Part shown: piece by piece, positions 1 to 48,552 of the stretch
How positions within the stretch are numbered: position 1 is the first letter of the stretch
Layout of the letters: each line of letters opens with the position of its first letter
From: Bacteroidales bacterium
GTDB lineage: Bacteria; Bacteroidota; Bacteroidia; Bacteroidales; UBA1556
Length of the DNA stretch: 48,552 nt
Assembly: GCA_016937295.1 (NCBI GenBank)
Contig: JAFGWF010000092.1
Coordinates: 1-48,552, forward strand
Reading direction: 5' to 3'
Program-made: the position numbers and the translations under genes
Notes under the pieces: model-generated
Told to the model about the DNA's origin: nothing
Databases searched by the model: none
What the model saw: the letters and a program-made list of their open reading frames with translations, nothing else

Positions 1-719
1 AAAACGGGTGTTCCGTCTAAAATTTCATCACCAAAAGTTGGGGAAACCATCCCTCTTAACACATGTTTATGCTCATAGTCAAGTATTGCAGGTGTATTGC
101 CGATGGAAGCATCGAGATTCAGTTGCCCACTTATCATACCAGATTCCGTAATCATAATACAAAGATTATATTTTCCTGATGGCATGGATTTTAGAAAAGT
201 TACCTCTGTATTAAGGCTTAGTATTGTATCTGAATTATTGAATGATGGGTCAAGGTGAATATATAATTCAGGCTCTTTAGGCAAAGAATCAATGAGCTTA
301 CTTACCTCCGTTGCAAATCCTCCTTTGTCCACTAAATAACCACCATTGTTTTGTTTAATTCTATTAATCATTCCAACAGGTATTCCTAAAACACCAAAGT
401 AACTAAGTAAGGAATTCCCTTCAGCACACCGGTAGTCATGATTAAAAGGAAAAGTGTCAGGTTTTGCTTGACCTGTTGTATGTAAGTACACAACTATTAG
501 TTGTTTTCCATATAATTTCTGTAAATCGGAAGCAACTTTATGCGCTGATGGACAATTATTGCATTTATGAGCGGTAAAATCCTCCAAGAGCACTTTTCGC
601 ACAGTGTCGTTGGTTAGGTTGTTGTTATTCCCTATAGTTGTGTAAGGCGCATCTATTTTATCACATGATAATCCGATGAATATCAGGGATATAAATAACA
701 AAATGGATAGCTTATTCAT
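1..719 (-). CDS. Omp28-family outer-membrane lipoprotein with CxxC (3' end runs off the window)
   Basis: Not in the ORF track because it is truncated; translated by hand from ATG 719: MNKLSILLFISLIFIGLS-C-DKIDAPY (lipobox), RKVLLEDFTAHKCNNCP (Omp28-type thioredoxin-like motif, CNNC at 552-563), later YEHKHVLR. Confidence 0.85.
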   Translation of the reverse strand, partial: MNKLSILLFISLIFIGLSCDKIDAPYTTIGNNNNLTNDTVRKVLLEDFTAHKCNNCPSAHKVASDLQKLYGKQLIVVYLHTTGQAKPDTFPFNHDYRCAEGNSLLSYFGVLGIPVGMINRIKQNNGGYLVDKGGFATEVSKLIDSLPKEPELYIHLDPSFNNSDTILSLNTEVTFLKSMPSGKYNLCIMITESGMISGQLNLDASIGNTPAILDYEHKHVLRGMVSPTFGDEILDGTPV

Positions 720-759
720 ATTTCGGTTCTTTTAAATTCTTTAAAAATTTGGTAAGGAG

Positions 760-2400
760 TTAAAAACTGCTGGTTAGACTTATTGAGAATCCATTGGTTG
801 CCGGCACCTCACGACAAACACCACCTACACAAAGGATTCCATTGCTTTGTTTTCCGTAAGTCAATGCTAATCGAGTTGTGTTCCAAGTATAACCACTGCT
901 AACTGACAAATAATGAATTTGCATGGTTTCCACCGGATTTCCATAGTTGTACTGGTCAATTACCGCTGCAAAAAAGCTTTTATAATTGTATTCGACCATT
1001 CCCAGAAACCAATTCCCCCAATCTTCTTCAGCAAAAGTGGCTTCAACATCGAAATGTAACGACTGATATTTTTTGAATTTCCACCAAACATCAGCCACGC
1101 CGGTTTGAGCCAACACATTTGGTTCTTCGTGTCCTTCAATCACATTCATATTATAAAAGATGTTATAGTAGGAAAGGATGAGATTCCATTTGGTATTAAT
1201 TTTCTTGGTAATTTTGAAATTGAAATCGTGGTAGTATTTTTCTTTTCCAATCTCGAAAAACGGTGAAGTATAACCATCTGAGGCAGCCATGCCAATAGTT
1301 GTACTGTCATTTATTTGGTTTTTTTGCAGTCCCTGCGATATGGAATAATTGAGTTCGAGACCCATTCCTGTTTTGCCGCCAAGAACTGATTTTTTCTTCA
1401 CTTTATACTGTATTGTTGCTTGCAATCCCATTTCACCATTGGCTTGAGTCGCATAAGGATAATATGCGGGCATTGTGTAGGCATGTTGAGCAGTCATAGC
1501 CGGAATATAGTTTATCGGCAGATTAAATCCGGTAGCGGTGCGGTCGGAGCGAAAGTCCATATTATCAACGCGTTTGGCTTGAAGTGACGCCCCAAATCCC
1601 TTTTTAGAATAACTCAAAGTCAACAAAACAGCATGACCATCCTTGTAAATCATATTATTCGTAGCGTTTGGGTCATTGATTTTATAACCGGCTTCGGTCA
1701 GCAAAACCCAGTTGCCTCGGTAGATATTTAATCGACCGGAATAAGCTCCCACATTGGCAGGAAGGATATAGATAGGATCTAAATCTTGTTGATACCGACT
1801 TACAAAATTTCCACCGACAAAGACCTGTGTTTTTTTATCGTTAAAACGTTTAAATGCTTGATTCAGATGTATTTCTGCATCAATGCCGCGAACTAGTCCA
1901 TCGCCTTTTCCCCAAAAGGAACGTTGTTTTCCGACAAGTCCTGTTATGCGAATGCCGGGAAAATTTGCTTTAACACGAATACCATCTATGGAATTGTCAA
2001 AACCAAGATTCCACTCCTGATACGCCCGCAAAATCATTCCGCTGCCAAACTGTTCGTAAAAGTTTCCGGCGGTGAGCTCAAATTGCTTATTCGTATATTT
2101 TGCGTAGCGATAAGGGATGCCATGCCCTTTGTAGCGTGGGTCAAACCCTTGAAGTGGAGGCATAAAAGCTTCGTAGCGCACTCCGGCCTCAAAATTTTTG
2201 TACGTATAGATTAAGTCTAAAAAGGAATTGACACCCATTTTTTCATCCGGAATCGTGGCGCCAATAATCGTATCTTCCTGATATAGTTGGGCATCTACTT
2301 GAAAACTGCCGTGCAGGGTTCCCCCTTCAGATTGACTATAAAGAGATTTTGTGGATACAAGAAAAGCCACTATGGCGATTATTCCTATAAATTTTGTCAT
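760..2400 (-). CDS. Outer-membrane beta-barrel protein, DUF6029-like, with C-terminal CxGGxC
   Basis: Signal peptide; amphipathic aromatic strands; GNFYEQFGSG..LR motif; ends CVGGVCREVPATNGFSISLTSSF with terminal Phe; sits between TlpA and Omp28 genes. Confidence 0.75.
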   Translation of the reverse strand: MTKFIGIIAIVAFLVSTKSLYSQSEGGTLHGSFQVDAQLYQEDTIIGATIPDEKMGVNSFLDLIYTYKNFEAGVRYEAFMPPLQGFDPRYKGHGIPYRYAKYTNKQFELTAGNFYEQFGSGMILRAYQEWNLGFDNSIDGIRVKANFPGIRITGLVGKQRSFWGKGDGLVRGIDAEIHLNQAFKRFNDKKTQVFVGGNFVSRYQQDLDPIYILPANVGAYSGRLNIYRGNWVLLTEAGYKINDPNATNNMIYKDGHAVLLTLSYSKKGFGASLQAKRVDNMDFRSDRTATGFNLPINYIPAMTAQHAYTMPAYYPYATQANGEMGLQATIQYKVKKKSVLGGKTGMGLELNYSISQGLQKNQINDSTTIGMAASDGYTSPFFEIGKEKYYHDFNFKITKKINTKWNLILSYYNIFYNMNVIEGHEEPNVLAQTGVADVWWKFKKYQSLHFDVEATFAEEDWGNWFLGMVEYNYKSFFAAVIDQYNYGNPVETMQIHYLSVSSGYTWNTTRLALTYGKQSNGILCVGGVCREVPATNGFSISLTSSF

Positions 2401-2417
2401 AAGGTTAAGATTATGAA

Positions 2418-2936
2418 TTATTTAATGGCTTCTCCTTTTTTGACTTTTCGAATGATTTCTATCATTTCCAGTTCGCCACCTTCCGAAAAAGTAGTGTGTT
2501 GCCATACGATTTCTCCTTTTCCATTGAGGATAAAAGTATGGGGAACCATATTGACGCCCATTGCTCGTTTAAAGTCTCCGTTTTCATCAAGGTAAACCTC
2601 ATATTCCCATTCTTTGGAATCGACAAATGGTTTAACCTTGAATGAATTACGAGTGTTGTCGATGGAAACGGCTACTAATTTTACGCCGGTTTCTTCTTGC
2701 CAATCGGCATACACTTCGTTGATTGTGGTGAGCTCTTGAATACAGGGTTTACACCAAGTAGCCCAAAAACTAATGATAATCGGATTTCCGTCATTAGCGA
2801 TGTTTGATGTGTTGAAAACACTGCCATCCAATGCTTTAATGTCGATAGATGGGATTTTCTGTAGGTTTTCGTCAGCGGTAAATCCTGCTACAAGAAGCAT
2901 TAACGGAAGCGCAATGAATAAAATTGATTTTCTCAT
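2418..2936 (-). CDS. TlpA/ResA-family thiol-disulfide oxidoreductase
   Basis: Signal peptide, SFWATWCKPC, VAVSID, cis-Pro motif VPHTFIL. Confidence 0.92.
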   Translation of the reverse strand: MRKSILFIALPLMLLVAGFTADENLQKIPSIDIKALDGSVFNTSNIANDGNPIIISFWATWCKPCIQELTTINEVYADWQEETGVKLVAVSIDNTRNSFKVKPFVDSKEWEYEVYLDENGDFKRAMGVNMVPHTFILNGKGEIVWQHTTFSEGGELEMIEIIRKVKKGEAIK

Positions 2937-3160
2937 AAGGTGTGTATTGAGTTGTGTTCCAATTGGCTGCGAAATTAGAAAAATTTTCCATTCTGCAACA
3001 CTAAAACAATTTAGGAAAATGCAGCTAAGTTCAAATTTTGTGCCTAAATTGCCGACTTATGAAACCTTCTGCGAATTAATGGCTTTCAAGTCCTTGCTCA
3101 ATTCCAACCTATTTCTAATCACGCAACTACCGTTGAACTTTGATTGGTTGAAACCGTTAA

Positions 3161-4597
3161 TTACAACCCTATGCCATAATAGGCTTTGATGCCATTAGGA
3201 TAAATTCCCTCAATGAGCACTCCGCCTTTTTTAGTGCTTAACAATTTATAAATATCATCGGGTTGATTTACCGGTTTGCGGTCGATCTTGGTAATGATGA
3301 AGTCGTCTTTAATTCCGGCATTGGCAATGATACCACGCTTAATTTCAGTAACTTGAACGCCATTTTCGATACCTAATAGACTTTTTGTCTTTTCGTCAAC
3401 TGGTTTTAGGTTAGCTCCTAACTCCAAAACGGCCTCCTCATGCGCCGAACGAAGTTTTGTGTTCCCTTTCATGTCGGTGAGCTTAACAGTAGATGTTTTT
3501 TCATTATCTTTTTGCAGATACTTTACTTCAATTGCATCACCGGGCCGATGCATCCCAACACGCTCTAACAATTCGCTCGGACTGTTTATTTCTATATTGT
3601 CAATTTCCAAAATAATATCGCCGGCTTTGATTCCGGCTTTTTCGGCTGGCAGTCCGTCAACAACACCTTCCACTAATACACCTTTAAGGTTTTTCAACTT
3701 ATAGGCTTCTGCCACTTTTGCATTGATTTCGGCAATCGAAATTCCAATTACTGCTCTTTGCACTTGTCCAAATTCTTTCAGATCTTTGACCACTTTTTTT
3801 ACAATGCCGGAAGGAATAGCAAAACTGTATCCTTGGTAATATCCAGTTCTTGAGGCTATTGCAGCGTTTATGCCAATAAGTTTTCCTTCGATATTGACTA
3901 ACGCTCCCCCTGAATTTCCCGGATTAACCGCAGCATCGGTTTGAATAAAGGATTCAATGGCCGAATTTCCAGGTAATATGTTGATATTTCGGGCTTTAGC
4001 AGAAACTATTCCTGCCGTAACTGTTGATGTTAGGTTAAATGGATTTCCTACAGCCAAAACCCACTCACCTACTTTTACACTGTCGGAATTGCCAAAAGTG
4101 AGATATGGTAATTCTTTGTCTTCAACCTTTAATAATGCTAAGTCGGTACTGGCATCTAACCCAATGGTTTTTGCTTCATACGACCTTTTATCGTTCAAAA
4201 TTACCGTAATCTTATCGGCTTGCTGAACGACATGGTTATTGGTTACAATGTATCCATCAGAAGAAATTATTACACCCGACCCGCTTGCCTTATAAACTCG
4301 ATTGCCTCCGTTGAAGAAAAAATCCTCAAGCGAAAAAAAATCGTCATAAACACTACTTTTTCTGGTAAACTCGGTTTGGATGTGAACAACAGCGTGTAGC
4401 GCATTCTCAGCACTCGAATTGAAGTCCATCATCAATTGCTTGCTTGTGGGTAGGTAAGCAGTTTGATAACCAATGTTTTGTGGCACTTCTTTTAGAACCA
4501 CTTTTGGTTCGTCTTGATCCTTAATTTGATCGTATAAAAATAATGTTAGTGTTGAGACTGCAACTGCCAAAACTATTGTTTTTAAAGCCTGTTTCAT
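3161..4597 (-). CDS. degP: HtrA/DegP (Do-family) serine endopeptidase with two PDZ domains
   Basis: GSGVI, TNNHVV, DLALLK, QTDAAVNPGNSGG; ATG 4597 is preceded by AGGAG (ORF track extends to 4618). Confidence 0.93.
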   Translation of the reverse strand: MKQALKTIVLAVAVSTLTLFLYDQIKDQDEPKVVLKEVPQNIGYQTAYLPTSKQLMMDFNSSAENALHAVVHIQTEFTRKSSVYDDFFSLEDFFFNGGNRVYKASGSGVIISSDGYIVTNNHVVQQADKITVILNDKRSYEAKTIGLDASTDLALLKVEDKELPYLTFGNSDSVKVGEWVLAVGNPFNLTSTVTAGIVSAKARNINILPGNSAIESFIQTDAAVNPGNSGGALVNIEGKLIGINAAIASRTGYYQGYSFAIPSGIVKKVVKDLKEFGQVQRAVIGISIAEINAKVAEAYKLKNLKGVLVEGVVDGLPAEKAGIKAGDIILEIDNIEINSPSELLERVGMHRPGDAIEVKYLQKDNEKTSTVKLTDMKGNTKLRSAHEEAVLELGANLKPVDEKTKSLLGIENGVQVTEIKRGIIANAGIKDDFIITKIDRKPVNQPDDIYKLLSTKKGGVLIEGIYPNGIKAYYGIGL

Positions 4598-4727
4598 GTT
4601 ATTTCTCCTTTCATTCATTTAAATATTATTTTAGTATTGCTTTATACTATGTTGAACTTAGTTGATTTGTTAATCATTTTAATTTCAACGTATTTTGTTA
4701 AAATTTGGAATAATTGACTGGTAAACG

Positions 4728-4735
4728 CAAAATTA
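4728..4735 (-). promoter_or_regulatory. Bacteroidetes primary-sigma -7 element (TAATTTTG) for degP
   Basis: Matches TAnnTTTG in the intergenic region upstream of degP. Confidence 0.5.
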
Positions 4736-4824
4736 TCCCTTTATGATATTTTTGGTTGTTAAATGTAGTTAACCAAAGTAAACGATTCTAAAGGGATTTA
4801 TGTGGACTGATTTTCTTTTTTATG

Positions 4825-4832
4825 TATGTTTG
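4825..4832 (+). promoter_or_regulatory. Bacteroidetes -7 element (TATGTTTG) for the hypothetical-dapF-GNAT-mltG run
   Basis: TAnnTTTG 22 nt before ATG 4855. Confidence 0.5.
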
Positions 4833-4854
4833 TGGTCGTTTTTACCTCATCCAA

Positions 4855-5556
4855 ATGCAACGTTATTTTTTAGGAAAATTTGTGTTTTTTATTCTTGGCA
4901 TGGTCGCCGGGTTGGGTTTATTTTGGATATATGGGATCTATATAAATCAAGATGTTTTTCAAAATTCTACTCCGGAGATGGAGCAATTAGTTGAATTACC
5001 AATTAATGAAGCCGAATTTAAAGTGAAGAAAAAGATAAAACCTAAAACAAAGAAATCCGCTCAGCTTGACGTTTCTGATAGTTTGATTATGTCGATTCCA
5101 GACAGCTTGACCGACATAAATTTGAGTTTCGAAAAATCTAATGGGGATACTTTATCTATACTTCAAAATGATTCTATCGGCAGTGTTGATTTTGTTGTGA
5201 TGCAAGATGAGAAGGTCTATGCTCGTTACTTTAAACCATCTGGCAATCCTGTGCTTTTTCACTGTGATTTTGATGCAGAAATGGATAGTATTCTGATAGA
5301 TAATTCTATGACCTTGCCCAAAGAAGGCTTGTTGGTTGAATTTTGGCGGTCGCCGGTCAATTTTTCCGGATATCGACTCTCGCGTCAAAAATTAGTGCTT
5401 TTTGGAGTTTTTGAATATGATAGCTTGTCGTTTCATTATCACGAAGAAGAAGTTTTGCTAATGAAATACAAGCAAAAATCGTTTATCCTCAAATGTGGAA
5501 ACGATTTTTCTCCCATCATCTTTAATCCTAATAAAAAGGGGCGTAAGCCATCTTAA
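4855..5556 (+). CDS. Hypothetical membrane-anchored protein
   Basis: N-terminal TM helix (FVFFILGMVAGLGLFWIYG), Lys-rich linker, C-terminal globular part (EFWRSPVNFSGY); 5 nt before dapF; start moved from 4822 because that ATG abuts the -7 element. Confidence 0.7.
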   Translation: MQRYFLGKFVFFILGMVAGLGLFWIYGIYINQDVFQNSTPEMEQLVELPINEAEFKVKKKIKPKTKKSAQLDVSDSLIMSIPDSLTDINLSFEKSNGDTLSILQNDSIGSVDFVVMQDEKVYARYFKPSGNPVLFHCDFDAEMDSILIDNSMTLPKEGLLVEFWRSPVNFSGYRLSRQKLVLFGVFEYDSLSFHYHEEEVLLMKYKQKSFILKCGNDFSPIIFNPNKKGRKPS

Positions 5557-5561
5557 ATGAT

Positions 5562-6356
5562 ATGAATCTAGTGCATTTCTCGAAATATCACGGAGCCGGT
5601 AATGACTTTATACTAATTGATAACAGAGACTTAGTTTTCAATGTTAACTCGCAATATATCCGTATGTTATGTGATCGACATTTTGGAATAGGGGCTGATG
5701 GGCTGATGCTTTTAGAAAACCACTCCGAATTTGATTTTACCATGCGTTATTTTAATGCTGATGGCGGTGAGGCAACGTTATGCGGCAATGGTGGTAGATG
5801 CATTAGTGCCTTTGCTCATCAACTTGGTGTGGTTGGTTCAACAGCTTTTTTTCTGGCATCCGATGGTCCACACAAAGCCCAAATATTTCCCAATGGATTA
5901 TCGTATATGGTTGAATTGCAGATGAATGATATTGTGCGTGACACGGTTGATAGCGACTATTCGTTTCTGAATACCGGTTCGCCACACCATGTTCAGTGGG
6001 TTGATGAGGTGTCAAATATGGAAGTTTTTCAACATGGTTCACAGATTCGTTTTTCTGAACATTATAAAGGTATCGGTGGAACAAATGTGAATTTTGTGGA
6101 GATTTTAGATTCTAATCAGCTAAAAATCAGAACTTATGAGCGTGGTGTTGAAAATGAAACTCTCGCCTGTGGAACTGGTGCAGTTGCTTCAGCTATTTTG
6201 TTTGCTTTAAAAAACAACTTAAAAGAAGGTCCTGTTGTTCTTCGAGCTGTTGGAGGTGATTTGACGGTTAATTTTTCCATAGAGCCAAATAATGTTACCA
6301 ATATTGTTCTTTCAGGCCCGGCAGTGAAGGTCTTTGAAGGAACTATTAAATTTTAG
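5562..6356 (+). CDS. dapF: Diaminopimelate epimerase
   Basis: KYHGAGNDF, GIGADG, CGNGGRC, TGSPH, ERGVENETLACGTG. Confidence 0.97.
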   Translation: MNLVHFSKYHGAGNDFILIDNRDLVFNVNSQYIRMLCDRHFGIGADGLMLLENHSEFDFTMRYFNADGGEATLCGNGGRCISAFAHQLGVVGSTAFFLASDGPHKAQIFPNGLSYMVELQMNDIVRDTVDSDYSFLNTGSPHHVQWVDEVSNMEVFQHGSQIRFSEHYKGIGGTNVNFVEILDSNQLKIRTYERGVENETLACGTGAVASAILFALKNNLKEGPVVLRAVGGDLTVNFSIEPNNVTNIVLSGPAVKVFEGTIKF

Positions 6357-6361
6357 TATTA

Positions 6362-6877
6362 ATGCTTGAAAATGACCAAATTTATTTAAGAGTTGCTGAA
6401 ATTAAGGATGTGGATTTTCTGCTTCAAACCGAAAATAACTCTGAGTATTGGCATGTTTCCGGTACTCTTTTTCCATATTCTCGTTTTGAATTGGAATCCT
6501 TTATTCTAAATAATTCTCACGATCTTTTCACGGAAAAACAACTTCGATTAATGATTTGTGAGATGACTTCTGATAATCTGGTTGGCATGGTGGATCTTTT
6601 CGACTACCATCCAATGCATCGTAGGGCTGGTGTGGGAATCATTGTCGATGAAGTAGTTAGGCATCAAGGCGTAGCATCTCAAGCATTAAACTTAGTGTGC
6701 GAGTATGCAAAAACTATTCTTCAGTTGAATCAACTTTATTGCGAAGTTCAAACGGATAATTTTACTTCCTTAAAGCTTTTTGAGAAGTTAGGTTTTGTTA
6801 AGATTGGTGTGAAAAAGCAATGGGTATTTGTTGATAATCAATGGAAAGACGTGTGTTTTTTTCAAAAATTGCTTTAA
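6362..6877 (+). CDS. GNAT N-acetyltransferase (RimJ/RimL, SpeG-like)
   Basis: RHQGVASQAL acetyl-CoA motif and N..SLKLFEKLGF. Confidence 0.85.
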   Translation: MLENDQIYLRVAEIKDVDFLLQTENNSEYWHVSGTLFPYSRFELESFILNNSHDLFTEKQLRLMICEMTSDNLVGMVDLFDYHPMHRRAGVGIIVDEVVRHQGVASQALNLVCEYAKTILQLNQLYCEVQTDNFTSLKLFEKLGFVKIGVKKQWVFVDNQWKDVCFFQKLL

Positions 6878-6921
6878 ATGAGTTGGGTGGTTTTTGATTT
6901 GTTGAAATGAATTGTTTTAAA

Positions 6922-7956
6922 ATGAGAATATTTAAAATTGTTTTGGTGGTGATTTCGGTTGTTTTAATCGGTGTTGCAATTTTGTTTTATAAACTTTACC
7001 AAAAATATCAGGCGCCAATTGTTGCCTTGCCATCATCATCGGCTATTTTTTTTATTCCTACAAATTCTGACTATCATTATGTATTGAAATCGCTTTATAA
7101 TCAAGGTTTTGTGAAGGATACTTCTCTACTGAATTTTGTTGCCGAATTGAAAAAATACCCTCAGAAAGTCAAACCTGGACGATATCGCTTGCAAAATGAA
7201 ATGAATGCCAATCAGTTAGTAAATATGTTGCGTTCAGGCCGACAAGACCCTGTAATGTTTACCTTTAATAATATCCGTTTTTTGCCCAAACTTGCCGGAT
7301 TAGCTGCCGCCAAACTTGAGTTAGATTCTGCCAAGTTAATGTCAATGCTCACCAATCGGCCTCTTTTAGATTCTATCGGATTCACACCGGAAACAGCCAT
7401 AGCTCTTTTTATTCCAAATACTTACGAGTTTTTTTGGAATACTTCTGAATTGGAGTTTGTCGAAAGAATGCACAAAGAATATAAGAAATTCTGGTCTGAG
7501 AATAGAACTTCTAAAGCTATGGATATGTCATTGTCGCCCATAGAAGTGAGTATTTTGGCAAGCATCATTCAGGAAGAAACCAACAAAACTGATGAGATGA
7601 GCCGAATGGCCGGTGTGCTCGTCAATAGGTTACGCCGTAATATGAAACTTCAAGCCGACCCAACCGCAAGATATGCTTATGGCGACTTTTCCGTCAAACG
7701 AATACTGACTGATTACACCTTGATAGAATCACCTTATAATACGTATCATATTTTTGGTTTGCCACCAGACCCTATTTGTATGCCCGAACAGAAAGCAATA
7801 GATGCGGTTTTGAATTTTGAAAAAAATTCTTATCTCTACTATTGTGCACGCGCCGATGGGTCGGGTTATCACGAGTTTGCCGAAAATCATTCTCAACATA
7901 TTCGTAATGCAAATGCCTATCATAGTTATTTACGTAAGTTGAATATCCGTAGGTAA
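6922..7956 (+). CDS. mltG: Endolytic peptidoglycan transglycosylase
   Basis: N-terminal TM; LASIIQEET (catalytic Glu); LQADPT; SPYNTY; GLPPxP; alternative start 6907. Confidence 0.95.
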   Translation: MRIFKIVLVVISVVLIGVAILFYKLYQKYQAPIVALPSSSAIFFIPTNSDYHYVLKSLYNQGFVKDTSLLNFVAELKKYPQKVKPGRYRLQNEMNANQLVNMLRSGRQDPVMFTFNNIRFLPKLAGLAAAKLELDSAKLMSMLTNRPLLDSIGFTPETAIALFIPNTYEFFWNTSELEFVERMHKEYKKFWSENRTSKAMDMSLSPIEVSILASIIQEETNKTDEMSRMAGVLVNRLRRNMKLQADPTARYAYGDFSVKRILTDYTLIESPYNTYHIFGLPPDPICMPEQKAIDAVLNFEKNSYLYYCARADGSGYHEFAENHSQHIRNANAYHSYLRKLNIRR

Positions 7957-7999
7957 TAATTTTTAAGATGATTCGTTTATCGAAACTAAACCCAATCCT

Positions 8000-8758
8000 A
8001 TGAATTCAAAACTATTACTAATATTTATTCTTACATTGTTGATTAACAGTGGATTAAAAGCTCAATCAGTAACTGACACGAATATTCGAATATCTATGTT
8101 TTCTGCCCATTATTCATTTCATATTCCGGGTGGCGATTTGAGTGATAGATTTGGAAACAGCAATTCCGTTGGCGCTGATTTTTCCTTTAAAACAGTAAAT
8201 GGATGGCTTTTTGGCGCCGACTATTCTTTTGTTTTTGGGGAAAACGTAAAGAATAAAGATAGCTACTTTGCGGCGATTCGCAATAGTAAAGGATATGTGA
8301 TTGATGGCGATGGTAATTTTGCGGAGGCTTATATTTATCAGCGTGGATTTAATGCGTCTTTAATGGTAGGAAAGCAATTTAACTTTTGGGCGCCAAATCC
8401 TAATTCGGGACCTTTTATACAAATTTATGGTGGTTTTTTCCAGCATTATGTTCGTATCGAAAATCCTTATAGGGTTGCTCCTCAGATTATTGATGAGTAT
8501 GCTAAGCTTTATGATCGTCTTACCAATGGCTTCAGTATTTCTGAGTTTGTTGGCTACCGATTTATGGGAAATAAGCGTTTGATTAATTTTTATGCCGGTT
8601 TTGAGTTTGTTCAGGGGTTTACCGCCGGAAAACGCTCTTACAATGCTGATGACCGCCTAATAGATAACAGCAAACGCTTGGATTTGTTGTCAGGCCTGAG
8701 AATTGGTTGGGTCATTCCTCTTTATGGTAAAACGAAACAGGAATTCTTTTATTTTTAG
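8000..8758 (+). CDS. Hypothetical outer-membrane beta-barrel protein
   Basis: Signal peptide (..GLKA-Q); alternating aromatic/Gly strands; aromatic C-terminus. Confidence 0.65.
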   Translation: MNSKLLLIFILTLLINSGLKAQSVTDTNIRISMFSAHYSFHIPGGDLSDRFGNSNSVGADFSFKTVNGWLFGADYSFVFGENVKNKDSYFAAIRNSKGYVIDGDGNFAEAYIYQRGFNASLMVGKQFNFWAPNPNSGPFIQIYGGFFQHYVRIENPYRVAPQIIDEYAKLYDRLTNGFSISEFVGYRFMGNKRLINFYAGFEFVQGFTAGKRSYNADDRLIDNSKRLDLLSGLRIGWVIPLYGKTKQEFFYF

Positions 8759-8770
8759 AAAGTTTTGATT

Positions 8771-10015
8771 ATGAGAGTTCTGTATTCCTTGGGAATTCGT
8801 CTTTATGTTTTGGCCATACATTTGGCTGCATTTTTCAATAGGTCTGCTGCAGCTTGGGTTAAGGGAAGAAAAAATCAGCCTGAATTTTCGGGAGACAAAA
8901 CGGATTCTTGGATATGGTTTCACGCGGCCTCTCTTGGGGAGTTTGAACAGGGAAGGCCTGTAATTGAGCAATTTAAAACGGATTTTCCCTCATATAAAAT
9001 TCTCATAACCTTCTTTTCCCCATCAGGTTACAATGTGCGTAAAAATTATCTGATTGCAGATTTTATTACTTATCTGCCTCCTGATTTGAACGTTTCAATG
9101 ACTAAGTTTATAGCTCAATTCAATTTGAAATTAGTCGTTTTTGTTAAGTACGAATATTGGTATAATCTTCTAAATGTCTTAAAAATCAATGATATACCAT
9201 ATTTTTTTATATCTGCAATCTACCGACCATCACAGATTTTCTTTAAACCTTACGGACGCTGGTTTAGAGAACATTTGGAAGCTTCATCGCATATTTTTTG
9301 TCAGGACATCGATTCTGTGCAATTATTAAAAAATATAGGAATTGAAAGGGTTTCGCTATCCGGCGATACAAGATTTGATAGGGTGATTGCAGCAATTTCG
9401 GAACACAAGAATATCGATTTTGTGAAAGCGTTTTCGTCCGAAAGTCAAGTGGTTGTTGTGGGGAGCTCATGGCCTGAAGATGAATCGTTGATTGCAACTA
9501 TTATCAGAAAATCCAGCCTTAACTATAAATGGATTTTAGTACCTCATCATGTTGATGAAAGCCATATCAGTCAAATAATTACGCTCTTTGAGGGACATAA
9601 GATTCTTAGGTTTTCTCAAGTAAAACCTCAATTTAAGGCCGAAGATTTTCAAATATTAGTGATTGATAGCATTGGACTACTGCTTCATCTTTATCGTTAT
9701 GCTACTATCGCTTGGGTTGGTGGCGGATTTGGTGCAGGTATTCACAACATTCTTGAACCTGCTGCATATTCTAAGCCGATCATTATCGGGCCTCGATACC
9801 AAAAGTTTAAAGAAGCCAAAGACCTTGTTCGATTAGGTGGGGTTTTCCCTGTCAGTGCATTAGATGAGGCTGTTTCAGTACTCGAAAAAATGCAAAATGA
9901 CGCTGTGTTTTTTGAAAAATCATCAAAAATATCCGGTGATTATGTTTACGAAAACCAAGGAGCCACAGAACACATAATGGCATTTTTTAGAAATTATAAC
10001 TTAAAAAACTCATAA
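8771..10015 (+). CDS. waaA: Kdo transferase
   Basis: IWFHAASLGEFEQ, TFFSPSG, GDTRFD, GGGFG..IHNILEPAAY; ORF track start TTG 8765. Confidence 0.95.
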   Translation: MRVLYSLGIRLYVLAIHLAAFFNRSAAAWVKGRKNQPEFSGDKTDSWIWFHAASLGEFEQGRPVIEQFKTDFPSYKILITFFSPSGYNVRKNYLIADFITYLPPDLNVSMTKFIAQFNLKLVVFVKYEYWYNLLNVLKINDIPYFFISAIYRPSQIFFKPYGRWFREHLEASSHIFCQDIDSVQLLKNIGIERVSLSGDTRFDRVIAAISEHKNIDFVKAFSSESQVVVVGSSWPEDESLIATIIRKSSLNYKWILVPHHVDESHISQIITLFEGHKILRFSQVKPQFKAEDFQILVIDSIGLLLHLYRYATIAWVGGGFGAGIHNILEPAAYSKPIIIGPRYQKFKEAKDLVRLGGVFPVSALDEAVSVLEKMQNDAVFFEKSSKISGDYVYENQGATEHIMAFFRNYNLKNS

Positions 10016-10421
10016 AATCTCTAATGATTTTCTTGTGGTCAAACGCTAGCTCTGGCAAATCATAGATACTGAACCATTGCGCCGATGCGGCATCATCACC
10101 GGCAATTACTGATAAATTGTGCATAGCAAGTTCGGTTTTAAAAAATACCATTGAAATAGTTCTATGACGCGGGTCTCTGTCGATGGCGTCATATATTTTA
10201 AATGCGGTCAGGGTGTCGAATGAGATGCCAGTTTCTTCTTTGAGCTCTCTCAAGGCAGCTTGTTCCAAGGTTTCGTCCAAATCAACAAAGCCTCCCGGCA
10301 AGGCCCATTGGCCTTTGAAGGGAGGCTTTTTTCTTTGAATCAAAAGAATCTTTTCCTCTTTTGATAGAACTATAATATCAACAGTGAACGCAGGTCGTGG
10401 ATATGTATAGCAATAAGGCAT
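9987..10421 (-). CDS. Nudix hydrolase (ADP-ribose pyrophosphatase / NrtR-Nudix-like clade)
   Basis: Nudix box GGFVDLDETLEQAALRELKEETG; RDPR; GDDA; LAFDH. Confidence 0.9.
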   Translation of the reverse strand: MPYCYTYPRPAFTVDIIVLSKEEKILLIQRKKPPFKGQWALPGGFVDLDETLEQAALRELKEETGISFDTLTAFKIYDAIDRDPRHRTISMVFFKTELAMHNLSVIAGDDAASAQWFSIYDLPELAFDHKKIIRDFMSFLSYNF

Positions 10422-11962
10422 TATTTTGCATAAGAAACAGCCCGTGTTTCTCTGATAACCGTAATTTTTATTTGACCTGGATAAGTCATTTCCTCCTGAA
10501 TCTGTTTCGATAATTCAAAGGAAATATTATTGGCTTCCTCATCCGAAATTTTGTCGGCACCAACAATTACCCGCAATTCGCGTCCGGCTTGGATGGCATA
10601 AGTTTTTAAAACTCCGGGGAATGATAAAGCTCTGTTTTCTAATTCTTTAAGACGATTGATATACGCTTCTACCACTTCTCGGCGTGCACCAGGGCGAGCT
10701 CCTGAGATGGCATCGCAAACTTGAACAATTGGTGAAATCAGCGTAGTCATTTCAATTTCGTCGTGGTGCGATCCAATGGCATTGCAAACCTCAGGCTTTT
10801 CTTTATACTTTTCTGCCAACTTCATTCCATGCAATGCGTGTGGTAGTTCAGGCTCATTCTCCGGAACTTTTCCAATATCATGCAGTAGTCCGGCGCGTTT
10901 GGCTAATTTTGGGTTTAGGCCAAGTTCAGCAGCCATTGTTGCACAAAGATTGGCTACTTCACGACTATGTTGTAATAAATTTTGCCCGTAGCTTGAGCGA
11001 TATTTCATGCGACCAACCATGCGAAGCAACTCGTGGTGCATACCATGAATTCCCAAGTCAATAGCAGTACGCTTACCGGTTTCCATAATTTCCTCTTCAA
11101 TCTGCTTGCGGGTTTTGGCAACTACTTCCTCAATACGTGCAGGATGTATGCGGCCATCACTCACTAATTTATGTAGAGATAACCGTGCAATTTCGCGCCT
11201 TACCGGATCAAAGCCCGATAGAATGATGGCTTCAGGGGTATCGTCCACTATGATTTCGATCCCTGTTGCGGCTTCTAAAGCTCTGATATTTCGTCCTTCA
11301 CGACCAATGATACGACCTTTTATGTCGTCATTTTCAATATGAAAAACCGATACGGTATTTTCAATAGCTGACTCCGTTGCGGTGCGTTGTATAGTTTCAA
11401 TAACAATCTTTTTAGCTTCAAGGTTTGCCGTCATTTTCGCTTCTTCCATCATTTCATTGATGTAATTGATTGCATCAGACTTTGCTTCGGCTTTCACAGC
11501 TTCCAATAATTCTTCCTTCGCTTCTTGAGCCGAAAGACCACTAATGGCTTCTAACTGTTCAATCTGCCGCTTTTGTGACTTTTCAAGCTCTTTTTCTTGT
11601 TGCAATAAATGAAGCCTTTTGCCTTCAAGGGCTTCTTTAGCTACTTCAATTTCTTCCAACATTTTTTTAATCTCCTCATTCCTCGCATTTAAATGTGTCT
11701 CGCGATTATTGAGCTTGTTCTCAAGTTTTAGAAGACCTTGTTTTCTCTGGCTTACATAGTTATCATGCTCTGTTTTAAGCTTAATAAACTTTTCTTTAGC
11801 CTCTAAAATCCGGTCTTTTTTTAATACCTCAGCTTCCGCTTTGGCTTCGTCAATCAATTGATGACTCTTCTTTTCAATTGATTTTCTTAAAAGTGTGGCA
11901 GTAATACCAATGCCAACACCAATCCCTACAAGGGTTCCCAGAATAATATATAAATACATCAT
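10421..11962 (-). CDS. rny: Ribonuclease Y
   Basis: TM anchor, coiled coil, KH domain ([13 protein letters not shown]), HD domain (LLHDIGK), C-terminal TRAVSYAK. Confidence 0.98.
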
Positions 11963-12000
11963 AGAACAAAAAATAATTTAATGAAGAATGCTAAAAAAAA

Positions 12001-12181
12001 CCCGCCCATTCTAAATTGGAGCATGATAAACCCCAATATGACATGTATGGAGATGCCAGATTCCGCGAACTTCCACCGACCGTAATGGTACCCGTAGGTT
12101 GAGGCCTGTTCTAATAATCTATGAGCTTTTCTCCAATTTAATTTCTGTTGAGTTTATATACTAAGTTCAGAATGGTGCGGG
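12001..12181 (-). ncRNA. ssrS: 6S RNA (Bacteroidetes type)
   Basis: 181-nt element between zapA and rny, the usual 6S position. Ends pair (CCCGCaCCAUUCUGAA with UUUAGAAUGGGCGGG; AUAAACUCAA with UUGGGGUUUAU). Inner stem UGGAGA/UCUCCA leaves a central bubble. Followed by U8 at 11993-12000. Confidence 0.85.
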
Positions 12182-12223
12182 TAAGCTTTATGAGTAATAA
12201 ATACAATTATTACGCATAAATTT

Positions 12224-12517
12224 TCAAAGAACGTTTTCGTATTGTAAAATCTTATCAATCTCGTTTAGTGAGTTTAGAATTTCACCTTTCTCGCTTTGGC
12301 TGATGGTCTGCTCCGAAAGTTTTCGACTGGCAATCTCCAAACATACCATAGATAATAGGTCTTGGTGATCTTTAAATGAGTAATTCTCAGAATACATTTT
12401 TACTTTTTCGTTTATTTCCGATGAGGCCTTACGAATCAACTCTTCTTCAGTCGAATTTTCAACTGTTAGTCGATATGTACGCCCTGCTATCGTAACTGTT
12501 ATTCCTAATGAACTCAC
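12224..12517 (-). CDS. zapA: Cell division protein ZapA
   Basis: ITVTIAGRTYRL..EEELIRKA..D.QDLLSM; upstream of 6S RNA and rny. Confidence 0.9.
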   Translation of the reverse strand: MSSLGITVTIAGRTYRLTVENSTEEELIRKASSEINEKVKMYSENYSFKDHQDLLSMVCLEIASRKLSEQTISQSEKGEILNSLNEIDKILQYENVL

Positions 12518-12523
12518 TAATTG

Positions 12524-12808
12524 TTATTTTAATAATGTTATACAATAATCAATTTCTCGCACTAATTCAGCAATCTTCTGTTTCGAACCTTTATCACTCG
12601 TTTCTGAAGTAATGGAGCCGGCTATCTTGATAATTTCTATCTGATGCTTTAACTCATTGATTTCAGAATTTCTTTTATGAATCTCATTCTCAGCTTCTTT
12701 TAAGCGTTTTTGAAGATTCTTGTTTTCCCCTTCCAAGTATAGATTTCGCTCAGCTACCCTCTTGGCTCTGCTATGCAAACTTGCTAAAAGTACCTTTATC
12801 TCTTCCAT
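12524..12808 (-). CDS. ZapB-like coiled-coil protein
   Basis: Heptad coiled coil, C-terminal LVREIDYCITLL, directly upstream of zapA; start moved from 12832 (which overlaps the -7 element) to ATG 12808. Confidence 0.75.
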   Translation of the reverse strand: MEEIKVLLASLHSRAKRVAERNLYLEGENKNLQKRLKEAENEIHKRNSEINELKHQIEIIKIAGSITSETSDKGSKQKIAELVREIDYCITLLK

Positions 12809-12831
12809 TCTTTCAGGTGAAAATTTCATCA

Positions 12832-12839
12832 CAAAAGTA
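12832..12839 (-). promoter_or_regulatory. Bacteroidetes -7 element (TACTTTTG) for zapB-like/zapA/ssrS/rny
   Basis: TAnnTTTG 23 nt upstream of ATG 12808. Confidence 0.55.
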
Positions 12840-13194
12840 ATCTTTTTTTTTAACCAAATCTTATTTTTTCTTCACGCACACACTATTTAGTTTGCATGTA
12901 TATCGAATCCAGTTCTTTCTGTTGTCCTGTTAATTTTTTCAGAAACGCTTTGTATTTTATGGATAATTTTGTTAAATATTGATTATATAGTGCATCAAAA
13001 TGCTTATAATGAATGATATGTATATCATCAAAAAATTGTCGTTTGTAAATATTTTTATTTTTTTATTGGATTATTGTTGTAAATTGTAAAAATTATTATG
13101 AAGTTATATAAAAGTTTTTATTTTTTTAAATAATTAATAAACAGTTATTTATAATATTAAAACCGAAAAGTATTTATAATTTTAGTTGGATGTT

Positions 13195-13224
13195 TTTGCG
13201 ATTATTGATGTTTATATATTTTTG
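13195..13224 (+). promoter_or_regulatory. Bacteroidetes -33/-7 promoter for the TonB receptor
   Basis: TTTG 13195-13198, 18-nt gap, TATTTTTG 13217-13224. Confidence 0.5.
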
Positions 13225-13241
13225 CAATTATTACGTTAATT

Positions 13242-15617
13242 ATGATATTTATGAGAATTGTTATTACCCTTTCATTATTCTTGTTTTTTGCATCCATAGC
13301 AATGGATATTACTGCTCAAGGGGTGTTTAAAGGAAAAGTTATCGACTCGAAAACGAAAGTTGCATTAGTGGGTGCTAGTCTTAAATTAGATGAAATAGCT
13401 ACCGGAACAATCACTGATGGCGAAGGAAAGTTTTCCTTTGAAAACTTGAAATTCAAATCCTATGTTTTATTAGTAAAATATCAAGGTTATTATGATGTGG
13501 TTCAAAAGATAAATGTTGAATCGTTTGTTAATCAAGAGATTATAATTGAGATGCGATTGAATATCAGAGAATTGACCACTGTTGAAATTCGCGATGATAA
13601 GATTGTTAGTCATCCCTATTCAAAGCAAACAATCTCGCGGGTTACACTCAGTCAGGAGCCGGTTAGAGATATTGGCGATTTTTTACGATCCATTCCCAAC
13701 GTTAGTGCGATTCGCAAAGGTGGGGCAAATCTTGACCCTGTAATCAGGGGGTTTAAGTTTGACCAGCTCAATGTTCAGGTTGATAATGGCCTTTCGATGG
13801 AAGGCGGCTGCCCAAATCGCATGGATCCAACCTCTGCCCACGTTGAGGCGTCTGATATCGAAGCTATCGAAATTTATAAGGGTCCCTTTGCATTGAGATA
13901 TGGTCCGGTAATGGGTGGTGTGATTAATATGCTCACTATCAATCCGCGTCCTTACGAAACGTTTAGTGTTTTTGTGAAAGGTAATATGGGCTATGAAAGT
14001 AATTGGAATGGAATGCGGCAGCATGTAACGGTGCTTGGTGGTAATCAAAAGATATTTTTTGCACTTACCGGAAACGATGCCCGATACGGTAATTATTCGG
14101 ATGGAGACGGGAGTTTGGTAAAATCTGATTTTCGAAAAATGGGTTTCACCGGTAAATTGGGTTATGCCCCTGCTAAAAATCATCGAATTATTTTTTCTGC
14201 TTCTAAGTTTTATGCTCGTGACGTGGCTTTCACTGCTCTGCCAATGGACGAACGCACCGACAACACAAGTTTGTATTCACTCGATTATCAAGCAAAGAAT
14301 ATTTCTAACACTATTTCCTCTTTAGAGTTTAAGGCGTATGCTTCGCTCATCAATCATGTGATGGACAATAATGAGCGTCCATTTGGCGACACTACTTCTT
14401 CCATTGCTGCAATCGATGCTTTGAAGTATGGTTATCGCGCAGAAGCAGGGTTGAATATTGCGAAAGGCCATTTGTTTGTTGGTACTGATTTTTACAGAGT
14501 GGAGAAGGATGGACAGCGGGATAAAATCATGTTAAGTCAATTCCCGATGCAAATCGGTTTGATACCTCTAAAAGTCGAAAACTTATGGAATCAGGCAGTT
14601 ATAACCAATTTGGGTTTATTTGGCGAGTACAAACGCGAATGGACTATGTGGGAAATGGTTGTGGCAATCCGTGGGGACTTTAATCAAGCATATTCCGACA
14701 GCATTTCTTTATTGAATATGATGGGAGTGGATCTTTTAGGAACTCCTGCGGATAGCACTTCCTCGGAGTTGATTAATTTTAGTTTTAGTGCTGGAGTGAC
14801 CAGAAATATTTCAGAATTTTTTACCTTAGGAGCTTCTTTTGGTCGCGGTGTTCGGAGTCCGGGAATGATTGAACGATTTATCGTTTCATTACCAACAGGT
14901 TACGACAATTTTGAATACATTGGGAATCCAAATCTTAAACCCGAAGCTAATAATGAATTCGATTTGGTTTTACGCTTCAATAAATCTCAAATTGGAGCGG
15001 CTGAATTCACCGTTTTCTATAGTTTTATTCAAGATTATATTGGAGGTGAATTTATTCCAAAAACTATTCAAAAACCTTTGACACAGAGTGTGTTGGGGGT
15101 AAAGAGATTTGAAAACTTAGGAAATGCAAATCTTGCCGGTTTCGAGTTTGGATACAATTCTCCAACCTTTTGGAAAATGATGGTGAAGTTTTCAGGCGCA
15201 TATACTTTTGGAGCAATCAAAGAAATTGAAGTGCTGGAGTTTGACGCAAATGGAAATGCTATAAACGCAGAAATGGTTTCTAATGATCCAATCGCTGAAT
15301 TGCCTCCTTTTGAAGCTAAACTTTCGATTGGTTATAAATTATTTGATATGAAATGGATACCTAAAGCGGATTTTCGATATGTTGCCGAACAAAATCGGGT
15401 TAGTGAAGCAAGCTTGGAGCCTGTTTCTCCATCTTTTTACCTTATTAATGTCTCTATGACTTATCGTTTCAGCGATTACCTTGATGTCGCTTGTGGCATT
15501 AATAATTTGCTCGATACGGAATATACCGAGCACCTGAATAGGAGAGTGGTTGGCACCGATTATCGCATTCCTGAACCCGGAAGAATTTTGTATTTAAATG
15601 TGAATTATAACTTTTAA
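13242..15617 (+). CDS. TonB-dependent receptor, OprC-like copper transporter, with N-terminal carboxypeptidase-regulatory-like domain
   Basis: GKVIDSKT..LVGA..GTITDGEGKF N-terminal domain; plug GGCPNRMDP (CxxxM); IEIYKGP; NHVMDN (HxM); GNPNLKPE; YTEHLNR; EPGR..YNF terminus. Confidence 0.85.
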   Translation: MIFMRIVITLSLFLFFASIAMDITAQGVFKGKVIDSKTKVALVGASLKLDEIATGTITDGEGKFSFENLKFKSYVLLVKYQGYYDVVQKINVESFVNQEIIIEMRLNIRELTTVEIRDDKIVSHPYSKQTISRVTLSQEPVRDIGDFLRSIPNVSAIRKGGANLDPVIRGFKFDQLNVQVDNGLSMEGGCPNRMDPTSAHVEASDIEAIEIYKGPFALRYGPVMGGVINMLTINPRPYETFSVFVKGNMGYESNWNGMRQHVTVLGGNQKIFFALTGNDARYGNYSDGDGSLVKSDFRKMGFTGKLGYAPAKNHRIIFSASKFYARDVAFTALPMDERTDNTSLYSLDYQAKNISNTISSLEFKAYASLINHVMDNNERPFGDTTSSIAAIDALKYGYRAEAGLNIAKGHLFVGTDFYRVEKDGQRDKIMLSQFPMQIGLIPLKVENLWNQAVITNLGLFGEYKREWTMWEMVVAIRGDFNQAYSDSISLLNMMGVDLLGTPADSTSSELINFSFSAGVTRNISEFFTLGASFGRGVRSPGMIERFIVSLPTGYDNFEYIGNPNLKPEANNEFDLVLRFNKSQIGAAEFTVFYSFIQDYIGGEFIPKTIQKPLTQSVLGVKRFENLGNANLAGFEFGYNSPTFWKMMVKFSGAYTFGAIKEIEVLEFDANGNAINAEMVSNDPIAELPPFEAKLSIGYKLFDMKWIPKADFRYVAEQNRVSEASLEPVSPSFYLINVSMTYRFSDYLDVACGINNLLDTEYTEHLNRRVVGTDYRIPEPGRILYLNVNYNF

Positions 15618-15627
15618 AATATTGATT

Positions 15628-16023
15628 ATGAAATATATAGTGTTTTTCGTTTTGTTAATTATTGCCTTTTCTTCCTGCCAAAAAGACAACGACGAAGTTC
15701 AGGTTGTTTATGCAATAAAAGGTTTTTCACAGCCCTATAAGGTTGTTTATGCCATAGGCGACTTAAATAAAACAGAGGTGTTTAACATTGATCCTGCGGG
15801 CTCCACTTCTTATGAATGGAAAGCTGAACTACAGGCCGTACCCGGCAAAGTAACTTATTTATACGTGGAATCCGATGAAAACATTTCCAATGTTTCGGGT
15901 TTTCATGCCACTATTTTTGTTGAAGGAAAAGTTTTTAGACGTGCTTATGATTATGATGGTACTCGACAAATGCCTAACGATACCACTTTTTACATCAAGC
16001 AGTTTGGCACTATACCTTTTTGA
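15628..16023 (+). CDS. Small hypothetical lipoprotein, probably surface-exposed
   Basis: MKYIVFFVLLIIAFSS-C-QKDNDE: lipobox followed by an acidic export-signal-like motif; beta-rich; 10 nt after the receptor stop. Confidence 0.75.
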   Translation: MKYIVFFVLLIIAFSSCQKDNDEVQVVYAIKGFSQPYKVVYAIGDLNKTEVFNIDPAGSTSYEWKAELQAVPGKVTYLYVESDENISNVSGFHATIFVEGKVFRRAYDYDGTRQMPNDTTFYIKQFGTIPF

Positions 16024-16207
16024 TGTTGTCATAAGGGTAATTTATAATAATTATCATTATATTTTCTCTTTAATTATCAGCTTATCAATGTATTGAAGCG
16101 TTTTACATTGATTATTTTTAACAAAAAGAGTTTTTATTGTAACTTTTAATATCCAACCTTTGTAAAAGATTTCGGTCTCCTATTTTAACAATATTAACAA
16201 CGAACCA

Positions 16208-18088
16208 ATGAAAACTTTCATCAAGATAATTACTATCTTTATTAGCTATTATTCCTTTGGGCAATCGACCCCATCTAATTTTGACTTTATAACTTCAACT
16301 GCCGCAAATACAAGTTATTCGGTTAATGGATACGGCAGTAGTTCGTATCCTAACTCAGCCACCTATAATGTTGTTTTTGGTTATTCTAATGCAACAACGC
16401 AATCCAACGACTACAAACTGGCTTCCTTTGAGGTGAATAGTAATACCTACAATCCAATTACTTTGCCTAATGGTGAGTGTTATAGTAAGGTTGTGGTAAA
16501 TAGGATGGTATTCCCTTCCTCACCTGTTACCGATTTGGGAAAGCAAACAATATTCTTTGAGTTGGGCTCCAAGAGTGGTACCAACTTATATATGACACCC
16601 TCATATACCAATATTCAAGAAGCTGTTAATACCCGAATTTTGAATAGGGGCGGTGATAATGTTTTTTCCAATACAGGTGGACAAACTCTAAATAATATCG
16701 AACGTATTGACTTAATGATTGAGGATGGCGTATTTACTCCGGACAATACGCAATCTGGTTTTTTGATAAATGAACGCGGTGGCAATGATGAATTTATTGT
16801 GGCTGCCATCACAGGATTAGATGCTAATGGTGATGTTAGTAGTGTTGGAAGTTTAGTTTCAATTGCAACTTCGGATTGGGGAAATACAGGATATTCTACC
16901 ACTACAACAGTTTTTCAAAGAGGTACAACGGATACTTATATGCGACCAAATCAAGATTTGACAAGCCAGAATATTTATGGTGTTTTTATTTCATATCAAG
17001 ATTTGGGAATAGCCAACAATACTACAATTTATGGTATCGCCATTTTCCCTGGTGATGTTAACTCATCCATGGATTTAATTGGATTGTCAGATGTGCCTTG
17101 GGATACAGATGCTGACAGTTATGGCTCCGGTGGTTTAGATTTAATGGGCGGTGGTGGATATTTTGCTACTGCAGATGTTATTGTAACTGATCTCCAAACC
17201 ACAATCACTTCCAATACGGCTATTCCTTCGGATGGCGACATCGTGGATATCACAGTTCGGGTTGATAATAATGGGCCAATGTCAGATGATAATATTTCTG
17301 TAACTGCCACAATTCCTGATGGTTATATTTATCAAAATTTGGTTTCAGGATATACTGGTTCAGTATCTGTCGTCGGTTCAACTATAACTTGGACTTTTCC
17401 AGCACTTGCTCTAAACGATTTTGAAGAATTGACTTTTCAAGTAGAGGCAGAAGCAATAGGCGATCGCACATTTACTTCAACGGTTTCCGGTACTAAAACA
17501 GATGTCGTTCCCGGAAACAATCCTGATAACTTGGAATTATTGCTGGATACGGAACAATCTACATTGCCCGTAAGTTTGATTTCTTTTAAAGGTTTTCAAG
17601 ATGAAAATTCTGTTAATTTAGAATGGAAAACCGCTTCCGAAATAAACAATCACTATTTTGAAGTTCAGCGTTGGAACGATCAGCTTGGTTTTGAGACCAT
17701 TGGTGAGGTTGAAGGAAATGGAACTTCGAATATTCTGCACCAATATCTATTTCAAGATTTGAATCCTGTTTTGGGTGTGAATTATTACCGACTTGTTCAG
17801 CATGATTTTGATGGTGCTTCAACTGTTTTTCCTAAAATTGCAGTAAATGTGGACGGAGGAATTAATGATATTCATGTTTTTCCTAATCCAATTATAGATA
17901 AAGTCAGTTTTTCTAATTTTAATCGCATTTCTTCCATTTTCCTTTACGACATGCGTGGCAAAATGCTGATGTCATTCAATCAAGATTCGTATGATTATTT
18001 GGATTTATCGGGGTTGGGAAAAGGTGTGTATTTTTTAGAAATTCAAAGCGGAAGTGAAAAAATAATGCGGAAGATTATTAAGTTATAA
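16208..18088 (+). CDS. T9SS-secreted protein with a DUF11-like Ig domain and type A CTD
   Basis: Signal peptide; DLQTTIT..VDNNGP..D..PGNN (DUF11-like); TLPVSL..F..LEWKTASE.NN; VFPNP..YDMRGK..GVYFL..KIIK. Confidence 0.85.
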   Translation: MKTFIKIITIFISYYSFGQSTPSNFDFITSTAANTSYSVNGYGSSSYPNSATYNVVFGYSNATTQSNDYKLASFEVNSNTYNPITLPNGECYSKVVVNRMVFPSSPVTDLGKQTIFFELGSKSGTNLYMTPSYTNIQEAVNTRILNRGGDNVFSNTGGQTLNNIERIDLMIEDGVFTPDNTQSGFLINERGGNDEFIVAAITGLDANGDVSSVGSLVSIATSDWGNTGYSTTTTVFQRGTTDTYMRPNQDLTSQNIYGVFISYQDLGIANNTTIYGIAIFPGDVNSSMDLIGLSDVPWDTDADSYGSGGLDLMGGGGYFATADVIVTDLQTTITSNTAIPSDGDIVDITVRVDNNGPMSDDNISVTATIPDGYIYQNLVSGYTGSVSVVGSTITWTFPALALNDFEELTFQVEAEAIGDRTFTSTVSGTKTDVVPGNNPDNLELLLDTEQSTLPVSLISFKGFQDENSVNLEWKTASEINNHYFEVQRWNDQLGFETIGEVEGNGTSNILHQYLFQDLNPVLGVNYYRLVQHDFDGASTVFPKIAVNVDGGINDIHVFPNPIIDKVSFSNFNRISSIFLYDMRGKMLMSFNQDSYDYLDLSGLGKGVYFLEIQSGSEKIMRKIIKL

Positions 18089-18475
18089 TTCGTATAATTC
18101 AGATAACCAATTATTAAGCATCTTAAAATCCACCGGTTTTTTGATAACTTTATCCAATCCTGAAGATAAATATTCTTCCAAATCTTCATCTTGAAAATTT
18201 GCTGAAACAGCAATAATATGTGATCGTGTATCTAAAAATTCTTTTTCAAATTTTCTTATAGACTTTGTTGCCGCAAGTCCATCCATTATCGGCATCATTA
18301 TGTCCATAAAAACCAAATCAAAAGGCTTTTCCATAAAAAGTTCAACAGCTATAACTCCGTTATCGGCTGTTTCTACTTTTGACTTGTATTTCATCATGGC
18401 AAATTGTAAAACTTGTCGATTTATAGCATTGTCATCAACAATAAGTACCCGTATTTCCTTTATGGATTTCTTCAT
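18083..18475 (-). CDS. Single-domain response regulator (REC)
   Basis: VLIVDDN, FMDIMMP.MDG (phospho-Asp), IIAVSA, KKP. Confidence 0.9.
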   Translation of the reverse strand: MKKSIKEIRVLIVDDNAINRQVLQFAMMKYKSKVETADNGVIAVELFMEKPFDLVFMDIMMPIMDGLAATKSIRKFEKEFLDTRSHIIAVSANFQDEDLEEYLSSGLDKVIKKPVDFKMLNNWLSELYEL

Positions 18476-18567
18476 AAAAATTTATTTGAGCTATTCAAAA
18501 TCAGGGATTTAGTTTTTGTTGTGAATAACTTCCTCTACAATTGATTCTCTTATTTGAATAAAGCGTA

Positions 18568-18575
18568 CAAATCTA
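18568..18575 (-). promoter_or_regulatory. Bacteroidetes -7 element (TAGATTTG) for the response regulator
   Basis: TAnnTTTG about 90 nt upstream of ATG 18475. Confidence 0.45.
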
Positions 18576-18671
18576 CAAACCATTTTTTATAAATGCAATA
18601 CATGTTTTAAAAAACAATCAGAAAAGAAGGATATTCAAGCGTAGGTTGAAATTTATCAGAAAAATGGGGGC

Positions 18672-18706
18672 AATAAAGAAGAACTCCCACTGGGAATGGG
18701 AGTCTT
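18672..18706 (-). terminator. Intrinsic terminator-like hairpin with no CDS directly upstream
   Basis: Stem ACTCCCA 18683-18689 / TGGGAGT 18697-18703 with a 7-nt loop; followed on the minus strand by UCUUCUUUAUU. Confidence 0.55.
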
Positions 18707-18766
18707 ACGGGTGGTTATAAATGTTTGGGAAGTAAAGGGATAAATTAAAAAAATCTAATTGATGAA
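18672..18766 (-). ncRNA. Candidate sRNA of about 95 nt
   Basis: Bracketed by an ECF-like promoter (GCAAC-N16-CGTCT, 18796-18771) and the terminator hairpin; no ORF; inference only. Confidence 0.35.
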
Positions 18767-18873
18767 AATTAGACGCAAAGTATTGTAAATAGTTGCCTGG
18801 AAATTTTATCCATCATTAACCCTTAATGCTGATACATTTTATTTGTATTTTCGCTGTTTCAAAATCCATTTCA

Positions 18874-19899
18874 ATGAATTCATATTTAGATGCTGATTCG
18901 GAACGTTTAAGCCCTGCTGAGAAGGAGTTTGAAAAGGCGTTGCGACCCGGAACTTTCTCTTCATTTATGGGGCAACCGCAGGTGGTTGAGAATTTGGAGA
19001 TATTTGTTGCAGCAGCACGGCAGCGCGAAGAAGCACTCGATCACGTCCTGCTTCATGGCCCTCCCGGTTTAGGAAAAACCACTCTTTCGATGATTATAGC
19101 CAATGAATTGGGCGTGGGTATAAAAATTACTTCCGGCCCCGTTTTAGATAAGCCAGGCGATTTGGCCGGTTTACTTACGAATCTTGAGGCCAATGACGTC
19201 CTCTTTATCGACGAAATTCACCGATTAAGCCCCGTGGTAGAAGAATATCTTTATGCCGCCATGGAGGATTATAAGATTGATATTATGATCGAAAGTGGCC
19301 CTAATGCACGCTCTGTACAGATTTCCCTCAATCCGTTCACTTTGATTGGTGCCACCACTCGTTCAGGCTTGCTCACTGCTCCTCTGCGAAGCCGTTTTGG
19401 TATTAATTCTAGGCTATCTTATTATAATGCTGAGGTTTTATCCGATATTGTAATTCGCTCTTCGTCAATTCTCAAAGTGCCAATTGAAACTAATGCCGCC
19501 ATTGAAATTGCTCGAAGAAGTCGCGGAACTCCACGTATTGCCAACGGTTTGCTTCGGCGGGTGCGCGATTTTGCTCAAATTAAAGGCTCCGGAAAAATCG
19601 ATTTGCGAATCGTAAACATTGCTCTTGAAGCACTTAACGTCGATAAAAATGGATTGGATGAAATGGATAATCGTATCTTAACGTCCATAATCGACAAGTT
19701 CAAAGGAGGTCCGGTTGGGCTTACCACCATTGCAACTTCCGTTGGTGAAGACCCGGGTACAATCGAAGAGGTTTATGAGCCTTTTCTCATTCAAGAAGGT
19801 TATTTGATGAGAACTCCCCGAGGAAGAGAGGTTACTCCTCTTGCTTATCAACATACTGGACGAATAAAGTCAACCGGTGACCAAAGGGAACTTTTCTGA
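18874..19899 (+). CDS. ruvB: Holliday junction branch migration helicase
   Basis: [47 protein letters not shown]; start moved from 18826 to ATG 18874 (TATTTTCG at 18846). Confidence 0.98.
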
Positions 19900-19902
19900 A
19901 AA

Positions 19903-20844
19903 ATGGACGGATTTTCCATATCGAACAAGATTAAAGATAAAGCTTTAGAACTTGGGTTCTCGGCTTGTGGTATTGCTAACGTTGAAAGGCTTCAAAAGGA
20001 GTTTATTAATCTAAATCGTTGGTTGGCTGAAGGTTATCATGCCGATATGAGGTATATGGCTCGAAATGTGGAAATGCGATGCAATCCTGCTCTAATTCTT
20101 GAAGATGCAAAATCAGTGGTCTCCGTACTCCTTAACTATTTTCCTGAAACAAAGCAAGACAACGATAGCGAGTTTCTCGTATCGAAATATGCTTATGGTG
20201 ACGATTATCATAGGGTTGTTAAAAACAAACTGCATTTGTTGAAGTCCTTTATTCTTGAGTTCTATCCAAATGCTAAAATGCGAGTTTTCACCGATTCGGC
20301 TCCGGTTCTTGATAGAGCTTGGGCTGTGAAATCGGGTTTAGGTTGGATTGGCAAAAATACCCTGCTTATCAATCCCAAATTGGGTTCTTTTGTTTTTATC
20401 GGTGAAATCGTTGTCGATCAGCAGCTTACAGCCGATAATCCTTTTGAGAAAGAATATTGCGGAAAGTGTACTGCCTGCATTGACGCTTGCCCCACTCAAG
20501 CGCTGCTTGAGCCTTATGTATTGGATGCTAAACGTTGTATTTCTTACCAAACTATTGAAAATTCTGGTTTTATTCCCCCCGAAATCGCTTCTCGTATGGA
20601 AAACCTGATTTTTGGTTGTGATGTTTGTCAGGACGTTTGTCCATGGAATAATAAAGCAAAACCAACTTCTGAATCGGCCTTTTTAATTACGGACAACTTG
20701 CAGAAAATCAATAAAAATACTTTTGAAACCATTGATTTTGAGGGTTTTGAATCCCTTTTTAGCGAAAGTCCAATTATGCGTGCAGGCCTTTTAAAAATAC
20801 GTCAAACGGTAAGTCAGTTAAGGGCTAACGTTAAAAAAAACTAA
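19903..20844 (+). CDS. queG: Epoxyqueuosine reductase
   Basis: SKYAYGDDYH, DSAPVLDRAWA, GLGWIGKN, CGKCTACIDACP, CISYQTIE, GCDVCQDVCPWN. Confidence 0.96.
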   Translation: MDGFSISNKIKDKALELGFSACGIANVERLQKEFINLNRWLAEGYHADMRYMARNVEMRCNPALILEDAKSVVSVLLNYFPETKQDNDSEFLVSKYAYGDDYHRVVKNKLHLLKSFILEFYPNAKMRVFTDSAPVLDRAWAVKSGLGWIGKNTLLINPKLGSFVFIGEIVVDQQLTADNPFEKEYCGKCTACIDACPTQALLEPYVLDAKRCISYQTIENSGFIPPEIASRMENLIFGCDVCQDVCPWNNKAKPTSESAFLITDNLQKINKNTFETIDFEGFESLFSESPIMRAGLLKIRQTVSQLRANVKKN

Positions 20845-20915
20845 TTTCCTTCATATTTTGAAATATTCTATACTTTAGCATAATCATTCACACTTTATCT
20901 AACTAATTGAAATAA

Positions 20916-22349
20916 ATGAATTTAAGAAAATTAGCGGCCACTTTCGCAATCACTTTGCTGATAATTTCAAATTTGCAATCTCAGAAATTGTGGACTTTAG
21001 CCGAGTGTATTGAGTATGCTGAACATAATAATATTCAGCTTCGAATACAGGAGTTGGGAATTAAAATGCAAGAAGAGTCAGTTTTGCAAAGTCGGATGAG
21101 CTTTTTGCCCAATCTTTCGGCAAACGCATCCGGCAGTTATAACTGGGGAAAAACTATTGACCGTTTCACAAACCAATTTGCCGATTCGCGCGTTTCGAGT
21201 GTCAATTTGTATTTGCAAAGTTCCATGACTTTATTCAACGGTTTTTATCTGTTGAACAATGTAAAAAAACAGAATCTGGAATTATTGGCGCAACGGCAGG
21301 AAATGGAAGCCGCATTGAATATGAAGTCCTTAGAAATAACCACTGCTTTTTTACAAATTTTATATGGAAAAGAAAATTTGTTAGTTGTAAAACAGCAAGT
21401 TTCACTTTCAGAGATGCAGGTTTCGAGGACGCAGCAACTAATCGAAGCAGGGATTTTAGCGGAGGGTGATTTGTTCAATATGAAATCGCAGTTAGCTTCT
21501 GACATTTCTAAAAAAGTACAGGCTGAAAATGATCTTGAATTGGCTTATCTTAACCTGAAACAACTAATGGATTTGCCTGCTGATACCTTGTTCGATATCG
21601 AAACTCCTGAAATCAATATCGCTGACAAAACTGCTGAGCTTCTGGCTTCTTCCGTTATATACAATTTTGCTGTTCAGAATCAGCCCGAAATAAAAGCTGC
21701 CGAAACAAGGTATGATTTGTCTTTGAAAAACTTAGCATTAGCTCGTTCTCGTTATTACCCGACTTTGACCATTTCGGGGGGCGTTGGAACCGGATATTCG
21801 GGAGCTAATGTGGTGATTGACGGAAATCCCATTTTTACAGGACTTTATCCAAGTGGCGATATCACAGCCTCCGGCGATACGGTTCTTACTCCGGCTTTTG
21901 ATTATGATACTAAAACCAAACCTTTTTCGGATCAGATTGATGAAAACCTCAATTATAGCGCCGGTTTGTATCTTTCTATCCCTATTTTTAATAATTACCA
22001 ATCGAAAAGTCAGGTAAATATTTCTAAACTTAGCGTGCAGCAAGCCGAATTGCAATTAGACAAATCTAAGCAAGATTTGAGAAAAACTATTGAGCAAGCT
22101 TATGCGGACGCACGAGCTGCTTTTAATTCCTATCAGGCTGCTTTGTTGAATGTTAAGGCTCTTGAAGAATCGTTTAATTATTCATCGAAGAAGTATGATG
22201 CAGGCTTAATAAACTCTTTTGACTTTAATAATGCAAGAGTTTTATATGAGAATGCACTGAATAACCTTATAAACACCAAATACTCTTATGTTTTCAGAAT
22301 CAAGGTTCTCGATTTTTATTTCGGAAAGCCTTTGACGCTGTCTAACTAA
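20916..22349 (+). CDS. TolC-family outer-membrane efflux protein
   Basis: WTLAECIEYA..NN, two OEP repeats (FLPNLS, YYPTLT), LSIPIFN. Confidence 0.92.
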   Translation: MNLRKLAATFAITLLIISNLQSQKLWTLAECIEYAEHNNIQLRIQELGIKMQEESVLQSRMSFLPNLSANASGSYNWGKTIDRFTNQFADSRVSSVNLYLQSSMTLFNGFYLLNNVKKQNLELLAQRQEMEAALNMKSLEITTAFLQILYGKENLLVVKQQVSLSEMQVSRTQQLIEAGILAEGDLFNMKSQLASDISKKVQAENDLELAYLNLKQLMDLPADTLFDIETPEINIADKTAELLASSVIYNFAVQNQPEIKAAETRYDLSLKNLALARSRYYPTLTISGGVGTGYSGANVVIDGNPIFTGLYPSGDITASGDTVLTPAFDYDTKTKPFSDQIDENLNYSAGLYLSIPIFNNYQSKSQVNISKLSVQQAELQLDKSKQDLRKTIEQAYADARAAFNSYQAALLNVKALEESFNYSSKKYDAGLINSFDFNNARVLYENALNNLINTKYSYVFRIKVLDFYFGKPLTLSN

Positions 22350-22384
22350 ATCGGTACGATATTTTTAATTAAACATTAATTTCA

Positions 22385-23767
22385 ATGAACAATAAGAAAG
22401 TCAGGATTATCATCATCGCAAGCATAGGTTTGTTGATTGTTTTGTTGATAGTCGCCTCCAAACTCGGTTGGATTGGTAAGAAAACCTATACGAAAGTGAG
22501 CGTTCAAAAGGTTGAAGAACGCAATATTGTAGAATACGTAACGGCTTCGGGAAAGATTCAGCCTGAGAAGGAGATTATCATTGCACCGGATGCTTCGGGT
22601 GAAATTGTTGGACTCTTTGTAAAAGAAGGCGACAGTGTAAAAGCTGGTGATTTATTGCTGAAAATCAACCCTGACGTCTATTTGTCGAATGTGGAGAAAG
22701 TAACCGCTTCGTTAAATACCTCTCGGGCCAATTTAGCCAATTCAAAGGCTCGTTTAGCGCAAACCGAAGCTCAGTTTCTAAAAGCTGAAGCTGATTTTAA
22801 CCGTAATCAAAAACTCTTTAACCAAAAAGTTATTTCACAAGCAGACTTTGATATGGTGAATACAACCTACCAAGTGGCAAAGGCTGAGGTGAAAGCTGCA
22901 AAAGAAAGCGTTTCGGCGGCTGATTTCTCGGTTCGTAATGCCGAGGCTGCACTCAAAGAGGCGCAAGATAATCTTACGAAAACGGCTGTTTTTGCACCAA
23001 TTGATGGCACTATCTCGAAATTGGACAAGGAAATGGGCGAACGTGTGGCGGGTGCTTCGCAGTTTTCGGGCGGTACTGAGGTGATGCGAATTGCCAATTT
23101 ATCCAATATGGAAGCTCAAGTGGATGTGAGTGAAAACGATATTGTGAGAGTTAAACTTGGCGATACGGCTCTGATCGAAGTGGATGCTTATCTCGACCGT
23201 AAGTTTAAAGGGGTCGTAACCCGAATTGCAAATAGTTCGACTTCTGACTTGACAAGTGCCGATCAGGTAACGAATTTTAAAGTGCGTATTCGCATCTTAC
23301 AATTTTCTTACAAAGACATCTTAGAGAAAAATCCTCATATCGTGAGTCCTTTTCGTCCCGGCATGTCGGCCTCGGTCGAAATTCGTACTAATTACCGCTA
23401 TAATGTGCTTTCCGTTCCTATTCAGGCGGTTACAACAAGAACGGATACGTCCTCCTTTCACTCGAAGAAATCGAAAGCAAAACCGAAAGATACAGAAGTT
23501 GGAGGGCAGACAACCGTTGTAGCAAAAAAGGATAATCCTAACGAACCTTCTAAAGAAATTTCGGATGAATATGTGTTTGTTTTAAAAGAGGATAAGGTTG
23601 TTTTGCGAAAGGTAAAAGCCGGAATTCAGGATGATCAGCATTTTGAGATTATTGAAGGTCTTTCTAAAGAAGATATGGTAGTTGTAGCTCCTTATCGTGC
23701 TATCAGCACTACCCTCAAAAATGGAGAGATGGTTGAAGTTGTGGATAAAACCAGATTGTTTGATTAA
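22385..23767 (+). CDS. Efflux periplasmic adaptor subunit (HlyD/MacA-like)
   Basis: TM anchor, ASGKIQP, V.EGD.VK.GDLL, alpha-hairpin, APIDGTI, RPGMSA, VP.QAV. Confidence 0.92.
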   Translation: MNNKKVRIIIIASIGLLIVLLIVASKLGWIGKKTYTKVSVQKVEERNIVEYVTASGKIQPEKEIIIAPDASGEIVGLFVKEGDSVKAGDLLLKINPDVYLSNVEKVTASLNTSRANLANSKARLAQTEAQFLKAEADFNRNQKLFNQKVISQADFDMVNTTYQVAKAEVKAAKESVSAADFSVRNAEAALKEAQDNLTKTAVFAPIDGTISKLDKEMGERVAGASQFSGGTEVMRIANLSNMEAQVDVSENDIVRVKLGDTALIEVDAYLDRKFKGVVTRIANSSTSDLTSADQVTNFKVRIRILQFSYKDILEKNPHIVSPFRPGMSASVEIRTNYRYNVLSVPIQAVTTRTDTSSFHSKKSKAKPKDTEVGGQTTVVAKKDNPNEPSKEISDEYVFVLKEDKVVLRKVKAGIQDDQHFEIIEGLSKEDMVVVAPYRAISTTLKNGEMVEVVDKTRLFD

Positions 23768-24006
23768 TCGGGTGTTTTTGATATGGCTATTTCTTTGTTT
23801 CGCCTTTTTTTAAAACCTTAATCTGGAAATAGTAATCAGGAACTCGATTTTGGTAAAATCGGCAGACCTCGAAAAATCTGCTTTTTAGACAATCGCTGAA
23901 GATAATTCTGTGATTTTCTTATTCTTGATTATCAAGGCAACCTTTTGCCTTATGAAATTCTGTTATAAATCAATCTTGCACTTCAATTCATCTGCCGAAA
24001 AGTATG

Positions 24007-24014
24007 TATTTTTG
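24007..24014 (+). promoter_or_regulatory. Bacteroidetes -7 element (TATTTTTG) for the M43 protease-mqnE pair
   Basis: TAnnTTTG 25 nt before GTG 24040. Confidence 0.5.
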
Positions 24015-24039
24015 TCCAATTCAATTAACACGTAATACA

Positions 24040-25290
24040 GTGAGAGCATTTATTTTAGTTCTGTTTTTAGTTTCTTTGATTTACGATAGTTTTTCTCAGA
24101 ATCGCCCTAACCATTGTGGTACAACAAGTTATTATCAATATCAGTTATCCGTCAATCCTGATTTAGCTAATATCAGGCAGGATTTAGAAATAAAAACGCA
24201 TGATTTTGTTAAGGCAAATCGTGGAACTGGTTCTAAAGAAATTGTCGTTATTCCAGTGGTTGTGCACGTGATTTATTATAACGCGGTTCAAAATATATCC
24301 GATGCTCAGGTGCTTTCACAGATTGAGGTCTTGAATGAGGATTATCGTAGGTTAAATGCAGATACCACAAATACCCCTTCCTTATTTACGTCAGTTGCAG
24401 CCGATTGCCAGATTCAATTTTGTCTTGCTGCACAAGACCCGAACGGGAACTGGACTAATGGTATTACAAGAACACAAACTACCAAAACTTCATTCGACAT
24501 CAATACTGATGAAGCAAAATATACATCAACAGGGGGCCATGATATTTGGGATAGAAATAAATACCTGAATATCTGGGTTGTGCCTTCAATTAGAGATGGT
24601 TCTTATACCGGAATTTTGGGTTATGCCCAGCTTCCGGGCGGCGGTGCTTCCACCGATGGGGTGGTGATTCAGTATTCGAACTTTGGAAGGATTGGAAATC
24701 TTAGTCCCTACTACAATTTAGGTAGAACAGTTACGCATGAAGTTGGTCATTGGTTCAATCTCTATCACGTTTGGGGCGATGATGGAACCGGATGTTGGGG
24801 AAGCGACTATGTTGACGATACGCCAAATCAGGCTGATGAAAATTATAATTGCCCAAGCTTTCCGGAGCCTTCATGCAATAACACATCGGATATGTATTCA
24901 AATTATATGGATTACACGGATGACGATTGCATGAATATTTTTACCGAAGGTCAAAAATTGCGGATGTGGGCTACCATAAACAACTATCGCAGTTCATTGA
25001 AAACATCTCCCGGATGCCTTGTGAATTCCGTCCCCGAAGTGAAACAAAACCGGTCTTTAGTAAATATTTTTCCCAATCCTGCAGTCTCTTCTGTTCTATT
25101 TAATTTTGATGAAACTTTTTCAGGGTTGATTTCCGTCTATTCCATTCAAGGTTTATTGATTGGTCATTACACATTAAATAGCACTAAAGATTTTGTGTTG
25201 GATGTAAATAGTTGGCAAAGTGGTCTATACGTAGCTATTATTCGTAATTCCGCTTATGTCGAAGTAAAGAAAATCGAAATTTTAAAATAA
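24040..25290 (+). CDS. M43 (pappalysin/ulilysin-like) zinc metalloprotease, T9SS cargo
   Basis: Signal peptide; Cys-switch CGT; IPVVVHVIY; HEVGHWFNLYH; Met-turn NYMDY; IFPNP CTD; ORF track start 24004. Confidence 0.93.
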   Translation: MRAFILVLFLVSLIYDSFSQNRPNHCGTTSYYQYQLSVNPDLANIRQDLEIKTHDFVKANRGTGSKEIVVIPVVVHVIYYNAVQNISDAQVLSQIEVLNEDYRRLNADTTNTPSLFTSVAADCQIQFCLAAQDPNGNWTNGITRTQTTKTSFDINTDEAKYTSTGGHDIWDRNKYLNIWVVPSIRDGSYTGILGYAQLPGGGASTDGVVIQYSNFGRIGNLSPYYNLGRTVTHEVGHWFNLYHVWGDDGTGCWGSDYVDDTPNQADENYNCPSFPEPSCNNTSDMYSNYMDYTDDDCMNIFTEGQKLRMWATINNYRSSLKTSPGCLVNSVPEVKQNRSLVNIFPNPAVSSVLFNFDETFSGLISVYSIQGLLIGHYTLNSTKDFVLDVNSWQSGLYVAIIRNSAYVEVKKIEILK

Positions 25291-25305
25291 AGTTTAAGAT
25301 AAAAA

Positions 25306-26406
25306 ATGTATCCTGAAATATTAATTTCTGACGAAAAACTAAAACAGATTGCTAACAAAGTATTGGATGGCAATCGGATTAGCCTCGATGAAGGCGTTTA
25401 TTTATACGATAATGGCGATTTAAGTTTATTGGGTTTCCTCGCCAACACTATACGTGAACGAAAGAATGGCAATAACACTTATTTTAATCGCAACTTACAT
25501 ATCGAGCCTACAAACACGTGTGTCTATGCTTGTAAATTTTGCTCTTATTATAAGAAAAAGGGAGAAGATGGATGGGAATACAGCCAGGATCAGATTGTTG
25601 AAATGGTTCGTAATGCAGGATCTGATATTACTGAGGTTCATATTGTTGGTGGTGTTCATCCAAAGTGGGACGTTCATTATTATGGCGAGATTTTTAAACA
25701 GATCAAATCTGCCCGGCCTGATATTCATATAAAAGCTTTCACAGCGGTTGAAATTAGTTATATAAGCAAGCGAGCCGGAATGTCGGTGCGCGAAGGGCTG
25801 CAAACTTTGAAAGAGTATGGCTTAGATAGTATTCCGGGTGGTGGTGCCGAAATTTTTGATGAGGAAATTAGAAAGCAAATTTGCGGGCAAAAAGATACTG
25901 CCGAACAGTGGCTTTTAGTTCATCAAACAGCTCACGAATTGGGTATTCCGAGTAATGCAACCAATATTTATGGTCATATCGAAAATAATTGGCATCGGGT
26001 GGAGCATATAAATCGTTTGAGAGATTTACAAGATAAAACTAATGGTTTTAATGTATTCATTCCTTTGAAGTTTAAAAACAAGAATAATGAGCTTTCCTAT
26101 TTGCCGGAAGTTTCTATTATTGAGGATGTTAAGATGTATGCCATGTCACGTATCTACTTAGATAATTTTCCACATATCAAAGCTTATTGGCCTATGATAG
26201 GTCGCGATATTGCCCAACTTCTGCTTTCATTTGGTGTGGACGATTTTGATGGAACTATCAACGATAGTACTAAAATTTACAGTCGTGCAGGAGCTAATGA
26301 GCAATCACCGGCAATGACAACGGACGAGATGGTGGAGTTGATTAAAGCTGCAGGACGAAAGCCTATCGAAAGGGATTCGATTTATAATGTTATTAAGGAA
26401 TACTAA
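25306..26406 (+). CDS. mqnE: Aminofutalosine synthase (radical SAM)
   Basis: NLHIEPTNTCVYACKFC, TEVHIVGG, HIKAFTAVE, PGGGAEIF, HIKAYW, GVDDFDGT. Confidence 0.9.
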   Translation: MYPEILISDEKLKQIANKVLDGNRISLDEGVYLYDNGDLSLLGFLANTIRERKNGNNTYFNRNLHIEPTNTCVYACKFCSYYKKKGEDGWEYSQDQIVEMVRNAGSDITEVHIVGGVHPKWDVHYYGEIFKQIKSARPDIHIKAFTAVEISYISKRAGMSVREGLQTLKEYGLDSIPGGGAEIFDEEIRKQICGQKDTAEQWLLVHQTAHELGIPSNATNIYGHIENNWHRVEHINRLRDLQDKTNGFNVFIPLKFKNKNNELSYLPEVSIIEDVKMYAMSRIYLDNFPHIKAYWPMIGRDIAQLLLSFGVDDFDGTINDSTKIYSRAGANEQSPAMTTDEMVELIKAAGRKPIERDSIYNVIKEY

Positions 26407-26408
26407 GC

Positions 26409-27062
26409 CTACACTTTCGCCAATATCGTTTTTCCTGCCCTAACTTTTTCTTCCAAACTGACTTGGATTTCGGCATCTAAAGGAAGAAAAACATCTACAC
26501 GCGAACCAAACTTAATGAATCCTAATTGGTCGCCTTGCCTAACTTCTTGACCTTCTTTGGAGTAGCATACTATTCGGCGAGCAACGGCTCCGGCAATCTG
26601 CCGAACCATAATGGTTAGGTTTGAATTTTCTATGGCCACGGTTGCTCGTTCGTTATCGGTGCTGGCTTTTGGAAGCCAAGCAACTAAGTGTTTGCCCGGA
26701 TGATAGCGATAATAGGCAATATTTCCACTTATCGGGTAACGATTCATGTGAGTGTTTGCAGGCGACATAAAAATAGAAATTTGGATGCGTTCATCTTCCA
26801 AAAATTCATTCATTTTTACTTTTTCTATCACCACAACTTTTCCGTCAGCAGGACTAATTACCTGCGATAGATTTTCGACAACTGAAAACTTTGGATAGCG
26901 GAAAAAGCTAATAATTGCCAACCAGAAAAGGAGGGCAAGGAAGCCGAATGTAATAGTGATAAATGGAAAATGCGGTAAACTTGCGTTGACAATCCAAACT
27001 AAAATGCTTAATGCAAAAAAACTGATAATAATAGTTTTAAAACCTTCCTTATGTATTCCCAT
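26409..27062 (-). CDS. psd: Phosphatidylserine decarboxylase proenzyme
   Basis: FFR.P, SPADGKV, SIFMSP, QIAG.VARRI, IKFGSRVD self-cleavage site. Confidence 0.95.
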   Translation of the reverse strand: MGIHKEGFKTIIISFFALSILVWIVNASLPHFPFITITFGFLALLFWLAIISFFRYPKFSVVENLSQVISPADGKVVVIEKVKMNEFLEDERIQISIFMSPANTHMNRYPISGNIAYYRYHPGKHLVAWLPKASTDNERATVAIENSNLTIMVRQIAGAVARRIVCYSKEGQEVRQGDQLGFIKFGSRVDVFLPLDAEIQVSLEEKVRAGKTILAKV

Positions 27063-27091
27063 GGTGCTGATAATTGAACGGAAATTATGTG

Positions 27092-27099
27092 CAAATATA
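27092..27099 (-). promoter_or_regulatory. Internal -7 element (TATATTTG) for psd
   Basis: TAnnTTTG 29 nt upstream of the psd ATG. Confidence 0.45.
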
Positions 27100-27120
27100 A
27101 ATATATTGTTCTAAACGAGC

Positions 27121-27933
27121 TTAGAAGAAAAAATAAACATAAGCAGCAGCAGCCGGAAGTCCCAAAGTGGCGCCATCTAATCGGTCGAGAATTCCGCCAT
27201 GTCCGGGGAGAATGTTTCCCGAATCTTTGATATTGAAGCTTCGCTTAAACATCGATTCAACTAAGTCGCCAAAAGTGGCAAAAATGCTGACAATGAAGGA
27301 GTAACCCGCCCAAAGAATCAGATTATTGCTGCCGGTATAAACGCCTGCGGCAACCCCGATTCCTATGCTGAAAACTAATCCACCGATAAATCCTTCCCAT
27401 GATTTTTTTGGTGAAATGCGTTCAAATAACCGATGTTTCCCGAGCAACATTCCTGAGATGTAGGCCATAGTGTCATTTGTCCACAAGGTGAAAAAGAATA
27501 AAAAAACAAAAATGCCCTCTATTTCAGTTGGCTTCACTAATAAAAAGATTGAGGTTGAAAAGGGAATTGCAATATAAAGAGTTGGCAGGATGTTTTCAGA
27601 AATTAGGATTGCCGGTGTTGAGCTGCCGGAATAAAGTTGCAAAATAAAAATCAAACCGATGGCAAAAATGCTGAAAAATAACGATTCAAAAGGAAGATGA
27701 TACGCAAGGACTAAGGATAAATTCAAAAATATAGTTATGGCAAGAGCGATGGAAGGTAAACCATTTTTATAGCTAAAACGTTGCTGCTGAAGCATTCGAA
27801 TCATTTCATAGGCGCTTAACAACGTGAATAATCCAAATAAGGAGATAAAACTTACCTTGCCAAAATAGATGGATAGCAAGACTGCTCCGGCATAGACAAT
27901 CCCTGTAAGACTGCGTAATAGAAAATTCTTCAA
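27121..27933 (-). CDS. cdsA: Phosphatidate cytidylyltransferase
   Basis: Polytopic; ISPKKSWEG; GDLVESMFKR; KDSG.ILPGHGGILDRLD. Confidence 0.96.
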   Translation of the reverse strand: MKNFLLRSLTGIVYAGAVLLSIYFGKVSFISLFGLFTLLSAYEMIRMLQQQRFSYKNGLPSIALAITIFLNLSLVLAYHLPFESLFFSIFAIGLIFILQLYSGSSTPAILISENILPTLYIAIPFSTSIFLLVKPTEIEGIFVFLFFFTLWTNDTMAYISGMLLGKHRLFERISPKKSWEGFIGGLVFSIGIGVAAGVYTGSNNLILWAGYSFIVSIFATFGDLVESMFKRSFNIKDSGNILPGHGGILDRLDGATLGLPAAAAYVYFFF

Positions 27934-28142
27934 AGTTTAGCTTTTTCGATAATTAATTTGGCTTTTAAAACATCGTCCGGCCTGACATATAATTCAATAT
28001 TGCCAAAATTATAATAATGGTCTTTTTTGTTGATGAAATGAGAAACAATTTCAGCTTCAGCCAACAAATCTGTGATAATCACAATCTTATACTCCTGATC
28101 GGCGGTATAAACCAGTTCCCAGTTTTGAGGTTCTTCGTTCAT
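27930..28142 (-). CDS. DUF2007-like small protein
   Basis: W..VY....Y...I....L....I....INKKD..Y..G.IELYV pattern; 4-nt overlap with cdsA. Confidence 0.75.
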   Translation of the reverse strand: MNEEPQNWELVYTADQEYKIVIITDLLAEAEIVSHFINKKDHYYNFGNIELYVRPDDVLKAKLIIEKAKL

Positions 28143-28144
28143 AT

Positions 28145-28789
28145 TTAATAGGCTTCAGATACAAAAACAATAAGTTCACGAGGCCCGTGTGCTCCCATAA
28201 CCAAGGTTTTTTCGATGTCGGCTGTTCGAGATGGGCCGGTGATAAAGGAAATCATGGATGGGAGTGAGGTATATTTGGTTTTGATAAATTCAATTGCCGA
28301 TTTAACAGTTTCAACAACCTGACTCGAATTAGCTAAAACAATATGTGTGTCGGCAACAAAATTTGCCAAGCGACCCGATTCTTGCTTTGATGAAACGACA
28401 ACTGTTCCCAAACGCGCAACTAAAGCTTCACAACCGGTGATAATCACTTTAGCAGTCTTGATTTCACTTTGATTAGTGATTACATTAAGGTTTGCGTTCC
28501 TAAGCAGGTTTGCTATTTTTTTGTCTAATGTAAAAAAACTATCAATTTTTCTTACTTCCATCAAAACTTTTAATTCGTTCAGCATCTCACCTGTTGATCC
28601 ACAATAGACAAAACTGCCACCAATTAAATTTAATTCGGAAGCAAACTGAATTAACAAATCCTCTTCTGTAGATTTTTGATAAATCGGGGCTTCTAAATTT
28701 ACATTGGAATAAGGGTTTTCAATGCGAACCAAAGAAGCATTTCTTATGTTTTTGAGTACGTTTTCCCTTGCAGATTTATCGTTCGCCAT
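28145..28789 (-). CDS. LUD-domain (LutC/YkgG-like) protein
   Basis: CEALVARLG, ITGPSRTADIEKTLVMGAHGP. Confidence 0.9.
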   Translation of the reverse strand: MANDKSARENVLKNIRNASLVRIENPYSNVNLEAPIYQKSTEEDLLIQFASELNLIGGSFVYCGSTGEMLNELKVLMEVRKIDSFFTLDKKIANLLRNANLNVITNQSEIKTAKVIITGCEALVARLGTVVVSSKQESGRLANFVADTHIVLANSSQVVETVKSAIEFIKTKYTSLPSMISFITGPSRTADIEKTLVMGAHGPRELIVFVSEAY

Positions 28790-28809
28790 AGTGCATTCAA
28801 GATTGATTA

Positions 28810-30903
28810 TTATTGCTTTTCAGGTTCGTCATCAGAGGAGGTGCCAATATCCGTTGAGGAATCATAATCGGTCGTGTCCGAATTTTCATCTTTCTTGTGA
28901 AGTCGTTTCTTTTGCGATGATAATTCCCTTATTTTCATGTCTTTAAGCTCTTTGTCCCGTCCGTTGTCAAAATTTCTCGGTCCAAATATTTCTTCGACGT
29001 CTTCATAGAAAATAACCTCATCAGAAAGAAGTTTTTGCGCCAACGATTCAAGCTTTTCTCTATTATCATTAAGTATTTTCAAGGCACGTTGGTAAGCTTT
29101 TTCCACAAGATCGTGGACTTCTTTATCAATAAGTTCCGCAGTTTTTTCGCTGTATGGTTTTGTGAAACTATACTCGGCCTGACCAGAGGAATCGTAATAA
29201 CTTATGTTTCCGATTTTGTCGTTTAAGCCAAAATAGGCAATAATGGCATAAGCTTGTTTGGTAACCCGCTCGAGGTCGTTCAGTGCTCCTGTGGATGATT
29301 TGCCAAAAATGATTTGCTCGGCAGCTCGTCCACCTAACAAGCTTGTCATCTCGTCAAACATCTGATCTAAAGTAGTTATCTGTCTTTCTTCGGGCAAATA
29401 CCACGCTGCCCCGAGCGCTCTGCCACGTGGGATAATTGTAACTTTTACCAAAGGACTGGCGTATTCTAAAAGCCAACTAACAGAAGCGTGGCCAGCTTCG
29501 TGGTGGGCAATAACGCTTTTTTCTAATTTGGTGATGATTTTGTTTCGTTTCTCCAAACCTCCAACAATACGATCGATAGCGTCTAAAAAATCCTGTTTGG
29601 TGATATTTTGTGAGTCGCGCCTTGCTGCAATCAAAGCAGCCTCGTTACAAACGTTAGCAATGTCGGCTCCTGAAAATCCGGGAGTTTGTTTGGCTAAAAG
29701 GCTAATGTCGATGTCGTTAGCCATTTTTAAAGGCTTTGTATGAACTTTAAAGATTTCTTGGCGTTCGTTCATGTCAGGCAATTCGACATGAATTTGACGG
29801 TCGAATCTTCCGGCACGCATAAGAGCTCGGTCGAGAACATCGGCGCGATTGGTGGCGGCAAGTATGATAACTCCTTGGTTTCCTTGAAAACCGTCCATTT
29901 CGGTAAGAAGCTGGTTGAGTGTGTTTTCTCTTTCATCATTTGCTCCTGTAAACTGGTTTTTTCCCCGTGCACGACCTATCGCATCAATTTCGTCAATAAA
30001 TATGATACACGGCGCTTTCTCTTTGGCTTGTTTGAAAAGGTCTCTTACGCGTGAAGCTCCCACACCAACAAACATTTCCACAAAGTCGCTGCCGCTGAGT
30101 GAGAAGAAAGGCACTTTTGCTTCACCGGCCACTGCCTTGGCAAGCAAGGTTTTACCTGTTCCGGGAGGGCCGACCAATAAGGCTCCTTTAGGTATTTTTC
30201 CGCCAAGATTGGTGTATTTTTTCGGATTTTTAAGGAAGTCAACAATTTCCATGATTTCCACTTTTGCTTCTTCTAATCCGGCTACATCCTTGAAAGTGAT
30301 GCTTACTTTATTGCCATCAAAGAGCTGCGCACGCGATTTGCCAATATTGAAAATCTGTCCGCCTCCGGGGCCTGCTCCGCCTGCCATGCGGCGCATTAGG
30401 AAAATATAAAAAAGGATAATCAGTCCGATAGGCAAGACCCAACCAAGTATCTGCCCCCAATAATTTACTCGGTTTTCACGACTTACATAAACTCGCTTGT
30501 CATCCGTTACCTTTACCTCGTCTTGAACTTTTTGAATACGCTCACCAAAGTTTTCTAAATCACCATTATAAACGAAAAATGGCTCTTGAGTTCCAATGGT
30601 AAATCCTTGTTTTTCTTTCAGTTCAGGATAGTCGCTTAGATATTCGCTTCGGATAAACACTTCCGCTGATTCGTCCTTGTTGATAACCACAATCTTCTTG
30701 GCATGACCTTTTTCTAAAATTGTTTTTAGCTTGCCCCATTGAATTGATTCTGTTGAACTTCCAGTATTGCTAAACATGGGAATCAGAATAAAAACTACGG
30801 CTATAATTGCGTAAATCCAATAAAAGCTAAATCCTTTATTGTTTTTGTTGTTGCCGTTGTTTTTTAGGGATGGTGGCGTCTTTTTATTTTGCTCAGTATT
30901 CAT
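28810..30903 (-). CDS. ftsH: ATP-dependent zinc metalloprotease FtsH
   Basis: Two TMs, [18 protein letters not shown] motif, HEAGH. Confidence 0.98.
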
Positions 30904-30937
30904 TTTTTGTTTTCTAAAAGAGTTGGTTTAACCAAAA

Positions 30938-31309
30938 TTAATTTAAATTTTCGTAGGTTGTGATTGTTGCATCGGACCAAAGTTTTTCCAATTTGAAAAA
31001 TTCCCGAGTTTCCGGTTTAAAAATGTGCACGACTACATCGTAGTAGTCTAAAAGCACCCATTCCATATTTTCTCTGCCTTCAATTCCTATGGGGTCTTCT
31101 TGCAATTTGGTTTTTACAAAACGGTCAACATTCTCATAAAGTGCATGTACTTGGGGTTTGGAATTGCCGGTACAAATCACAAAAAAATCAGCAACTGCCG
31201 ACTTTAAACTTCGCAAATCTATCACGGAAATATCGGAAGCTTTCTTGTCCTGCAATGCTTCTACTATCACTTGGGTTAATTCCGGTAAATCGTTATTCGT
31301 TTTATTCAT
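30938..31309 (-). CDS. rsfS: Ribosome silencing factor
   Basis: DKKA.DI, FVICTG.S, W.LLDY.DVVVH.F..R.F..LE.LW. Confidence 0.95.
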   Translation of the reverse strand: MNKTNNDLPELTQVIVEALQDKKASDISVIDLRSLKSAVADFFVICTGNSKPQVHALYENVDRFVKTKLQEDPIGIEGRENMEWVLLDYYDVVVHIFKPETREFFKLEKLWSDATITTYENLN

Positions 31310-31327
31310 TGAATTTAATTAGGTCGG

Positions 31328-31367
31328 CAAAAATACTAATTTTAACAATCGTTTATTGTTAATTTTG
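31328..31367. promoter_or_regulatory. Back-to-back -7 elements for rsfS-ftsH (minus) and birA-cpdB (plus)
   Basis: TATTTTTG on minus at 31328-31335; TAATTTTG on plus at 31360-31367. Confidence 0.55.
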
Positions 31368-31410
31368 CCAAATAATCACGTAGTTAAATCTACGTACCCT
31401 ATATGTTTCC

Positions 31411-32145
31411 ATGCGTTTTGATGTGAATTATTTTCCGGCATTAAACTCTACTAATGATTATCTGCAATCGTTGGTGCAAAAATCAGTGATTTATGAAGGT
31501 TTTGTTGCCTTTTGTGGTGAGCAGCTCAAGGGGCGTGGGTTAGGCTCTAATGTTTGGCAAAGTGCCGCAAATCAAAATTTGTTGTTCTCTGTCTTACTCC
31601 AACCTGTTTTTTTACCGGCTGTTTCGCAGTTTAAACTTTCGATGGCTGTGGCTTTGGGAATTCAACAAATGCTTTCTGAAGTTATTGATAATCAAGATTT
31701 TTACATTAAATGGCCTAATGATATTTATTGGAAAAAGAAGAAAATTGCCGGAATTCTTATTGAAAACTCTATTGCTGGCAATCAAATGAAAACGGCTATT
31801 GTCGGGGTCGGTCTGAACGTGAATCAGTTAGTTTTTTCTAACGCTATTCCAAATCCAACCTCAATGAAATGGATTGTTCAGCATGACTTTGACCTTATTT
31901 CAGTACTGAATATGGTATTAGATAAGTTGGATTTTTTTTACGAAATGTTGAAAAATAGTCCTCAAAAATTAGTTTCTCTTTATCATAAAAATTTGCTAAT
32001 GATAAACCAAAAGATGGTTTTTCGGAGCGATAATTCGTCTTTCGTAGGTGAAATTTTAGGTGTGGATGAATTTGGAAGATTGGTGATTTCCACTGAAATG
32101 GGTATAAAGGTTTTCGGATTTAAGGAGGTTGAATATGTATTTTAA
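31411..32145 (+). CDS. birA: Biotin-protein ligase (no HTH)
   Basis: STND, Q..GRG...N.W, IKWPND, KKIAGILIE, GVGLNVNQ. Confidence 0.95.
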   Translation: MRFDVNYFPALNSTNDYLQSLVQKSVIYEGFVAFCGEQLKGRGLGSNVWQSAANQNLLFSVLLQPVFLPAVSQFKLSMAVALGIQQMLSEVIDNQDFYIKWPNDIYWKKKKIAGILIENSIAGNQMKTAIVGVGLNVNQLVFSNAIPNPTSMKWIVQHDFDLISVLNMVLDKLDFFYEMLKNSPQKLVSLYHKNLLMINQKMVFRSDNSSFVGEILGVDEFGRLVISTEMGIKVFGFKEVEYVF

Positions 32146-32159
32146 TAAATGTACAGATT

Positions 32160-33920
32160 ATGAGATGTTTAGTGATTTTTGTAATCCTTGTTTCCATGTT
32201 TTCTTGTAAAAATGAATCTATGAAAAATAATAATATTGTAATTCGCTTGATTCAAACTACGGATGTGCATGGTGCAATTTTTCCGGACGATTTGCTTTCA
32301 GGGGAAAAGCGAGAGGGTTCATTGGCTCGGGTTTATAGCTATGTTCAAACACAAAGAGCGAATGATTCCCTTGAGGTGGTTTTGTTGGACAATGGCGATT
32401 TGCTTCAAGGAGATCCGGTAGTTTATTATTACAACTTTATGAATCGCGATTCGGTTCATTTGTTGGCTCGAGTGATGAATTATATGGAGTATGATGCGGC
32501 ATCTGTTGGTAATCACGACATTGAAGCCGGTCACGAGGTTTATGATGCGTTTCGAGAAAACCTTCATTTCGATTGGCTTGCAGCAAATGCAGTGGATGAA
32601 TCAACAGGTAAACCTTATTTTAAGCCTTACACTATCCTTGATCGTCAGGGGATTAAAATTGCGGTTTTAGGATTGATTACTCCGTCAATTCCTAATTGGC
32701 TTCCGCCGTCAACATACTCTGGAATGCACTTCGACGACATGATTGAGTCGGCAAAATTTTGGGTCAACGAAATTCGACAAAAGGAAAACCCGGATGCTAT
32801 AGTTGGTTTGTTTCACTCAGGACTCAATGCGTCTTATGGGGGAGGAAATCCTAATGAAAAGTTCAATGAAAACGCCTCAATGTTAGTGGCGGAGCAAGTT
32901 CCGGGTCTGGATGTGGTTTTTGCCGGACACGATCACCGTGTTGCTAATTTACGGGTAAAAAACATTGAAGGTGATACGGTTGTGGTTATTAACCCCGGCG
33001 CTTATGCAATGAATGTCGGACAAGTGGATTTATCCTTCCGCTGGAATTCTAAACTGTCGAACTATGAGCTTGAAAAATCAGGATCGATTGTTTCAATGAC
33101 CAACCTTAAACCGGATAGTACTTTTCTGTACCTATTTAATCTTGACTTAGAGGCCGTTCGTAAATATGTAAAACAACCTATTGGTCGTCTTTTGCGAAAG
33201 ATTGACGCCAGTCAATCGTTATTTGGTTCCTCGGCTGCTGTGGATATTGTGCACACTGGGCAACTTGAGCTGTCTAATGCCGATTTATCCTTGGCTTCTC
33301 CTTTTTATATGGATTATCAGTTGGATACCGGTATGCTTTTTATGAAAGATATGTTCCGACTCTATCGCTTCGAGAACTACCTTTATGTGTTGGAAATGAG
33401 CGGTTTGGAGTTTAAAAATGCTTTGGAGTATTCTTATGATAAATGGATTAAGACTATGAAATCGGCTGATGATATAATGTTTCAATTGGCGGAGGATGAA
33501 TCTGGTGTTTTGAAATTAAATGACCGAGGAAAGTATTTCCTTAAAAATCCATTCTATAATTTCGACTCCGGTGGGGGATTAATTTATACGGTTGATTTAA
33601 CCGAGAACTTTGGAAGTCGAATCAAGATTATTAGTTTATCCAATGGAAAACCTTTTGATTTATCGGGGAAATACAAGGTAGCCATGAATTCTTACCGAGC
33701 CAATGGCGGAGGAAACATACTCACCGATGGAGCCGGAATTCAAAAAAAGGATTTAAGTAAACGGATTTTAACTACCGCCCCCCACGACTTTCGATTGATG
33801 CTATCTGACTGGATAATTTCTAAAAGAAAAATAGATGGTAAACCGACTAATAATTGGAAATTTATTCCCGAAAACTTTGCTGAAAAAGGAAAATTGAACT
33901 ATTTATTGGTTCGGTACTAA
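32160..33920 (+). CDS. cpdB: 2',3'-cyclic-nucleotide 2'-phosphodiesterase / 5'-nucleotidase family lipoprotein
   Basis: Lipobox FSC; TTDVHG; DNGD.LQG; GNHD; GHDH; NSYRANGGG. Confidence 0.85.
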   Translation: MRCLVIFVILVSMFSCKNESMKNNNIVIRLIQTTDVHGAIFPDDLLSGEKREGSLARVYSYVQTQRANDSLEVVLLDNGDLLQGDPVVYYYNFMNRDSVHLLARVMNYMEYDAASVGNHDIEAGHEVYDAFRENLHFDWLAANAVDESTGKPYFKPYTILDRQGIKIAVLGLITPSIPNWLPPSTYSGMHFDDMIESAKFWVNEIRQKENPDAIVGLFHSGLNASYGGGNPNEKFNENASMLVAEQVPGLDVVFAGHDHRVANLRVKNIEGDTVVVINPGAYAMNVGQVDLSFRWNSKLSNYELEKSGSIVSMTNLKPDSTFLYLFNLDLEAVRKYVKQPIGRLLRKIDASQSLFGSSAAVDIVHTGQLELSNADLSLASPFYMDYQLDTGMLFMKDMFRLYRFENYLYVLEMSGLEFKNALEYSYDKWIKTMKSADDIMFQLAEDESGVLKLNDRGKYFLKNPFYNFDSGGGLIYTVDLTENFGSRIKIISLSNGKPFDLSGKYKVAMNSYRANGGGNILTDGAGIQKKDLSKRILTTAPHDFRLMLSDWIISKRKIDGKPTNNWKFIPENFAEKGKLNYLLVRY

Positions 33921-34086
33921 TTTGCCTTATTTCCTGGGAGACGTTCCAAATATTGGAATTTTAATTTCCCAAAATGAATCCAATTTTTATAAGCGCTTTG
34001 TTTATAGTGCTGTTTATCAATGATATATATTTTGAATAAAAGCGGTGTATGGTTTGCTTCATGGCATTAGGTTAAATTTTATTGCT

Positions 34087-35388
34087 ATGAAACAGATTTT
34101 ATTCACAATTGCATTTTTAGTTCTAATTCTGAGTTTTTCCAACAATTCAGGTTTTTCTCAAACGAATAGGGCTTTATATTTTGATGGCGTTGACTCTTAT
34201 TCTCAAGCCCCAAATTCTAATAGTTTGAACTTTAATAATCAGCTTACTGTGATGGTTTGGGTGAAAACATTGGATAACCGTACAGCCAAATTAGTTGAAA
34301 AGGAAACTTGGACTAGTGGCTGGACCATGGACCAGGACAAATGGAACGGATGGCAGGCCGGTTTTGTTGATGCTGATGGCAACGGTTATTCCCTTCAATG
34401 GGGCGATGGAATTCCGGTTTTTGGGAAATGGTATCACATTGCCCTAACCTACGATGGCGCTGTTTTGAAACTCTATGTGGATGGGATTCTGAAAAACTCT
34501 GTCTCGGTTGCTACAACCATAAAACTGAATTCGGTTCCCGTGTCGTTTGGCTCCGATAATGGCTCCCAAAAATTTTTCAAAGGTGCTATTGATGAAGTGC
34601 AAATCTGGAATACCGCATTAAATGAGGTTGAGATTGATGCCATAAAAGATAATTATTTGACCTCTACAAATCTACCATCATCACTCGACTGGTCTGATTT
34701 AAAAGCATATTGGAGCTTCGATGAAGCAACCGAATCATACCTGATTGAGGATAAATCAGATTATTCAAATGATGGCGAATTGTATAATATGAATCCAATG
34801 GTGGATAGAATTGAGTCGGATATTTTTGACTCTGAAAATTCAACGCTCCCCGTAAGTTTAAACGATTTTTCGGGCTATGCCCAAGGCCAATCTGTGGTAT
34901 TGAGCTGGACTACGTTGATGGAACTCAACAACGATAAATTTATTTTGGAATATTCCATAAATGGTTTTTCATTCGAAACGGTGGCCGAAATTGCCGGAGC
35001 CGGATATTCAAACGTGCCTATTAGTTATGATTTTGTTGATGTTTTGCGCGGTGATTTGGTTTACTATCGTCTCAAACAAATGGATTTTGATGGAAAAACT
35101 ACCATTTCTTCAACAGTGACAGTAAGCAATTCAAAAATGGATTTTTTGGCATTAGATAGGATTTCAGTAATTGAAAATCAGATTAATGTAATATTTAATC
35201 GACCAATTGAATCTTCATATAGTCTGGAGATTTTCGATTTGAGTGGCCGAATTTTAATGACGACCTCCAACTTTTCCAACGATACACAAATTCAGATTCC
35301 TATGTCAGATTTTAATCATAACGCTTTTGTTATTGTACGAATTACAATTAAAGGTGAGGTTTACACTAAAAAATTGATTGTCAATTAA
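34087..35388 (+). CDS. LamG-like jelly-roll protein, T9SS cargo
   Basis: ALYFDGVD, TV..WVK, WYHIALTYDG..LKLYVDG, FKGAIDEVQIWN, TLPVSL domain, CTD; ORF track start 34045. Confidence 0.88.
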   Translation: MKQILFTIAFLVLILSFSNNSGFSQTNRALYFDGVDSYSQAPNSNSLNFNNQLTVMVWVKTLDNRTAKLVEKETWTSGWTMDQDKWNGWQAGFVDADGNGYSLQWGDGIPVFGKWYHIALTYDGAVLKLYVDGILKNSVSVATTIKLNSVPVSFGSDNGSQKFFKGAIDEVQIWNTALNEVEIDAIKDNYLTSTNLPSSLDWSDLKAYWSFDEATESYLIEDKSDYSNDGELYNMNPMVDRIESDIFDSENSTLPVSLNDFSGYAQGQSVVLSWTTLMELNNDKFILEYSINGFSFETVAEIAGAGYSNVPISYDFVDVLRGDLVYYRLKQMDFDGKTTISSTVTVSNSKMDFLALDRISVIENQINVIFNRPIESSYSLEIFDLSGRILMTTSNFSNDTQIQIPMSDFNHNAFVIVRITIKGEVYTKKLIVN

Positions 35389-35391
35389 TTA

Positions 35392-35814
35392 TTATTTGAT
35401 TCTGAAGTTGAAAGTTTTGCTTTGTTTTTTTCTGGTAAAATAGAGCATAGCGTAATAGGGTACCAACATTCCAATAGCAGTAAGTCCTGAAACGCCTTCG
35501 CTAAAACCTAAAAATTGCATGATGATTACAGAAAATAATATTACTAAAAATGGAATAAAATAACCCAAAATGACCGCTTTTGCCCCCATTCCAACATTTA
35601 AAACCACAGTCACAAGGTCGTTTGTTTTGAAATTTCTCCCGTCAATATGTGCTACTTCAACAATTTTTTCTTCTACGTCTCCTACTGAGCATGAGCCCTT
35701 TACCGAACACGAAACACAAGCGGATTGACTGACGATTGCAATAGTTATTTTTTCGTTGTCAATGCCAATAATTCGACCTAAATGTTCAATGGTGTTGGGA
35801 GCTTCTTTACTCAT
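35392..35814 (-). CDS. rseC: RseC/MucC-family membrane protein
   Basis: IEH.G.I, SACVSCSVKGSC, two C-terminal TMs; start moved from TTG 35838, which overlaps the -7 element at 35836-35843. Confidence 0.88.
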   Translation of the reverse strand: MSKEAPNTIEHLGRIIGIDNEKITIAIVSQSACVSCSVKGSCSVGDVEEKIVEVAHIDGRNFKTNDLVTVVLNVGMGAKAVILGYFIPFLVILFSVIIMQFLGFSEGVSGLTAIGMLVPYYAMLYFTRKKQSKTFNFRIK

Positions 35815-35953
35815 AGAATCTAAATTTAAGAAATGCAAAAGTACAATTTATCGCTTTACTATCCCTTCTCTATATGGTTAATCTTTCATGGATAATTTGT
35901 CAATAGTTGGTTTGATATTTTGCTAAAAAAGGTCATTTTAATAGAAAAATGAA

Positions 35954-35972
35954 ATTTAGAATGAGTTTAAAT
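35954..35972. promoter_or_regulatory. Fur-box-like site 1
   Basis: ATTTAGAATGAGTTTAAAT: 16/19 match to ATTTAGAATTATTCTAAAT, the palindrome I recall as the Riemerella Fur box. Confidence 0.5.
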
Positions 35973-36016
35973 AAAAGTGTATCTATCACTATATCAGTGA
36001 TTAAGAGATATTTTTT

Positions 36017-36035
36017 ATTTAGAATTGTTTTAAGT
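36017..36035. promoter_or_regulatory. Fur-box-like site 2
   Basis: ATTTAGAATTGTTTTAAGT: 16/19 match to the same palindrome. Confidence 0.5.
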
Positions 36036-36118
36036 AAGATAGTAATTAACTTGTATTCAATCATATATAGGTCATTTGTCTTTAGAATCTAAGAACTTGA
36101 ATATAAGGAAGTTGTTAT

Positions 36119-36126
36119 TATTTTTG
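36119..36126 (+). promoter_or_regulatory. Bacteroidetes -7 element (TATTTTTG) for the rnf operon
   Basis: TAnnTTTG 30 nt before GTG 36157. Confidence 0.55.
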
Positions 36127-36156
36127 CAGCACATTAACCCAATAAATTATCATACA

Positions 36157-37191
36157 GTGGATAGTGGAATAATAACAGCTCTAGTAACGTTATCAGCCAT
36201 TGGGGCAGTAGCCGCAGTGGTTTTATATTTTATAGCTCAAAAGTTTAAGGTCATTGAAGACCCACGGATAGATGATGTAACGGATGCTTTGCCCGGTGCC
36301 AATTGCGGTGGTTGCGGCTATGCAGGCTGTCGCGCATTTGCTGAAGCGATGGTTAAAGAAGGCACTATGGAAGGCTTCTTTTGTCCGGTAGGTGGAAATG
36401 ACTTGATGAAAAGCCTCTCGCCTTTACTTGGTGTGGAAGCGGTGGAGAAGAAACCTCAAATTGCCGTCTTGCGATGCAACGGTTCTGTGAAGAATTCTCC
36501 TGCAAAATATAATTATGATGGACCAAAAAATTGCACTTTTACCCATACTCTTTCATCAGGAGAAGGTGGCTGCATGTTTGGCTGTCTTGGTGGAGGTGAA
36601 TGCGTTGACGCCTGTGATTTTGATGCAATGTATATGGATCCTGAAACCGGTTTGCCGGTCGTAAAAGACAATTGTGTGGCTTGTAATGCCTGTGTTTTGG
36701 CTTGTCCGCGCGACCTTCTCGAATTGCGCAATCGTGGTCCAAAAGACAAACGAATTTTTGTTGCGTGCATGAATCAGGAAAAAGGCGGTCCGGCGAAGAA
36801 AAACTGTAGCGTTGCCTGTATTGGTTGTGCAGCTTGTTTCAAAGTATGTCCTCACGATGCCATAACCATGAATAATAATTTGGCATATATCGACTACGAA
36901 AAATGCACGCTTTGCCGAAAATGTGTGGAGGTTTGTCCTACGGATGCTATTCATGAAATCAATTTCAAACCCAGACCTCCAAAGGCAGAAGTAACCAAAG
37001 GGGATGAACCTAAAAAGGCACCTGTTAAAAAGGCTGTTGTGGTTGAGGAAGGTGCAGCACCTGCTCCAAGACCGGCAAAAGAACCTCGTGCCGAATCAAC
37101 GGAAGTAGCCATTGAAAAACCAAAAGCAACTTCCACAACTTCCGAAAAAAAGGAAGAAAATAAATCTGAAAATCAAAATAACAATCAATAA
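36157..37191 (+). CDS. rnfB: Rnf complex subunit B (polyferredoxin)
   Basis: TM, LPGANCGGCGYAGC, multiple CxxCxxCxxxCP motifs, low-complexity tail; ORF track start 36076. Confidence 0.95.
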   Translation: MDSGIITALVTLSAIGAVAAVVLYFIAQKFKVIEDPRIDDVTDALPGANCGGCGYAGCRAFAEAMVKEGTMEGFFCPVGGNDLMKSLSPLLGVEAVEKKPQIAVLRCNGSVKNSPAKYNYDGPKNCTFTHTLSSGEGGCMFGCLGGGECVDACDFDAMYMDPETGLPVVKDNCVACNACVLACPRDLLELRNRGPKDKRIFVACMNQEKGGPAKKNCSVACIGCAACFKVCPHDAITMNNNLAYIDYEKCTLCRKCVEVCPTDAIHEINFKPRPPKAEVTKGDEPKKAPVKKAVVVEEGAAPAPRPAKEPRAESTEVAIEKPKATSTTSEKKEENKSENQNNNQ

Positions 37192-37204
37192 AACGGAGAA
37201 TACT

Positions 37205-38539
37205 ATGTTGAAAACCTTTAGAATTGGCGGTGTTCATCCAAAAGAAAATAAGATGTCGGCCACAGCGCCCATTGAAGTAATGGAACATCCAAAAAGAGCA
37301 GTAGTGCCTGTTTCTCAACATCTTGGAGTTCCGGCCAAAGCTCTCGTAAAAAAGGGAGATTTTGTTAAGACAGGGCAGATGATAGCCAAAGGTGAAGCTT
37401 TCATTTCGGCAAATGTGCACTCGCCTTTCACCGGAAAAGTTTTTAAGGTTGAAGAAACGTTAGATTCAACCGGTTTCCGCCGTATGGCTGTCATTATCGA
37501 TGTGGAGCCTGACCAATGGATGGAAGGCATTGATTTAAAAACTGAAATAAAGCGTGATATTGACCTGTCGCCGGAGGAAATCGTGAAAAAAATCCATGAA
37601 AATGGCATCGTTGGCATGGGTGGCGCTACTTTTCCTACTCATGTAAAGTACATGGTTCCGGAAGGAAAAAAGGTGGAATACCTTATAATTAATGGCGTAG
37701 AGTGTGAGCCTTATCTCACTTCCGATCATCGACTTATGCTTGAAAAAGGGGAGGAAATGATGATTGGTATTGCCATTTTGATGAAGGGACTCAAAGTGAA
37801 TAAATGTATCATTGGTGTTGAAAATAATAAACCGGATGCCATTGCTCTCCTTAAGGATATTGCTTTGAAATATCAAGGGATTACGGTTGAGCCTCTTAAA
37901 GTGCAGTATCCGCAAGGCGGTGAAAAACAACTGATTGACGCGGTTCTGCGCCGTCAAGTGCCGGCAGGTAAACTTCCTCTTGATGTAGGTTGTGTCGTAA
38001 ATAATGTGGGAACTTGTTTCGCCGTTTATGAAGCTGTTCAAAAGAACAAACCTCTCATTGAACGTATCGTGACAGTTACCGGAAAACCGGTTAAAAAACC
38101 GTCCAATTTTTTGGTTCGTATTGGAACACCGGTGGATATGCTGCTCTCTAAAGCTGAAGCAGACGTTGAAGCTTCCGGTAAAATAATCAATGGCGGTCCG
38201 ATGATGGGAAAAGCTTTAGTAACCACAGATGTTCCTGTTACTAAAGGAACTTCCGGAATTTTGCTTATGGAAATAGCTGAATCGAACAGGAAAGAAGAGC
38301 AAAATTGTATTCGTTGTTCCAAGTGTACAACGGTTTGTCCTCAAGGATTAGAGCCACATTTGCTAAAAGTTCTTGGCAAACGAATGGATGCTGAGGCTTG
38401 TGAAGTGGAACGTATCATGGATTGTATTGAATGCGGAAGTTGTGTTTATACCTGCCCTGCTCAAATTCCTCTTCTCGACTATATCCGCATTGGAAAAGCA
38501 AAAACCGGTGCTATGATTCGCAACAGGAGTCGAAAATAA
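37205..38539 (+). CDS. rnfC: Rnf complex subunit C
   Basis: GGVHP, QHLG.PA, GIVGMGGATFPT, NGVECEPYLTSD, YPQGGEKQ, two 4Fe-4S motifs; ORF track start 37112. Confidence 0.97.
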   Translation: MLKTFRIGGVHPKENKMSATAPIEVMEHPKRAVVPVSQHLGVPAKALVKKGDFVKTGQMIAKGEAFISANVHSPFTGKVFKVEETLDSTGFRRMAVIIDVEPDQWMEGIDLKTEIKRDIDLSPEEIVKKIHENGIVGMGGATFPTHVKYMVPEGKKVEYLIINGVECEPYLTSDHRLMLEKGEEMMIGIAILMKGLKVNKCIIGVENNKPDAIALLKDIALKYQGITVEPLKVQYPQGGEKQLIDAVLRRQVPAGKLPLDVGCVVNNVGTCFAVYEAVQKNKPLIERIVTVTGKPVKKPSNFLVRIGTPVDMLLSKAEADVEASGKIINGGPMMGKALVTTDVPVTKGTSGILLMEIAESNRKEEQNCIRCSKCTTVCPQGLEPHLLKVLGKRMDAEACEVERIMDCIECGSCVYTCPAQIPLLDYIRIGKAKTGAMIRNRSRK

Positions 38540-38579
38540 TATGAAAGTAATTATTTAAACAATAGTTAAAAATAAAGAT

Positions 38580-39575
38580 ATGAGTTTATTAGTTGTTTCT
38601 GGTTCGCCGCACGTTCACGGAGATTTGACCACGAAGAAAATTATGTGGGGAGTTGTGTATGCAATGATACCTGCCTTGCTTGTTTCGTTTTATTTCTTCG
38701 GAATGGGAGCCGTAAAAGTGGTATTGGTATCGGTTGTGGCCTCCTTATTTTTTGAGTGGGTTATCACTAAATATCTGCTCAAGCAAAAGCCCCAAATCAC
38801 CGATGGATCCGCTCTTATCACCGGTATTCTTCTGGCTTTCAACGTCCCTTCAAATCTTCCGGTTTGGATAATTATTGTGGGGGCTTTAGTTGCTATTGGA
38901 ATTGGAAAAATGTCTTTTGGAGGCTTAGGCAAAAATCCATTCAATCCGGCACTTGTCGGACGCGTTTTTCTGCTTATCAGTTTTCCGGTTCAAATGACCA
39001 GTTGGCCTACACCAATACCTATGTTTAAAGCTCCTATGCTTGATGCCATTACCGGACCTACACCCTTAGGAGTGGTTAAAGAAGGTTTGAGAAATGGAGA
39101 GTCGATGGAGTCTGTGATGTCGCAAGTTCCTGATTACGTGAATTTATTACTTGGATATAATGCCGGTTCACTTGGCGAAGTGTCCGCTTTGGCTCTGCTG
39201 CTTGGCGGATTATATATGTTGTTTCGTAAGATTATCACTTGGCACGTTCCAATGAGTTATATGGCTACAGTGCTGATTTTTAGCGGTATTTTGTGGCTTG
39301 TCGATCCGAATGCTTATGTAAATCCGCTTTTCCATTTAGTTACCGGAGGCATGATGTTAGGTATTTTTTATATGGCAACGGATATGGTTACGTCTCCAAT
39401 GACGCCTGTTGGCCAAATTATTTTTGGTGTTGGAGTGGGGTTATTAACCATCATCATACGAGTTTGGGCGGCCTATCCCGAAGGGGTTTCGTTCGCTATT
39501 TTGATAATGAATGCCGCAGTGCCTCTACTTAACAAAATCAAACCCAAGCGTTTTGGGGAAGTTGTAAAAGCATAG
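38580..39575 (+). CDS. rnfD: Rnf complex subunit D
   Basis: SPH, FGGLGKNPFNPAL, DAITGPTPL, GSLGE, MATD.VTSP, YPEGVSFAIL.MN. Confidence 0.97.
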   Translation: MSLLVVSGSPHVHGDLTTKKIMWGVVYAMIPALLVSFYFFGMGAVKVVLVSVVASLFFEWVITKYLLKQKPQITDGSALITGILLAFNVPSNLPVWIIIVGALVAIGIGKMSFGGLGKNPFNPALVGRVFLLISFPVQMTSWPTPIPMFKAPMLDAITGPTPLGVVKEGLRNGESMESVMSQVPDYVNLLLGYNAGSLGEVSALALLLGGLYMLFRKIITWHVPMSYMATVLIFSGILWLVDPNAYVNPLFHLVTGGMMLGIFYMATDMVTSPMTPVGQIIFGVGVGLLTIIIRVWAAYPEGVSFAILIMNAAVPLLNKIKPKRFGEVVKA

Positions 39576-39599
39576 TTGAAAATTTGAAAATTTAAAATA

Positions 39600-40181
39600 A
39601 TGGCTAAGAAAGAATCAAAATTTGGCAATATGGTCATCACATTAGTGTTGATTACTGCCATTGCAGGTCTGGCGTTGAGCTTTGTTCATAAGCTTACCGA
39701 AGCGCCCATTCGTGAGGCTCAAGCTGCAAAACTAAAAAAAGCACTCACCAAGGTTTTGCCTGAGTTCGACGATGTTACTTCAAAAATGGTGATGCCGGTT
39801 AGCGGGCCGGACAGTATTGAGTTTTACACCGCCACAAAAGATGGTGAGACCGTTGGAATTGCTGTGAAAACATATACAAACAATGGCTTTTCGGGTCACT
39901 TCGATATTTTAGTCGGGTTTTATCCTTCTGGAGTGATAATAAATACTGCGGTTTTAGGTCACAAAGAAACTCCGGGTCTTGGTGATAAAATGGATGAGGC
40001 TAAAAGTGATTTTCCAATCCAGTTTAAAGAAAAAGATCCTGCAAGCTTTAATTTGAAAGTTACGAAAGATGGCGGCGACGTAGATGCCATTACAGCTTCA
40101 ACAATTAGCTCACGTGGTTTCTGTGATGCCGTTGACAGAGCATATCAAACTTTGATGAAAGAAGGAGGTAATCATGAATAA
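39600..40181 (+). CDS. rnfG: Rnf complex subunit G
   Basis: [27 protein letters not shown]-site region. Confidence 0.95.
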
Positions 40182-40767
40182 TTGGAAAAATTTTACGAAG
40201 GGTTTTATTAAAGAAAATCCTGTATTTGTGCTTTTGCTTGGCATGTGTCCAACGCTTGGTGTTACCTCGTCTGCAATCAATGGCTTGGGAATGGGATTAG
40301 CTACCACTTTTGTTTTGGTTATGTCGAATCTTGTGGTTTCGTTGGTTAAAGACCTTATCCCCGGCAAGGTGCGTATTCCGGCTTTTATTGTGATTATTGC
40401 ATCATTCGTAACCATTGTGGATATGCTTATGGCAGGATATGCGCCTGCACTGCATGAGCAGTTGGGCTTATTCATTCCACTAATTGTGGTCAACTGCATT
40501 GTTCTTGGTCGCGCCGAAGCATTTGCTTCACGCAATAATGTGGTTAGCTCTGTTATCGATGGATTGGGAATGGGATTAGGTTTCGCTTTTGCGCTCACCA
40601 TTCTTGGAGCAGTTCGCGAAATTCTCGGCGCCGGAAAGGTGTTCGATATTCCTTTACATATTTTTCCGGCAGGAGTCGATGGAATGCTCACTTTTATCTT
40701 AGCTCCAGGAGCGTTCATTGTGCTCGGATACCTTATTGCAATCAATAATAAAATTAATAAAGCTTAA
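40174..40767 (+). CDS. rnfE: Rnf complex subunit E
   Basis: [31 protein letters not shown]. Confidence 0.97.
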
Positions 40768-40777
40768 ACTCTGAATT

Positions 40778-41350
40778 ATGGAATATATCTTAATCATTAT
40801 TGCGGCTGTCTTTGTAAACAATATTGTTTTAGCGCAGTTTTTAGGTGTTTGTCCTTTTCTCGGGGTTTCAAACAAAGTTTCTACCTCCATCGGTATGTCC
40901 GGTGCTGTAATGTTTGTTTTAGTTTTAGCTACTTTAGTCACGTATCTGATTCAACATTATATTCTTAATGCGTTTGGAATTCAGTATTTGCAAACTATTA
41001 CATTCATCTTAGTAATTGCTTCCTTAGTGCAAATGGTGGAAATTATTCTTAAAAAAGTTTCACCATCCTTATATCAAGCATTAGGAATTTTTCTTCCTCT
41101 TATCACAACCAACTGTGCTGTTCTTGGAGTTGCCATTCTTACTATTCAAAAGGATTTCAATTTGTTAGAAGGAATGGTATTCGCCATTGCCAACAGTATA
41201 GGCTTTGGGTTGGCGTTGATTCTCTTTTCAGGAATCCGCGAACACCTCGACCTTATGGAATTGCCCAAAGGAATGCGTGGAGTGCCTGCCGCTCTTATTG
41301 TTGCAGGAATTTTAGCTCTTGCTTTTATGGGTTTCACAGGCATTGCCTAA
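40778..41350 (+). CDS. rnfA: Rnf complex subunit A
   Basis: NN.VL.QFLGVCPFLG, LPLITTNCAVLG, LAFMGF. Confidence 0.97.
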   Translation: MEYILIIIAAVFVNNIVLAQFLGVCPFLGVSNKVSTSIGMSGAVMFVLVLATLVTYLIQHYILNAFGIQYLQTITFILVIASLVQMVEIILKKVSPSLYQALGIFLPLITTNCAVLGVAILTIQKDFNLLEGMVFAIANSIGFGLALILFSGIREHLDLMELPKGMRGVPAALIVAGILALAFMGFTGIA

Positions 41351-41372
41351 CCTAAAACTGAATATAATTATT

Positions 41373-41407
41373 AAGCATCGCGTTTTTTCGTGGTGCTTTT
41401 TCTTTTT
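41373..41407 (+). terminator. Intrinsic terminator of the rnf operon
   Basis: AAGCATCGCG-T6-CGTGGTGCTT (10 bp with two GU pairs) followed by a T-rich tract. Confidence 0.8.
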
Positions 41408-41413
41408 ATCCAT

Positions 41414-41421
41414 TAAATTTG
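41414..41421 (+). promoter_or_regulatory. Bacteroidetes -7 element (TAAATTTG) for the pfkB-family gene
   Basis: TAnnTTTG 18 nt before ATG 41440. Confidence 0.5.
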
Positions 41422-41439
41422 CTGCCTATTTAATATGCT

Positions 41440-42387
41440 ATGAATCAAAATCGTACTATCTTTTGCATAGGAGAAGCCATTTACGACATCATTATTAAAG
41501 CCGGAAAACCTGATGATGCAGCCGTAGGTGGAGCACTTCTAAACACTTCAGTTTCGCTTGGAAGATTAGGAATGCCGGTTGAATATGTTGGAGATACAGG
41601 TGATGACCCGATAGGTGAATTGATGAAGGCATTTTTACTGAAGAATGGTGTTGGAAATCGCTATTTTGTCAGCTACACCGGCAGCCGCTCTCGTCTTGCC
41701 ATCGCATTTATTGACGATATAAATCATCCTCGATATGTTTTTTATAAACTTGATGCTCCCAATTTGCCCGACTTAATTTATCCTCAAATCAGTGAAAATT
41801 CAAACGACATTATTGTTTTTGGTTCGTTTTTCGGAATTAAAGAATCTATTCGCAAAAATCTAATGGGTTTTCTTAAAGATGCAAAGCAAAAAGGGGCATT
41901 GATAATCTATGACCCGAATTTTCGGCCTAATCATCTGTCATTGCTTCCCAAAGTTCGGTCTTATATTGAAGAGAATATTAAACTTGCACATATTACCAAA
42001 GGTTCGGATGATGACTTTAAGCTGATTTTTGGAACGACAGATTTTGACTCTACACGGAAAATCATCACCAATTTGGGTTGTAGGGCTTTTTTCTATACAG
42101 CCAATCGTAATGGTATTTATTATCAGGTGAACGAGTTGGTCGGGCATTATCAATCTGCTGAAATTCAACCGGTTTCGGCCATTGGGGCAGGGGATGCTTT
42201 CAATGCGGGGCTGGCTTATTCGGCTTTTACTTTAGACATAAACTCGCATAATTTTGCAGAAAAAGTGGAAACGAATGCAAGGTTAATTAATAAAACAGCG
42301 GATGAATTTGCAGTAAATGTGTGCTTGTCAATGGAAAATTATATAGGACAAGATATCGTGAATAAGTTTCAAACAAAAGCTGATTAA
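41440..42387 (+). CDS. PfkB-family carbohydrate kinase (fructokinase-like)
   Basis: IGE..YD, GGA.LN.SV.LGRLG, YDPNFR, IGAGDAFNAG. Confidence 0.92.
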   Translation: MNQNRTIFCIGEAIYDIIIKAGKPDDAAVGGALLNTSVSLGRLGMPVEYVGDTGDDPIGELMKAFLLKNGVGNRYFVSYTGSRSRLAIAFIDDINHPRYVFYKLDAPNLPDLIYPQISENSNDIIVFGSFFGIKESIRKNLMGFLKDAKQKGALIIYDPNFRPNHLSLLPKVRSYIEENIKLAHITKGSDDDFKLIFGTTDFDSTRKIITNLGCRAFFYTANRNGIYYQVNELVGHYQSAEIQPVSAIGAGDAFNAGLAYSAFTLDINSHNFAEKVETNARLINKTADEFAVNVCLSMENYIGQDIVNKFQTKAD

Positions 42388-42427
42388 GGAATTCCACTAA
42401 AACATAATCTGGAATCCCACATTATTG

Positions 42428-43261
42428 TTACCTATTGGCGTCAGTAATCAATCTGGCTTCTTCGATGATAGTTTTAACTTTTTGCTCTGTCAGGCCTAAT
42501 TGTAGGAGCAGCTCTGATTTGTCTAATATTTCGCGGCAGAGTACAATGCCTTTTTCCATCAAAACGGCCTTTAACGCGTTTGGGATAGTGTTGACAGTGG
42601 TGATAGGATGCAAGCCCGACTTATCAATCCAGTTTCTTAATCCATGACCGTTTGGATAGTCCCAACCGACTAACCGCAATCCCACACATTTTCCAAAGTC
42701 TTCAGCATCAGTGGTAAATCGCGTATTGGAGACTATCATACCAGTGATTTTTCGCGTTTCACCTTCCGATTCCCATTTTTGCTTCATGTCCAAAAATCGA
42801 CTTTGAATATATAGTGGAATCTTTACGTCATTTTTCTGTCCTTGGTCTCGATGAAACTTGCATTCCACCATGATTTTCTCAAAGCTGTTTTCAGCCACTA
42901 CATCCAGTTCGTGGCGCACGCATCGACCCATTTCAATCACGTTGGTTTGGGTTTCAAAACCTTTGCTTTCCAACAGACGTGCAACAAATTTTTCAAAGGG
43001 ATAGCCTCCAGGGCCAAGCTCAAAAACCGCGCGTTTCAACTGGTATCTACCTGCCGCAAAACCGGAAATCTTTCGCAATTGCAATAAGGCTCTTTGATAA
43101 ATCTTTGCTGTCGAAACGCCATCTTTCACCGTCTTTAGCACATGATTGAGCACTTTTGTTGCCTCGTCTGGACGAGCTCCGGATCGTATTAAGGCGTCAA
43201 CTATCTTTGATTCATCAAAATCAACTAATTCTCCGTTTGCTTTCCGAATTTTTATGCTCAT
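42428..43261 (-). CDS. ATP-cone plus Mrr-like PD-(D/E)xK endonuclease fusion
   Basis: N-terminal IRKANGELVDFDESKI..AL (ATP cone); FEKFVARLL..KGF; HELDVVA..VECKFH; SNTRFT.DA; alternative start TTG 43267. Confidence 0.85.
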   Translation of the reverse strand: MSIKIRKANGELVDFDESKIVDALIRSGARPDEATKVLNHVLKTVKDGVSTAKIYQRALLQLRKISGFAAGRYQLKRAVFELGPGGYPFEKFVARLLESKGFETQTNVIEMGRCVRHELDVVAENSFEKIMVECKFHRDQGQKNDVKIPLYIQSRFLDMKQKWESEGETRKITGMIVSNTRFTTDAEDFGKCVGLRLVGWDYPNGHGLRNWIDKSGLHPITTVNTIPNALKAVLMEKGIVLCREILDKSELLLQLGLTEQKVKTIIEEARLITDANR

Positions 43262-43292
43262 AATCAATATTTTAAGTGGATTGAAGTCGCGT

Positions 43293-45893
43293 TTAAAAAT
43301 CTCTCCAGTCGCGTTTCTTCGTAAGTTTCAAATCTTGCAATAATGGTGATTTTACTCGAACTGTTAAATTGAAAGATCGGCGAAACCCTGTTGGTATCCA
43401 ATTGAACATCAACTCCCAACAATGTAAATCGCGATATATGTCGATAGTGGTAAAGGTTAAATCTTTTGCAGTAAAGTCGTAACCCGATGAAACTCCGATT
43501 TTCCATTTTTTAGTGATATTCACGTCTCCCGAAAAGTTTAAGGTTGTAACTCTCGTTCGGATATAGTTGTTTTGAGATGTGTTGAAAGCATCGGTGTAAA
43601 CATAAGAGTAATTGACAGTTACGTTCCACGGGTTGTTAAAATCTACATAATGTTCAGGAAAGGTGTTTACTTGTCTAAGCTCCTCCGAACTGCCTTGTTC
43701 CGATTTATACTCCGGCTTGGGTTTTTTCTTATTTTTAAACGTGTTGGCCGACAAACTATAATTTAAAGTGAGGTTAATATTATACGAATTCTGACGCAAA
43801 AGTTTATTGTTTACTTCCCAATTCAACTTGTTGATTCTCGTTTTTGTAACCGGATCAAAAGCATAGAAATCCCAATTTCCTGTAAATTGAACTCCTATCT
43901 GTTTGAGGATGGTTGTTCGCGCCAAAACGGAAAGTGGTGCTAATTGAAATTCCTCCTTTGCCAAATCGTAACTTGTTCCTAATGTGAAACTTTCAATAAT
44001 TCGAATTTTTTTCATGCCGGTCACGGTGTCTTTTTTTGACCTTATTTTCGCTTCTAAAGTGTTATTTAAACTGAGGTTAATAGCTCCCGATTTGCCATCC
44101 GGCGGACTTCCAAAAATACCTCCCTCATAAATGGTATAACGAATCACGTCTCCATCATCGTTCACATATTCGCGATAATAATTCAACTCTTTGCTAATGT
44201 TTGGCCGATAGGAAAAGCTCGCAGTGGGGGTGAGCACATGACGCAAGTAACGCACCGGACCGTATTTTAATCCAAACATACCATAAATTCGAGTGCTCAT
44301 GCCTGAGCTGAAAGAGACATCGTGAGCTGCACTGAAACCCAAGTTCTCTTGACTAACAACTCCTCCTGTATCGACATTATTGACAATCAGATTTGGATCC
44401 CACGTTTTGTTTATTGTACTGAAATACCAATATTCGTTTAGATTGATATTATTCGTCCAGTTGAAGTATCCCACAGGAATTGTCACAGAAAGTGGAATAT
44501 TGTGTTTAATGCCATTATCAAAATCGGAGAATTGGGTTTTAGATAGCATGGAGTCTGTAGTTATCAGTTGATTACGCGCTTCCATGTTATAGGTAAAATT
44601 GATTTTCTCGTACCAACGAGTTTTTCCTACCTGCAATTTTCTTTGAAACGGATTGATGCGTTGAGTGCTAAAAGTAAGCGTTGGCAAAAGCAGGGTCATC
44701 TGGTGGGAGGATGAGTTTTGGTTGTGATTGATATTGATATTCAGGTTGTTATTGCCAATGCGGGTGCTATAAGATATGCTTGATTGAAATTCGTTGGAAA
44801 CAATGTCGTTAGCATTATACGAGTTTAACTTATTATACTGGGTTGACCCAAAATTCACATTAGCCGTAAAATTGGAGTTAGGATTTGCTTTTGGGTCTTG
44901 GCGGTGAAACCAATTAATAAAATACTGTTGTTCTTCAGAGTAATTGTCCGTATCCGTTTCGCCATATTTATTTTTCGCAAATTGCACTTGAACATTTCCG
45001 TTAGCTTTATAGCGCCAATTATAGTTGCTCAGCGCGCGCAATGCCCAACTTCCTTTGGTGTAAATATCGCCCCGAAGTGCTAAATCAACATGCTCTCCTA
45101 AACCGATATAATAACCACCATTGCTCAAAAAATATCCGCGATTCTCCGTGTAACCATAGCTTGGAATTAAAATTCCGTTAGCTCGGCCTCTTTTATTTGG
45201 AAAAAAACCAAAAGGTAGAACTAAAGGTATTGGAATATCTTCTATTTCCATATAAATTGGACCCGTAACTATCTTGTCGTCAGGGATAATCTTCCCTTTA
45301 TTATAACGAATGCTATAATGTGGATGAGGCAAGGAACAAGTGGTAAAATGACCTTTATGCACATAGGTTGTGTTGTCGGGCATTTTTTTTCCCTCGGCTA
45401 AAAAAATATACGCATCGCCATCTTGTTTTGTAACGTTGTAAACCAAACCTTTGCGAGTGGTGAAGTTATATTTCATCACCGTCGTTTTGTACTCGTCAGC
45501 GCCTTCTTTGAAGACAGGTTCTCCAATCATTTTGCCGCTGCTGTCGGGCATTCCCGTGGCATATACGGTATTGTTCACAAAATCAATTTCGATGTAAGCT
45601 GCTTCTAAGGTGATGTTCTCGTATTCTACCTTAGCATTCCCAAATAAATAAGCCTTTTGAGTTTTGTAATTTATTTTAACAGAGTCTTTTGCGGTTCTGA
45701 TAATTCTTGATTCAAGGATAAAATTTTGGGGTTTTTTTGGAATAATTGAATCGGATGTTAGGCTGTCCGTTTTTAAACTTTGGGCAAATAGATTGGGTAC
45801 GGTAAATGTCAAAATTACCAATAGGATAAAAAGACGCAATAATTTTGTTGATAAAACCGTTAACAAATTCGACAGCCTGTTTGATATTAACAA
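43293..45893 (-). CDS. lptD: Putative LPS assembly protein LptD (Bacteroidetes type)
   Basis: A.DS....LFGNAKVEY jelly-roll, FTTC, GILIP.YG, barrel, RDLHCW; true start is probably TTG 45839 because a -7 element lies at 45891-45898. Confidence 0.9.
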   Translation of the reverse strand: MLISNRLSNLLTVLSTKLLRLFILLVILTFTVPNLFAQSLKTDSLTSDSIIPKKPQNFILESRIIRTAKDSVKINYKTQKAYLFGNAKVEYENITLEAAYIEIDFVNNTVYATGMPDSSGKMIGEPVFKEGADEYKTTVMKYNFTTRKGLVYNVTKQDGDAYIFLAEGKKMPDNTTYVHKGHFTTCSLPHPHYSIRYNKGKIIPDDKIVTGPIYMEIEDIPIPLVLPFGFFPNKRGRANGILIPSYGYTENRGYFLSNGGYYIGLGEHVDLALRGDIYTKGSWALRALSNYNWRYKANGNVQVQFAKNKYGETDTDNYSEEQQYFINWFHRQDPKANPNSNFTANVNFGSTQYNKLNSYNANDIVSNEFQSSISYSTRIGNNNLNININHNQNSSSHQMTLLLPTLTFSTQRINPFQRKLQVGKTRWYEKINFTYNMEARNQLITTDSMLSKTQFSDFDNGIKHNIPLSVTIPVGYFNWTNNINLNEYWYFSTINKTWDPNLIVNNVDTGGVVSQENLGFSAAHDVSFSSGMSTRIYGMFGLKYGPVRYLRHVLTPTASFSYRPNISKELNYYREYVNDDGDVIRYTIYEGGIFGSPPDGKSGAINLSLNNTLEAKIRSKKDTVTGMKKIRIIESFTLGTSYDLAKEEFQLAPLSVLARTTILKQIGVQFTGNWDFYAFDPVTKTRINKLNWEVNNKLLRQNSYNINLTLNYSLSANTFKNKKKPKPEYKSEQGSSEELRQVNTFPEHYVDFNNPWNVTVNYSYVYTDAFNTSQNNYIRTRVTTLNFSGDVNITKKWKIGVSSGYDFTAKDLTFTTIDIYRDLHCWELMFNWIPTGFRRSFNLTVRVKSPLLQDLKLTKKRDWRDF

Positions 45894-46001
45894 ATCTAAA
45901 GGTTTAATTTTGTTGAAGGCCTAATGCTATCATTAACAATGAGATAACTGATTAACCTTATGCCTGAAAACAATTTGTAAAATAACTAAAACTTTACCAT
46001 C

Positions 46002-47192
46002 GTGAAACGCTTAATTTTCGTTTTTGTTTTATGGCTTGCCGTTTTTTTATGGAATACCAAAGTGTATTCTCAAGATCCATACAAAATAAAGGTAGTTGTG
46101 ATTGATGCCGGACATGGCGGTAACGACCCTGGTGCTGTCGGCAAAAGTTCTAAGGAAAAGGATATTGCGTTGAGTGTTGCTCTTAAATTGGGCAACTATA
46201 TCAAAACAAATTATAAAGACGTGAAGGTGATTTATACTCGTGATACGGATGTTTTTGTGGAGCTATATAAGCGAGCCGAAATTGCCAATAAAGCCAACGC
46301 CGATTTGTTTATTTCCATCCACTGCAACGCAACTGAAAGCTCAAAACCCAATGGTACCGAAACTTGGGTCATGGGTTTGCACAAAAGCCAGGCGAACTTG
46401 GAAGTAGCCAAAAAAGAAAATTCTGCAATACTTTTAGAATCGAATTCCGGCGATGCTTACGACAATTTTAATCCTAATTCCCCCGAATCGTATATCATAT
46501 TTTCGCTCTTTCAATCGGCTTTTCGTGACCAAAGTATCGACTTTGCCACCAAAATCGAAAATGAGTTTAAAACCCGAGTCGGGCGAAATGATAGGGGAGT
46601 GAAAGAAGCCGGATTTCTGGTGCTTTGGAAAACTACCATGCCAAGCGTTTTGATAGAATTGGGCTTCGTTTCTAATCCTGAAGAAGAAAAATTTTTGAAA
46701 TCAACTCAGGGTCAAGACTATCTTGCATCGGCGATTTATCGGGCATTTAAGCAATATAAAACTGAAATGGAAGGTTCAGATGGAAAAGCAGAACAGTCTG
46801 ATTTAAAGTCTGTTGATGTTGAGAATAAAAAGGAAGATGCCAAGCAAGAGTCGGTTCAGGCAAAACAAGCGGATGCCGACACGATAAAAACGGCTGCTTT
46901 AGTGGAGGATGAAATTGTATTTGGAGTTCAGTTTACGAGCTCTTCGGAGAAAAAGCCGGCTTCTGCTTCATCATTTCAGAGCCTTCAGGACGTTTGGAGC
47001 TACTATCAGTCAGGACTTTATAAATATGTGAGTGGAAAATATGATACTATTGATGATGCTGTTTCTCATTTGAAAATTGTCAGAAGTAAGGGCTTTTCCG
47101 ATGCCTTTGTGGTAGCATTTGTCAACGGAAAACGCATCACACCGCAAGAGGCCGTTAAGTTGATTGAAGAAAAAAAGAAAAATAATCCCTGA
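46002..47192 (+). CDS. N-acetylmuramoyl-L-alanine amidase (Amidase_3) with SPOR-like C-terminus
   Basis: VVIDAGHGGNDPG, EK, FISIHCN, MPSVLIELGF, C-terminal GFSDAFVVAF.NGKRI. Confidence 0.95.
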   Translation: MKRLIFVFVLWLAVFLWNTKVYSQDPYKIKVVVIDAGHGGNDPGAVGKSSKEKDIALSVALKLGNYIKTNYKDVKVIYTRDTDVFVELYKRAEIANKANADLFISIHCNATESSKPNGTETWVMGLHKSQANLEVAKKENSAILLESNSGDAYDNFNPNSPESYIIFSLFQSAFRDQSIDFATKIENEFKTRVGRNDRGVKEAGFLVLWKTTMPSVLIELGFVSNPEEEKFLKSTQGQDYLASAIYRAFKQYKTEMEGSDGKAEQSDLKSVDVENKKEDAKQESVQAKQADADTIKTAALVEDEIVFGVQFTSSSEKKPASASSFQSLQDVWSYYQSGLYKYVSGKYDTIDDAVSHLKIVRSKGFSDAFVVAFVNGKRITPQEAVKLIEEKKKNNP

Positions 47193-47210
47193 CAACCAAT
47201 GATTATCTTT

Positions 47211-47218
47211 TATCTTTG
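47211..47218 (+). promoter_or_regulatory. Bacteroidetes -7 element (TATCTTTG) for mlaD
   Basis: TAnnTTTG 17 nt before ATG 47236. Confidence 0.55.
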
Positions 47219-47235
47219 TGCACTAAATCATCCTT

Positions 47236-48231
47236 ATGAAGATTAGAAAAGAATTTTACCTCGGTTTTGTGGCCACTTTTACCATTGTGAGTGCCTATTT
47301 TGGATATAATTTTCTGAGAGGAAAGGATTTATTAGACCGGACTTATAACTACTATATTATTTATGATAAAATTGCCGGCCTTTCCGAATCAAATTCCGTT
47401 TATTTAAATGGGTTCAAAATCGGCTTAGTGAGCGGCTTAGACCTTCTACAATCTGACGGATCAAATCGCGTTTTAGTGGAAATTCAAGTGGATAAAACCG
47501 TCCGGATTCCCAAAAATTCCGTAGCCAAAATTGAATCCGATTTTCTTGGTGTGAACACTATTTCCATACTTTTTAGCAATAATCCGGATTTTGCCGAAGA
47601 CGGCGACACTCTCAACTCGGCCATTGCAACCACCATTCAAGAAGAGGTTTCTATGCAAATTCTGCCTCTGAAAGCCAAGACCGAGAATATGTTAGCCACT
47701 TTAGATACTGTGCTTGAGTCGATTAAGTATGTTTTTAATGAAGAAACACAACGATCATTAGCTAATTCATTTGCTAGCATTCAAAAAACTATCAATAATA
47801 TCGAACATTCTTCCTTTACTTTAGATACCGTTCTCACCACTCAAAAAGGAGTTATCAGTAGAATTTTGGAAAATGTTCATTCGATTACTTCCAACCTCAA
47901 GAATAATAACGAGCAAATCAATCGGGCGATTGCCAATTTTTCCAATTTCAGCGACAGTTTAGCAAAAATTGATTTACGCAAAACCATCTATGCCGCCGAA
48001 AAAGCTTTGTCTGATTTTCAGTCCATTTCCGACAAAATCAATAGGGGAGAAGGCAGCCTTGGAATGCTTGTAAATAACGACACACTCTATCACGAGTTGG
48101 AAGCCGCCTCACACGAACTCAACAAGTTGGTTGAAGACATCAAACTAAACCCACAGCGTTATCTGCATTTTTCCGTCTTTGGCCGCAGTCCCAAGCGTAA
48201 TGTTTATGTCGATCCGGATTCTGTGAAGTAA
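47236..48231 (+). CDS. mlaD: MlaD/MCE-family protein
   Basis: TM, GL...V.LNG.KIG.V MCE domain, helical region, GEGSLG.L.N...LY..L..L..DIK.NP.RY.HFSVFG. Confidence 0.9.
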   Translation: MKIRKEFYLGFVATFTIVSAYFGYNFLRGKDLLDRTYNYYIIYDKIAGLSESNSVYLNGFKIGLVSGLDLLQSDGSNRVLVEIQVDKTVRIPKNSVAKIESDFLGVNTISILFSNNPDFAEDGDTLNSAIATTIQEEVSMQILPLKAKTENMLATLDTVLESIKYVFNEETQRSLANSFASIQKTINNIEHSSFTLDTVLTTQKGVISRILENVHSITSNLKNNNEQINRAIANFSNFSDSLAKIDLRKTIYAAEKALSDFQSISDKINRGEGSLGMLVNNDTLYHELEAASHELNKLVEDIKLNPQRYLHFSVFGRSPKRNVYVDPDSVK

Positions 48232-48552
48232 GGGTTGTAAAGTGGCTTCGCCGTAAAGGGTTGTAAAGTGGCTTCGCCGTAAAGGATTGTAAAGTGGCTT
48301 CGCCGGAAGGTGTGGTAAAGTGGCTTTGCCGGAATGGATTGTAAAGTGGCTTCGCCGTAAAGGGTTGTAAAGTGGCTTCGCCGGAAAGGTTGGTAAAGTG
48401 GCTTCGCCGTAAAGGGTTGTAAAGTGGCTTCGCCGTAAGGGGTTGTAAAGTGGCTGCGCCGTAAGGGGTTGTAAAGTGGCTTCGCCGTAAAGGGTTGTAA
48501 AGTGGCTTCGCCGTAAGGGGTTGTAAAGTGGCTTCGCCGTAAGGGGTTGTAA
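48228..48552. repeat. 26-bp tandem array (GTAAAGTGGCTTCGCC core plus 10-nt variable linker), at least 12 units, truncated by the window end
   Basis: Cores start at 48237, 48263, 48289 ... 48523 (exact 26-nt period), partial core at 48549; linker consensus GTAARGGGTT. Confidence 0.97.

Follow-up and report, generated by a model that had tools for sequence, protein, structure and literature searches.

Three co-oriented envelope genes at the contig start

The window analysed here is the whole stretch of 48,552 nucleotides that forms positions 1 to 48,552 of contig JAFGWF010000092.1 (assembly GCA_016937295.1), from a Bacteroidales bacterium of the lineage UBA1556. Its first part carries three ORFs on the minus strand, which encode, in the direction of transcription, a TlpA-like thioredoxin-fold protein, an outer-membrane beta-barrel of the DUF6029 family, and an Omp28-family lipoprotein (Table 1). 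The gaps are 17 nt between tlpA and the barrel gene (2401-2417) and 40 nt between the barrel and Omp28 genes (720-759). The Omp28 ORF (3..719) runs off the window start and, because this is also the contig start, is incomplete. A sigma-70 and terminator scan of the region upstream of tlpA (2937..3160) gave nothing above shuffled expectation.

A sequence-only reading of this DNA had described three co-oriented genes with these gaps, one cysteine motif in each (CKPC, CVGGVC, and CNNC), a barrel with only two cysteines and a terminal Phe, and a charged C-DKID stretch after the lipobox. The ORF coordinates agree to the base and the codon counts agree for all three motifs; the barrel sequence has exactly the two cysteines and the terminal Phe, and Cys19 followed by D-K-I-D is read in the lipoprotein translation.

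Table 1. Positions of the three genes and their principal features in the window.
Feature	Position	Strand	Basis
TlpA-like exported thioredoxin-fold protein, 172 aa	2418..2936	-	ORF; Pfam AhpC-TSA, Redoxin
W-CKPC of the TlpA-like protein, residues 61-65	CKPC = 2742-2753	-	codon count
DUF6029 outer-membrane beta-barrel, 546 aa, signal peptide, terminal Phe	760..2400	-	ORF; PF19494
Barrel loop 12, residues 519-534, between strand 23 and the last strand (predicted)	799..846	-	DSSP of model
C524-V-G-G-V-C529 hairpin of the barrel (predicted)	814-831	-	codon count, residues 524-529
Barrel loop 3, residues 115-137	1990..2058	-	column conservation
N-terminal 239 aa of the Omp28-family lipoprotein, whose gene the contig end truncates	1..719	-	ORF; PF11551
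Omp28 lipobox Cys19, then D-K-I-D	663-665	-	codon count
C53-N-N-C56 of Omp28	552-563	-	codon count
Intergenic stretch of 224 nt upstream of tlpA, presumed to hold the promoter of the trio	2937..3160	-	sequence

Family assignment of the barrel and the TlpA-like protein

The barrel protein matches PF19494 (DUF6029) along the entire profile (positions 1-538 of 538, E 8.4e-178, 592.8 bits against a cut-off of 27). PF19494 was the sole match in the profile search, with no homology to the transmembrane domain of DsbD or CcdA, and a sequence search of the PDB gave no match. The proposal that the barrel is an outer-membrane analogue of DsbD can be meant as a functional analogy only, since homology is absent.

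The TlpA-like protein has an N-terminal hydrophobic signal peptide and WCKPC, as expected of the superfamily, and matches Pfam AhpC-TSA (4.3e-20), Redoxin (2e-18), and also Thioredoxin_8. Most of its orthologues have an A/S-Q type signal-peptidase site, as read from their sequences. Its scores lie below the cut-offs of the NCBIfam equivalogs for ResA (82.2 vs 170), StoA (78.2 vs 210), DsbE (52.8 vs 123), and TlpA (44.2 vs 230). Judged by these scores, the protein is a member of the superfamily and an orthologue of no characterised enzyme. Its best solved relative is the thioredoxin-like protein 2m72 (E 2.6e-52), with ResA and StoA only at ~1e-15, which places the TlpA of the cassette, as far as sequence comparison goes, in a subfamily of its own. 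The genome encodes a DsbD with DsbD_N and transmembrane domains, and neither DsbB nor VKOR was found in the genome, which is 92% complete.

Conservation of the gene linkage and the cysteine pairs

The tlpA gene lies directly upstream of the barrel gene, co-oriented, in all 19 other order-level loci, 15 of which have the Omp28 gene directly downstream. For the named genomes, the corresponding counts are 76 of 77 evaluable loci for tlpA and 69 of 72 for Omp28. Even in the loci of distant DUF6029 members, TlpA is present in 39 of 40 (co-oriented in 38), and a second ORF for a CxxC thioredoxin-fold protein is found in 35. The cassette is present in approximately one quarter of the sampled Bacteroidota genomes (104/401), and the gene spacing in the trio loci is tight, often overlapping. 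Because the arrangement recurs in both the order-level and the named-genome loci, it is far beyond chance, and the synteny called for by the sequence-only reading extends across the phylum.

The cysteine pair of the barrel is essentially invariant, as that reading required. The CxGGxC motif was observed in 20 of 20 order-level sequences and in 116 of 122 full-length representatives, with C-x4-C variants in four more (120/122 in total); C-x4-C is kept in 39 of 40 distant relatives, and the pair persists down to Pfam E values of ~1e-7. These cysteines are the only ones in 63 of the 122 representatives. In 114 of the 116 sequences that bear the motif, 17 residues separate its end from the C-terminus, and the window barrel (CVGGVC, terminal F) fits the family feature derived here, namely C-x4-C, ~17 residues, and an aromatic end. 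The 80 named-genome loci were partly collected with a pattern containing the cysteine motif and are unusable for measuring cysteine conservation. The CxxC motif is likewise present in 20/20 order-level TlpA orthologues and in 75/75 downstream Omp28 proteins, and C23, C57, and C60 (numbering of the same-genus orthologue L015) are invariant in 15 Omp28 orthologues. Since every family member has the cysteine pair and the partners, a test for their joint loss is uninformative.

Among the neighbours in the 80 loci, only thioredoxin-fold proteins are conserved in more than 30%, whereas the other neighbours vary; the conserved neighbour genes include no transporter, binding protein, or metabolic gene.

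The barrel model and the position of the cysteine hairpin

The AlphaFold2 model of the barrel (pLDDT 84.6, pTM 0.77) has 24 long strands as assigned by DSSP. Nine of the 11 turns on one side have at most 4 residues and 11 of the 12 loops on the other have at least 7, and the topology rule for outer-membrane proteins was used to tell the extracellular loops from the periplasmic turns. By the model and this rule, the cysteine hairpin is placed in the last extracellular loop, loop 12, where DSSP assigns a mini-hairpin at residues 521-525 and 528-532. The sequence-only reading had put CVGGVC just before the last strand, and the model agrees, with the hairpin between strand 23 and the last strand; the structure prediction that it had proposed for the barrel alone thus located the loop, on the extracellular and not the periplasmic side. 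With the hairpin extracellular, TlpA could reach it only through the wide lumen. Residues 521-530 have a mean pLDDT of 64, the lowest confidence in the C-terminal part of the model.

Loops 3 and 12 are the two most conserved regions of the barrel (mean column identity 0.72 each over the 122 representatives), and 8 residues of loop 3 are conserved at 90% or more. By likeness to the L3 loops of porins, loop 3 may lie inside the lumen.

The best full-length structural matches of the model are the 24-strand ushers FimD (Z 18.4, rmsd 3.9, 371 residues aligned) and PapC (Z 17.3), which align ~370 residues at rmsd 3.9-4.2. Occ/OprD-type, AlgE, and chitoporin channels match with Z 17-18.5, and MtrB with Z 13.3 over 362 residues. 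LptDE, BtuB-BtuG, and SusCD, in which a lipoprotein sits in the barrel or forms a lid on it, are also among the fold matches.

The channel matches, together with a conserved loop 3 that recalls porin constriction loops, raise the alternative of a pore whose substrate would be a small thiol, a disulfide, a metal, or a haem-type compound. The hairpin would serve as its gate or binding site, and on either side of the membrane a thioredoxin-fold protein would process the substrate. HBP35, to whose structure the Omp28 model comes closest (see below), binds haemin and is needed under haemin limitation, according to its abstract (PMC2907840). However, the channels align only ~310-330 residues at rmsd 5.5-5.9, compared to the longer and closer usher superpositions, 24 strands are far wider than known small-molecule channels, and the conserved neighbourhood holds none of the transport or metabolic genes that a substrate would lead one to expect. 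We regard a channel of this kind as distinctly unlikely.

On the basis of an HHpred resemblance to the Wzi barrel, DUF6029 has been proposed to be a porin for polysaccharide export (PMC9603273). Wzi (Z 15.9) and AlgE (Z 18.5) are indeed among the fold matches, and a type I phosphomannose isomerase gene lies near 24 of the 80 loci. Both proteins are 18-strand barrels, in contrast to the 24 strands of the model, to which they align only over residues 28-438. In addition, no polysaccharide export protein occurs among the nine most frequent neighbour clusters annotated, so that both 18 strands and nearby OPX genes, the marks of a Wzi/AlgE-type system, are missing here, and thioredoxin-fold proteins are the only neighbours above the 30% level. 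An export porin is thus very improbable.

The Omp28 lipoprotein and its location

The lipoprotein matches PF11551 (53.3 bits against a cut-off of 34.9) and NF033782 (E 1.3e-29), the latter with 103.2 bits against a cut-off of 150 for a gene that is cut by the contig end; it also matches NF045500, 'Omp28-related selenoprotein' (E 9.4e-10). A lipobox and a CxxC motif are both present, with G-L-S-C19-D at the start of the mature protein and C53-N-N-C56 following. The complete same-genus orthologue L015 (292 aa, 70% identical) was modelled in its place. The model consists of a thioredoxin-like domain and a beta-sandwich, with the CxxC at the N-terminal end of helix 60-77, which follows strand 47-53, and its top structural match is HBP35 (5y1a, E 2e-9, TM 0.60). 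The assignment of a thioredoxin-like CxxC to Omp28 is thus supported by an HBP35-like predicted fold with the motif at the helix N-terminus.

The lipoprotein had further been placed at the cell surface on account of its acidic residues. The export signal of such lipoproteins is K-(D/E)2 or Q-A-(D/E)2 at +3 to +5 after the lipid Cys, as given in the part of the report available (PMC5080379). Omp28 begins C-D-K-I-D-A, with K at +3 and one acidic residue only (+5), and the minimal signal K-(D/E)2, which was defined by experiment, is absent. Its C-D-K-I-D resembles the N-termini of the two SusD-like lipoproteins of the same genome (C-E-K-Q-L-D and C-T-K-L-D-E-E), because of which surface export of Omp28 appears plausible.

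The alternative partners bear on the same question. In 14 of 76 loci, tlpA is preceded by a gene for a further protein with an Omp28 domain, which has both a signal peptide and a type IX secretion tail. The most distant group has as its third partner a CPHC protein of the Redoxin/AhpC-TSA type that is a lipoprotein and/or has a type IX tail, and PF18962 was matched in all five candidates tested. Where the third partner is replaced, its successor is still a lipoprotein or type IX cargo, which points, by sequence features, to the cell surface. Overall, the surface location is favoured by the type IX tails of the paralogues and replacements and by the SusD-like N-terminus, whereas the departure from K-(D/E)2 speaks against it.

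These partner exchanges also bear on the possibility that TlpA is a maturation factor for the cysteines of the barrel and Omp28 in the periplasm, with no later electron transfer across the outer membrane. Tight gene spacing and a TlpA subfamily peculiar to the cassette would suit such a role, for which LptD, a large barrel whose disulfides depend on periplasmic oxidoreductases, offers a precedent. A maturation role leaves unexplained that a CxxC thioredoxin fold invariably forms the third partner, exchanged for another thioredoxin-fold family in distant lineages, and that there are selenoprotein relatives, as seen in the NF045500 match. We consider it quite improbable.

A possible thiol relay across the outer membrane

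The products of the three genes may work together in the envelope as a single module, by which thiol-disulfide chemistry in the periplasm is extended to the outer face of the outer membrane, a tentative reading to which we assign a probability of about 0.45. TlpA would be a soluble thioredoxin-fold reductase of the periplasm, with the DsbD of the cell maintaining its reduced state, and the 24-strand DUF6029 barrel would form a complex with the Omp28 lipoprotein, whose thioredoxin-like CxxC domain would act at or beyond the outer barrel mouth. A prediction of the complex of barrel and Omp28 scored 0.51, compared to 0.07 for the best control, and was rated as weak support. TlpA would hand reducing equivalents on to Omp28 by way of the barrel. 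One route would be exchange with the invariant C-x4-C hairpin, for which loop 12 would need to reach down into the lumen; in the other, the two thioredoxin folds would touch each other directly within this wide space. Omp28 would then reduce or isomerise a disulfide substrate that is surface-located or extracellular. That Omp28 is exposed at the surface, that it forms a complex with the barrel, which way the electrons flow, and what the hairpin does are inferences. Of the readings considered, we find a thiol relay across the outer membrane the best, with the route over the barrel cysteines as one of several options; a structural disulfide in the hairpin, or direct contact between TlpA and Omp28 through the barrel, explains the same data. 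The interpretation of the sequence-only reading is thus partly supported.

In the more specific form of the relay, the barrel itself would be a redox-active conduit, in which a mobile loop-12 hairpin shuttles between TlpA docked in the lumen and thioredoxin-fold proteins at the surface, selenocysteine proteins among them in some lineages. This form, which depends on the predicted hairpin and its possible capacity as an electron carrier, is conceivable but doubtful.

Alternatively, the barrel could do no more than house or anchor Omp28, as a barrel around a plug or beneath a lid. TlpA would then reduce Omp28 without an intermediary, via the lumen or while Omp28 is still in the periplasm, and the hairpin would be a staple that undergoes no redox turnover. 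A C-x4-C pair over a GG turn is commonly seen in stapled hairpins, the topology makes this hairpin extracellular, the barrel equals in width the 24-strand ushers, through which folded domains pass, and lipoprotein-barrel complexes are among the fold matches. However, with neither DsbB nor VKOR found, the genome gave no sign of an apparatus dedicated to forming structural disulfides. The restriction to two cysteines in half of the representatives (63/122) and the survival of the pair to E values of ~1e-7 are unusually strict for a staple, and the pLDDT of 64 is what is expected of a mobile rather than a rigid element. We hold this arrangement to be unlikely.

Thioredoxin-like proteins of the cell surface, HBP35 and presumably Omp28 among them, are common in Bacteroidota, as are redoxins secreted by the type IX system, and the outer membrane is not known to have a source of reducing power with which such enzymes could be recycled. 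The cassette, with three genes and three invariant cysteine pairs, is a concrete candidate for this task. If the barrel passes thiol equivalents, it would represent a new class of outer-membrane function, and a role would be found for a domain of unknown function and for an immunogenic outer-membrane lipoprotein of a periodontal pathogen. If the barrel is a redox conduit, it would be the first case of electrons crossing a bacterial outer membrane by thiol-disulfide exchange, a counterpart to DsbD in the form of a beta-barrel and to the MtrCAB porin-cytochrome wire with thiols in place of haems. Even with a structural hairpin, a phylum-wide, dedicated complex of barrel, lipoprotein, and reductase would be unstudied biology. 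A literature search found no paper on the function of this trio.

Comparison with known systems

The trio resembles the pathways from DsbD/CcdA to TlpA, ResA, or CcmG in having an exported CxxC thioredoxin fold, a DsbD in the genome, and, in the proposed relay, a chain of cysteine pairs that would pass reducing equivalents across a membrane. Those pathways stop at the periplasm and use a helical protein to traverse the inner membrane, whereas the trio adds an outer-membrane beta-barrel unrelated to DsbD and a thioredoxin fold at the outer membrane or surface.

HBP35 of Porphyromonas gingivalis (5y1a) and Omp28 share a thioredoxin-like CxxC domain followed by a beta-sandwich. HBP35 has a cell-surface form and an in vitro thioredoxin activity that is abolished by mutating its two cysteines, as stated in the abstract (PMC2907840). 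In contrast to Omp28, it reaches the surface via a type IX secretion tail and has no lipid anchor, and the sequence identity is 14%. A sequence relative of the same-genus orthologue with a solved structure is P. gingivalis Omp28 (2r2c, E 4.3e-6), the chain of which lacks the CxxC part and aligns to residues 102-280 only. PG2173, PG2174, and PG2175 are listed in outer-membrane vesicles by proteomic papers, the available parts of which report no function for them.

The PapC/FimD ushers give the best full-length superpositions, in line with the 24 strands, and LptDE, SusCD, and BtuB-BtuG show that a lipoprotein can sit in or on a barrel of large size. The window barrel differs from all of these, as it lacks a plug, a TonB box, and the N- and C-terminal domains of the ushers, and its sequence is not similar to theirs.

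In MtrCAB (6r2q), which moves electrons across the outer membrane, a redox protein of the periplasm, a very large barrel, and a redox lipoprotein at the surface are likewise encoded together. The complex works with haem cofactors in place of cysteine pairs, its sequences are unrelated to those of the trio, and the match to its barrel is of a generic kind. The gene content of such a system, a large barrel with a periplasmic redox partner and a lipoprotein redox partner in conserved linkage, is found in the trio.

The trio at the window locus and its neighbours

The TlpA-like thioredoxin, the DUF6029 barrel, and the Omp28 lipoprotein encoded at the window locus very likely act in one thiol-redox pathway that ends at the outer membrane or the cell surface. 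The three genes lie on the minus strand with spacings of 17 and 40 nt, and codon counting on the ORF translations placed the CKPC, CVGGVC, and CNNC motifs exactly where the sequence-only reading had put them. The first protein matched the AhpC-TSA, Redoxin, and Thioredoxin_8 profiles (Pfam and NCBIfam), and the barrel, which contains two cysteines in total, both in CVGGVC of the translated ORF, matched PF19494 (DUF6029, Pfam) over its full length with an E value of 8.4e-178. The lipoprotein matched PF11551 (Omp28) and NF033782 (Pfam and NCBIfam) and, more weakly, NF045500 of NCBIfam, 'Omp28-related selenoprotein' (E = 9.4e-10). Because the window starts at base 1 of contig C190 (JAFGWF010000092.1), the Omp28 gene is truncated by the assembly. 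A scan with models that lack Bacteroidota promoter types found no promoter or terminator above shuffled expectation.

Features of the trio and of its upstream surroundings
Feature	Position (nt)	Strand	Evidence and details
TlpA-like protein	2418..2936	-	ORF, 172 aa; CKPC at 2742-2753
DUF6029 barrel	760..2400	-	ORF, 546 aa; CVGGVC at 814-831; terminal Phe
Omp28 lipoprotein	3..719	-	ORF, 239 aa, 3' end open; CNNC at 552-563
D-T-[VTL] triplet, Omp28 residues 37-39	603-611	-	Orthologue alignment
DegP/HtrA-type serine protease with PDZ domains	3161-4618	-	TIGR02037, 426 bits; 224 nt upstream of trio
First ORF divergent from the HtrA gene	4822-5556	+	ORF call
Second ORF divergent from the HtrA gene	5562-6356	+	ORF call

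The HtrA/DegP protease was considered as a fourth member of the trio and rejected, since the upstream position is occupied by an M16 peptidase in a same-genus genome, where an ABC ATPase follows downstream. A link to PorA was likewise rejected: the same-genus locus has no porA gene next to it, the searched passages of two PorA papers make no mention of the genes alongside, and the window stops short of the place such a gene would occupy. Judging from its sequence, the second of the divergent ORFs may encode a diaminopimelate epimerase.

Conservation of the gene order

Within the genus and order of the window, PF19494 was found in 27 of 41 genomes, the window's own genome included; it was also found in 104 of 401 genomes of the phylum (59 of 180 genera; evenly sampled, completeness at least 90%), and in none of 14 control genomes. 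At the 19 order-level loci other than that of the window, TlpA was directly upstream and co-oriented in all 19, and Omp28 directly downstream in 15. The four exceptions comprise one locus each in which Omp28 was absent from the 1.5-kb flank, lay on the opposite strand, lay upstream of tlpA, or was affected by a contig end that cuts the locus.

The named-genome set comprised 80 loci (Bacteroidales, Flavobacteriales, Chitinophaga, Hymenobacter, Lentimicrobium, Sediminibacterium, and MAGs labelled Chlorobi). In this set, TlpA was directly upstream in 76 of the 77 evaluable loci and Omp28 directly downstream in 69 of 72, indicating that the synteny, which the sequence-only reading had proposed to check, is kept across homologues. 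Beyond the trio, all neighbours vary among these loci, the next most frequent being a type I phosphomannose isomerase (24/80), a small OMP_b-brl_2 barrel of ~207 aa (19/80), and a PF02441 flavoprotein (16/80), which may represent either lineage synteny or extra members. No fused forms were detected at E <= 1e-10 among proteins of 957-2730 aa, which is weak evidence; forms of ~700 aa fall outside that range.

Conservation of the Cys pairs

In the order-level set, both the barrel Cys pair and the TlpA CxxC were present in 20 of 20. The 80 named-genome loci were left out of the barrel Cys statistics because their retrieval had relied in part on a pattern that contains the Cys motif. A HMMER search of 1.84 billion representatives, free of this bias, returned 1160 matches at E <= 1e-3, and the 122 proteins of at least 480 aa among the best 150 of these matches were analyzed. 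CxGGxC was located within the last 45 residues in 116 of the 122, and C-x4-C variants were seen in four more; the two remaining proteins have an aberrant tail and lack the first Cys, respectively. Sixty-three of the 122 have no further cysteine, and 112 end in Phe.

The distant set consisted of 40 loci whose PF19494 proteins score lowest and come from other families and classes (E values of 1e-7 to 1e-74 with Pfam). C-x4-C was observed in 39 of these 40 barrels; the tail of the remaining one is aberrant. The loci also showed a strong TlpA match (39/40, of which 38 were co-oriented) and a second ORF with a CxxC thioredoxin fold (35/40). Thus the barrel Cys pair, whose conservation had likewise been at stake, is retained in 120 of the 122 representatives and in 39 of the 40 distant members. 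The downstream Omp28 proteins of the named-genome set carried CxxC in 75 of 75 cases (72 by regular expression, three by eye), mostly in the form CxNCP.

Selenocysteine in the barrel was rejected, as the single in-frame TGA seen in a distant barrel (genome G147; locus L144, 3501-5021, minus strand), when read as U, falls in the region aligned with strand 13 and at neither Cys. This codon is probably a defect, due either to a nonsense mutation or to an error in sequencing.

Predicted topology of the barrel

The barrel model, built with a 20-sequence alignment (pLDDT 84.6, pTM 0.77), contains 24 long strands. BAM-assembled barrels have both termini in the periplasm, and, with periplasmic termini assumed, the connections of the model are 12 loops, 11 of them of at least 7 residues, and 11 turns, 9 of them of at most 4 residues; this alternation in the model is canonical. 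In loop 12, which connects strand 23 to the last strand, the Cys pair is found within a mini-hairpin (521-525/528-532), and the terminus rule, applied to the model, places this predicted hairpin on the extracellular side. The Cys loop of the sequence-only reading, which was to take electrons from a periplasmic TlpA, is thus predicted to lie on the outer and not the periplasmic side. Conservation of the barrel is highest in loops 3 (residues 115-137) and 12, with a mean identity of 0.72 each among the 122 representatives, and the mean pLDDT of the hairpin was 64, compared to 86-91 for its flanks.

Crossing of the outer membrane via the barrel Cys pair, the originally proposed route from TlpA to a surface Omp28, is attractive in that the pair is invariant and situated in loop 12, which is matched in conservation only by loop 3, and in that the hairpin is predicted to be mobile. 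The C-x4-C of the hairpin is also reminiscent of the C-x5-C pair in the N-terminal domain of DsbD. With the hairpin on the extracellular side, TlpA would have to enter the wide lumen, or the hairpin would have to dip inward. Alternatively, TlpA and Omp28 might contact each other directly inside the barrel, in an arrangement resembling the MtrCAB sheath.

Structure searches with the barrel model (Foldseek and VIA-align) yielded generic large-barrel matches only, and the barrel sequence had no match in the PDB at E <= 1. The best full-length superpositions were obtained with two ushers of 24 strands, FimD (Z 18.4, rmsd of 3.9 over 371 aligned residues) and PapC. AlgE, Occ-type channels, and Wzi aligned only partially, and MtrB gave a Z score of 13.3. 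A channel for a substrate is an alternative role for the barrel. The specific suggestion of a polysaccharide porin, made for DUF6029 in PMC9603273, is supported by neither the strand number nor the gene context.

Structures of the partners and the predicted complex

For Omp28, the complete 292-aa protein of a same-genus locus (L015; 70% identical to the window Omp28) was modelled with a pLDDT of 83. In the model, the lipid Cys is followed by a disordered linker of ~20 residues, a thioredoxin-like domain, in which CxxC is located at the N-terminal end of helix 60-77, and a beta-sandwich. The closest solved structure was that of HBP35, a surface thioredoxin of Porphyromonas gingivalis (5y1a; E 2e-9, TM 0.60), followed by 2axo and Omp28 2r2c. 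According to PMC2907840, HBP35 has a cell-surface form, and its thioredoxin activity requires its two cysteines.

When the barrel and Omp28 of the same-genus pair were co-folded with alignments and with signal peptides removed, the median score was 0.51 (runs of 0.51, 0.53, and 0.36), compared to 0.07 for the best of three controls. Among 80 solved complexes, 58 reach the mark used to judge this score, as do 2 of 110 mismatched pairs; of those that reach it, both mismatches but just 7 solved complexes lie at or below 0.60. At least 97% of the contacts agreed among the runs, and the partner pLDDT was at least 87. The prediction lends weak support to a putative barrel-Omp28 complex.

The window TlpA matched 2m72 with an E value of 2.6e-52, and ResA and StoA at ~1e-15; because 2m72 is far closer, the cassette TlpA is regarded as a distinct subfamily. 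Signal-peptidase sites of the A/S-Q type, read from the sequences of most orthologues, favour a soluble periplasmic protein rather than a membrane-anchored one. TlpA may alternatively be a maturation factor, and not a member of a relay.

Redox supply in the genome

On contigs C39 and C143 (regions L102 and L101), the genome of the window encodes a DsbD that has both the N-terminal and the transmembrane domains, its gene being cut by a contig end, and a DsbD_2 protein that adjoins FixG/FixH, cbb3 oxidase assembly genes. The presence of DsbD indicates that a reducing supply for TlpA exists. Neither DsbB nor VKOR was found among the proteins searched in this genome, which is 92% complete. The alternative that the hairpin disulfide is a structural staple is thereby somewhat less expected, insofar as the bond would be purely structural and enzyme-made.

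In the literature found on DUF6029, Omp28, and the P. gingivalis tags, whose supplements may hold proteomic or fitness data, no function is assigned to the trio. In proteomic studies of P. gingivalis, PG2173, PG2174, and PG2175 are simply recorded among the proteins of outer-membrane vesicles.

Destination of the third partner

In the window Omp28, the lipobox Cys19 is followed by D-K-I-D, which the sequence-only reading had regarded as an acidic signal for surface export. In the section of PMC5080379 that defines it, the optimal lipoprotein export signal is C-X-K-(D/E)2-X, and K-D alone was insufficient in a reporter. The stretch itself is present, with the +3 Lys, whereas the two consecutive acidic residues of this consensus are absent, so that the defined signal is not matched. 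C-D-K-[IV]-[DE] is nearly invariant among Omp28 orthologues of only ~30-40% identity. In the same genome, the two SusD-like lipoproteins start with C-E-K-Q-L-D and C-T-K-L-D-E-E, and the lipoproteins neighbouring them with C-N-K-D-D-E-E and C-K-K-D-D-E-D. Surface export of the window Omp28 is plausible from these N-terminal motifs.

Other loci carry partners with a different export tag. Ahead of tlpA, 14 of 76 loci encoded a second Omp28-domain protein, longer than the first, which has CxxC as well as an ordinary signal peptide and a type IX secretion tail. Omp28 was replaced in the most distant group by a Redoxin/AhpC-TSA-type CPHC protein as the third partner, present as a lipoprotein, as a type IX-tailed version, or as both, adjacent to each other. 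For the loci from a distant class of the phylum (L130-L142 and L144), the cassette consisted of TlpA (WCKPC), a ~505-aa barrel (CTSGIC), and a small Redoxin-type CPHC lipoprotein, often accompanied by a near-identical type IX-tailed paralogue of the latter, which provides two export routes for one redoxin domain.

The tail (PF18962, Por_Secre_tail) was confirmed with Pfam in all five candidates tested, and a crude regular expression assigned 23 tail-bearing and 8 lipobox-bearing ORFs among the second partners of the 40 distant loci. Cargo of type IX secretion ends up at the cell surface or in the extracellular space. The tails on the partners therefore point to a recurring logic of a periplasmic thioredoxin fold, a barrel, and a thioredoxin fold at the outer membrane or surface. 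CPHC is a DsbA-type dipeptide and more oxidising, so that in some lineages electrons may flow in a direction other than the reductive one.

In the Omp28 orthologues, the linker from the lipid Cys to the thioredoxin-like domain also contains a D-T-[VTL] triplet, which is conserved and closely precedes the first strand; the triplet may correspond to the general O-glycosylation sequon of Bacteroidota.

Follow-up and report, generated by a model that had tools for sequence, protein, structure and literature searches.

A 26-nt mini-hairpin array after mlaD in a Bacteroidales genome is probably a gene-less arm of a four-helix-bundle cassette

Proteins of the S23p family (PF05635) are encoded by ORF-bearing intervening sequences of 23S rRNA, as in Coxiella and Leptospira, and have no known function according to the accessible part of PMC4990558; their homology to Avd is stated in the accessible part of PMC10053308. 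A second line of background concerns very short DNA hairpins. In the available text of PMC13037366, only GNA among the GCNNNGC loops gives a DNA mini-hairpin (Tm, 70-76 C), the RNA counterpart that was tested is much less stable than the DNA mini-hairpin, and standard folding models omit the stability of GNA hairpins. Here, we describe an array in which such mini-hairpins recur. The window that we analyzed is the whole of contig C190 (48,552 nt) of a Bacteroidales genome, G000, and G005 is its sister genome. Overall, we think it reasonably likely that the array is a left arm, locally expanded and without its gene, of a small selfish four-helix-bundle cassette, produced by the mechanism set out below.

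The array starts at the stop codon of mlaD and runs off the contig end (Table 1). Its twelve 16-nt cores, the first at 48237, repeat every 26 nt to 48523, and TRF reports a period of 26 with 12.4 copies and 0% indels; the period-26 run statistic is 189 for the window versus 0 in 30 of 30 shuffles. The cores differ at 2 of 192 nt and the linkers, which have six variants and no C, at 15 of 120 nt, so that all of the counts given by an earlier, sequence-only reading of this DNA (12 units, the 26-nt period, and both sets of differences) were reproduced. The uneven variation between core and linker that it claimed is clear from the raw counts (P = 2e-5 over all differences) and weaker when distinct changes are compared (7 in linkers versus 2 in cores, P = 0.02). 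Both core differences lie in the loop (TTC to TTT in unit 4 and TTC to TGC in unit 9). On the minus strand these loops read AAA and GCA, so GNA is kept in unit 9, as the earlier reading noted, and lost in unit 4, and the GC-GNA-GC sequence (the d(GCGNAGC) motif) is present in 11 of the 12 units.

Table 1. Positions of the array, its parts, and the preceding gene in the window
Feature	Position	Strand	Remark
G-rich "left arm" array	48228..48552	+	Partial linker, then 12 units; truncated by contig end
Unit: 7-nt word + GGCTNCGCC + 10-nt word	within 48228..48552	+	
First GTAA word	48228..48231	+	TAA is the mlaD stop codon (48229-48231)
First GGC-GAA-GCC mini-hairpin	48244..48252	-	Recurs per 26 nt to 48530-48538
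First 10-nt linker word	48253..48262	+	Also in four-helix-bundle cassette arms of G002, G007, and G010
Host gene mlaD, MlaD/MCE-domain protein (PF02470)	47236..48231	+	Context only

A constant period in which one part of each unit is conserved and another varies, together with three open frames on the minus strand, could also be presented by a coding repeat or by a guide-RNA array of CRISPR-like or TIGR-like type. CRISPR arrays have unique spacers longer than about 25 nt between their repeats, and TIGR arrays have a Tas gene beside units that carry unique guide spacers. The linkers here are 10 nt long and near-copies of each other, in six near-identical variants, unlike those of a CRISPR array. 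A TIGR array does not fit either, as there are no unique spacers and the gene preceding the array, on its near side, is mlaD; no effector gene lies 5' of the array. Periods of 23 to 25 nt within the family break any frame, and the open frames follow from base composition. We give this explanation almost no credence.

The array is real. It ends a contig and single-copy unitigs break at 48259, as would be seen at an assembly-edge artefact, the outcome that the sequence-only reading had set against its own proposal. We regard such an artefact as extremely improbable, since parts of the array are matched by public unitigs from two samples of a single study, in several cases with no differences (48270-48316 in run X1, which may be the source sample of the assembly, and three pieces in X2), and since the same mlaD site of G005 has a complete array of related units. 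Word depth in X1 is about 30 times higher over the array than over mlaD, as expected for a multi-copy family. The order and number of the last units in the window may be wrong.

The array belongs to a modular intergenic family. G000 has 23 sites of it, and a further 24 were counted in G005, where the count covers the loci that were fetched rather than the whole genome; related arrays are on G000 contigs C8, C18, C79, C88, C110, C182, and C274. The family is built from five recurrent modules, namely a decamer, a unit of word plus hairpin, an 8-mer, a second and longer type of hairpin, and a segment of roughly 50 nt. The 10-nt linker also occurs on its own, in pure, hairpin-free arrays on C70 and C11. 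Of 15 genus genomes, 2 have triple-hairpin arrays. Among the 12 genus genomes with mlaD, an array of this family follows the gene in G000 and G005 only, the other 10 having none, and the C terminus of MlaD in G000 is shorter than in all 10 array-free orthologues. The extragenic, dispersed, and species-specific character of the family was confirmed. The mlaD arrays of G000 and G005 have no identical units in common despite MlaD proteins that are 98% identical, which indicates fast unit turnover. Units differ less within arrays than between them (3.35 versus 5.15 differences for 83 units in 13 arrays; 0 of 2,000 permutations), and this homogenization shows slippage-like turnover.

Other repeats and genes were noted nearby. 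Arrays of other words occupy the same mlaD end in G007 and G010 (L264 and L267), making this end a repeat hot spot. Behind the mlaD array of G005 lies a variable island (L013:342-5200) that comprises a C-rich array of another word, an interrupted RhuM-family ORF, and an AAA ATPase. Paralogous secreted proteins of about 650 amino acids (PKD domains and a T9SS tail, with domains taken from L015) end directly in the first word of the arm at several unrelated sites (L015:351-2306, L018, L020, and L137; in G000, C244, the end of C88, and the start of C280), as if gene and arm had been duplicated together. G000 also holds unrelated repeat families of 52-nt palindromic units and heptamer arrays (C178:29552-29857, C30:479-599, C8:3352-3469, C295:3498-3636, and C127:11712-11843). 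Elsewhere in the window, 42428-43267 on the minus strand encodes a protein with ATP-cone and Mrr-type nuclease domains, flanked by genes for a PfkB kinase and an LptD-like protein.

Constraint on the units was assessed over slots defined by flanking words near an intact hairpin (115 slots, of which 3 non-hairpins were dropped, leaving 112). The C-rich strand reads G-N-A in 108 of these, with N being A in 55, C in 48, T in 4, and G in 1, which matches the GNA rule for DNA mini-hairpins as given in the accessible text of PMC13037366. The full GC-GNA-GC 7-mer is retained in 102 slots; the inner pair is broken in 6, and GNA is lost in 4. The outer pair is lost on both sides together in 14 slots and is changed to A-T in one. 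Given the weaker RNA counterpart, this constraint suggests a property of single-stranded DNA rather than a structure of the mRNA. Unit spacing over 74 intervals is 26 nt in 62, 25 nt in 10, 24 nt in 1, and 23 nt in 1. Family words and linkers contain 6 C in 1,952 nt, and because relatives use GTCATT words, we take C-free linkers to be a lineage trait; the invariance of AA in the words is partly by construction, as the search pattern demanded AA. The earlier proposal of selection on stem, spacing, and linkers thus stands in part. The retained loop and the joint loss or A-T exchange of the outer pair favor it, and the six broken inner stems, the spacing range of 23 to 26 nt, the C-containing linkers of relatives, and the slippage-like homogenization speak against it. 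The 16-nt core that it delimited is not a conserved unit, since the 7 nt 5' of the hairpin differ among members of the family.

With the G-rich strand taken as the direction of each site and with simple ORF calls, the repeat lies after the end of a gene at 23 sites and leads away from the start of a gene at 16, and 8 sites could not be assigned. At 16 of the 22 gene-end sites checked, which represent 9 independent genes, it starts right at the stop codon (L017, the remaining gene-end site, was omitted as a doubtful gene call). This exact start and the GNA constraint would suit a host 3'-end element, or a structured RNA or single-stranded DNA scaffold, that acts on the stability or termination of the mlaD transcript, and the available part of PMC4679880 puts forward intergenic heptamer repeats as possible regulatory sites. 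We consider a host element of this kind improbable. The array is missing after mlaD in most genus genomes, the family faces both ways relative to genes, and at another orthologous site, the expanded arm is oppositely oriented in G000 and G005. Moreover, the array folds no better than shuffles, either as sense RNA (z = +1.28) or as minus-strand DNA (z = -0.22), in models without GNA-hairpin stability, and Rfam gives no match at the gathering score (the best E values, 0.39 and 4.1, are both outside the array). The beads-on-a-string host scaffold envisaged by the sequence-only reading consequently finds no support, given the array-free mlaD genes and the two orientations relative to transcription. 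Agreement between site orientation and local G>C skew is not significant (29 of 47 sites). The prfC-guaA interval of G000 contains both arms and no gene, and this two-arm stretch folds at -63.5 versus -44.7 +/- 4.3 kcal/mol. In G005, prfC and guaA are on separate contigs (L170 and L171), with one arm each, facing accessory genes.

The same kind of arm is found around a gene in same-genus relatives. In G002, G007, and G010, a PF05635/TIGR02436 four-helix-bundle gene (E = 5.5e-26 to PF05635) is located between cysD and cysN, with inverted arms, of which the G-rich one, made of GTAA words, follows the stop codon of cysD and the C-rich one precedes cysN. The start of the G-rich arm coincides with the upstream stop codon or lies just behind it, the C-rich arm ends before the next start codon, and the solo arms described here obey the same placement rule. 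Three of the six window linkers recur in these cassettes, 10 times in 1.5 kb flanks; the other three were not seen there, and we could trace none of modules C, D, and E to a cassette. The guess of the sequence-only reading that a four-helix-bundle gene might be the partner is borne out in these relatives and in the subfamily loci described below. We are confident that the array is, in identity, the arm of such a cassette.

Neither cysD nor cysN is in the G000 assembly. The cognate subfamily gene was not found in G000, which is 92% complete, has no contig under 2,503 nt, and has the array running off a contig, or in G005, and no such gene is beside any family site in the ORF lists of the two genomes, which were used without a profile scan. 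A 499-nt unitig of run X1 (depth, 22.4, compared with 20.3 for the window) matches a subfamily gene over 82 nt with 13 differences. It hints at a cognate gene on a short unbinned piece, but it is metagenomic and may belong to another organism, and we do not count it as evidence. At the cysD 3' end, the four-helix-bundle cassette and its arm words differ between G005, G009, and the group of G002, G007, and G010 (L083, L079, L226, L256, and L257; cysD was named by Pfam in L177 only and by matching gene ends in the other loci). PF05635 proteins were detected in 13 of the 14 genomes searched, with up to 24 matches in one. The subfamily protein is predicted to be a four-helix bundle (pLDDT, 92.6), and the subfamily profile matches 2GSC (XCC0516, a pentamer; E = 2.1e-8).

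Across 401 genomes of the order, phased GCTNCGC triples with lineage-specific linkers occur in 47 (reversed control, 20) and GTAA-decamer triples in 18 (reversed-pattern control, 0), and four-helix-bundle genes in those genomes are, by eye, commonly between inverted word arrays. In a tree of 60 four-helix-bundle proteins (109 columns, with many forks unresolved and with partial and most stop-containing hits omitted), six proteins from four host families fall in one clade (94/93, the bootstrap of 94 being below the star level of the tool). Five of them were scored by the strict 10-nt pattern, and the sixth has 11-nt GTCATT words; three single-match positives are outside the clade. This subfamily has 43 loci in 41 of the 401 genomes; 30 were fetched, 25 of them new. 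Of the 25 new loci, 12 are flanked by two or more phased words, against 0 of 54 loci of other four-helix-bundle genes (P = 1e-7), and 13 are under the word threshold, some with other words (L227, L236, and L246). The GCGNAGC hairpin is present in the flanks of 8 of the 25 new loci versus 6 of the 54 control loci, and the only hairpin count that differs is that of two or more hairpins (3 of 25 versus 0 of 54, P = 0.03). The exact 7+GGCTTCGCC+10 unit of the window is found in L234 and L238. With three loci set aside for their short flanks, predicted arm pairing reaches z < -3 in 14 of the remaining 27, and the whole L234 cassette folds at z = -5.06.

Co-occurrence at the genome level is weak. 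The subfamily is present in 5 of 17 other genomes with GTAA-decamer arrays versus 41 of 400 overall (P = 0.02), and the other 12 of the 17 have no subfamily match at E 1e-30. As a gene and its flanks are inherited together, the linkage of word and clade reflects shared inheritance and does not prove binding. Two metagenome pattern scans gave no match, and a GTDB scan gave 9 stretches, all in one uncultured Bacteroidales record set. The module-C pattern occurs in 2 of 401 class genomes, one of them a foreign match with no four-helix-bundle-sized ORF in the ORF list.

These comparisons bear on whether the array could be a neutral minisatellite of independent origin, in which stable hairpins promote slippage and the likeness to cassette arms is a convergence of AT/G-rich words. 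Such an origin would account for the homogenization within arrays, for neighboring units with common variants, and for an assembly without a cognate gene. It does not account for the exact window linkers in the cassette arms of the same genus, for the same 7+9+10 unit in distant cassettes, for the absence of word arrays from the 54 other four-helix-bundle loci, or for a decamer pattern that the reversed control lacks, and we judge it very unlikely.

The family is also dispersed, intergenic, species-specific, and modular in the manner of a non-autonomous REP/BIME-type element that depends on a Y1 (RAYT) transposase for its movement, and for which the four-helix-bundle gene would be mere cargo. 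G000 encodes a RAYT (NF047646, 87.4 bits against a cut-off of 80; L024:1915-2469, C199), one lone hairpin unit is present among the repeats of that RAYT (C199:53258-53269), and GCGAAGC-type loops occur in published REPs (PMC2817692, in the part accessible). However, this RAYT is flanked by a different, longer palindrome, and neither RAYT nor IS200-type genes of G000 are flanked by the repeat described here. The units run head to tail in one orientation with a stem of 2 to 3 bp, whereas REPs are alternating 20-40-nt palindromes, and arrays of pure 10-mers without hairpins exist. We therefore consider movement by a RAYT quite unlikely. No mobilizing enzyme was identified for the cassette or its arms, the resident RAYT having a different repeat.

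For the cassette arm that we favor, we propose a mechanism that is tentative as a whole and, in our estimation, possible rather than probable. The intact form is a PF05635/TIGR02436 gene enclosed by inverted arrays of 10-11-nt GT(A/C)A words, and the two arms are predicted to form a long base-paired stem that encloses the gene, like the ends of the intervening sequences of 23S rRNA. The Avd-like and putatively pentameric protein would recognize, in single-stranded form, either its cognate words or GNA mini-hairpins. Such binding would account for the match between word type and protein subfamily and for the retention of GNA in both orientations. Short-homology recombination by host enzymes would seed the arms at stop codons preceded by G, and the arms would then grow and homogenize by slippage. 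The copy in the window would need no host function and is probably a passive leftover. A bolder version, which we put forward as speculation and think unlikely, is that PF05635 proteins read, in a sequence-specific way, a class of mobile elements that has not been described before, with a separate word for each subfamily. For the subfamily considered here, the words would be GT(A/C)A decamers of about one helical turn, punctuated by GNA mini-hairpins; the protein, like Avd with its reverse transcriptase, would recruit a host or trans-acting polymerase; and copying of arrays into G-preceded stop codons would build hot spots for swaps of accessory genes.

The value of these observations lies in the link between word arrays and a protein subfamily rather than in one array, as it offers the functionally uncharacterized PF05635 family a candidate DNA or RNA partner that can be tested. 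The pairing of subfamily and word supplies a concrete predicted ligand for PF05635, with the words of other subfamilies as built-in negative controls. It could further explain the source of some short intergenic repeats that fragment Bacteroidales assemblies and that lie where gene order differs between species. We found no published description of word-array arms around these genes among the openly accessible papers searched.

Compared with known systems, the array shares features with several and coincides with none of them. Like REP/BIME elements with a RAYT, as far as they are described in the available text of PMC2817692, the family is intergenic, dispersed, species-specific, mosaic, hairpin bearing, and rapidly turned over. 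It differs from them in its single head-to-tail orientation, its 7-9-nt palindrome, its GTAA words in place of the GTAG head on a long stem, and its single lone unit near a RAYT that has its own other repeat; extragenic dispersal is thus in common, and the GTAG-headed alternating palindromes and a flanked cognate rayt gene are not. The TAACTGA heptamer repeats of Beggiatoaceae, Cyanobacteria, and Bacteroidetes (PMC4679880) are likewise short, strand-biased direct-repeat words that are intergenic, patchy, and found at contig ends, whereas the words here are decamers with phased hairpins, and the accessible part of that paper names no four-helix-bundle link. The d(GCGNAGC) mini-hairpins of the G4 origin, the N4 promoter, and ssiA (PMC13037366, accessible part) follow the same GNA loop rule as nearly all of the family slots. 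The hairpins predicted here differ in forming a tandem chromosomal array without a demonstrated primase or polymerase partner. The four-helix-bundle model and the profile match to XCC0516 liken the cassette protein to Avd of diversity-generating retroelements; in contrast to those elements, no reverse transcriptase or template repeat was seen beside the cassettes that we viewed. The likeness to the intervening sequences of 23S rRNA includes, in the intact cassettes of relatives, a PF05635 protein and complementary ends that are predicted to form a stem. Unlike those sequences, the cassettes are located between protein-coding genes (such as cysD and cysN) and the window array after mlaD, and the arms are arrays of 10-11-nt words with mini-hairpins that have spread as solo copies, the one in the window with no gene seen and with no partner arm in the sequence. 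The array would act like an arm of such an intervening sequence but, because it is not in rRNA, is no member of that group.
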